Assembly: GCF_044222345.1 (NCBI RefSeq)
Contig: NZ_JBGANL010000005.1
Coordinates: 66,784 to 90,783 of the forward strand
DNA: 24,000 bases
Source: Prosthecobacter sp.
Lineage (GTDB): Bacteria; Verrucomicrobiota; Verrucomicrobiia; Verrucomicrobiales; Verrucomicrobiaceae
Direction: 5' to 3'
Part shown: positions 1 to 24,000 of the stretch, one piece after another
Layout: every line of letters starts with the position of its first letter
Position numbering within the stretch: position 1 is the stretch's first letter
Notes under the pieces: generated by a model
What the model was told of the DNA's origin: nothing
Database searches by the model: none
What the model saw: the letters and a program-made list of their open reading frames with translations, nothing else
Translations under genes and position numbers: made by a program

Positions 1-576
1 AAGTCTTCCGGACTGGCTGCCATCGGGCTGAAGAAAAATCCCGTGCCGGTACCCGCTCCCGCCGTGGTGCAGGCTCCACGGGTCCAAGAGCCGGACGTGA
101 AGAAGATGCTGCCGGTGTGGCTGCTGGCGGACATTCCTGAATTTGCTGATGCCAAGAATGCCGGGCTGTCTCCTGCCCAGATCATGGAACAAATGAGGCA
201 AAGTCTGCGTGAGTTGGGTGCCCGGCAGATGGGGCAGTCGGTGCGTTTTGGGATGCTGAACCTTTCTGAACTGATGGCTATGGAACCCAAGGCATGGAAG
301 GCGAGCATGAATACGCTCGTCGCGAGCGAGAACCGCGCCTCGGCGATGCTGCTGACGTTCTTTCTTACTTATCTTGATCGTGGAGGTGACGGTGCAGGTG
401 TGAAAGCCCTGGTGAGGGCCATGGAGCAAGGCATGGCCGAGGAGAGCGCTGTGCGGGAGTTTATCCTGGCAGGGCGCAGTGTGTCTGAACTGGAACGTGA
501 GATGGGACGAGTGTTTGCGGAAGCCGGGGTGGAGCTCCAGTTTACACGGCGTGGTGGTCTGGCCATGAGGCCGTGA
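1..576 (+). CDS. hypothetical protein, C-terminal part (ORF open to the window edge)
   Basis: Frame 1 is open from nt 1 (KSSGLAAIGLKKNPV...) through the GTG at 43 to the TGA at 574-576. Codon third positions are GC-rich like the neighbouring genes. I recognise no family motif. Confidence 0.4.
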   Translation, partial: KSSGLAAIGLKKNPVPVPAPAVVQAPRVQEPDVKKMLPVWLLADIPEFADAKNAGLSPAQIMEQMRQSLRELGARQMGQSVRFGMLNLSELMAMEPKAWKASMNTLVASENRASAMLLTFFLTYLDRGGDGAGVKALVRAMEQGMAEESAVREFILAGRSVSELEREMGRVFAEAGVELQFTRRGGLAMRP

Positions 577-639
577 CGAATTCCGGGGGAGAATCCTTTT
601 GCCCCGTCTGGTTTTTGCCTTTAATCCCTGCTCATCTCC

Positions 640-1662
640 ATGAAAACTTCCTGGCCCATCCGCCTTGTGCGTGCGCTGTTCTTTGCGTTCTCCGTTTTCA
701 TTGGCATTGCGATCGCCCTGGGCCTGGACCAGGACGCCTGGGTCGGAGCGCTGAGTGGTGCAGTGTTCATGGGGCTGCTGGTGGTGCTGGATGTGATGCT
801 GGCGCATTTCACCCTGAGGGATTTTTCCCACGCCACGCTGGGGCTTGCGGTGGGGCTCTTCTGCGCGTGGCTGATCACGCGCATCGGCGTGTTCCAGCTC
901 GCCTATTTCCAAAATCACGAGGAAGGGGTGGCTCTGCAAAATGTCGCGGAGATCTGCATCTATGGGACGCTGGCGTTTTTCGGGGTCACGTTTGCGCTGC
1001 GCAGTGACCGGGACCAGTTTGCCTTTTTGATCCCGTACATCCGGTTCCGCCGTGATGGTTCTGAAGGTGAACCGCTGCTGCTGGACACGAATGTCGTCAT
1101 GGACGCCCGGCTGACTGGGGTGTTTGCCACCGGATTTCTCAGCGGTGCCGTCGTGGTGCCGCGTTGCGTTTTGGACGGGCTTCAGCATCTGGCAGACTCC
1201 TCCGAGGTGGCTCAATCTCTGCGGGGCAAGCGAGGTTTGGAGATGATGGAAAAACTGCGGGCAAGGCCTGAGATGAAGGTTTCCATCCATGAGGACGGCT
1301 CTTCAGATGCTTCGGTGGAAGTGCGGCTGGTCACGCTGGCGCGTGAGCTGAACGCCCGCCTGCTGACCAATGACGACAATCTTGCCAAGGTGGCCCGGCT
1401 GCGCGGTATCACCGTGCTCAGCCTGCGCGAGCTGGCTGCAGCCTTGAATCCAGAACTCAGCGTGGGCGATGAACTGCGGCTGCCGCTGACCAAACCTGGC
1501 AAGGACAAGAATCAGGCGGTGGGTTATCTGCCCGACGGTGCCATGATCGTGGTGAACAACGCCGCCGCGCAGATCGGTCAAACGGTGGAGGTGGTGGTTT
1601 CGGGCACCCTTCCGACCAGTGCCGGAAGGTTGATCTTTGCTGAGATCAAACCGGCCGCGTGA
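640..1662 (+). CDS. PIN/TRAM domain membrane protein (YacL-type architecture)
   Basis: The N-terminal ~110 aa form about four hydrophobic helices. 'PLLLDTNVVMDARL' and 'RLLTNDDNLAKVARLRGITVLSL' look like the acidic PIN-domain motifs. The C-terminal 'GQTVEVVVSGTLPTSAGRLIFAEIK' looks like a TRAM barrel. Confidence 0.75.
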   Translation: MKTSWPIRLVRALFFAFSVFIGIAIALGLDQDAWVGALSGAVFMGLLVVLDVMLAHFTLRDFSHATLGLAVGLFCAWLITRIGVFQLAYFQNHEEGVALQNVAEICIYGTLAFFGVTFALRSDRDQFAFLIPYIRFRRDGSEGEPLLLDTNVVMDARLTGVFATGFLSGAVVVPRCVLDGLQHLADSSEVAQSLRGKRGLEMMEKLRARPEMKVSIHEDGSSDASVEVRLVTLARELNARLLTNDDNLAKVARLRGITVLSLRELAAALNPELSVGDELRLPLTKPGKDKNQAVGYLPDGAMIVVNNAAAQIGQTVEVVVSGTLPTSAGRLIFAEIKPAA

Positions 1663-2668
1663 CGCGCCTGCGCTGCATCCAACCCGCTGAGAGGGCCAGC
1701 ATCACCAGCAAAGCCGACTGAGGCTCTGGAACCATGGTGATGGACATGATGGAGGCCGCGCTGGTGGAGATGCGCGAGGCGTACATGCTGGAGGGATTGT
1801 CCAGAGGGAGGTCGGGGATGAATGTCCAGCCAAAGGAGTCGGAGCCCTGATAAAGACCGCCGCGATCAAACAAGGCCGCATTGAAATCGCTGCCATCTCC
1901 AGTAACGTTGTTGGTGTCGAACATGCCATCAATGCTGTAGTTCACGCCAGCCAGTTTCCAGATGCCGCCATCATTGACGAACACGCCGCCGCCGGAATCA
2001 CCGTTGGAGAGGGTGGCTTCTTCGGCGGTGCCACTGGCACTGAAAGAAGCGGTGAGCAGATCGCCAACGGCGCTCGAATAAATTCCGCTGACCGTGTTGG
2101 TGCCCCAACGCGCTGTGCCGTCAGGATTGGTGTCCTGCCAGCCGTGCAGAATCCCTCCGACGAGAACGTCCGCACCGCGTGGACCGCCTCTGCCGTTGAC
2201 CTCCATGGTCAGGCCCGTTTCGGATGATCCCGTATAAAGCGGAGCATAGGTGGAAAAAGTTTCCTGGATTTTGAAGATGCGCAGGTCAGTGCCCGCGATG
2301 TCCCAGTAGCCGACGCCGCCGTTGGCTGCGGTGTCGATGTTGTAGGTCACATCCGCGCCACCGCTGAAAATGCCGTTTTGCGTAAAGGTGGAGCCCTGAG
2401 TGCCAAAATGCTGTGCAGTGATGAAGTACTGCGGGGCGATCATGGTGCCGAGATAGGCGCCGTAAGTGCCTTCATACTGCCAGCCTGAATTGGCAAAGAT
2501 GCCGGTGGGTGCCGTGGTGTTGTGAGTTGGATCAGCAGTGGCTTCAAATACGATCGCGCGACACGGAGTAAAGCCAAGGCAAAGCAGCGCGGATGTTGCG
2601 CAGATGATGCGCGAGCATATAGAAGCTGATGCTTTGGAGACCAGGAACATCAAGCAATGTCTCACCAT
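1646..2668 (-). CDS. secreted trypsin-like serine protease with PEP-CTERM sorting signal
   Basis: The N-terminus is signal-peptide-like. Trypsin-fold triad contexts are 'ITAQHFG' (His), 'GTDLRIFKI' (Asp) and 'NGDSGGGVF' (Ser). The C-terminal 'VPEPQSALLVMLALSAGWMQRRR' is VPEP + TM + Arg cluster, i.e. PEP-CTERM. Start uncertain (alternative Met at 2650). Confidence 0.75.
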   Translation of the reverse strand: MVRHCLMFLVSKASASICSRIICATSALLCLGFTPCRAIVFEATADPTHNTTAPTGIFANSGWQYEGTYGAYLGTMIAPQYFITAQHFGTQGSTFTQNGIFSGGADVTYNIDTAANGGVGYWDIAGTDLRIFKIQETFSTYAPLYTGSSETGLTMEVNGRGGPRGADVLVGGILHGWQDTNPDGTARWGTNTVSGIYSSAVGDLLTASFSASGTAEEATLSNGDSGGGVFVNDGGIWKLAGVNYSIDGMFDTNNVTGDGSDFNAALFDRGGLYQGSDSFGWTFIPDLPLDNPSSMYASRISTSAASIMSITMVPEPQSALLVMLALSAGWMQRRRVTRPV

Positions 2669-2825
2669 GTTTATGAATTACCATAAAACTCTGCTGAATT
2701 GCCTTAAATTTGTCCCCGCAAGCATCATCAAAGTCGGATTTGCAAATGACGTGGTCTTTGCTCGGTGAAAACCTGCTCGACACACAGGTCGTTTTTGTTA
2801 TGGGTGACAGGATTGTGACGCAAAA

Positions 2826-4178
2826 ATGAAAAATGGTTCATTCATTAACATGCTGGGTGCCTGCGTTTTCCCGCCGCTCGTCGGCGTGGGGATTTGCTGG
2901 GGTATCATGCAAATTTTGAAGAACCATGAAATGTTTCGTCTGGATGTGGTCACACTGCCCACTGCCACGGTCAGCAAGGTGCGTCAGGGCAAGCTGAGCG
3001 GGACCAGTGCTGAGATCCGTGCCTCGCTGCCTGTTGATGCTAGCTTCGACCCTGTGCGGTCACTGCCAGTGCCGCCGAACGCGGAAAAAACCGCGCTCAG
3101 ACGTGCGGCTGAGGCACCAAAGGTGAAACCGTTCATTGCTACGGAGCTGTCGCGCGGGGATGCCGGGGGGGGCACCGCCAGGAAGTCTGACAAGCCCTCT
3201 CCTGCCATCGCCTTTAAAACGCCTGCCTGGCGTCCGATCCTTGATCCGATCACGGATCACTGGACACGATTGATGCCGCGCACGGCTGCGCTGCCGCAGG
3301 CCTACCAAGCCGTGCTCAACGATGACGCTGCTCATCTGGCGAAGATCATTGCCATGGGAATTTCCCCCAACGAAATGACCCTGGGCGGGGATACGCCGCT
3401 GTGCGCCGCCGTGCGCATGGGACGTGCGGATTGTGTGAATGTGCTGGCGCTCTCGGGTGTGAACCTGAACCAGCCTGCGCATGAAAAGCAGCCACCGATA
3501 GCGATAGCCTCCCTGCGCCGGAATACGCCCGTGCTGCAGGCGCTGCTGGATTTTGGCGTTGATCCCAACACGCGCTTCAACACTCCCATTCACAAGCAGG
3601 TCATTGACCGCTGCACGATCAAAGATCTTCGAAACGCCATGGAAAGCGATCGCGGAATCACTCCGATGATCTGCTGTGCTGCGCGTGGCGATGTGGAAGG
3701 CGCGGTCACTTTGATGCGCGCAGGAGGCCGGCCAGGAATGGGGACCACGCGTTATCATCGTTATCCCATTAACTTTGCCGCCACGCAGGGGTATCTATTT
3801 CTGATGCGCGTCCTGCTGGGTCGGGATCCGGAGTCGGAGCCGGACACGCTGGTGACCGTCGATCTCTCGAGTCAACGTGCCTGGGTGACCAAGCAGGGGC
3901 GCATTATCAACCACACCATGGTTTCCACCGGACGTGAAGGCTATGGCACACCGGCAGGGCGCTATGTCATCACCGACAAGCACACCTCCCATGTCTCCAC
4001 GCTCTACCATGTGGCCATGCCGTGGTTCATGCGCTTGAATTGCGGGGCGATCGGCCTGCACAGCGGATATGTCACGGGTCAGCCCGCGTCACACGGCTGC
4101 ATTCGTCTGCCCTATGAGAAGGCGAAGCAATTTTTCAGTCAGGTCCGCGTGGGGGACGAGGTGGAGATTGTTTATTGA
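2826..4178 (+). CDS. membrane-anchored ankyrin-repeat L,D-transpeptidase (YkuD domain)
   Basis: N-terminal TM segment 'CVFPPLVGVGICWGIMQIL' followed by an Ala/Pro-rich linker. Ankyrin-like repeats include 'GDTPLCAAVRMGRADCVNVLALSGVNLNQ' and 'ITPMICCAARGDVEGAVTLMRAGG'. The C-terminal YkuD catalytic motif is 'GLHSGYVTGQPASHGCIRL'. Confidence 0.8.
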   Translation: MKNGSFINMLGACVFPPLVGVGICWGIMQILKNHEMFRLDVVTLPTATVSKVRQGKLSGTSAEIRASLPVDASFDPVRSLPVPPNAEKTALRRAAEAPKVKPFIATELSRGDAGGGTARKSDKPSPAIAFKTPAWRPILDPITDHWTRLMPRTAALPQAYQAVLNDDAAHLAKIIAMGISPNEMTLGGDTPLCAAVRMGRADCVNVLALSGVNLNQPAHEKQPPIAIASLRRNTPVLQALLDFGVDPNTRFNTPIHKQVIDRCTIKDLRNAMESDRGITPMICCAARGDVEGAVTLMRAGGRPGMGTTRYHRYPINFAATQGYLFLMRVLLGRDPESEPDTLVTVDLSSQRAWVTKQGRIINHTMVSTGREGYGTPAGRYVITDKHTSHVSTLYHVAMPWFMRLNCGAIGLHSGYVTGQPASHGCIRLPYEKAKQFFSQVRVGDEVEIVY

Positions 4179-4201
4179 GGAACCCTTCCGGCTCCAACCG
4201 C

Positions 4202-5584
4202 CTACAGTGTCTTCAGCAGCTTGTCGTGGATGCCGTCGAAGCCGCCGTTGCTGAAGACCACGATGACATCGCCCGTGTGAGTTTCCTGTTTCAGACGATT
4301 TACGATGGCGTCGGTGTCTGCTTCAAACCAGCAGGGCTTGCCGCGTGCCGTGACTGACTGCGCCACCTTGGCGGTGTCCAGGCGTTGATCTGCCGCGACT
4401 TTCTCCGGATTGGCCACGGCCGCGATGACGGAGCCATCGGCCTCGGTCAGTGCCTCGATCAATTCATTCTGCAGCACGTTGCGGCGGCTTGTGTTTGAGC
4501 GCGGTTCAAAAAGCGCCCACAGGCGGCGGCCGTTATAGCGCTGGCGAAGGCCGCGCAGCGTCTCGCGAATGGCAGTCGGGTGATGACCGAAGTCATCGAT
4601 GATCGTGATGCCGTGGGCGGTGCCACGCTCTTGCTGACGACGGCGGATGCCGCGGAAACTGGCCAGGCCGGCGCGGATTTCATCATCACTCAAGCCGGCA
4701 AACCGGGCCGCACACACACACATGGCCGCGTTGCGCGCATTGAATTCGCCGACCATCGGCACTTCGAACGCAACGCCGTTGATTTCGAACTGCGTGGTCT
4801 CAGGTGTCACGCCGGTGATCGTGATGCGGAAATCGCAGTCTGGTCCCAGGCCCACGGTCTTGAGCGGGGCCGGGCATTTCGCACGCAGAGAGAGGCAGTT
4901 GGGATCGTCGCCGTTGATCAGGACAAGGCCGTTGCGAGGAACCGTGTTGAGGAAGCGCTGAAAGGAGAGCAGGATTTCATCGAGGTCACGGAAGATGTCC
5001 GCGTGATCGAACTCGATGTTGTTCACGATGGCGCACTCGGGCAGGTAGTGGAGGAACTTGCTGCGCTTGTCGAAGTAGGCGGTGTCGTACTCGTCGCCTT
5101 CGATCACAAACAGGTCCGAGTGGGTGAAGCGTGCGCCGGATTCGAAATTCTCAGGCACGCCGCCAATCATGAAGCCGGGGTTTTTGCCGGCGTGCTCATA
5201 GATCCACGCCAGCATCGTGGTCGTGGTTGTTTTGCCGTGCGTGCCGCTCACCACAAAGCTGCGTTTGCCCTGGATGACTTCGCGCTTCAACATCTCCGCC
5301 ATGGAGACGTAGGGCAGCTTTTTCTCCAGCAGGGCTTCGAGTTCGGGATTGCCGCGTGAGATCGCGTTGCCCACGACATACACATCCGCCTGCTGCGGCA
5401 GGTTCTCCGGATTGTAGCCTTCGGTCACGGTGATGCCTGCATCACGCAGCACATCGCTCATGGGCGGATAGACTGAATTGTCGGAGCCGCTGATGGTGTG
5501 ACCGAGGGCGCGCAGCGCGACTGCGGTGGAGCCCATTGCCGTGCCGCAGATGCCGATGAAATGAATGTGCTTGGGAGATGCCAT
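4202..5584 (-). CDS. mpl: UDP-N-acetylmuramate:L-alanyl-gamma-D-glutamyl-meso-diaminopimelate ligase (murein peptide ligase)
   Basis: The N-terminus 'IHFIGICGTAMGSTAVALRALGHTISGSDNSVYPPMSDVL' closely parallels E. coli Mpl. It has the Mur-ligase P-loop 'GTHGKTTTTTM', and 460 aa is typical for Mpl. Confidence 0.85.
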   Translation of the reverse strand: MASPKHIHFIGICGTAMGSTAVALRALGHTISGSDNSVYPPMSDVLRDAGITVTEGYNPENLPQQADVYVVGNAISRGNPELEALLEKKLPYVSMAEMLKREVIQGKRSFVVSGTHGKTTTTTMLAWIYEHAGKNPGFMIGGVPENFESGARFTHSDLFVIEGDEYDTAYFDKRSKFLHYLPECAIVNNIEFDHADIFRDLDEILLSFQRFLNTVPRNGLVLINGDDPNCLSLRAKCPAPLKTVGLGPDCDFRITITGVTPETTQFEINGVAFEVPMVGEFNARNAAMCVCAARFAGLSDDEIRAGLASFRGIRRRQQERGTAHGITIIDDFGHHPTAIRETLRGLRQRYNGRRLWALFEPRSNTSRRNVLQNELIEALTEADGSVIAAVANPEKVAADQRLDTAKVAQSVTARGKPCWFEADTDAIVNRLKQETHTGDVIVVFSNGGFDGIHDKLLKTL

Positions 5585-5769
5585 GGAAAGAGGGGCGCAC
5601 GGTTCAAGCCCAGGCGCAGACGTGAACTAAAGCAGGGCTTTTTGCCCCCTGCTAAAAGAATTTCACTTGGGCGGGAATAATCGCAGCAGCGGGGGCTCAC
5701 ACGATGCGACGGCTCGAACCCACGCAGCCGGCAGAACTAACAAACCAACTAACGCACTCCACACCTACC

Positions 5770-6027
5770 ATGAGCACCAAGCACATCATCGCCGCCGCCG
5801 CCTTCACCGGTCTCCTCTCCGGCGCCTACGCCGCCCAGACCACCAGCACCCAGAAGGCCGCCAGCCTCGGCGTCTCCATCGAAAAGATGGCTGACAAAGG
5901 CCAGCACGCCTGCAAGGGACACAATGCCTGCAAGGGACAGGGCGGCTGCAAGTCCGGCGACAACGGCTGCAAAGGCAAGAACTCCTGCAAAGGCAAAGGC
6001 GGCTGCAACACCATGCCGAAGAAGTAA
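5770..6027 (+). CDS. Sec-signal Cys-repeat precursor peptide (bufferin/HvfA-like RiPP metallophore precursor candidate)
   Basis: 86 aa. Signal peptide 'MSTKHIIAAAAFTGLLSGAYA|AQ' with an AxA-type site. The C-terminal core 'ACKGHNACKGQGGCKSGDNGCKGKNSCKGKGGCNT' has six Cys in two duplicated 3-Cys modules. It lies immediately upstream of DUF692/DUF2063/DoxX genes. An in-frame ATG at 5704 is an alternative start that would add 22 aa before the signal peptide. Confidence 0.7.
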   Translation: MSTKHIIAAAAFTGLLSGAYAAQTTSTQKAASLGVSIEKMADKGQHACKGHNACKGQGGCKSGDNGCKGKNSCKGKGGCNTMPKK

Positions 6028-6040
6028 GCCAAATCGATTT

Positions 6041-6084
6041 CCGCAGCCACACGACACCTCCCGCGTGTGGCTGCGGTTGTCTTT
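6041..6084 (+). terminator. intrinsic-terminator-like hairpin (candidate attenuator) between precursor gene and DUF692 gene
   Basis: 'ccgcagccacacg' (6041-6053) pairs perfectly with 'cgtgtggctgcgg' (6064-6076). That gives a 13-bp GC-rich stem and a 10-nt loop, followed by the T-rich 'ttgtcttt' (6077-6084). It starts 14 nt after the precursor stop codon. Confidence 0.5.
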
Positions 6085-6108
6085 AACCCAGGCCTTCCCA
6101 ACCCAGCA

Positions 6109-6951
6109 ATGCCCGCCAACCCTCACAACGGTCACACCGATCTCGGCATCGGTCTTGGCCTCCGAGTGCCGCACTACCGGCACATTCTGGAGAAAAAGCC
6201 CGTCTGTGACTGGTTTGAGATCATCTCCGAAAATTTCATGGTCGATGGCGGCCGACCGCTGGAGGTGCTGGACAGTATTCTGGAGCAGTATCGCGTCGTG
6301 CAGCACGGCGTCGCTATGTACTTTGGCAATGCCGATCCTCTGAACCGCGATCACCTCAAAAAACTCAAGCGTCTGGTGAAGCGCACCAACACGCCCTGGC
6401 TCTCCGATCACCTCTGCTGGGGCAGCGTGGGTGGCCGGTGCTCGCATGATCTCCTGCCCATGCCTTACACGACGAGCGTGGCCAGACACACGGCTGAGAA
6501 GATCAGGCAGGCGCGCGATTTTCTCGAAGTGCCCATCTGTGTCGAAAATGTGAGCAGCTATGCCGAATTCACCCAGAACGAGATGACCGAATGGGAGTTC
6601 CTCAACGAAGTCGTCGAGCAAGCCGATTGCGGCATCCTCCTGGATGTAAACAATATCTACGTTTCCTCTCAAAATCACGGCTTCGATCCCTTCGAGTATC
6701 TTCGTGCAGTGCCGCATCATCGTGTGGGCCAGATTCACATCGCGGGTCACACACGGTATGAAAACGTCATCCTTGACACGCACGATCATCCCGTGCCCGA
6801 TCCCGTGTGGGATCTCTACGCCGAGGCGATCAAACTTTCCGGCAGCACCGCCACGCTGCTCGAATGGGACGACAAAATCCCCAGCTTCGAAGACGTTCAC
6901 GCCGAAGCGCTCAAAGCCAGCCGCTATCTCCATGAGCACGCGCACGCCTAG
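6109..6951 (+). CDS. DUF692 family multinuclear non-heme iron enzyme (MbnB/BufB/HvfB-like)
   Basis: Family-typical motifs run along the whole length: 'LGIGLGLR', 'DWFEIISENFM', 'VQHGVAMYFG', 'WLSDHLCW', 'HDLLPMPYT', 'VENVSSY', 'GILLDVNNIYVSSQNHGFDP', 'GQIHIAGH', 'ILDTHDHPVPDPVW' and 'TLLEWDD'. I chose the start at ATG 6109, downstream of the hairpin. The track ORF begins at GTG 6067, inside the hairpin. Confidence 0.9.
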   Translation: MPANPHNGHTDLGIGLGLRVPHYRHILEKKPVCDWFEIISENFMVDGGRPLEVLDSILEQYRVVQHGVAMYFGNADPLNRDHLKKLKRLVKRTNTPWLSDHLCWGSVGGRCSHDLLPMPYTTSVARHTAEKIRQARDFLEVPICVENVSSYAEFTQNEMTEWEFLNEVVEQADCGILLDVNNIYVSSQNHGFDPFEYLRAVPHHRVGQIHIAGHTRYENVILDTHDHPVPDPVWDLYAEAIKLSGSTATLLEWDDKIPSFEDVHAEALKASRYLHEHAHA

Positions 6952-7804
6952 CCAGATCCGCACCAATGCAGACCTGCGCCACCTGCAGCGCACGATGGCT
7001 GCCGCACTCATGCAGCCGCTTTCGCGTCAGGATGGCATGAATGCCAGAACGCAGGTCGATTTCATCACGCCAAACGATCGCATGAGCGGTTTCGATCGGC
7101 TCGAAATCTACGCCCGCCAGTATTGGTTCCGTCTGCTCGACTGCCTCTACGATGATTATCCTGCACTGCGCGTTTTTCTGGGCGAGCGTCGCTTTCACCA
7201 GCTGTGCCGCGACTACCTCGCGCAGCATCCCAGCAATTCCTGGACTCTGCGAAATCTTGGATCCGCCCTCCCCTCTTTTATTACGGATCTCAAGGCGCGT
7301 GATATTACCCGAGTTGAATGGGCGCAGACGCTTGCCTTTGACGAGGTGTTGAAAAAGCCGCTGCGGATCGATGATCTGCTTGGCACTGACCCCTCCACGC
7401 TTCGTCTGGGAATTCAGCCCTGCGTCGTGCTTCTAGAGATCGACCATGCGGTCGATCACTTCATCACCGCGATGAACAAGGCCGACGCCGATGTACGTGG
7501 TTCAGCCAGCCAGGCCATGTCCGAGGCGCCCACCCGTGACAGCATTGCCAAAGCACCGAAATTGAAACGTGAGCGTGTGCATCTGGTTGTCCATCGCCAC
7601 GACAACATGCTGTACTTCAAGCGCCTCTCCCTGGAGTCTTTCGCCATGCTAGCCGCACTGCGGGATGGCCTCACGCTGGCAGATGCCGTCGAACTCGCAC
7701 TTGCCCAAGCTGCTCCGGACACTGACTGGCCAGCACAAATCCGCGAATGGTTTACCGAGTTCTCTCAGCTCGGGTGGTTCGTCAAATCTCCCCAAAAATC
7801 ATGA
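6932..7804 (+). CDS. DUF2063 family protein (MbnC/BufC/HvfC-like partner of DUF692)
   Basis: N-terminal 'LRHLQRTMAAALMQP...FDRLEIYARQYWFRLLDCLYDDYPALRVFLGERRFHQLCRDYLAQHPSNSWTLRNLG' fits DUF2063 as I remember the family. ATG 6932 overlaps the DUF692 gene by 20 nt. This is the conserved position after DUF692. Confidence 0.8.
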   Translation: MSTRTPSQIRTNADLRHLQRTMAAALMQPLSRQDGMNARTQVDFITPNDRMSGFDRLEIYARQYWFRLLDCLYDDYPALRVFLGERRFHQLCRDYLAQHPSNSWTLRNLGSALPSFITDLKARDITRVEWAQTLAFDEVLKKPLRIDDLLGTDPSTLRLGIQPCVVLLEIDHAVDHFITAMNKADADVRGSASQAMSEAPTRDSIAKAPKLKRERVHLVVHRHDNMLYFKRLSLESFAMLAALRDGLTLADAVELALAQAAPDTDWPAQIREWFTEFSQLGWFVKSPQKS

Positions 7805-8259
7805 AACCTTGGACCCTGGCCAACACTCTCCTTGATCGCACCGCAGGTTATCTGGCAGATCCTTTTCTGCTCGGCATCCGCCTCTACTGGGGCTGGCAGT
7901 TTTTCCAGACTGGCAAAGGCAAGCTCAGTGACATCAGCGTACCCACCGCCTTCTTCACGGAGCTCGGCATTCCCTTTCCACAGCTCAATGCCTGCATGGC
8001 TGGTTGCACCGAGTGCCTTGGTGGGCTGCTGCTTCTGGTTGGCCTCTTTTCCCGAGTCACCTGCGTGCCCCTCATCTTTACCATGCTCGTCGCCTACAGC
8101 ACGGCGCACCTCGATGTGGTGAAGACGATCTGGGCGGATGCCGACTCCTTCGTCAGCGCGCCGCCGTTTCTTTTCCTGTTCGCTGCCGTGACGGTCTTCA
8201 TCTTTGGCCCAGGCAAGTTCTCGGTCGATGAACTGCTGCGCAGGTGGAAGGCCAGATGA
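7801..8259 (+). CDS. DoxX family membrane protein
   Basis: 152 aa with four hydrophobic helices. 'LGIRLYWGWQFFQTGKGKL' and 'LGIPFPQLNACMAGCTECLGGLLLLVGLFSRV' are DoxX-like. The start ATG overlaps the DUF2063 stop (ATGA at 7801-7804). Confidence 0.8.
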   Translation: MKPWTLANTLLDRTAGYLADPFLLGIRLYWGWQFFQTGKGKLSDISVPTAFFTELGIPFPQLNACMAGCTECLGGLLLLVGLFSRVTCVPLIFTMLVAYSTAHLDVVKTIWADADSFVSAPPFLFLFAAVTVFIFGPGKFSVDELLRRWKAR

Positions 8260-8266
8260 ATGCATC

Positions 8267-8620
8267 TCAAGGCATTCCCGCCTCCTGCTTCAATGCTTCA
8301 CGGATATGCTGGAGTGCTTCGGGGGAAAGAGCGGAAAGGATGTCTGTGTTTTCTTCGTGGCAGGCTGTGCAACGCAGAATGACGCGGAGGTTCTCGAGCT
8401 GCCTCGGCAATGGGCGGCAGACATGGCAGAGCAACGAGTGCAGGTGAAATCGCAGGTTTTCAGTCAAGCTGAGCGGGCGGTCGAGACGCAGAGATGTGAG
8501 CACGGCGAACTGACGGCAGGAGAGGCCAAGTAGCTTCATCATAGGCCACATCATGGCTTGCATGATCCGGTAGATCAGGCCCGGCGCGGGTGGTGCGTGT
8601 GAGTGTGCGGAAGTTTTCAT
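8267..8620 (-). CDS. cytoplasmic zinc-binding (ZAS-type, zf-HC2) anti-sigma factor
   Basis: C35-x25-H61-x3-C65-x2-C68 ('HSLLCHVC') matches the ZAS ligand pattern. A second 'CTACH' cluster lies near the C-terminus, and there is no convincing TM helix. ATGA overlap with the upstream sigma gene (8617-8620). Internal Met starts (e.g. 8542) are possible. Confidence 0.65.
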   Translation of the reverse strand: MKTSAHSHAPPAPGLIYRIMQAMMWPMMKLLGLSCRQFAVLTSLRLDRPLSLTENLRFHLHSLLCHVCRPLPRQLENLRVILRCTACHEENTDILSALSPEALQHIREALKQEAGMP

Positions 8621-9174
8621 GGGGTGATGCCGTGATATTGCAGACAGGCGCGAAGTTGGTGTCTGGCACGGGTGAGGAGCACGGCAGCGCTGCCAGGGGT
8701 GACTCCGGCGGCGGCGGCGGCTTCACCGACGGGGAGATTGTCCACTTCTCGCAGGGTGAAAAGCAGACGCAGGCGCTCGGGCAGGCGCTCGATGCAATTA
8801 CGCACCCAGTCGAGGACTTCGGAGCGTTGCGCTGTCTCGCCGGGAGATTCATTGAGCAGTTCGACGCCGTAGTTGGGATCAATACGCCAGGAACCGCGCG
8901 AATCGAACAATGTATCAAGCGGGTCGGTTCCCCAGTCGTTCTTTTCGTCTCGCCCAACGGATTGCGCGGTAGGGGTGCGTCTGGCACTGCGGAAGTGGTC
9001 GAGGATTTTGAACTTCATGATGCCGGTGAGCCAGGTGGAAAGGGTGGAACGACCATCGAAGTCATCGCGCTTTCGCCATGCGATGATGAGAGTGTCCTGC
9101 ACGAGGTCCTCTGCGTGCTGGTGGTCCTGGAGCCGCTGATAGGCATGATGGTAGAGTCGTGGTGCTTCGCTCAT
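8617..9174 (-). CDS. ECF-family RNA polymerase sigma factor
   Basis: Sigma-70 region 2 is 'HAEDLVQDTLIIAWRKRDDFDGRSTLSTWLTGIMKFKILDHFR'. The region 4 HTH is 'LRLLFTLREVDNLPVGEAAAAAGVTPGSAAVLLTRARHQL'. I set the start at Met22 of the track ORF (MSEAPRLYHH). Starts at 9201 or 9237 are not excluded. Confidence 0.85.
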   Translation of the reverse strand: MSEAPRLYHHAYQRLQDHQHAEDLVQDTLIIAWRKRDDFDGRSTLSTWLTGIMKFKILDHFRSARRTPTAQSVGRDEKNDWGTDPLDTLFDSRGSWRIDPNYGVELLNESPGETAQRSEVLDWVRNCIERLPERLRLLFTLREVDNLPVGEAAAAAGVTPGSAAVLLTRARHQLRACLQYHGITP

Positions 9175-9475
9175 CAGGATGTCGGCGGTAATTAGACACA
9201 TGCGGTTGAACATGGCGAAACAAAACACGCCCGCCACTGCGATGACAGGCGTATCCCGGAATAAACAGAAGGTGAGTGCCGGGTCTGCGCGCTGTAGTTG
9301 TACGAATGGCAGGTGGACTTGCCGTTGGGGAGTGTAAGCGCGAGCAGCGCTGCGATACGGAGAAGGCGGGCCGGGATGTGGATGTGCTTCATGTCTGGGT
9401 GCTTGTCGTTTTTGTCACCGCTTCGACAAGTGCGTGATTTGGAGGGCAAGTGTTGGTCGTTCGAAGCCGCGGGGT

Positions 9476-9518
9476 GTTAACGAGTTTTTTTTTGAAGCGG
9501 ACGAAGAAACTCGTTAAC
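9476..9518. promoter_or_regulatory. perfect 12-bp inverted repeat (candidate operator) in divergent intergenic region
   Basis: 'gttaacgagttt' (9476-9487) and 'aaactcgttaac' (9507-9518) are exact reverse complements separated by 19 nt. The left arm runs into a T9 tract (9485-9493). No U-run follows on either strand, so it is not a canonical terminator. Confidence 0.5.
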
Positions 9519-9520
9519 AT
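9492..9520 (+). promoter_or_regulatory. candidate sigma70-type promoter for the 9550-12966 operon
   Basis: 'ttgaag' (9492-9497), a 17-nt spacer, then 'taacat' (9515-9520). Each hexamer matches 4/6 of TTGACA/TATAAT. A T-tract lies upstream, and it sits ~30 nt upstream of ATG 9550. The right palindrome arm covers the spacer and -10. Confidence 0.3.
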
Positions 9521-9549
9521 TGGATTCACCTCTGACGGCTCATGCGGGT

Positions 9550-9687
9550 ATGAAATCATCACCTGCTTGCTCTAATGAAAAAAAATGCGGTCCATGCAGC
9601 CGTGGGCTGTGCCCCGGAACCATTATACTCGGCGTGGTCCTGCTTATGCAGGGCTGCATGGCGTTGTACCATTGGATGGTTGGCTGA
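9550..9687 (+). CDS. small (45 aa) Cys-rich single-pass membrane peptide, hypothetical
   Basis: My own translation: MKSSPACSNEKKCGPCSRGLCPGTIILGVVLLMQGCMALYHWMVG. It has an N-terminal C-x5-C-x2-C-x4-C cluster followed by one hydrophobic helix. It is below the 60-aa ORF-track cutoff. The first 11 codons are AT3-rich, atypical for this genome, so coding status is uncertain. Confidence 0.35.
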   Translation: MKSSPACSNEKKCGPCSRGLCPGTIILGVVLLMQGCMALYHWMVG

Positions 9688-9723
9688 GCATCACCTGCTG
9701 AAACTATATCCGAGCACCGCTTC

Positions 9724-9882
9724 ATGAAAGCCGCACTCTCCCTGTTTATCCGACGTCATTACGGATTCCTGCTCATTGTCGTTGGAGTCATCGCCTACGT
9801 CAGTGTTTCCGGCATGTTCGGTGCCTGCCCGATGTGTCGCGCCGTCACGAAGTCGGTGGGTTTGCCCTCGCTGACCAAATGA
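9724..9882 (+). CDS. small (52 aa) membrane protein with YgaP/DUF2892-like G-x-C-P motif
   Basis: My own translation: MKAALSLFIRRHYGFLLIVVGVIAYVSVSGMFGACPMCRAVTKSVGLPSLTK. The hydrophobic helix followed by 'FGACPMC...G' resembles the DUF2892 C-terminal motif. Codon usage is GC3-rich. Its TGA (9880-9882) overlaps the ATG (9879-9881) of the next gene. Confidence 0.5.
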   Translation: MKAALSLFIRRHYGFLLIVVGVIAYVSVSGMFGACPMCRAVTKSVGLPSLTK

Positions 9883-10451
9883 TGCTGAACATGATTGATG
9901 ATTCCGTAGCCACAGACAAGCCGCCATGCCTGTTTGAGGAAAACAACGCCATGCTGCTCTCGGGTGTTGCAGTGCTGGCCGGGCTGCGGCCGGAAGTGTA
10001 TGCATGCGTGGATTCACGCTGCCTCGGTGGCAGCATCGGCGGGCATGTGCGGCACTGTGTGGAGTTCTACCGCAGTTTTCTCACGGGACTAGACACGGGC
10101 TTTCTGGATTACGATGCACGGGCGCGTGATCCAAGGCTGGAAAATGACCCGAATTCGGCCTGCGAAGTGATGCGCCAGACGGCCAGGTGGCTGAGCGTGG
10201 CGGCTAGCCATGAGGACACGGATCGCAGCCTCAATATCGTGGAAAACCATGATGGAGGAGAGCCCGTTTGGTCGCCTTCAAGCGTGGGCCGTGAGCTGCG
10301 ATTCCTGTTGAGCCACACAGTGCATCACTACGCGCTCATCGCCATCCTGCTGCGGCTGCGAGGAATCAAGACGCCAGAAGGGTTTGGCATAGCTCCGTCC
10401 ACATTGCGCTATCGGAAGCGTCCAACCCCCTCTACACCATGTGCACGGTAA
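9879..10451 (+). CDS. DinB-fold (DinB_2-like) putative metalloenzyme
   Basis: 'GGSIGGHVRHCVEFYRSFL' and 'LLSHTVHHYALIAILLRLRG' look like the first and last His-bearing helices of the DinB four-helix bundle. I set the start at ATG 9879, coupled to the upstream stop. The track ORF starts at 9834. Confidence 0.6.
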   Translation: MMLNMIDDSVATDKPPCLFEENNAMLLSGVAVLAGLRPEVYACVDSRCLGGSIGGHVRHCVEFYRSFLTGLDTGFLDYDARARDPRLENDPNSACEVMRQTARWLSVAASHEDTDRSLNIVENHDGGEPVWSPSSVGRELRFLLSHTVHHYALIAILLRLRGIKTPEGFGIAPSTLRYRKRPTPSTPCAR

Positions 10452-11176
10452 GCTGGTCATACGGGGCCAGCGGGGGGCTGGCGCTATGCTTCAACCGCGA
10501 TGAGCAGCATGTGCGTGCCGCAGGATTGCCGGTGCAGATATGGGCGGGTGGTTTTCTCGCTCCGGTGGATGCCGAGGCAGGCGGGACGTGGCTGGCGGTG
10601 CGTCAGGATGGAATCTTGCTCGCCTTGTTGAACCATTATCCGCCAGGGTTCGCTCCATTTGCGAATGGTGTCAGCCGTGGCGCTTTGATTCCGGTGCTGG
10701 CGGCCCGGATTGAACGGCCCGGACTGCGTGCGCTGCGAGATTTGGTTTCAGCGCGCATGAATCCATTCCGCCTACTGCTGCTGGCGCCTGATGGCGAGCG
10801 CAGGGTGTTCACCTGGGATGGCAGCGCGTTCACCGGCCTGCGGGTCATTCGTGAATCGACGGGCATGCTCACCAGTTCATCTTGGAATACTGCGGCCGTG
10901 GTGGCGGCACGGCATGTGGCATTTCGTGGGTGGCGCAAAAGTCATCCGTCGCCAGCTTTGGCAGACCTGTGTGGGTTTCACTGTCAGGGGCAGCACCCGA
11001 GAGGCGGTGCCTGGGCCGTGTGCATGAGCCGGGAAGATGCGCGCAGCGTGAGCCTCAACACGCTGCATATTGCGGAGGGTCGTGCGGTGATGACGCACCA
11101 GATCCGCAAGCGGGGGGCGGACGGATTCGATGCCGACAGCCACACGATGCAAATACGCGTCTCCAACCGTAAATGA
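10439..11176 (+). CDS. NRDE family protein (TANGO2-like, N-terminal Cys)
   Basis: It begins 'MCTVSW' and carries the eponymous 'CFNRDE' motif at residues 17-22. Length of 245 aa is typical. It overlaps the DinB gene by 13 nt. Confidence 0.8.
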   Translation: MCTVSWSYGASGGLALCFNRDEQHVRAAGLPVQIWAGGFLAPVDAEAGGTWLAVRQDGILLALLNHYPPGFAPFANGVSRGALIPVLAARIERPGLRALRDLVSARMNPFRLLLLAPDGERRVFTWDGSAFTGLRVIRESTGMLTSSSWNTAAVVAARHVAFRGWRKSHPSPALADLCGFHCQGQHPRGGAWAVCMSREDARSVSLNTLHIAEGRAVMTHQIRKRGADGFDADSHTMQIRVSNRK

Positions 11177-12966
11177 ATATACCCCGGCCCTTCGTCAACA
11201 GCGCTGAACTACTGCCACAGGGGGCGCTGCGCCAGATTTATCGGCTTTTACTGCGCCCGCTGGTAGAACGGGCCTGCGGTTTTCATGCGCTCAATGCCAT
11301 CTATGCGCGCCTGCAAGGCCCGTACATGACGCCCCAGCGCTTTTGTGAGGAAGGTTTGCAGCATCTCGGGGTGGAGGTGGCGAGGCCCACGGATGATGAA
11401 CTTGGTCCGCTGCGCGACTGGAACGGGCCACTGGTGGTGATGGCGAACCACCCCTTTGGCGGCGCTGAGGCCCTGGCGATGATGCTGCTGCTTGAACGCA
11501 TCCGCCCAAGTGGCTGGCGCATGTTTGCCAACCGCGTGCTGGCTTCCACGCCGGAACTGGCGCCGCACCTTATTGCGGTGGATCCGTTTGCCCGGTTTCA
11601 GTCTGCCAACCGCCAGGGTATCAAGCAGGCGCAACGGTTTCTGGCAGATGGCGGCGTGCTGGGAGCATTCCCTGCCGGGCGCGTCTCTGGCTGGAGCGTG
11701 GCTTATGATTGTGTGCTCGACACACCGTGGAGCGATCATCCTGCGCGCCTCGCTGCCGCCACCGGTGCCGCCGTGGTGTTGCTGCAGGTGCCGGGCTGTA
11801 ACAACGGTCTGTTTTTGAAAGTGCCCATGTGCTGGCCGCGACTCCGTGCGCTCTTTCTCCCCCGCCAGATGTTACGATCCAACAAGCCCGCCATGCGCTT
11901 TCATATTGGCCCGGTGATGGACCCCGCGACGGCGGGCAGTCTCGTTCGTGCGGGAAATGCAGGAGCCAAGTTTCATGCACGCTGCCAGCTGCTTGCCGAG
12001 CTTCAAAACGAACCGCCGACGAGCAACGTGTCCGCAGTGCCGGACATCGCTCCGGCAGGTGATCCAATTGGGCTTCGAGAGGAGGTGGACGGGCTGAGCA
12101 GTGGTGCCGCACTCCTTTTTGAGCAGGGGCGTTTCACCGCGCTGCTGTTTCAAAAAGCCGAAGCCTCGAATCTGTTTCATGAGCTGTCACGGCTGCGGGA
12201 GATCACCTTCCGCGCATCCGGGCAGGGCGGTGGAGCAGCGGTGGACATCACCCCCGAGGACAACTACTACCACCAGCTCGTGCTGTGGGATCGCGAGAGG
12301 CAGCGTCTCGTCGGAGCCTATCGACTTGGTTTTACAGAAGAGGTGCTGCGGGAGCGTGGGCAGGAGGCGCTCTATTCGAGCCACGTCTTCCACATGCGTC
12401 CGGAGTTTTTCCAGCGCATCGGTCCGGGCATTGAGTTGACGCGTTCCTGCATACATCCCGACTACCAGCGTGATCCGCTGGCGCTGGCGCTGCTGTGGCG
12501 CGGATTGGGCAAGATCGTGGCCGCGCGTCCGCAAATACGCTGTCTGTTTGGCTCTGTCACCGTGCCCGCCACCTTGAGCGATGCTTCCCGAGCCATCCTC
12601 GTCGAACATTTGCGGCGGCATCATTCCGATGTGGCCGAGTTGCTGCCACTGGTGGTTCCAAAGCAGTCTTTTCAGCCCCCCGGCATTGCTCATCGGCTAA
12701 TTGCCGAGGCTCATCGGAACGACCCCATCGAGACGCTGCGTGATACAATTCGCTCTGCCGATGGCACTCCGCGCAGCATCCCGCCGCTCATCCGCCACTA
12801 CCTTTCCATGAACGCCAGGTTCCTCGCCTACCACGTTGAGCAAGACTTTGGCAACGCCCTATACTGTCTGTTGCGTGTTGACCTGTCGAAGGCTCCGCCC
12901 GCGCATCTGAACCGCTTTGTTGGCAGGGAAGCCGCTGCTGCACTGCTGAGAAAAAAAACACCATGA
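11173..12966 (+). CDS. fused lysophospholipid-type O-acyltransferase / GNAT N-acyltransferase (OlsF-like aminolipid synthase)
   Basis: The N-terminal half has 'VVMANHPFGGAEAL' (acyltransferase His motif) and 'GGVLGAFPAGRVS'. The C-terminal half has the OlsB/hemolysin-like GNAT pattern 'LREITFRASGQGGGAAVDITPEDNYYHQLVLWDRERQRLVGAYRL...ALYSSHVF...IELTRSCIHPDYQR...ALLWRGL'. ATGA overlap with the NRDE gene (11173-11176). Confidence 0.75.
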   Translation: MNIPRPFVNSAELLPQGALRQIYRLLLRPLVERACGFHALNAIYARLQGPYMTPQRFCEEGLQHLGVEVARPTDDELGPLRDWNGPLVVMANHPFGGAEALAMMLLLERIRPSGWRMFANRVLASTPELAPHLIAVDPFARFQSANRQGIKQAQRFLADGGVLGAFPAGRVSGWSVAYDCVLDTPWSDHPARLAAATGAAVVLLQVPGCNNGLFLKVPMCWPRLRALFLPRQMLRSNKPAMRFHIGPVMDPATAGSLVRAGNAGAKFHARCQLLAELQNEPPTSNVSAVPDIAPAGDPIGLREEVDGLSSGAALLFEQGRFTALLFQKAEASNLFHELSRLREITFRASGQGGGAAVDITPEDNYYHQLVLWDRERQRLVGAYRLGFTEEVLRERGQEALYSSHVFHMRPEFFQRIGPGIELTRSCIHPDYQRDPLALALLWRGLGKIVAARPQIRCLFGSVTVPATLSDASRAILVEHLRRHHSDVAELLPLVVPKQSFQPPGIAHRLIAEAHRNDPIETLRDTIRSADGTPRSIPPLIRHYLSMNARFLAYHVEQDFGNALYCLLRVDLSKAPPAHLNRFVGREAAAALLRKKTP

Positions 12967-13044
12967 ATCGGGAATAAACTCCCAAGACCCATACTCCTAC
13001 ACTCAACCTACCTGCATGGATGCGCTGATAAGACTCACAAAAGC

Positions 13045-13644
13045 ATGGAACTCACGTGTCACTTTGGCATTGAAATGCCTGCAACTCGCCCGATACCTCG
13101 ACGCGTGACTGACTCCGTGCCCAGCTTTGAGCAGATCGTGGACTCCCACTATCAGGGACTCTACCGCTTTGCCTTGAGCATGTGCCGACGTGAGGCCACC
13201 GCGCAGGATCTCGTGCAGCAGACCTTTCTGCAATGGGCAAAAAAAGGGCATACGCTGCGGGATGCTTCGAGGGTGAAGACCTGGTTGTTCACAACCATCT
13301 ACCGTGAGTGGCTTGGCATTGCCCGTCGCGAGAAAAAATACGAGGAGGTCGAATTTGAACCCGAGCAGCACGGTGCCATGCAGCACCATGATGATGGCGA
13401 AAACCCACGCGTAGACAGCGCCACGCTGCAAACGGCGCTCGAAGAACTGGAGCCAAACTACCGCGCACCGCTGGTGCTTTTTTACCTCAAGGAGCTATCC
13501 TACCGAGACATTGCCGAGACATTGGGTGTTCCCATCGGCACCGTCATGTCCCGCCTCTCCCGCGCCAAAGACAGCCTGCGCAGCATTCTCCGCCGCCTTG
13601 AAGAATCCGCCCCCTCCAACATCATCCCCTTATCCGCCTCGTGA
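13045..13644 (+). CDS. ECF-family RNA polymerase sigma factor (second copy)
   Basis: Region 2 is 'AQDLVQQTFLQWAKKGHTLRDASRVKTWLFTTIYREWLGIARR'. Region 4 is 'YRAPLVLFYLKELSYRDIAETLGVPIGTVMSRLSRAKDSLRSIL'. Alternative start at ATG 13075. Confidence 0.85.
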   Translation: MELTCHFGIEMPATRPIPRRVTDSVPSFEQIVDSHYQGLYRFALSMCRREATAQDLVQQTFLQWAKKGHTLRDASRVKTWLFTTIYREWLGIARREKKYEEVEFEPEQHGAMQHHDDGENPRVDSATLQTALEELEPNYRAPLVLFYLKELSYRDIAETLGVPIGTVMSRLSRAKDSLRSILRRLEESAPSNIIPLSAS

Positions 13645-14369
13645 ACCGCGAAGAAGCCAGACTCGAACTCGATGCCACGACGCTCCGCCCTCAGGACGCG
13701 TCGCCTGAGGCGCGTGCCATGGCCGGGAGCGATCCCGAGCTGGGTGCATGGCTGAAAAAACGCACCGAGTTTGATCAACAGGTCGCCGATGCCTTCGCTG
13801 CATCCTTGCCGGCTGGATTGCGTGAGAGCATTTTGCAAAATTCCAGGAAGCCCGTCAGGCGTCCCATCCGCTGGGTGCTGCCTGCATTGGCCGCTGCTGC
13901 CGCTGCCGTCGTGCTCAGTTGGACGATGTTCTGGCCCGTGAGCAATAGCATGCCCGGCTGGCAGGCTGAGTCGCTCGCCGCCGTGACGAAAGTCGAGTAC
14001 GGAATGCTCAAGGTGGATCACATGTCCCGAGATTTTGAAGCCATCAAAAAAATGCTCGTGACGGATCAATCTCCGACACCGCTGCGTCTGCCTGGCACGG
14101 TGGGGAGCATGCCCGTGCTGGCCTGCAAATGCATCAAAGTTGCTGGTCGCAAGGCATCCATCATTTGCTTTGAAATTGAGCCTGGCAAAGAGGCGCATCT
14201 GGTCGTGGTGGAAAACACAGGGCTCACCGGTTTGCCGCCTCAACTTCAGCCGCAGTTCAAAACGAGCAAAAACTGGAACATGGCCAGTTGGAGCGATGGC
14301 AGCCAAACCTTTCTGCTCGCGACGACGGCAGATGAAGCGGCGTTGAAAAAACTGTTTGGGCTGGCTTGA
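13641..14369 (+). CDS. putative single-pass membrane anti-sigma factor
   Basis: The GTG start overlaps the sigma stop (GTGA at 13641-13644). It has a ~75-aa cytoplasmic N-domain, one TM ('WVLPALAAAAAAVVLSWTMFWPV') and a ~145-aa periplasmic domain. The call rests on position and topology; there is no ZAS motif. Confidence 0.55.
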   Translation: MNREEARLELDATTLRPQDASPEARAMAGSDPELGAWLKKRTEFDQQVADAFAASLPAGLRESILQNSRKPVRRPIRWVLPALAAAAAAVVLSWTMFWPVSNSMPGWQAESLAAVTKVEYGMLKVDHMSRDFEAIKKMLVTDQSPTPLRLPGTVGSMPVLACKCIKVAGRKASIICFEIEPGKEAHLVVVENTGLTGLPPQLQPQFKTSKNWNMASWSDGSQTFLLATTADEAALKKLFGLA

Positions 14370-14371
14370 GG

Positions 14372-14776
14372 TTACGGAATCGCACTCACCTGCACCTTGG
14401 TCTTCCCGAGCACGGTATGGCAGTTCACGCACTGCTGGCGCAGCGAGGCAAAAGCAGCTGGGGAGCGCTTTGAGTCGTGTTTTTTGAGTGTGGTTTTGAG
14501 TTCGGCGAAGGGTCCGTTTTCCCACCCGGCAAGCAGGGGCTGCAGATCTACCATGGTTCCACCGGAAGACTTTTGCCGAGGTGCGCTGGTGATCGACTTG
14601 GACACACTCGAATGCATGCGTTCTGACATGGCCAGCGCGGCATCCCACTCGCCAGCCTGCTGCAACCTGCGCGTTTCCAGCATCTTGCGCTGGGCCGCTT
14701 TCATACGGTGGCCGTTCATCGTGCTGGCACAGGAGGCCAGCGCGATCATCATGGCGAGGACGAATAGACTTTTCAT
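14372..14776 (-). CDS. lipoprotein c-type cytochrome, class II-like (C-terminal CxxCH)
   Basis: I set the start at Met26 of the track ORF: 'MKSLFVLAMMIALASC' is a signal peptide with lipobox L-A-S-C. It has a single 'CVNCH' heme motif ~15 aa from the C-terminus and is ~134 aa. That is the layout of cytochrome c'/c556-type four-helix proteins. Confidence 0.55.
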   Translation of the reverse strand: MKSLFVLAMMIALASCASTMNGHRMKAAQRKMLETRRLQQAGEWDAALAMSERMHSSVSKSITSAPRQKSSGGTMVDLQPLLAGWENGPFAELKTTLKKHDSKRSPAAFASLRQQCVNCHTVLGKTKVQVSAIP

Positions 14777-14792
14777 GGGTTTGGTGAGTGAA

Positions 14793-15791
14793 TCACCGCC
14801 CTTCGAATCTGTCACGTCCTTTCGCCAGCGCTTCGATCTTGCGATCGGCAATGCTGCGTTTGAGCATCCAGAAGCCGCAGTCGGGATGGATAAACTTCAC
14901 CCGGCCTGAACCTAGCTTTTTCTCCGCTGCTTCGATGCGGCGGGCGATTTCATCGGCGGTTTCGACGTGGTTCACCTTGATGTCCACGACACCGAGGCCG
15001 ACACCGATTTTGGGATCAAGTTCCTTCAGCGCATCGAGGTCGGCGGCAGGACGATGGGCGAGTTCGAGCACGAGGTGGTCGGCACGCAAGGAGTTCAGGA
15101 AGGAGATGAGCGCGGCCCACTCGCCCTTTTGAATTGTCTGGCCGCCATAGTTGCCGAAGCAGAAGTGCACGGCTTTCGTGCCTTTCACCGCATCCAGCAC
15201 TCGATTGATGCCTGCGGCGGCGATGGGAGCATCCGCCGGGTTGCCGGGAATGTTTGCCTCATCGACTTGCACGCATTCACATTGCAAATCGGCGGCCTGT
15301 GCGGCCAGCGCATCGGCGATGGCCATGTTGAGCGCTTCAAAGTCGTGGTAGTGGGTATCCAGCAGGGTACGGGCCAGCATGTACGGACTGGTCAGCGTGA
15401 ATTTGAACGGGCCGCCGGCCACTTTGCCCGCGCGGGCGCAGTCCTCTGCCAGATTGAGGACCCCTTCGGTGATGGGGCCCCGCACCACGGCGGCTGGCTT
15501 GCTGCGGAAGGCCATCTCATGTTTGGCACGAAACGCGGCGGCATCGGCTCGCCCCACACAGCTGTCAATGCCGCCCAGCTTGTGGACGAAGTATTCGATC
15601 ATGCCGTTGGTGTCCGGATGATTCACATCGAAGCGATACAGTTCGCCATCCGTCGGTAGATCAATGCCGGCCTGGCGCTGGGTATCGAACACCACACGGG
15701 TGGCATCAATGACGGCGGCCTCGCTGGGCAGCGCGCTGAGCCATTCGGGAACAGGGTAGGAGCCGACGGTGGTGGTCTGGATGGTGGCCAT
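14793..15791 (-). CDS. cobalamin-independent methionine synthase (MetE C-terminal domain)-like methyltransferase
   Basis: 'TTVGSYPVPEWL', 'PTDGELYR', 'HFCFGNYGG' and 'IHPDCGFWMLKR' (His/Cys zinc ligands) fit the short MetE-like family at 332 aa. Confidence 0.8.
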   Translation of the reverse strand: MATIQTTTVGSYPVPEWLSALPSEAAVIDATRVVFDTQRQAGIDLPTDGELYRFDVNHPDTNGMIEYFVHKLGGIDSCVGRADAAAFRAKHEMAFRSKPAAVVRGPITEGVLNLAEDCARAGKVAGGPFKFTLTSPYMLARTLLDTHYHDFEALNMAIADALAAQAADLQCECVQVDEANIPGNPADAPIAAAGINRVLDAVKGTKAVHFCFGNYGGQTIQKGEWAALISFLNSLRADHLVLELAHRPAADLDALKELDPKIGVGLGVVDIKVNHVETADEIARRIEAAEKKLGSGRVKFIHPDCGFWMLKRSIADRKIEALAKGRDRFEGR

Positions 15792-15869
15792 GCAGCAGCC
15801 TAGTTAGCATCCTCCTGCCTTGGAAGGCGTGAGTGCCAAATTCCAAAGGCAGGCAGGCATCCAACAAGC

Positions 15870-17246
15870 TTACTTCGCGTTCTTCGGCCCTTTGCCACGC
15901 ACGCTCATTTTGAAGGGCACGCCGGGGGCGTTCCATTCGTCGCGGATGACTTTCTCCAGATAGCGCATGTAGCTGTCGGTGAGCTTTGAGGCGCGGTTGG
16001 CGAAGAGCACAAAGTGCGGCACGGGAATGGCGAAGCCTTCGGCCTCATTGACCTGGGTGGCGTAGAGCAGCTTGAAGCTGTGCGTGCTGCGGCCCAGAGC
16101 GCCGGGGGTGTTCTCGATGGCGTTGGCGAGAAGGCGGTTCAAAGCGCCGGTGCCAATGCGGTTCTGTGCGCCGCTGCGTACTTTTTCGATCTGCACGAAG
16201 AGCTTGCCGATGTGGTCCTTGTTCTTCGCCGAGATGGCAACGAGAGGGGCGTAGTTCAGGAAGAAAAACTCGCGGCGCATCAGCTCGTCCAGATGCTCGA
16301 TGCGGTCCTTCTGATTGCCATCGGGATGAAAAAGATCCCACTTGTTCATGACGAGGATGCAGGGCTTGCGCTCTTCAAGAATGAACTGAGCGATCTTGCG
16401 GTCCTGCATTTTGGCTCCGGCGGCGCAGTCGATGACGAGCAGGCAAAGATCCGCGCGCTTGATGCTCTGCAAGCTGCGATCCACGCTGGAGATCTCGACC
16501 ACGGTGTCGAGATTGCCACGACGGCGGATGCCGGCGGTGTCGATGAGCTGGTAGTGTTTGCCGTTCCAGGTGGCCTTGATGTCGAGCGCATCACGGGTGG
16601 TGCCGGCGACATCGCTGACGATGGCGCGGTCCTGGCCTAGAATGGCATTCACCAGCGAGGATTTGCCAGCGTTGGGCCGGCCGACGATGGCGAGCTTAAG
16701 CGGGCGAGTGTTTTGATGTGCAATGGCATCTTCCGTTTCGTTGGACTCCTTCAAATCGAGGCGCTCGGAAATGAGTGCGACGAGTTCGTCGATGCCAAGG
16801 CCATGAGCGGCGCTGACTTCAAGGGTGTCGGGGAAGCCGAATTTGGAGAATTCGCTGGCGTTGAGCTTGCGCTTCGGGGAATCGGCCTTGTTGCAGACGA
16901 GGATGACGGGCTTGTTGGTGCGGCGCAGTTCGCGGGCGAGGCTTTGATCAATCGTGGTGATCCCATCGACGACATCGACAACGAACAGCAGCAGGTCGGC
17001 AACGTCCAGGGCGATGGATGCCTCGATCTGCACCTGGTCGGTCAGCACGTCCTCGGTGCTGGCACCGATGCCGCCTGTGTCCATGATCTCAAACCATGCC
17101 GGACCCCGGCGGCACTGCGCCGTGATGCGGTCCCGTGTCACACCGGCCTGGTCGTGGACGATGGAGATGGTTTTCCCGGCAAGGCGGTTGAAGAGTGCGG
17201 ACTTGCCCACATTGGGGCGTCCGACGATGGCAACGGTTTTGAGCAT
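15870..17246 (-). CDS. der: ribosome-biogenesis GTPase Der (EngA)
   Basis: Two tandem GTPase domains: 'GRPNVGKSALFNRL'/'DTGG'/'NKAD' and 'GRPNAGKSSLVNAI'/'DTAG'/'NKWD'. A KH-like C-terminal domain follows; 458 aa. Confidence 0.95.
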   Translation of the reverse strand: MLKTVAIVGRPNVGKSALFNRLAGKTISIVHDQAGVTRDRITAQCRRGPAWFEIMDTGGIGASTEDVLTDQVQIEASIALDVADLLLFVVDVVDGITTIDQSLARELRRTNKPVILVCNKADSPKRKLNASEFSKFGFPDTLEVSAAHGLGIDELVALISERLDLKESNETEDAIAHQNTRPLKLAIVGRPNAGKSSLVNAILGQDRAIVSDVAGTTRDALDIKATWNGKHYQLIDTAGIRRRGNLDTVVEISSVDRSLQSIKRADLCLLVIDCAAGAKMQDRKIAQFILEERKPCILVMNKWDLFHPDGNQKDRIEHLDELMRREFFFLNYAPLVAISAKNKDHIGKLFVQIEKVRSGAQNRIGTGALNRLLANAIENTPGALGRSTHSFKLLYATQVNEAEGFAIPVPHFVLFANRASKLTDSYMRYLEKVIRDEWNAPGVPFKMSVRGKGPKNAK

Positions 17247-17275
17247 TGTTCAGAGAGCACGGTGAGCCCCCCGAG

Positions 17276-17848
17276 TCAATCATGTCCAGCGGCTTGCAAC
17301 TGCTTGACACCATCGGCCAGATTGAGAAAACCCGACAGGGCGGTAAAAGTGGCGGCAAAGAGCGTGGGCCAGATGAGCCACTCAGGCTTGAGATCGAGCA
17401 GGATCCACAGGATGGCCGCCATCTGGGCAAAAGTGGCTGTTTTGCCGGTCCAGTGGGTGTGGATTTGGAATTTGCCGGCAAAGTGGTCGATCAGGAAGGC
17501 CCCGCCAATGGAGAGCAGGTCGCGGCCGATGACCAAAATCGGGAACCACAGGGGAAAATGCTGCCGCCAGGAGGTAAAACTGAGCAGGATGATGGCGGCG
17601 AGCATGAGCAGCTTGTCCGCAAGCGGGTCCATGATGGCCCCGAACCGGGTGCGCTGATTGAACCGGCGGGCGATCCAGCCGTCAATCGCGTCACTGATCG
17701 AGGCAATGCCGAAGACCGCAGCAGCCCATTGGCGCAGGGCTTCATTGGGGTGCTCCCCACGGGCGCTTTCGCCATAATAGATCACCAGCCCGATGAAGAC
17801 GGGAATCAGCAGGATGCGGAAGATGGTGATCTGATTGGCGAGGTTCAC
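17276..17848 (-). CDS. pgsA: CDP-diacylglycerol--glycerol-3-phosphate 3-phosphatidyltransferase
   Basis: 'DAIDGWIARRFNQRTRFGAIMDPLADK' matches the CDP-alcohol phosphatidyltransferase signature DGx2ARx8Gx3Dx3D. It is a 190-aa multi-TM protein with a PgsA-like N-terminus 'NQITIFRILLIPVF'. Confidence 0.85.
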   Translation of the reverse strand: MNLANQITIFRILLIPVFIGLVIYYGESARGEHPNEALRQWAAAVFGIASISDAIDGWIARRFNQRTRFGAIMDPLADKLLMLAAIILLSFTSWRQHFPLWFPILVIGRDLLSIGGAFLIDHFAGKFQIHTHWTGKTATFAQMAAILWILLDLKPEWLIWPTLFAATFTALSGFLNLADGVKQLQAAGHD

Positions 17849-17920
17849 GCTGCTACGTTCGCTTTTCGCGCCTCACGTTCAAGAGTTGAATCATGAAGTT
17901 TGATCGCTTTAGAGTGCGGC

Positions 17921-18496
17921 ATGTCGCAAATCGAGCCCGTGGATCTTTTGAACGCCTACTGCGAGGGGGCCTTCCCGATGGGGGAGGACGATGGCTCCAT
18001 CTCGTGGTACCGGCCCAAGATGCGCGGCATCCTGCCGGTGGCGGAGTTTCACGTGCCACGCCGGTTTGAGCGCTACCTGAAGCAGCACCCGTTCGAAGTG
18101 CGCTGGAACACGGCGTTTGGGGATGTCATCCGGGGCTGCGCCGACCGTGAGAGCACCTGGATCACGGATGCGATCATGGACACCTACGAGGAGCTTCACC
18201 GCATTGGTTTCGCGCATTGCGTGGAGGTCTGGCGGGACGGCAAGCTGCGTGGCGGCGTCTATGGGGTGAGCATCGGCGGGGCGTTTTTTGGCGAATCCAT
18301 GTTCAGCCGCGAGCCGCAGGCCTCCAAGGTGGCGCTGACCTGCCTGCAGCGGCGCCTGCACGAGCGCGGCTACTTGCTGCATGACACGCAGTGGACCACG
18401 CCGCATCTCGCGATGTTTGGCGGTCACGAAATCCCCTGCGCGCAGTATTTGGAACTGCTGCAGAGGGCGATTTCGCGAAAGGCGACGTTTATGTGA
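17921..18496 (+). CDS. aat: leucyl/phenylalanyl-tRNA--protein transferase
   Basis: Typical Aat motifs: 'LLNAYCEGAFPMG', 'SWYRPKMRGILPV', 'FHVPRRFERYL', 'TWITDAIMDTYEELHRIGFAHCVEVW' and 'GGVYGVSIGGAFFGESMFS'. An ATG at 17900 is an alternative start. Confidence 0.85.
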   Translation: MSQIEPVDLLNAYCEGAFPMGEDDGSISWYRPKMRGILPVAEFHVPRRFERYLKQHPFEVRWNTAFGDVIRGCADRESTWITDAIMDTYEELHRIGFAHCVEVWRDGKLRGGVYGVSIGGAFFGESMFSREPQASKVALTCLQRRLHERGYLLHDTQWTTPHLAMFGGHEIPCAQYLELLQRAISRKATFM

Positions 18497-18503
18497 GCTG
18501 CTA

Positions 18504-20471
<1,968 letters not shown>

Positions 20472-20561
20472 GGGCCGCGATTATGGGGGCAAATTCGGAA
20501 ATGCAAAGCGACATCTCGGAGAGGTGCGGGAGGCGGCGAAATCCCCGGCTGGGGCCGGGAG

Positions 20562-21251
20562 TCAGGGCACGGCCTTGCGAAAGGCGAAGGGAAGGTAAAG
20601 TACGGAATAAAACACGACGCCGAGACCGATGGTTTCGAGATTGTACCAAGGCCACGGATGGAGCTGGTCAAACAGGCTTGCCTGCACGGGTTTTGAGCAC
20701 TGAAAAGCGTAGTTGGCTCCGATGGCGTAGTTCACAACGGCGATCACGGCATACCAGGCCACGGAGAAAGTCATGATCCGCAGCACGGCTCCGGGGCGCG
20801 GGCGGACCTTCATGGCGCTGACGACGTAGAAAGCCGTGATCGGCACGCCGGCGTGCATGATGAAAAACAAAAAGAAACGCGGGTCCGGAAACTCATAGAT
20901 CAGCGCGGGGGTCAGCAGTCCCTGAAGGGTGCCTGCGATGCCAAAGAAATACACCACCTCGCAAAAAAACGGACGGCGCGTCCATAGCGCGATGCCGCCT
21001 GCCAGGGTGGCGATGTCGCAGTACTGCAATGGCAGCGCGGTGTACACACTGAGCGAGCCGTACAGGGCATGCACCCCCAGACCGACGGGATACAAGGCCA
21101 GCAGCATGCCACCCAGCACCCGCTGCGTGAGCTCTGCCCAGCGGGTGCGGGCAAGCAGCAGCATCACGATGAACAGCACCAGCGCGATGGCGAGCACCGC
21201 CTTGTGGGATGGGCCGTAGGGATGAAAGGCGGGAGGCATGGCCTGCATCAT
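20562..21251 (-). CDS. integral membrane protein (YwaF/TIGR02206-like)
   Basis: 229 aa with ~7 hydrophobic helices. The N-terminal 'FHPYGPSHKAVLAIALVLFIVMLLL' pattern resembles that family. The call is from memory only. Confidence 0.45.
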   Translation of the reverse strand: MMQAMPPAFHPYGPSHKAVLAIALVLFIVMLLLARTRWAELTQRVLGGMLLALYPVGLGVHALYGSLSVYTALPLQYCDIATLAGGIALWTRRPFFCEVVYFFGIAGTLQGLLTPALIYEFPDPRFFLFFIMHAGVPITAFYVVSAMKVRPRPGAVLRIMTFSVAWYAVIAVVNYAIGANYAFQCSKPVQASLFDQLHPWPWYNLETIGLGVVFYSVLYLPFAFRKAVP

Positions 21252-21296
21252 ACGCGGATGTTGCGGAAGTCAGTCGGTTTGTGGCATGTTGAGGGC

Positions 21297-23105
21297 ATGT
21301 CACGCTCCAACCGCTCGTCTGTCCGTTCCGCGAAACAGCTCAGCGGTGGCTGTGCCGTGCTGTTTGGTCTGCCCTTCATTCTGGCCGGCGTGGCCGTTGG
21401 TGTGTTTCTCTATTTTCCCGCGATCAGTTCATGGTGGTCCTCTCGCAGCTGGGTGGAAGTGCCGTGCTGGATTGAGACCGCGGAACTCAAGGCCTCGCGT
21501 GGCAGCAAAGGTGGCACGACTTACCGTGCTGAGGCCAGTTATCGCTATGAGTTCGACCGACGCAGCTACCATGGCGATCAGGTGAGTTTCTTCAGTGGCT
21601 CCGACAACATGGGGGATTTTCAGCAGCAGGTGTTTCAGCAGCTTCAGTCAGTGAAGGGCAAAAAACGGCCGTTTCGCTGTTTTGTGAATCCGTCCAAACC
21701 GGAGCAGGTCGTGCTGTTTCGCGATCTCCGCTGGGGTTTGCTGCTTTTGATGTCGATTTTCCCGACGGCGTTTCCGCTGGCAGGCTGCCTGGTTTCTGTC
21801 GGTGGCTGGCGGCAGTCGCGCCGGACGGCGCAGATGGCGCGGCTCAGAGAACAGCATCCGGGTACTCCGTGGCGCTGGCGTCCCGAGTGGATGGGAGAGA
21901 AAATTTGTCCAGAACCGGACCCCCTGCCGTTTATTATCGGGGTCGCTGGCTGGATTCTTCTGGTGCAGCTGCCGCTGGCTCTTGCAGTGATTCTTGGAGG
22001 GGAAATCATCAAATCGGCACTGGCGCTGCTTGCGCTCATCCCCGCCGCGCTGGCCTGCATTCCACTTCTCTTTGCCTGGAGAAGGATCAGGACACAGATC
22101 GCCATCGGCCGCCCAGTGTTGCTGCTCAAGCAGGTTCCGGTTTCTCCGGGACATCCGCTCGTGGGCGAGCTGCGGTTTTCCCGTGCGCCGTCTCCGCTCA
22201 GCACCCTTTCCCTCCGTGCGCTCTGCCAGAGGCACATCACGCGCAACAGCGGTGACTCCCACGCCACCGCGAAGGAAACCATCTGGGAGCACACCTCAGC
22301 GTTGTCTGCTGCTGAGGCACGGCGGGATGTGGATGGCATGGCGCTGCCGCTGCGCATCGACATTCCACGCGGACTGCCATGTGCTGCCGTGGACGAAGCT
22401 TCCATTGTTACGACAGAAGGTGAGCAGCATGTATGGACGCTGGAAATCAGCTCCAGCACAGGCGGCGGGCCGGTGGTGCTGCCTCTGCCGGTGTTTGTTT
22501 CGGCGGCTGCAGCCGCTGAAAGTGAGGAGGAAGCCGCCTTCGCGCAGCCGGAGCCGTCACCTCTGCTGAGCACGGATGATCTTCTCCTGCGATTGAAGGC
22601 CAGGGGTATTGAGATGGAGATGGATGCCGGTGGCATGCCCTCCTTCATCGACTGTCCAGCAGGAAGGAATCGGTATGCGGGCTTTTTTTTGCTGGTGTTT
22701 GGCCTGATTTGGTCTGCGGGCTTCCTGTTCATGCAGGCGAAGGGGGCGCCGCTGATCTTCCGGCTTTTCTGGGGCATCACCTCGCCGCTCATTCTCGGGG
22801 GCAGCCTATGGACACTGCTGCACAGCCTCCGCCTGGAGATCAACACACGTGAGCTGCGTATCTTGAACCGTGTGGGGCCCTTTTATTCCTGGCTGGAGAT
22901 TTTCGAGCCGCGCCACATCATTGGCTTCATCCATGACTCCAACACGCAGGCGGGCAACAAGTTCTACTACCGCGTGCGTGCGGAGACGATCTTCGGCAAA
23001 ACCAAAACTCTTGTTGATGGCATCACCGAATCCGTGACGGCAGAGACGCTGGCGCGGCGGCTTGATGAATGGCGGAAGCTGAATGATCTTCCGCGCCGAG
23101 CCTAG
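21297..23105 (+). CDS. large multi-pass membrane protein with N-terminal DUF3592-type module
   Basis: I set the start at Met77 of the track ORF, because the upstream part overlaps the divergent gene. A TM helix is followed by 'WVEVPCWIETAELKASRGSKGGTTYRAEASYRYEFDRRSYHGDQVSF...FRCFVNPSKPEQVVL' and another TM, the DUF3592 layout. Further TM clusters and two soluble segments follow. Confidence 0.6.
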   Translation: MSRSNRSSVRSAKQLSGGCAVLFGLPFILAGVAVGVFLYFPAISSWWSSRSWVEVPCWIETAELKASRGSKGGTTYRAEASYRYEFDRRSYHGDQVSFFSGSDNMGDFQQQVFQQLQSVKGKKRPFRCFVNPSKPEQVVLFRDLRWGLLLLMSIFPTAFPLAGCLVSVGGWRQSRRTAQMARLREQHPGTPWRWRPEWMGEKICPEPDPLPFIIGVAGWILLVQLPLALAVILGGEIIKSALALLALIPAALACIPLLFAWRRIRTQIAIGRPVLLLKQVPVSPGHPLVGELRFSRAPSPLSTLSLRALCQRHITRNSGDSHATAKETIWEHTSALSAAEARRDVDGMALPLRIDIPRGLPCAAVDEASIVTTEGEQHVWTLEISSSTGGGPVVLPLPVFVSAAAAAESEEEAAFAQPEPSPLLSTDDLLLRLKARGIEMEMDAGGMPSFIDCPAGRNRYAGFFLLVFGLIWSAGFLFMQAKGAPLIFRLFWGITSPLILGGSLWTLLHSLRLEINTRELRILNRVGPFYSWLEIFEPRHIIGFIHDSNTQAGNKFYYRVRAETIFGKTKTLVDGITESVTAETLARRLDEWRKLNDLPRRA

Positions 23106-24000
23106 CCCCCATCCCGCAGCGCCACGGCAGGGTCCACACGTGCGGCGAACCATGAAGGAACCAGCGCGGCCATGAGGCAGAGGGCGACCGCCGTGGTGCA
23201 GATGATGAGGAGATCCCCGATGCTCGTATGGGCGGGGATGCTGGAAAGGAAGTAGATGTCCTGCGGGAAAATGTCGCGGCCGGTGATGGCGGAGATTTGA
23301 TCTCGGATCCAGTTGCGAATGCCGAGGACGAAGAAGCCGCCTGCGAGTCCGGCCACCACGCCGACGAGGGCGACGATGCCTGCCTGCGAAACAAAGATGG
23401 CGATGATCTGCCACGCACGTGTGCCCAGCGCGGTGAGGATGCCGATCTCGCGGCGCTTTTTCACCGTGACGGTGATGGTGGTGTTCATCACGCAGATGGC
23501 GGCCACGAGCATGATGAACAGCAGCAGAAACCACATCATTGTGCGCTGGTTCTCGACGGACTCCAGCATCATGCCGTGCTCCTGCTCCCAGGTGCGGTAG
23601 CCCCAGCTTTCTGGCAGCGCTCCGGACTGGTAGATCTTGGTCATGACGCGCTCGGCGTTGTCCGGATCCTTCAGCTCCAGCTCGATGCCGCTGATGTCAC
23701 TGTCGAGGTTGAAAAACTCCTGCGCGACATGCAGCGGCACGTAGCCACGCTTTCCGGCGGTGTCTTCACGCAGCGTGGCGATGAGGGTGAGGTCCTTGGA
23801 CAGGATGGTGACGTCATCAAGAGCTGCGGCGCGCTTTTTCTTGTCTTCATTTTCGGGGATCTCGCGGTACTTTTGGATGAACTGGTTCACGCTTTCGGCG
23901 GCGTGCACGACGAGTGTGTCACCCACCTTGGCACCGATCTCCTTCGCGAATTTGTCGGTGAGGACAATGGTGTCGTCCCTGAGATCGAATTTTCCTTGTC
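23102..24000 (-). CDS. ABC transporter permease, LolC/E (FtsX/MacB) family, N-terminus outside window
   Basis: The frame stays open upstream of the GTG at 23926 to the window edge (QGKFDLRDDTIVLTDKFAKEIGAKVGDTL...). The C-terminal FtsX domain is 'KKRREIGILTALGTRAWQIIAIFVSQAGIVALVGVVAGLAGG...ALVPSWFAARVDPAVALR'. Confidence 0.8.
   Translation of the reverse strand, partial: QGKFDLRDDTIVLTDKFAKEIGAKVGDTLVVHAAESVNQFIQKYREIPENEDKKKRAAALDDVTILSKDLTLIATLREDTAGKRGYVPLHVAQEFFNLDSDISGIELELKDPDNAERVMTKIYQSGALPESWGYRTWEQEHGMMLESVENQRTMMWFLLLFIMLVAAICVMNTTITVTVKKRREIGILTALGTRAWQIIAIFVSQAGIVALVGVVAGLAGGFFVLGIRNWIRDQISAITGRDIFPQDIYFLSSIPAHTSIGDLLIICTTAVALCLMAALVPSWFAARVDPAVALRDGG

Follow-up and report, generated by a model that had tools for sequence, protein, structure and literature searches.

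Organisation of the operon

Four genes for a Cys-rich precursor, an MNIO enzyme, its partner and a DoxX protein lie on the plus strand of the window (the whole 24-kb stretch of DNA that was analysed), together with an upstream promoter motif, a hairpin and a more distant ECF sigma/anti-sigma pair (Table 1). An ORF check confirmed the four genes where the original prediction had placed them, and their coordinates agreed with the 20-nt bufB/bufC overlap (6932–6951) and the ATGA overlap between bufC and doxX (7801–7804) that it described. Identical gene calls of 85, 280, 290 and 152 aa were found in four independent assemblies (100% identical). The earlier outer start at 5704 proved to be merely the first ATG of a longer reading frame; the true bufA start is 5770, because homologues begin at MSTKH (5770) and the predicted -10 box ends at 5701. 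The ORFs of the operon included no further Cys-rich ORF besides the precursor, and the 24-kb window contained no copper-resistance genes other than the buf cluster.

Table 1. Coordinates of the buf operon, its predicted control elements and the linked sigma/anti-sigma genes in the window
Feature	Coordinates	Strand	Length or detail
Precursor, bufA2-type	5770–6027	+	85 aa
bufB, MNIO (DUF692) enzyme	6109–6951	+	280 aa
bufC, DUF2063/PME1 partner	6932–7804	+	290 aa
bufD/doxX, HvfX family, membrane protein	7801–8259	+	152 aa
ECF-type promoter motif 5' of bufA	5673–5701	+	GGGAATAA-N15-CTCACA
GC-rich 13–14 bp hairpin (6041–6076), then UUGUCUUUAA	6041–6086	+	bufA–bufB gap
Second copy of the promoter motif, 5' of the ECF sigma gene	12970–12999	+	GGGAATAA-N16-CTCCTA
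ECF sigma factor (sigma2)	13045–13644	+	TIGR02937, Sigma70_r2, r4_2
Cognate anti-sigma factor, 242 aa	13641–14369	+	4-nt overlap with sigma2

The conservation of this arrangement was surveyed in loci retrieved with the precursor alone from 80 genomes, 74 of which had enough downstream sequence. A bufB gene was present within 1.5 kb, on the same strand and 3' of the precursor, in 70 of the 74 loci (95%). The order A-B-C was found in 67 of these 70 loci and the full order A-B-C-D in 54 (77%), and the genomes with conserved A-B-C(-D) order belonged to four phyla. Thus, the linkage of the buf genes is far above chance. The precursor gene stood alone in only four of the 74 loci; lone precursor genes are likewise a minority according to PMC12452194.

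The hairpin 3' of bufA had a minimum free energy of -31.2 kcal/mol (z = -5.1), with no equal fold among 200 shuffles, and the same region was also scored as a terminator-like match. Of 75 loci, 63 had a hairpin of -20 kcal/mol or stronger in the first 90 nt past the bufA stop, as against 20 in the upstream control. The stems had unrelated sequences in different loci, whereas the structure was kept across phyla. The hairpin is probably a partial terminator or a 3'-end stabiliser, and because it lies right after bufA, the precursor mRNA would probably be in excess over the enzyme mRNA.

The precursor and its predicted modifying enzymes

Inspection of the precursor, together with the conservation of A10, A11, G14 and G18, indicated a Sec signal peptide in residues 1–21, with K4, a hydrophobic stretch at residues 6–18 and an AYA/AQ cleavage site. 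The predicted mature peptide of 64 aa is Lys/Gly-rich, and its Cys core (residues 46–79) reads H-x-CKGxNxCKGxGGCKSGDNGCKGKNSCKGKGGC. A homology search with the precursor yielded 3958 homologues. The 6-6-7-6-6 spacing of the cysteines was constant among the matches listed, including 6-, 8- and 12-Cys versions, and this compact subtype was dominant among the best matches, which came from Verrucomicrobiota, Acidobacteriota and Planctomycetota.

The NCBIfam BufA2 profile NF050166 (Cu_RiPP_BufA2) matched the precursor with 35.6 bits (E 8e-9), below its cut-off of 60, and matched 21 of 21 family members tested (best E-value 7e-13); three proteobacterial BufA2 proteins scored 80–98 bits. The score for Pfam DUF7640 (18.5) was also below threshold (28.1). 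In an alignment with three canonical BufA2 proteins, Cys I–V of the precursor coincided with identical 6-6-7-6 spacing, but the distance between Cys V and Cys VI was 6 instead of 13 (6-6-7-6-13) and the C-terminal tail was gone. At each of Cys I–V, the next residue was Lys in at least 90% of the 65 family members compared, whereas Cys-Lys in the three canonical proteins occurred among Cys II–V only. Cys I and Cys VI were invariant and corresponded in the alignment to the two cysteines of the canonical disulfide. The AlphaFold2 model of the precursor was of low confidence (pLDDT 55) and showed short strands at residues 46–48 and 79–81.

Close homologues were already catalogued: the 'Buf2 (yellow)' column of sheet Fig1C in Table S1 of PMC12452194 contains WP_078815796.1 (77% identical), WP_138087239.1 (74%) and MBL8115333.1, and the same paper reports Opitutus terrae and Koribacter versatilis with Buf_6-12Cys, MNIO, DUF2063 and DoxX. 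A second paper cites 'NACKG' as a commonly occurring motif (PMC13097082). Judged by its sequence, the precursor is a compact subtype within the already published Buf2 (BUF_6/12Cys) family, which is the group of captophorins termed 'Cys-Lys'. Two other families were considered and rejected. For Buf1 (DUF2282), there was no DUF2282 match at E <= 0.01, and the precursor has six cysteines in a pattern other than the four-Cys one; for Buf_EGKCG/oxazolin (Lys-Cys), it has C-K-G or C-K-S and never K-C-G. Because the precursor family falls below the NCBI BufA2 cut-off, the RefSeq homologues inspected are still named 'hypothetical protein'. This points to an annotation gap, in which precursors of soil Verrucomicrobiota and Acidobacteriota lie below the BufA2 and Pfam thresholds and, in the records inspected, are named 'hypothetical protein' or 'low-complexity protein'.

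The bufB product scored 344.9 against NCBIfam MNIO_BufB (NF050167; cut-off 310) and 353.7 bits against PF05114 (MbnB_TglH_ChrH), which it covered from profile position 1 to 262 of 263, and its nearest solved structure was 3BWW (E 6e-49). The putative iron ligands H66, H101, E146, D179, N182, H210, D223, H225 and E252 were invariant in 72 homologues; we take these residues to be the equivalents of the MbnB ligands. The enzyme also carries a D254-D255 pair, of which D255 was kept in 67 of the 72 homologues. MNIOs of the Cys-Lys group have an Asp at the site equivalent to FonB-Phe250, beside the catalytic Asp (PMC13097082). At the sequence level, D254-D255 matches this group determinant, and it is paired with C-K at Cys I–V of the precursor.

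The bufC product matched PF09836 (DUF2063) with 64 bits over residues 18–117 (threshold 27.2), and its N-terminal domain was 31–35% identical to BufC of canonical Buf2 clusters. Its score against NCBIfam HvfC was 28.6, below the cut-off of 142. The AlphaFold2 model of the protein (pLDDT 87, pTM 0.81) had 3DEE (NGO1945) and TglI 8HCI_A as top Foldseek matches, with probability 1.0 each, and its C-terminal domain gave weak RRE-type matches (TbiB1; probability 0.3–0.5). The fourth gene matched PF07681 (DoxX) with 68 bits and the NCBIfam HvfX family with 81.3 (cut-off 80).

Promoter motif and the linked ECF sigma/anti-sigma pair

The pattern GGAATAA-N15/16-YTCHNA had exactly two matches in the 24-kb window and was recovered in none of 100 shuffles. 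Both copies have the form GGAATAA-N15/16-CTCNNA; one lies 5' of bufA, for which the predicted transcription start is at about 5706–5712 (5' UTR of about 60 nt), and the other 46 nt 5' of sigma2. The bipartite motif was present 90–160 nt 5' of bufA in 26 Verrucomicrobiota loci with diverged spacers. In two related loci (L006 and L007) it lay inside the doxX–sigma spacer, the sequence of which was otherwise divergent, and it was also found 5' of doxX in several Opitutaceae-type loci. The linked pair and the promoter common to both had been overlooked in the original prediction, which did not extend to the hairpin 3' of bufA either.

The sigma2 protein scored 90.7 against TIGR02937 (cut-off 42.9) and contained Sigma70_r2 and r4_2. 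Orthologues 86–92% identical were located about 70 nt past doxX in L006 and L007, and orthologues with 62% (L011) and 49% (L074) identity right after doxX. The sigma/anti-sigma pair thus comes directly after doxX in relatives, whereas here the two are separated by an insertion of about 4.8 kb. The anti-sigma gene was co-conserved with sigma2 in loci L006–L008, L011, L028 and L074, and residues C162, C176, H186, W217 and S218 of its product were invariant down to 26% identity. A profile search with the anti-sigma factor gave a weak DUF3379 match and no NCBIfam match. We infer a single-pass protein with a periplasmic C-terminal domain and a sensing role. Judging from the shared motif and the conserved linkage, sigma2 probably regulates both the buf operon and its own gene. 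According to a published survey, sigma genes are missing from Buf2 clusters. The promoter motif, the putatively autoregulated ECF sigma and the anti-sigma with its conserved Cys/Cys/His would make a testable regulon.

One alternative is that the operon is regulated not by sigma2 but by a divergent ECF sigma/ZAS anti-sigma pair on the minus strand (8267–9237), which is separated from the stop codon of doxX by just 7 nt; bufferin/gig clusters are known to adjoin their own sigma factor genes. However, this pair is missing in the closest relatives, which retain the bufA promoter (upstream region 88% identical), it falls within the 4.8-kb block, which L006 and L007 lack, and it has no correctly oriented bufA promoter motif upstream. 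We therefore regard its control of the operon as very unlikely. Another alternative is the view that the peptide is an unmodified, metallothionein-like periplasmic protein and that the MNIO and DUF2063 proteins act on another substrate, in keeping with precursor scores under the curated family cut-offs and with the minority of precursor genes that stand alone (4 of 74 loci). Against this are the 95% linkage to bufB with fixed order and spacing in four phyla, the fit of the Cys-Lys specificity signature of bufB to the precursor, and an operon without another Cys-rich ORF, which together leave this view extremely improbable.

Proposed function and comparison with known systems

The best explanation for the cluster, in which we have high confidence, is a Buf2-type bufferin operon (captophorin, 'Cys-Lys' group) of a Prosthecobacter-like Verrucomicrobium. 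The proposed Sec-exported MNIO, DUF2063 and DoxX cluster of the gig/Hvf/bufferin class was borne out by the NCBIfam and Pfam profiles, Foldseek and gene order: the 6109–6951 product lies inside the DUF692/MbnB family, and the cluster genes were co-conserved in their neighbourhoods. As originally proposed, the CKG-repeat precursor is outside the DUF2282 type (no Pfam DUF2282 match), although it is no undescribed type, since its close homologues belong to the published Buf2 family. The suggested conversion of Cys into a metal-binding heterocycle/thioamide as in methanobactin needs amending, as 5-thiooxazoles are expected for DUF2063-dependent MNIOs (PMC11626156, PMC13097082). The cluster type is already catalogued as 'bufferin 2', and the current picture of bufferins is unchanged.

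In the mechanism that we propose, envelope metal stress would free sigma2 from its membrane anti-sigma factor, and sigma2 would then drive the two GGAATAA-N15/16-CTCNNA promoters, that of bufA and that of its own gene. The strong hairpin past bufA would probably keep precursor mRNA above enzyme mRNA. BufB, a multi-iron oxidase, and the DUF2063/RRE-like BufC would turn precursor Cys into 5-thiooxazoles (-4 H per Cys) in the cytoplasm, a step modelled on C. vibrioides Buf1/Buf2 and fontiphorin. The peptide would be exported by Sec to the periplasm, cleaved to 64 aa and chelate copper there. DoxX would serve as an accessory membrane protein; the Buf1 system of Caulobacter can do without it. By analogy, the most likely product would carry thiooxazoles at Cys54, 60, 67 and 73 and a Cys48–Cys79 disulfide (-18 Da). 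The computed monoisotopic masses of the 64-aa peptide are 6409.03 Da (unmodified), 6402.98 Da (disulfide-bonded) and 6390.89 Da (-18 Da product). Since the compact subtype has five Cys-Lys positions, five thiooxazoles are also possible, and the C. vibrioides Buf2 modification pattern is not confidently transferable because Cys VI is shifted (6 vs 13) and the tail is missing.

Maturation may thus differ from that of C. vibrioides Buf2, with five or six Cys converted to thiooxazoles, no structural disulfide and a higher-capacity or multinuclear site. The at least 90% conservation of Lys after Cys I–V, the restriction of canonical Cys-Lys to Cys II–V, which are the positions modified in Cv Buf2, the Asp that bufB retains and that is proposed to contact the precursor Lys, and the deletion of the loop bearing canonical Cys VI all favour such a course. 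It is nevertheless somewhat unlikely, because Cys I and Cys VI remain invariant, in register with the canonical disulfide pair, and the low-confidence model places strands at 46–48 and 79–81, as for a Cys I–Cys VI clasp. The target of the same system could also be other than copper, either a different thiophilic metal or metalloid (Au, Hg, Cd, chromate) or oxidative or sulfur stress, so that the product would act in the periplasm as a general thiol/metal buffer. Gold, chromate and cadmium elicit responses from homologous gig and sigF-dependent operons (PMC3511200), MerC-Buf2 fusions are known, no other copper gene lies in the window, and the Cys/Cys/His of the anti-sigma factor suits several metals or redox sensing. 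However, the sole Buf2 tested, that of C. vibrioides, showed induction with Cu but with none of Fe, Zn and Mn and conferred protection against Cu, and all characterised MNIO-PME1 products bind Cu; a non-copper target is accordingly unlikely.

A broader and rather doubtful proposal is that the compact 6-6-7-6-6 Buf2 subtype of Verrucomicrobiota, Acidobacteriota and Planctomycetota is a functionally distinct bufferin, with five to six thiooxazoles, no structural disulfide and possibly the capacity to bind several metal ions. Its control would lie with a previously undescribed ECF module (GGAATAA-N15/16-CTCNNA plus the anti-sigma with invariant periplasmic Cys-Cys-His), through which these little-studied soil phyla would chiefly sense periplasmic copper. 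As a natural variant with five Cys-Lys sites, the precursor could be used to test whether Cys-Lys guides the MNIO in its choice of cysteines.

Like methanobactin MbnABC, the Buf2-type operon has an MNIO of the TIM barrel superfamily with a multi-iron site, which would likewise turn Cys into a copper-binding heterocycle. A methanobactin system was rejected, as bufB scored 42.6 against MbnB TIGR04159 (cut-off 325) and no MbnC, MbnA or transporter was found; methanobactin, a chalkophore bearing oxazolone/thioamide groups, is secreted, whereas the product here is predicted to be a Sec-exported periplasmic small protein with expected 5-thiooxazoles. The EGKCG 'Lys-Cys' captophorins (oxazolin/HvfABCX, fontiphorin and gonophorin) share the MNIO, DUF2063, HvfX/DoxX and a repetitive Lys/Gly/Cys precursor, as well as the 5-thiooxazole chemistry expected here. 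They differ in having K-C-G instead of C-K-G and 17-residue EGKCG repeats, which are absent here. On the HvfB profile, bufB scored only 249.7 (cut-off 360); it has D-D where HvfB-like 3BWW has D-F, and FonBC left a NACKG substrate unprocessed (PMC13097082).

Bufferin 1/gig (C. vibrioides buf1ABCD with sigF-nrsF; Cupriavidus and Legionella gig) resembles the present operon in the order A-B-C-DoxX, a nearby ECF sigma/anti-sigma pair, Sec export and periplasmic copper buffering, the latter presumed here. In contrast to bufferin 1/gig, the precursor here has no DUF2282 match; the anti-sigma factor is predicted to be single-pass with no NrsF match, and the promoter is GGAATAA-N15/16-CTC instead of the bufferin 1 GTAACC-N16-CGAA. 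Compared with canonical bufferin 2, the precursor has a Cys V–VI distance of 6 and not 13, no C-terminal tail, and five conserved Cys-Lys sites instead of three or four; Cv buf2 has no doxX, and the sigma/anti-sigma pair linked to the operon here is other than SigF/NrsF of C. vibrioides. With bufferin 2 of Caulobacter vibrioides (bufA2B2C2, CCNA_02999-03001), the operon shares a six-Cys, C-K-G Sec precursor just 5' of a BufB-type MNIO and DUF2063, the spacing of Cys I–V, an MNIO Asp beside the catalytic Asp and, probably, ECF sigma control.

Organization and conservation of the bufABCD cluster

The four plus-strand ORFs of the original prediction were recovered with exactly the boundaries claimed for them, and identical calls for all four genes were found in 4 independent public assemblies, each 100% identical to the window. 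The gene for the MNIO/DUF692 enzyme (bufB) and that for its DUF2063 partner (bufC) have 20 nt in common, and the bufC-doxX junction is an ATGA overlap. An outer start at 5704 had also been proposed; this position is the first ATG of a longer frame, but it is not the start of the precursor gene bufA, which we placed at 5770 because all homologues open with MSTKH and 5701 is the last position of the predicted promoter. A minus-strand antisense ORF (5749-7011) was reported by no gene caller and was set aside as a by-product of high G+C content. The window and P. fluviatilis KACC 12649 share 98% identity in the precursor and about 81% in the flanking DNA, and the source of the window is most likely a Prosthecobacter species.

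Features of the bufferin locus and its regulatory elements
Feature	Position	Strand	Remarks
Promoter motif, copy 1	5674-5701		5' of bufA; pattern scan
bufA, precursor	5770-6027	+	85-aa ORF
GC-rich hairpin	6041-6076		between bufA and bufB; 13-14 bp, then UUGUCUUUAA; -31.2 kcal/mol, z = -5.1
bufB, MNIO	6109-6951	+	280-aa ORF
bufC, DUF2063 protein	6932-7804	+	290-aa ORF
doxX	7801-8259	+	152-aa ORF
ZAS-type anti-sigma gene	8267-8620	-	HxxxCxxC motif
ECF sigma gene	8617-9237	-	inside inserted block
Membrane ORF, 52 aa	9724-9882		CPMC motif
DinB-like gene	9834-10451		inside inserted block
TANGO2-like gene	10439-11176		inside inserted block
597-aa protein gene	11173-12966		Acyltransf_2 and Acetyltransf_5 domains; last of block
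Promoter motif, copy 2	12971-12999		46 nt 5' of sigma2; pattern scan
sigma2, ECF sigma gene	13045-13644	+	
Anti-sigma gene	13641-14369	+	
doxX-upstream motif, locus L010	9805-9832		
doxX-upstream motif, locus L021	8532-8559		
doxX-upstream motif, locus L022	5382-5409		
doxX-upstream motif, locus L046	8189-8216		
doxX-upstream motif, locus L056	8272-8300		
doxX-upstream motif, locus L028	5341-5369		

Co-conservation was assessed in 80 genome loci retrieved by the precursor alone, which came from Verrucomicrobiota, Acidobacteriota, Planctomycetota and one Eremiobacterota genome. The linkage of precursor and bufB was kept: bufB lay on the same strand in 70 of the 74 loci having at least 1.5 kb downstream (median gap about 120 nt). 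The order A-B-C was found in 67 of the 70 loci having at least 3.5 kb downstream, and A-B-C-D in 54 of them.

BufB matched the Pfam profile MbnB_TglH_ChrH over its whole length (353.7 bits) and passed the NCBI curated model 'MNIO family bufferin maturase' (344.9, cut-off 310); in curated-model scoring it remained below the NCBI cut-offs for HvfB, ApyH, ChrH and MbnB. The nearest solved structure was the Histophilus DUF692 protein 3BWW (E = 6e-49). Nine residues were invariant in the alignment of 72 homologues (H66, H101, E146, D179, N182, H210, D223, H225 and E252), with a spacing that we take to resemble that of the iron ligands of MbnB. Cys-Lys-group MNIOs have an Asp beside the catalytic Asp where Lys-Cys enzymes have Phe (PMC13097082). 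The window enzyme carries the motif E252-W-D254-D255, with D254 present in 72/72 homologues and D255 in 67/72, whereas the HvfB-like 3BWW has E-R-D-F at this site.

The N-terminal domain of BufC is a DUF2063 domain (64 bits), across which it was 31-35% identical to BufC of canonical Buf2 clusters. An AlphaFold2 model based on an alignment of 45 homologues was confident (pLDDT 87, pTM 0.81), and its best PDB matches, each with probability 1.0, were TglI, which partners the MNIO TglH, and the DUF2063 protein NGO1945 (3DEE). The model also weakly matched RRE leader-binding domains, and a PDB sequence search with BufC returned nothing meaningful. DoxX barely passed the curated HvfX model (81.3, cut-off 80). 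Family tests and co-conservation together supported the overall interpretation first given to the cluster, which belongs to the already catalogued Buf2 bufferin, or Cys-Lys captophorin, kind.

A compact subtype of the Buf2 precursor

The precursor, rich in Lys and Gly and with CKG repeats, had been regarded as possibly a new type. A database search returned 3958 homologues, and of the best matches with a named source most came from Verrucomicrobiota and Acidobacteriota, while Planctomycetota and Woeseiaceae contributed one example each. The Cys spacing 6-6-7-6-6 was invariant among the precursor matches listed, which comprise 6-, 8- and 12-Cys versions; this layout resembles the BUF_6/12Cys pattern. 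In Table S1 of Antoine et al. 2025 (PMC12452194), the 'Buf2' column already contains WP_078815796.1 of P. debontii (77% identical to the window precursor), WP_138087239.1 of Phragmitibacter flavus (74%) and the homologue MBL8115333.1, and the same survey records the combination of Buf_6-12Cys, MNIO, DUF2063 and DoxX for Opitutus terrae and Koribacter versatilis. NACKG has been named as a common motif (PMC13097082). The presence of homologues in the published Buf2 list led us to reject a new precursor class and to assign the predicted peptide to the published Buf2 type.

The window precursor scored 35.6 bits against NCBIfam BufA2, under the cut-off of 60. The same model was matched by 21/21 precursor-family members tested (best E-value 7e-13), and 'hypothetical protein' is still the label of those homologues that were looked up in RefSeq. 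This compact subtype escapes current curated models. As a canonical reference we used three BufA2 proteins encoded on plasmids of Legionella, Thiothrix and Pseudomonas, which scored 80-98 bits on the same model, above the cut-off. Their Cys I-V spacing is the same as in the window precursor, but the distance from Cys V to Cys VI is 13 residues, compared with 6 in the window family, from which the canonical C-terminal tail is missing. Furthermore, each of Cys I-V is followed by Lys in at least 90% of 65 window-family members, whereas Cys-Lys occurs only among Cys II-V in the three canonical sequences. Buf2 of C. vibrioides carries a -4 Da modification on Cys II-V and a Cys I-Cys VI disulfide. 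The modification pattern of the compact subtype is uncertain because of the shifted Cys VI, the lost tail and the extension of Cys-Lys from Cys II-V to Cys I-V.

The fold that AlphaFold2 predicted for the precursor from 65 aligned sequences was of low confidence (pLDDT 55), and the model was left out of fold searches; a PDB sequence search with the precursor profile returned nothing meaningful. The 64-aa peptide left after predicted signal cleavage is basic by computation (pI 9.6; 12 Lys, 12 Gly and 6 Cys). Its predicted monoisotopic mass is 6409.03 Da unmodified, 6390.89 Da with four thiooxazoles and a disulfide, 6388.87 Da with five thiooxazoles and 6384.84 Da with six.

Many 12-Cys members of the family have a 13th Cys located 17-33 residues N-terminal of the Cys core (matches P0045, P0054, P0056-P0058, P0061, P0062, P0070, P0081, P0083, P0092, P0098, P0108 and P0113). 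This residue would fit lipoprotein signal peptides, which about 16% of Buf2 precursors are reported to have.

Promoter motif, sigma/anti-sigma pair and intergenic hairpin

The window and 26 Verrucomicrobiota loci carry the bipartite pattern GGAATAA-N15/16-(C/T)TC(H)NA at 90-160 nt 5' of bufA. This pattern occurred exactly twice in the 24-kb window (0/100 shuffles). At 88% identity, the upstream DNA of the three closest relatives was too alike for its alignment to be informative, and the motif was seen only with the wider locus set. A sigma-70 consensus scan detected no promoter 5' of bufA. Rfam gave no match at E <= 1 for the whole window or for 5500-6200, so the conserved region 5' of bufA is not a known riboswitch. 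The mpl-bufA intergenic region also contains a short GC hairpin, AGGGC-TTTTT-GCCCC (5634-5648), which the three closest relatives retain without any change; it is positioned 5' of the promoter motif, in the 5' leader of the divergent gene mpl.

The overlapping genes for sigma2 and its anti-sigma factor lie directly 3' of doxX in the closest relatives (loci L006 and L007) and in the more distant L011 and L074. In L006 and L007 the doxX-sigma2 distance is about 70 nt, and the promoter motif is kept in this spacer. Window positions 8240-13043 had no counterpart in these two loci by DNA synteny, indicating that about 4.8 kb was inserted between doxX and sigma2 in the window lineage; the buf-sigma locus appears to have been split by this block. 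The sigma/ZAS anti-sigma pair at 8267-9237 was considered as the buf regulator and ruled out, since it is absent from the relatives and, being carried by the inserted block, lies outside the conserved buf unit. The 597-aa protein of the block is possibly a bifunctional ornithine-lipid synthase.

The sigma2 anti-sigma protein matched no Pfam or NCBIfam family, with DUF3379 matched weakly, and has one predicted membrane segment. In its C-terminal, predicted periplasmic domain, C162, C176, H186 and W217-S218 are invariant across orthologues down to 26% identity, and C162/C176/H186 could plausibly form a metal-sensing triad.

Several Verrucomicrobiota loci, mostly of Opitutaceae, have a further GGAATAA-N15/16-CTC copy directly 5' of doxX, which suggests that doxX may be transcribed separately inside the same sigma regulon there. 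Buf2 loci of Acidobacteriota and Eremiobacterota carried TGTAACC(TT)-N14/15-ACTC 100-210 nt 5' of bufA (L033, L039, L043, L048, L052, L059, L060, L070, L072, L073, L075, L080 and L084), and an ECF sigma gene adjoined the cluster in 8 of the 10 such loci with enough flanking sequence.

A similarly strong hairpin to that between bufA and bufB was found 3' of bufA in 63/75 loci, compared with 20/75 in the upstream control. The stems are of unrelated sequence, with U-tracts in many. RiPP clusters usually keep precursor mRNA in excess by means of such a hairpin after the precursor gene, and the one here would likewise act as an attenuator-like element that raises the precursor:enzyme ratio.

Two loci contain additional precursor genes. 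In L008, from a related MAG, a second bufA copy (6465-6860; 90% DNA identity to window 5769-6076, hairpin included) has its own GGAATAA promoter and lies just 5' of the sigma2 orthologue, a putative case of one enzyme set serving two precursor genes. In L086, a Legionella pneumophila plasmid, a DUF2282 (Buf1-type) precursor gene (4640-4924) lies 3' of canonical bufA2-bufB-bufC, and one enzyme pair may serve two precursor families.

Proposed mechanism and comparison with known bufferin systems

We propose that envelope metal stress would free sigma2 from its anti-sigma factor, and that sigma2 would then transcribe bufABCD and its own operon through the promoter motif that both share, with the post-bufA hairpin favouring precursor over enzyme. 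In the cytoplasm, BufB and BufC would convert Cys to 5-thiooxazoles, by analogy with published enzymes (PMC11626156, PMC13097082). The peptide would be exported via Sec, with a predicted signal peptidase cut after AYA21, and the basic 64-aa product would bind copper in the periplasm. The conditional steps are based either on what has been published for other organisms or solely on features of the sequence.

The bufA boxes of Acidobacteriota and Eremiobacterota have the same -35 element as the SigF site of C. crescentus (GTAACC-N16-CGAA). According to the bufferin survey, sigma genes accompany Buf1 and not Buf2 clusters (PMC12452194). Among 65 informative loci, 21 have an ECF sigma gene adjoining the cluster, and for the phyla studied here the survey's statement needs qualifying. 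Beyond the catalogued type, the present cluster adds a compact precursor subtype, an attenuator-like hairpin that is conserved after bufA, and a proposed regulon under a defined ECF sigma/anti-sigma pair.

Follow-up and report, generated by a model that had tools for sequence, protein, structure and literature searches.

A probable Buf2-type bufferin operon in a Prosthecobacter-like Verrucomicrobium, with a precursor built from two three-cysteine modules

Introduction

The BufA2 precursor of Caulobacter vibrioides carries a Sec signal peptide and six cysteines, and the buf operons of this organism are induced by copper and protect against it (Leprevost et al., PMC11626156). Modification in Caulobacter requires BufB and BufC, which also suffice for it, and DoxX is dispensable for both modification and function. 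The four central cysteines of Buf2 are shifted by -4.03 Da, reported as 5-thiooxazoles, and Cys I and Cys VI are unmodified and probably form one disulfide. The same study showed experimentally that Caulobacter bufferins are cleaved at the predicted site, and suggested that part of the core peptide takes part in precursor recognition (PMC11626156).

A family survey found six cysteines in 90% of the precursors and twelve in the rest, which it described as "duplicated 6-Cys-containing domains", and it reported no sub-repeat (PMC12452194). Gadgil et al. (PMC13097082) assigned 1,172 and 358 BGCs to Cys-Lys precursors, with NACKG and HNDCK as common motifs. In Cys-Lys MNIOs an Asp replaces FonB-Phe250 of the Lys-Cys enzymes, beside the catalytic Asp, and this residue has been proposed to contact the substrate Lys (PMC13097082). 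Six-Cys ORFs ahead of DUF692/DUF2063 genes were noted in an earlier metagenomic study (PMC8692599).

Here we describe a short ORF in a 24,000-nt stretch of Prosthecobacter DNA (the window). We are confident, short of certainty, that it is the bufA gene of a Buf2-type bufferin, or "Cys-Lys captophorin", at the head of a bufA-bufB-bufC-doxX operon in a Prosthecobacter-like Verrucomicrobium. The system is already known from the published Buf2 (BUF_6/12Cys) bufferins and Cys-Lys captophorins (PMC11626156, PMC12452194, PMC13097082), and the precursor is an uncharacterised addition to that family and no new class of biology. What the analysis offers is a predicted function, that of a periplasmic copper-buffering RiPP, for genes of Prosthecobacter, other Verrucomicrobiota and Acidobacteriota that public records call "hypothetical" or "low-complexity protein". 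It also makes a modest addition to the description of the family, in which the duplication unit appears to be a 19-residue 3-Cys module and not just the 6-Cys domain.

Results and discussion

Gene model and operon

The ORF translates to MSTKHIIAAAAFTGLLSGAYAAQTTSTQKAASLGVSIEKMADKGQHACKGHNACKGQGGCKSGDNGCKGKNSCKGKGGCNTMPKK, with the layout MSTKHIIAAAAFTGLLSGAYA/AQTTSTQKAASLGVSIEKMADKGQH-ACKGHNACKGQGGCKS-GDN-GCKGKNSCKGKGGCNT-MPKK (the slash marks the predicted signal peptide cleavage). Its six cysteines are residues 48, 54, 60, 67, 73 and 79, and are thereby spaced 5-5-6-5-5. The features of the locus are collected in Table 1.

Table 1. Features of the bufA locus, with positions in the window.
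Feature	Position	Strand	Basis or remark
Promoter-like motif GGAATAA-N14-GCTC (candidate)	5674..5698	+	Conserved upstream of bufA; function inferred
bufA, 85-aa Buf2-type (Cys-Lys) bufferin precursor (probable)	5770..6027, stop codon included	+	Profile match, homologues, conserved ATG
Sec-type signal peptide, aa 1-21	5770..5832	+	Inspection, -3/-1 Ala rule; predicted cleavage AYA/AQ
Linker of ~25 aa from signal peptide to Cys core, ends K-G-x-H	5833..5907	+	
Module 1 (A-type) ACKGHNACKGQGGCKS with GDN connector, Cys I-III	5908..5964	+	Shuffle test and family alignment
Module 2 (B-type) GCKGKNSCKGKGGCNT, Cys IV-VI	5965..6012	+	Shuffle test and family alignment
Stem-loop, 13-bp main stem CCGCAGCCACACG...CGTGTGGCTGCGG then TTGTCTTT	6041..6084	+	Between bufA and bufB
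bufB, MNIO (DUF692) bufferin maturase	6109..6951	+	NF050167 344.9 bits (cut-off 310); PF05114 E 7e-106
bufC, DUF2063 partner (PME1 type)	6932..7804	+	PF09836 64 bits (cut-off 27.2); weak HvfC match
doxX (bufD/HvfX-type) membrane protein	7801..8259	+	PF07681 E 1e-18; NF050144 HvfX 81.3 bits (cut-off 80)

The start codon could have been the ATG at 5770 or the one at 5704, a choice that the first, sequence-only reading of this DNA had posed, and conservation in relatives decides for 5770. The ATG at 5770 and the codons that follow it are kept in all relatives, including a locus (L004) with unrelated DNA upstream. Close relatives have CTG or TTG in place of the ATG at 5704, and 1-nt indels break the frame between the two positions. 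Because the upstream ATG is not conserved, the indels interrupt its frame, and L004 diverges fully upstream of 5770, we rejected 5704 as a start.

In the operon, the first 20 nt of bufC lie within bufB and the start of doxX overlaps the bufC stop (ATGA), and these overlaps indicate translational coupling. The BufB segment LLEWDDKIP corresponds in alignment to LLERDFNFP in the Lys-Cys-type MNIO of PDB 3BWW, and 68 of 72 related loci have the EWDD motif. From this alignment we infer that the EWDD site corresponds to FonB 249/250, in which case BufB would carry the Cys-Lys signature.

Family assignment

The precursor matches the BufA2 model NF050166 with an E-value of 7.9e-9 and 35.6 bits, below the cut-off of 60, and the Pfam model DUF7640 with 18.5 bits (cut-off 28.1), so by curated thresholds it is peripheral. 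All 41 diverse homologues match NF050166, and of ten scored individually seven pass 60 bits, mostly two-domain forms. The 60-bit cut-off is an annotation rule and not a biological criterion. Since the enzyme side of the operon passes its equivalog cut-off, we read NF050166 as under-sensitive and not as a sign of a different family. In practice both curated models, NF050166 and DUF7640, under-call the clade studied here.

Buf2 precursors are recognised by six (or twelve) conserved core cysteines with multiple Cys-Lys motifs, an N-terminal Sec (or lipoprotein) signal peptide, and a gene beside a BufB-type MNIO and a DUF2063/PME1 partner. We found the cysteines and motifs in the core, a Sec signal peptide by inspection, and both enzyme genes downstream with the scores given in Table 1. 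BufA2 and our precursor share a Sec signal peptide, a core with six cysteines and Cys-Lys dyads, a BufB-type MNIO and DUF2063 operon, and an MNIO with an Asp after the catalytic Asp. The common 5-mers also occur verbatim in this clade, NACKG in the precursor itself and HNDCK in a relative with 98% identity. There are differences as well. Cys I to Cys VI span 26 residues in Caulobacter BufA2 (core positions 24 and 50) and 31 here, the operon here contains doxX while Caulobacter buf2 does not, and the host here is a Verrucomicrobium. The Buf2 literature distinguishes 6 from 12 cysteines, whereas we also see the 3-Cys module and variants with 9, 15 and 24 cysteines.

We compared the locus with three other groups. 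Buf1 (DUF2282, BufA1) has the same MNIO and DUF2063 pair with DoxX, a Sec signal peptide, thiooxazole chemistry and periplasmic copper buffering, but its precursors have four cysteines and a non-repetitive small-protein fold, while this one has six cysteines and gave no match to DUF2282 (PF10048) at E <= 0.01.

The Lys-Cys captophorins (EGKCG, oxazolin, fontiphorin and bulbicupramide, HvfA) resemble the precursor in being repeat-built and Cys-rich, with a signal peptide and thiooxazole copper ligands. They also have a closely related MNIO, PME1 and DoxX, and the DoxX here passes the HvfX cut-off. However, their motif has the reverse polarity (E-G-K-C-G, against x-C-K-G here), their repeats are 17 residues with 2 Cys instead of 19 residues with 3 Cys, and their MNIOs have a Phe where BufB here has an Asp. 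The EGKCG motif is absent from our precursor, and BufB reaches 249.7 bits with the HvfB model, which has a cut-off of 360. Substrates with NACKG or HNDCK are not processed by FonBC (PMC13097082).

Methanobactins (MbnA/MbnB/MbnC) are likewise Cys-derived, heterocycle-based copper-binding RiPPs modified by an MNIO, but their precursors are short leader-core peptides that lack a Sec signal, their chemistry is of the oxazolone-thioamide type, and MbnC stands in place of DUF2063. The precursor here does have a Sec signal peptide, and BufB scores 42.6 bits against the TIGR04159 (MbnB) cut-off of 325.

Relatives and synteny

We found 3,958 homologues of the precursor in a 90%-clustered database, and a profile search gave 1,860 clusters at 50% identity; both modules are kept in more than 1,800 protein clusters. 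The closest, with up to 98% identity, are from Prosthecobacter and other Verrucomicrobiaceae, and NCBI records name them "hypothetical protein". A genome scan gave 80 loci. Most of them belong to Verrucomicrobiota, Acidobacteriota and Planctomycetota, Polyangiaceae and Eremiobacteraceae contribute one each, and the top-scoring locus is that of Prosthecobacter fluviatilis. A tblastn search of plasmids with the precursor gave no match, for which the low-complexity filter may be responsible.

Gene order could be counted in 72 loci that had enough downstream sequence. The bufB gene is immediately downstream in 69 of these, the DUF2063 gene is present in 69, and doxX lies downstream in 61. The order A-B-C is found in 68/72 and A-B-C-doxX in 60/72. 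This agrees with an expectation of the sequence-only reading, which was that similar Cys-repeat peptides would lie next to DUF692 genes elsewhere: in 69/72 loci they are directly upstream of the DUF692/MNIO gene. For a few homologues (L016, L053 and L071), no MNIO gene was found within the flanks examined.

Signal peptide and linker

By inspection, the signal peptide has a basic n-region (MSTKH), a hydrophobic h-region (IIAAAAFTGLLSG) and a c-region ending in AYA. The N-terminal region is conserved family-wide, and 274 of 344 members have the motif A[AV]xxG[LIMFV][LIMFVY]xG. With BufB directly downstream, this supports the earlier claim of a signal-peptide-bearing RiPP precursor that adjoins a DUF692 enzyme. 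The linker that follows had been put at ~30 aa, which is too long (Table 1 gives the measured length). Within it, G34 is invariant in the family alignment, and a His stands at position -2 of Cys I in 317/344 members.

Two modules in the core

Without its connector, module 1 covers aa 47-62 (nt 5908-5955), and module 2 covers aa 66-81. The two modules have 16 residues each and are identical at 10 of the 16, with a period of 19 aa. Low-complexity sequences can match themselves by chance, so we compared this with 20,000 composition-preserving shuffles of the 36-aa core. In the shuffles, non-overlapping 16-mers matched each other at best in 4.1 positions on average, and a value of 10 was reached in a fraction of 5e-5. 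With p ~5e-5 the duplication exceeds what low complexity gives by chance, and the proposal that the core is a duplicated 3-Cys module, together with its Cys spacing, is borne out.

The DNA tells us something about the age of the duplication. The two copies are identical at 35/48 nucleotides overall and at only 8/16 third codon positions, with differences such as AAG versus AAA for Lys and GGA versus GGC for Gly. Because so few third positions agree, we conclude that the duplication is old and has been held by selection on the protein, and that it is not a recent copy of the DNA. At the module level the DNA repeat is 5899-5951 versus 5956-6008, with 74% identity. There is also a lower-level repeat, the hexapeptide x-C-K-G-x-x, in six copies (TRF period 18). 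The DNA strings that had been cited as evidence for the module duplication belong to this lower level: "gcctgcaagggaca" occurs at 5908 and 5926, and "ggctgcaaaggcaa"/"tcctgcaaaggcaa" at 5965 and 5983, in each case 18 nt apart within one module. They are not evidence for the duplication of the module itself.

Across 252 homologues with two modules, ten corresponding positions (C, K, G, N, C, K, G, G, G, C) hardly vary in either module. The x positions behave differently in the two copies, being variable in module 1 (mean column entropy 0.67 bits) and fixed as G, K, S, K in module 2 (0.27 bits). Most probably a 19-residue 3-Cys module, itself resembling three x-C-K-G-x-x hexads, was duplicated in tandem to form the core, and the copies have since specialised, module 1 becoming variable and module 2 nearly invariant.

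The sequence-only reading had noted that every Cys is preceded by a small residue and followed by Lys or Asn. This is true of the precursor here, where the preceding residue is Ala, Gly or Ser and five of the six cysteines are followed by Lys. It had gone on to propose a uniform context suited to one iterative enzyme, and this claim is supported. In the family as a whole, at least 92% of members have Lys after each of Cys I-V; after Cys VI the residue is Ala, Asn or Ser, and the Lys is lacking family-wide.

Module number across the family

We counted C-x5-C-x5-C modules in 261 proteins. Two modules are found in 187 of these, three in 9, four in 59, five in 2 and six in 1, and the 3 proteins with a single module look truncated. 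The commonest core Cys counts are 6 (176 proteins) and 12 (60), and we also found 9 (5 proteins), 15 (2) and 24 (1). Whether Cys counts come in multiples of three had been suggested as a check, and they do in 244/261 homologues. The main exception is an 8-Cys class in which the third module is truncated.

In three-module proteins (e.g. P0049 and P0176) the modules are joined by the module-1-type connector K-S-[GS]-D-N, whereas the 12-Cys proteins repeat the entire "K-H-x-[module A][module B]" unit. The different connectors indicate that duplication took place at both the 3-Cys and the 6-Cys level. The published description of "6 or 12 Cys" can therefore be refined to a 3-Cys repeat unit with natural 3-, 5- and 6-module variants. 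Such variants of module number are natural test cases for the number of cysteines modified by the MNIO and the number of copper ions bound by each module.

We can extend this, tentatively, to function. The 3-Cys module may be the functional as well as the evolutionary unit of Buf2, with one thiooxazole-based copper site each, so that capacity would scale with the number of modules (2-6); the near-invariant module 2 (GCKGKNSCKGKGGC) would then be an enzyme-docking or nucleating site. We regard this as a possible reading, with the odds somewhat against it.

Proposed pathway and alternatives

By analogy with Caulobacter, we expect the following pathway. The precursor would be transcribed, possibly from the GGAATAA-N14-GCTC element, and the 85-aa product made in excess over the enzymes, helped by a hairpin past the bufA stop. 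In the cytoplasm BufB and BufC, using O2, would turn the Cys of x-C-K-G into 5-thiooxazoles, with a loss of 4 Da each, as in Caulobacter Buf2 and the work on FonB. The same two sources suggest that the Asp of EWDD recognises the Lys of the substrate. The four central cysteines are the likeliest targets, and Cys I and Cys VI would be left as a disulfide, although on this point the analogy with Caulobacter is uncertain. Sec export and a signal peptidase cut after AYA would follow, to judge from the sequence and the Caulobacter data, and the mature peptide of ~64 aa would chelate excess periplasmic copper.

We considered whether the ORF is a gene at all, and whether its product is modified. Long chance ORFs are numerous in GC-rich DNA, and we saw no obvious Shine-Dalgarno sequence upstream of bufA, so a spurious, low-complexity and untranslated ORF had to be weighed, with the real gene perhaps on the opposite strand as an antisense ORF of 420 aa at 5749-7011. 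We rejected the antisense ORF as spurious since it overlaps bufB, which has its PF05114 match on the + strand. Verrucomicrobiota, Acidobacteriota, Planctomycetota and Proteobacteria all conserve the protein sequence of the precursor, with synonymous divergence of the DNA, and by this conservation a spurious bufA ORF is effectively refuted. The product might instead be an unmodified secreted protein, metallothionein-like and metal-binding or disulfide-rich, with a Cys/Lys/Gly-rich composition and unrelated DUF692 neighbours. This would suit the three loci in which no MNIO gene was seen, and also the sizeable fractions of stand-alone precursor genes in published surveys (PMC12452194). But the order precursor-MNIO-DUF2063 holds in 68/72 loci across phyla, the gene overlaps indicate translational coupling, the enzyme signature is matched to a Cys-Lys substrate, and among 864 fully assembled genomes with Buf_6-12Cys precursor genes there was none without an MNIO gene (PMC12452194, Table 3). 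We consider an unmodified protein very improbable.

A closer competitor keeps the operon and the chemistry and differs in which cysteines are modified: all six, or the five Cys-Lys sites, would become thiooxazoles, and there would be no structural disulfide. Fontiphorin, from the sister Lys-Cys family, bears seven thiooxazoles on a repeat peptide (PMC13097082), and the Lys after five of the six cysteines of our precursor, kept at the family-wide frequency given above, points the same way. So does a core that is almost without hydrophobic residues. AlphaFold2, run with a 22-sequence alignment, gave a mean pLDDT of 50.4, every residue being below 70, hence no confident fold or disulfide geometry; its model has a helix at residues 4-16, within the signal peptide. 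Against this, Caulobacter Buf2 is the only one characterised, and there Cys I and Cys VI escape modification (PMC11626156), so uniform modification of all six is not the default expectation. The Caulobacter pattern of four thiooxazoles and a Cys I-VI disulfide also fits the missing Lys after Cys VI, but the different Cys I-VI spans (26 versus 31) make a residue-by-residue transfer from Caulobacter BufA2 uncertain. On balance we find modification of every Cys, or of all five Cys-Lys sites, rather unlikely, and prefer a Buf2 bufferin with its four central cysteines modified. The sequence-only reading had argued against a folded disulfide protein. That argument is right for the four central cysteines if they are modified as in Caulobacter Buf2, where on the other hand Cys I and Cys VI probably form one disulfide (PMC11626156).

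Noncoding elements around bufA

The promoter-like motif is invariant in L004, despite an otherwise divergent upstream region, and 8 further Verrucomicrobiota loci have it at the corresponding place ahead of bufA. In the window it has one match, against 0.03 expected. An ECF sigma/anti-sigma pair, considered as a regulator of the operon, adjoins it on the - strand (8267-9237). In the three closest relatives the operon has no such pair beside it, and a scan of the window did not find the motif repeated ahead of the sigma gene. A T-arm-like string near 5600 had suggested a tRNA or tmRNA, which we rejected since ARAGORN found none in the window.

The stem-loop between bufA and bufB has a folding energy of -33.4 kcal/mol (z = -5.2) and is terminator-like by a consensus scan. 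It is likely a partial terminator or mRNA stabiliser that would keep the precursor above the level of the enzymes. For the 90 nt past the bufA stop, 84 loci give a median z of -2.6, with 64% of them below -2, compared with 3.6% in a control region. The sequences of these elements differ between loci, which points to a conserved structure and not a conserved sequence past the bufA stop.

Conserved signal peptide and linker

The signal peptide of bufA, the 85-aa precursor gene, is unusually highly conserved. Residues A10, A11, G14 and G18 are invariant in the family alignment of 22 precursor sequences, which come from several phyla, and the signal-peptide motif was present in 274 of the 344 family members. 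A His at position -2 relative to Cys I was found in 317 of the 344. Conservation of this kind, in the signal peptide and at the His, points tentatively to a second role of the signal peptide and linker in recognition, or to a metal-ligand role of the His.

Noncoding elements flanking bufA

We found a strong stem-loop 3' of the precursor gene. In the 90 nt past the bufA stop, the median folding z across 84 loci was -2.6, compared with a control value near 0, and across phyla it is the structure that is conserved rather than the sequence.

On the other side of the gene there is a GGAATAA-N14-GCTC motif, about 70–100 nt 5' of the bufA start, which was kept even in loci where the remaining upstream DNA diverged. 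All of its matches are in Verrucomicrobiota loci; besides the copies in the table, there is one each in L006, L012, L019 and L029. The motif is a possible promoter for an alternative (ECF-type) sigma factor. The divergent intergenic stretch between a Mur-ligase-family gene and bufA also holds a small GC hairpin, AGGGCTTTTTGCCCC. The Mur-ligase-family gene adjoins a gene that encodes ankyrin repeats and a YkuD L,D-transpeptidase domain in one protein, and the latter gene has no relation to the bufferin finding.

Features of the window and of related precursor loci
Feature	Location	Position (nt)	Strand	Conservation
Ankyrin/YkuD gene	window	2826-4178	+	
Mur-ligase-family gene	window	4202-5584	-	
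GC hairpin	window	5634-5648		kept in close relatives
GGAATAA-N14-GCTC	window	5674-5698	+	
GGAATAA-N14-GCTC	L001	5903-5927		
GGAATAA-N14-GCTC	L002	5905-5929		
GGAATAA-N14-GCTC	L003	2059-2083		
GGAATAA-N14-GCTC	L004	5910-5934		
bufA signal peptide	window	5770-5832	+	
Stem-loop	window	6041-6084	+	
ECF sigma/anti-sigma pair, overlapping genes	window	8267-8620 and 8617-9237	both -	
Two precursor genes	L030	5992; 6504		
Two precursor genes	L040	3776; 5145		
Two precursor genes	L069	6058; 6972	+; -	

ECF sigma genes

In the window, an ECF sigma/anti-sigma pair is convergent with doxX; the 117-aa ORF of the pair has an H-x3-C-x2-C (HSLLCHVC) zinc anti-sigma motif. The three closest relatives lack this pair next to their operon. 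Sigma genes have been described as going with Buf1 and not Buf2 clusters (PMC12452194); however, 20 Acidobacteriota loci in our set do have ECF sigma genes within about 1.5 kb of the operon.

Gene copies and module number

Three loci (L030, L040 and L069) have two precursor genes per operon, in tandem or divergent. In L003, two precursor copies with the same sequence are separated by 4.4 kb; this could reflect either duplication of the operon or an artefact of the assembly.

The number of 3-Cys modules extends past the published 6 or 12 Cys. We found proteins with three modules (P0049, P0176), five (P0124, P0185) and six (P0248, which has 24 Cys and CC doublets), as well as a recurrent 8-Cys class (P0065, P0066 and others) in which the third module is truncated.

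Follow-up and report, generated by a model that had tools for sequence, protein, structure and literature searches.

In a Prosthecobacter-like bacterium, the gene of a predicted amino-acid-lipid synthase shares a tightly overlapping operon with those of a DinB-fold protein and of a bacterial protein related to TANGO2, a human disease protein. Judged from sequence comparisons, the conserved core is composed of the DinB-fold protein, the NRDE/TANGO2-like protein and a predicted aminolipid acyltransferase of either the OlsF type or the split OlsB/OlsA type. In our best reading, a widespread module, so far undescribed in the literature searched, takes its Verrucomicrobiales form in the Prosthecobacter locus. 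It is on balance probable, from homology and gene context, that this ECF-controlled module makes an amide-linked acyloxyacyl aminolipid, which it then remodels or turns over.

Organization of the operon

Five ORFs were found on the plus strand of the window (the whole 24-kb stretch of DNA analysed), with exactly the coordinates and junctions given in the initial annotation. The first gene, pepA (9550-9687), encodes a single-pass membrane peptide of 45 aa, counted from the ATG, and is separated by a 36-nt gap from pepB (9724-9882), which encodes a membrane peptide of 52 aa. An ATGA at 9879-9882 joins pepB to the gene of the DinB-fold protein (9879-10451, 190 aa), which overlaps by 13 nt (10439-10451) that of the NRDE/TANGO2-family protein (10439-11176, 245 aa). 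The overlap, ccATGTGCACGGTAA, is read as P-C-A-R-stop in the DinB frame and as M-C-T-V in the NRDE frame. A further ATGA (11173-11176) connects the NRDE gene to that of the OlsF-like bifunctional acyltransferase (11173-12966, 597 aa). Domain assignments made initially for the DinB, NRDE and acyltransferase products were borne out by Pfam and NCBIfam profile matches.

The N-terminus of the pepA product carries a CGPCSRGLCPG motif; the mechanical ORF begins at a TTG (9520), and no match was found in Pfam or NCBIfam. Gene callers applied to public contigs called four of the operon genes and missed pepA, which displayed 63-67% identity in loci L007 and L008. The pepB product carries a conserved GMFGACPxCR motif. 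Its former label, "DUF2892-like", is weak, as the match to YgaP-like_TM (E = 0.026) reached 15.1 bits against a threshold of 25.3. pepB was absent from L009, L010 and all non-Verrucomicrobiales loci. Substitution rates in pepA and pepB (dN 0.22-0.35 versus dS 0.99-1.25, or dN/dS of about 0.2-0.3) and their conservation indicated real coding genes under purifying selection, albeit lineage-specific ones confined to the closest relatives. Elsewhere, their slot is occupied by DoxX-like and YHS (seleno)protein genes, recurring in 12 and 10 loci, respectively, so that these membrane peptides with CxxC-type motifs may supply, quite speculatively, a membrane-anchored thiol or metal function.

Protein families of the conserved core

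The DinB-fold protein just reached Pfam thresholds (DinB_2, 25.0 versus 24.8; DinB, 24.4 versus 23) and had no detectable sequence relative in PDB. Its model was a four-helix bundle (pLDDT 92.7), and Foldseek matched it to the DinB/YfiT structures 2f22, 2qe9 and 1rxq. Alignments A3 and A4 displayed invariant H59, H146 and H150, plus H56 and H149, as well as the motifs DYDxRxR and RE. The four-helix bundle is shared with the DinB/YfiT superfamily, which includes bacillithiol and mycothiol S-transferases, and the conserved histidines are situated on the helices that bear the metal-binding triad in YfiT-type proteins. The operon protein nevertheless forms a distinct subfamily, with DYDxRxR and RE as extra invariant motifs and with a beta-hairpin insertion.

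The NRDE protein matched the Pfam family TANGO2/NRDE with 39 bits (cutoff 22.6). It displays a cysteine (Cys2) right behind the initiator methionine, so that no propeptide removal would be needed, and the motif N19-R20-D21-E22. Throughout alignment A1, R20-D21-E22 and R158 were invariant while C2 and N19 were found in at least 90% of the sequences. The best Foldseek match of the predicted model (pLDDT 94.8) was human TANGO2 (E = 2e-11, TM 0.70), with the two NRDE motifs aligned, followed by isopenicillin-N acyltransferase, NAAA, bile-salt hydrolase, penicillin V acylase and acid ceramidase. [quoted passage not shown] With the Cys-Ntn acyl-amide enzymes it shares the fold and the N-terminal Cys nucleophile, although identities were only 8-13%. 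All of these enzymes cleave or transfer an N-acyl chain, the type of bond made by OlsB- and OlsF-type enzymes. TANGO2 itself was proposed to be a Cys-Ntn hydrolase with fatty-acid derivatives as its substrates (PMC13044924).

The OlsF-like protein is composed of an N-terminal O-acyltransferase domain, with the motifs NHPFGGAEA and FPAGRVS, and a C-terminal N-acyltransferase domain of the OlsB/GlsB type. It matched NCBIfam OlsF with 270.8 bits over model positions 50-569 of 570 and GlsB with 122 bits; among Pfam families, Acetyltransf_5 was matched, and Acyltransf_2 remained below threshold (22.9 versus 27). Like OlsF of Serratia proteamaculans and Flavobacterium johnsoniae, it is a single polypeptide with N-terminal O- and C-terminal N-acyltransferase domains, a full-length model match and conserved NHPFGG..(D/E) and FPAGRVS motifs. 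By NCBI's criterion (equivalog cutoff 620 bits), however, it falls short of being an OlsF orthologue, and it belongs to a Verrucomicrobiales clade displaying Glu in the first motif, where other aligned sequences display Asp. With a score so far below the cutoff, the enzyme may use a substrate other than ornithine and yield something other than a membrane lipid. A 2026 review on aminolipids lists Verrucomicrobiales homologues as being without functional evidence, and it mentions neither NRDE/TANGO2 nor DinB (PMC12971839).

Distribution of the gene set and probable ECF control

The gene set was found in Verrucomicrobiota, Planctomycetota, Acidobacteriota and Bdellovibrionota, and in a cluster with a Gemmatimonadales-labelled member. 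At least five gene orders were encountered, in one of which DinB lies between the halves of a split OlsF-type enzyme. The core was usually joined by an alpha/beta-hydrolase-DedA fusion of ~850 aa, which is absent from the window. A genome scan seeded with NRDE recovered DinB-NRDE-OlsF in four Verrucomicrobiota loci (49-66% identity) and a Planctomycetota locus with OlsB-like, OlsA-like, DinB, NRDE and hydrolase-DedA genes; the same set forms a tightly packed operon in L017. A DinB-seeded metagenome scan yielded 80 loci, of which 17 had full flanks. Among these 17, NRDE was present in 15, the hydrolase-DedA fusion in 16 and acyltransferases in 13, the remaining four displaying none within 7 kb. 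In the OlsF-seeded check, all three homologues at 39-47% identity adjoined DinB and two of them also NRDE, while one 38%-identity homologue was found without DinB or NRDE.

Most versions outside Verrucomicrobiales resemble the OlsB/OlsA pathway of Sinorhizobium meliloti in having separate OlsB-like and OlsA-like genes, as opposed to the fused OlsF type of the Prosthecobacter window; these genes scored only about 120 bits against cutoffs of 300-350. OlsF and OlsB/OlsA types, only 25% identical, both accompany the DinB-NRDE pair. A 13-nt overlap of the DinB stop and the NRDE start was shared by 36 independent loci, and another 15 displayed overlaps of 1, 22 or 31 nt, which places the arrangement far beyond chance. 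In Vicinamibacterales, the closest non-verrucomicrobial NRDE genes occur alone or with DinB only, and NRDE is missing from several loci that combine DinB with the hydrolase-DedA fusion and acyltransferases.

The earlier suggestion that the genes constitute a functional unit thus survived a synteny test across several phyla, with reshuffled orders and with fused or split acyltransferases. What is conserved is not the five-gene operon, however, because the Cys peptides are restricted to the closest relatives and the usual hydrolase-DedA member is missing. The initial interpretation is partly supported: its functional unit stands, its stress control gains support, and its choice of conserved unit needs correcting. 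Its statement that no such pathway had been described was also upheld: our full-text literature searches retrieved nothing tying NRDE/TANGO2 or DinB to aminolipid genes, no description of a DinB-NRDE-aminolipid acyltransferase cluster, no such context for OlsF, and no report of DinB, NRDE or hydrolase-DedA partners at canonical olsBA loci.

An ECF-type -35-like box, GGAATAAAC, is located on the plus strand at 9258..9266, 292 nt upstream of pepA, with a TCTGC -10-like element behind it (9284-9288). The second box (12971..12979, plus strand) starts 5 nt past the OlsF-like stop and 74 nt upstream of an ECF sigma gene. These were the only two matches in the 24-kb window (expected 0.13), and none of 100 shuffles reached two. 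In 12 other loci, too, the box precedes the first module gene, at a distance of 31-128 nt. Of the 21 plus-strand matches across 732 kb of loci, 15 were at most 300 nt, and 13 at most 130 nt, upstream of the gene that opens a module run. Most module-upstream boxes are followed by a -10-like element at 16-nt spacing. The two boxes of the window displayed atypical spacing or -10 elements, and the first is situated 292 nt from pepA, as compared with 31-128 nt for the other 13 near matches, including the second box.

The ECF sigma factor encoded downstream on the strand of the operon (13045..13644, 199 aa; Pfam Sigma70_r2 and r4_2) is likely the cognate regulator. It was 48.5% identical to the ECF sigma factor heading an Opitutaceae module (L101), and a close homologue heads L055; the ECF genes of both loci, orthologous to it, display GGAATAAAC 31-34 nt upstream of their start codons. 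Its gene overlaps by 4 nt that of a membrane anti-sigma factor (13641..14369, plus strand, 242 aa; DUF3379-like, with a weak Pfam match), which shared 29% identity with its L101 counterpart along the full length. This pair was lacking in the Verrucomicrobiales relatives L007-L010.

A second ECF sigma factor, recognized by Pfam, is encoded divergently from the operon (8617..9237, minus strand), together with a soluble anti-sigma factor of the HxxxCxxC zinc type (8267..8620, minus strand, 117 aa; 41.3 bits against a cutoff of 50 for an NCBIfam anti-sigma family). Homologues of both adjoin DinB modules in L097 and L100, the anti-sigma homologue occurs alone near the module in L086, and a homologous pair is situated about 4 kb away in L007. 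The anti-sigma homologues in L086, L097 and L100 were weak. This sigma factor is a possible additional regulator, with a weaker link than the downstream one, and membership of its anti-sigma factor in the unit is uncertain. The operon had been placed between two ECF loci; the downstream pair (13045-14369) now appears as a member of the unit and not a mere neighbour, the link of the divergent pair being weaker. Together, the conserved promoter box and the conserved sigma/anti-sigma partner lend support to the proposal of a stress-triggered module.

Proposed function and alternative readings

In the mechanism considered here, envelope or redox stress would free the downstream ECF sigma factor from its membrane anti-sigma factor, and the freed sigma factor, to judge from motif position and conservation, would fire the GGAATAAAC promoters of pepA and of its own gene. 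By homology, the C-terminal domain of the OlsF-like protein would N-acylate an amino acid with a 3-hydroxy fatty acid, after which the N-terminal domain would esterify a second fatty acid onto the hydroxyl. DinB and NRDE would be kept in fixed proportion by the conserved 13-nt overlap and probably act as a pair. The NRDE protein, with the fold found in its model, would be a Cys-N-terminal-nucleophile enzyme that uses Cys2 to split off or transfer the N-acyl chain, on either the lipid or its lyso form. DinB could assist it as a metal-dependent partner that binds the head group or acts on it, which is the weakest step.

Alternatively, the genes could be co-regulated and chemically separate, a reading we regard as rather unlikely. 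DinB-NRDE would then perform thiol or electrophile detoxification, a DinB-fold S-transferase being teamed with an amidase in the manner of mycothiol S-transferase and Mca. The acyltransferase would separately make the membrane stiffer or change its charge, and only the ECF stress regulon would be shared, not a substrate. Thiol S-transferases do occur in the DinB-fold family (with weak structural matches to MST 8f5v and YfiT 1rxq), the DoxX-like, YHS (seleno)protein and CxxC-peptide accessory genes look redox-related, ECF control suits a general stress regulon, and DinB-NRDE dispenses with acyltransferases in Vicinamibacterales and in the four full-flank loci mentioned above. However, two non-orthologous types of acyltransferase remain adjacent over at least five gene orders, and the insertion of DinB between split OlsF-type halves is hard to explain by co-regulation alone. 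Moreover, the nearest structural relatives of NRDE use fatty N-acyl amides and not thiol conjugates, and no biosynthesis genes for low-molecular-weight thiols were found in the neighbourhoods examined.

It is distinctly improbable that the product is a diffusible N-acyl amino acid signal or surfactant and NRDE the matching degrading acylase, by analogy with AHL acylases of the Ntn superfamily, which quench AHL signals. The N-acyltransferase domain does belong to Acetyltransf_5, a family that includes N-acyl amino acid synthases as well, the NRDE fold resembles acyl-amide hydrolases, and an alkaline-ceramidase-family gene adjoins the OlsF-like gene in L104. Against this, in most loci with flanks available the N-acyltransferase comes with an O-acyltransferase, as a domain or as a gene of its own, which speaks for a two-tailed membrane lipid; a membrane protein with a DedA domain usually joins them, and DedA proteins are linked to lipid translocation; and no receptor or export genes recurred in the neighbourhoods.

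Slightly less probable again is a non-enzymatic NRDE serving as an acyl-CoA or haem carrier or chaperone that supplies the acyltransferase or DinB. Human TANGO2 was reported to bind acyl-CoA via its NRDE motif, acyltransferase activity being excluded by the same authors (PMC11867700), and haem trafficking was proposed for TANGO2 and a bacterial homologue, as cited in PMC11867700 and PMC13044924. Haem binding proved non-specific in a crystallographic study, and by the residue roles given there the invariant R20, D21 and R158, with Cys2 and N19 at 90% or more, constitute a catalytic-type Ntn set rather than a mere binding pocket (PMC13044924). Furthermore, no haem or cytochrome maturation genes recurred with the module. 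Finally, chance adjacency or an annotation artefact, as might be suspected because G+C-rich DNA produces many spurious long ORFs and gene finders skip pepA, is scarcely credible, being already contradicted by protein-level conservation of all five products in related loci, by real domain matches and high-confidence predicted folds, and by linkage recovered from three independent seeds (NRDE, DinB and OlsF-like).

The preferred reading, synthesis and remodelling of an aminolipid under ECF control, would by analogy share its logic with MprF and the AcvB/VirJ hydrolase, which carry out synthesis, flipping and turnover of aminoacyl-phosphatidylglycerol: a stress-induced amino-acid lipid, a synthase, a flippase-like domain and a hydrolase alongside. 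The protein families are unrelated, though, and the lipid of the module is predicted to be amide-linked and without glycerol. A gene set of this composition, recurring in several phyla behind a shared stress-sigma promoter, offers a testable lead on the targets of TANGO2-type proteins.

Operon layout and conservation of the gene set

The five forward-strand genes proposed in the initial annotation were all found at their positions: pepA (9550-9687) and pepB (9724-9882), encoding small cysteine-containing membrane peptides, a DinB-fold gene (9879-10451), a gene of the NRDE/TANGO2 family (10439-11176) and an OlsF-like acyltransferase gene (11173-12966). The proposed junctions (a 36-nt gap, an ATGA, a 13-nt overlap and a second ATGA) were likewise borne out by the window sequence. 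Domain labels held overall in Pfam and NCBIfam comparisons, marginally for the DinB-fold protein and below cutoff for the OlsF-like protein; the match of PepB to the DUF2892/YgaP-like transmembrane domain was weak, as it scored 15.1 bits (E = 0.026) and missed the Pfam gathering score of 25.3.

An identical 597-aa OlsF-like protein was found on ten public metagenome contigs with unchanged gene order, and the best named relatives were Prosthecobacter metagenome-assembled genomes (MAGs; Verrucomicrobiota). pepA, which was missed by gene finders, and pepB are real genes: two paralogous loci of a single Prosthecobacter MAG keep both, with the CGPCSRGLCPG and GMFGACPxCR motifs intact and a dN of about one quarter of dS. 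The Prosthecobacter MAG Bin_70R harbored two complete paralogous pepA-pepB-DinB-NRDE-OlsF operons on separate contigs (L007, 6138-9510; L008, 6130-9483). The idea that the peptides are remnants of an absent hydrolase-DedA gene was dropped after a negative similarity search. A reading as a defence system was also rejected, the PADLOC anti-phage defence models giving no match to the five operon proteins.

The linkage of the genes was examined for loss of synteny in other genomes and survived with three independent seeds (NRDE, DinB and OlsF-like). The NRDE-seeded genome scan, based on a 12-sequence subset of a 31-sequence alignment and on narrow patterns, yielded 10 loci only. DinB-NRDE-OlsF was retained in four Verrucomicrobiota loci, while a planctomycetotal locus (L015) displayed OlsB-like, OlsA-like, DinB and NRDE genes together with a fusion of 850-890 aa between an alpha/beta-hydrolase and a VTT (DedA) domain. 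The same set formed a packed operon in L017, whose NRDE cluster has a member labelled Gemmatimonadales; Vicinamibacterales loci displayed NRDE alone, or with DinB only. The metagenome scan seeded with the DinB subfamily gathered 80 loci; 57 of them extend 400 nt or more downstream, and NRDE was present in 47 of these. Among the 17 loci with full flanks, NRDE was found in 15, acyltransferases in 13 and the hydrolase-DedA fusion in 16, versus no homologue of the fusion anywhere in the 24-kb window. As for OlsF-like homologues, all three at 39-47 % identity adjoined DinB, two of them also with NRDE, and one at 38 % identity had neither nearby.

Gene orders encountered were B-A-DinB-NRDE-Abh, DinB-NRDE-Abh-B-A, NRDE-Abh-A-DinB-B (where split OlsF-type halves flank DinB), DinB-NRDE-OlsF and DinB-Abh-NRDE (B, OlsB-like; A, OlsA-like; Abh, hydrolase-DedA fusion). 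The two acyltransferase types of these loci were only ~25 % identical. Adjacency by chance was considered as a rival reading. The gene content survives rearrangement, fusion or fission and an exchange between two acyltransferase types, as is classical for functional modules. The five-gene operon itself did not hold as the conserved unit: its peptides were confined to the closest relatives, being absent from two other Verrucomicrobiales loci (L009 and L010) and from all other lineages, and the usual hydrolase-DedA partner is missing here.

In other lineages, the module was adjoined by genes for a membrane protein resembling DoxX (12 loci) and for a (seleno)protein with a YHS domain (NF041384, 172 bits; 10 loci), including L101 (7104-7987), L055, L030, L037 and L019; both preceded DinB in L101 and L055. 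These recurrent neighbors were sought by targeted phmmer with the genes of L101, because conserved antisense shadow ORFs of G+C-rich genes swamped all-against-all clustering of neighborhood ORFs. An alkaline/neutral ceramidase-family gene (PF04734) was located directly 3' of the OlsF-like gene in L104 (7875-9203), and DUF547 genes lay beside the module in L105 (4596-5459) and L106 (7966-8781); they may be further amide-lipid or redox accessories. NRDE genes were split across reading frames in three long-read MAG contigs (L014, 7001-7760; L013, 7001-7733; L043, 7468-8260), through either pseudogenisation or assembly frameshifts.

Folds and motifs of the encoded proteins

The NRDE protein passed the gathering score of Pfam PF05742 (39 versus 22.6 bits) and displayed an M1-C2 start and an N19-R20-D21-E22 motif. 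Among 31 aligned sequences, R20-D21-E22 and R158 were invariant, and Cys2, N19 and the SSS run (146-148) were present in at least 90 %. The top structural match of its model (pLDDT 94.8) was human TANGO2 (E = 2e-11); the TANGO2 fold was recovered with 8sv7 and 9bwa (E = 2e-11 to 1.5e-10, TM 0.69-0.70), and the NRDE motif aligned to that of 8sv7. Enzymes with an N-terminal cysteine nucleophile (Cys-Ntn) followed, namely 2x1d, 6dy2, 6ufy, 2z71 and 5u7z, all with a Foldseek probability of 1.00, and the model displayed the alpha-beta-beta-alpha sandwich and N-terminal nucleophile of the Cys-Ntn hydrolase superfamily. Relatives by fold include isopenicillin-N acyltransferase, NAAA, bile-salt hydrolase, penicillin V acylase and acid ceramidase, all acting on N-acyl chains, fatty or otherwise, by cleavage or transfer. 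Judged by conservation, N150 and R158 would be the equivalents of the oxyanion Asn and Lys166 of TANGO2. The family is no rarity, since the window protein matched ~1,500 clusters at 50 % identity in public data (E <= 1e-10), a count irrespective of module membership.

The DinB-fold protein barely passed its Pfam gathering scores (DinB_2, 25.0 versus 24.8; DinB, 24.4 versus 23). Its model (pLDDT 92.7) displayed the DinB/YfiT four-helix bundle and matched 2f22, 2qe9 and 1rxq (E = 6e-4 to 3e-3); a sequence search of the PDB with the DinB profile returned nothing. H59, H146 and H150, candidates for a metal-binding triad, were invariant and belong to the helices spanning 53-73 and 136-160; H56 and H149 were also conserved, and the DYDxRxR and RE motifs were invariant in the subfamily. 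DinB-fold thiol S-transferases of the MST/BstA type gave only a weak structural match (8f5v, E = 0.16), and no thiol biosynthesis genes were found near the operon.

The 13-nt overlap between DinB and NRDE, ATGTGCACnnTRA, was recurrent, being found in 36 loci, and overlaps of 1, 22 or 31 nt were displayed by 15 more. Such conservation argues for coupled translation and probably reflects a DinB-NRDE complex of fixed ratio. The 'CA(R/Q)' tail seemingly conserved at the C terminus of DinB-subfamily proteins (10437-10451 in the window, and 36 other loci) corresponds to the NRDE start M-C-T, ATG-TGC-AC, read in the -1 frame; it is a by-product of that overlapping start and probably no functional DinB motif.

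The NCBIfam OlsF model covered residues 53-583 of the OlsF-like protein (model 50-569 of 570), with an O- and then an N-acyltransferase domain in one polypeptide, and GlsA-like (39-248) and GlsB-like (325-562) halves were detected. The score of 270.8 bits remained below the equivalog cutoff of 620, i.e. short of orthology to characterised enzymes. Pfam retrieved Acetyltransf_5, and Acyltransf_2 below threshold (22.9 versus 27). The signature motifs NHPFGGAEA and FPAGRVS were kept across the subfamily, and the acidic motif residue is Glu here in contrast to Asp in the other aligned sequences. A 2026 review of aminolipids, in which DinB and TANGO2 go unmentioned, lists OlsF homologues of Verrucomicrobiales as 'without functional evidence' (PMC12971839).

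Other membrane-lipid genes were located downstream in the window, namely a bacterial TMEM164-family gene (PF14808; 20562-21251, reverse strand) and a CDP-alcohol phosphatidyltransferase gene (~17276-17848, reverse strand), as labelled from Pfam hits in the corresponding contig L001. Both lie on the strand opposite to the module and were unlinked to it in other loci.

Candidate ECF-dependent regulation

The operon is indeed located between two ECF sigma loci, as initially annotated: 13045-14369 on the forward strand and 8267-9237, which is divergent. The former begins 78 nt 3' of the operon and on its strand with a sigma gene (13045-13644; Pfam r2 and r4_2; NCBIfam sigma70-ECF, 90.7 versus 42.9 bits), overlapped by 4 nt by a DUF3379-like anti-sigma gene (13641-14369; weak DUF3379 match). 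The sigma factor has no sigma-70 regions other than 2 and 4, and the overlapping anti-sigma gene is probably transcribed with it, in keeping with an ECF sigma factor and its cognate anti-sigma. The pair was 48.5 % and 29 % identical to the pair heading the Opitutaceae module (L101), whose order is ECF, anti-sigma, DoxX, YHS, DinB, NRDE, Abh-VTT, OlsB, OlsA. Convergent with the anti-sigma gene, a 159-aa ORF (14372-14851, reverse strand) displayed a CVNCH motif of the CxxCH haem-c type and was negative in Pfam.

Comparison of upstream regions uncovered a -35-like box, GGAATAAAC, upstream of the operon and the sigma gene of the window and upstream of module genes in 12 other loci. Within the window it matched only twice, at 9258 and 12971 of the forward strand (0.13 expected; none of 100 shuffles reached two). 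The 732 kb of related loci contained 21 matches on the forward and nine on the reverse strand; 15 of the 21 were located at most 300 nt, and 13 at most 130 nt, 5' of the start codon that opens a run of module genes, the first gene being ECF, YHS, OlsB, DinB or pepA. In most boxes, TCTGA, TCATA, CATAT, GATAT or GATTA followed 16 nt past GGAATAA, a layout resembling the RpoE-type GGAACTT-N16-TCTGA. Of the two boxes in the window, the first is separated from pepA by 292 nt and has a spacer of 19 nt, and the -10 element of the second is poor. The YHS gene of L037 displayed its own box, GGAATAAGC, 57 nt upstream. From sequence, GGAATAAAC is read as a candidate promoter through which this ECF family would regulate itself, and the module as its predicted regulon. 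A further GGAATAAAC box in L007 (4204-4729) preceded by 49 nt an unrelated 158-aa ORF, ~1.9 kb from the operon, which may be another regulon member or reflect a chance match.

The link of the module to the divergent pair upstream (8267-9237), an ECF sigma factor with a soluble HxxxCxxC anti-sigma factor, is weaker than that to 13045-14369. Homologues of both members were located close to modules in L097 and L100; L086 displayed one of the anti-sigma factor alone. A bufferin-type RiPP operon (5770-8259, forward strand) ends next to this pair, which may therefore regulate it rather than the lipid operon. It encodes an 85-aa precursor with a signal peptide and six CKG-type cysteine repeats (weak BufA2 match, 35.6 versus 60 bits), as well as MbnB/DUF692 (E = 9e-106), DUF2063/HvfC and DoxX.

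Scans for sigma-70 promoters and intrinsic terminators gave nothing above shuffled expectation, with no terminator between the five genes or ahead of the ECF gene. Alignment of the sequences preceding pepA in the window, L007 and L008 gave no conserved operator. A near-perfect palindrome of 18 bp, GTTAACGAGTTT...AAACTCGTTAAC (9474-9519, ~30 nt upstream of pepA), would form an RNA hairpin of -21.2 kcal/mol (z = -2.95) that no T-run follows; it had no Rfam match, was unconserved in L007 and L008, and might act as a hairpin of the leader or as a protein-binding operator.

A proposed role in aminolipid metabolism

Loss of TANGO2 leads to severe metabolic disease in humans. Its molecular function is disputed between a haem carrier, an acyl-CoA binder and a hydrolase of unknown substrate (PMC11867700, PMC13044924). 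Binding of acyl-CoA via the NRDE motif was described in 2025, when acyltransferase activity of the human protein was stated to be excluded (PMC11867700); a crystallographic study of 2026 proposed that TANGO2 is one of the Cys-Ntn hydrolases and acts on fatty-acid derivatives, its substrate being unknown, and considered haem binding non-specific (PMC13044924).

The data show the operon structure, the conservation of gene set and overlap, the folds with conserved residues of a catalytic type, and the enrichment of the promoter box ahead of module genes. In the mechanism proposed here, stress would free the ECF sigma factor, inducing the operon and the sigma gene itself. The OlsF-like enzyme would make an acyloxyacyl amino-acid lipid with an unspecified head group, and the NRDE protein would act through Cys2 on the amide-linked acyl chain of this product or of its lyso form, by hydrolysis or transfer; DinB would be its metal-dependent partner. 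In this locus the CxxC peptides, and elsewhere DoxX and YHS, would contribute a membrane thiol or metal function. Among the alternatives considered, DinB and NRDE could act in detoxification as a pair, sharing with lipid synthesis no more than its regulation, or the module could unite a signal synthase with its matching acylase; the NRDE protein could also be a non-enzymatic carrier of acyl-CoA or haem. A bolder, lipid-editing reading is put forward tentatively and with rather low confidence: native substrates of NRDE/TANGO2 proteins would be amide-linked fatty acyl amino-acid lipids, or lyso or acyl-thioester precursors, and bacterial DinB-NRDE would be a new two-protein enzyme editing such lipids under ECF-controlled stress.

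The initial statement that no pathway combining these genes has been described agreed with literature searches, which were negative for the cluster, an absence that is not proof as most subscription journals fell outside the search. Nor did the literature searched tie DinB-fold, TANGO2-like or hydrolase-DedA partners to aminolipids. The cluster was taken as aminolipid genes accompanied by conserved but uncharacterised partners and by a putative regulator of their own.

Aminolipid synthesis is known to proceed by three pathways (OlsBA, OlsF and OlsHI), with a handful of tailoring enzymes. To this metabolism the module would add partners spread over several phyla (DinB-fold, TANGO2-like Cys-Ntn and usually hydrolase-DedA proteins) and a dedicated ECF sigma factor. 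Of particular value is the tie between a TANGO2-family protein and a defined class of lipid-making enzymes: because the bacterial relative is locked to enzymes making N-acyl amino-acid lipids, candidate substrates of TANGO2 are narrowed, and the relative permits direct tests in E. coli. If amide-linked lipids are indeed the substrates, the operon would be a simple bacterial system for the disputed biochemistry of human TANGO2 and would represent a fourth, regulated branch of bacterial aminolipids with its own DedA-type transporter.
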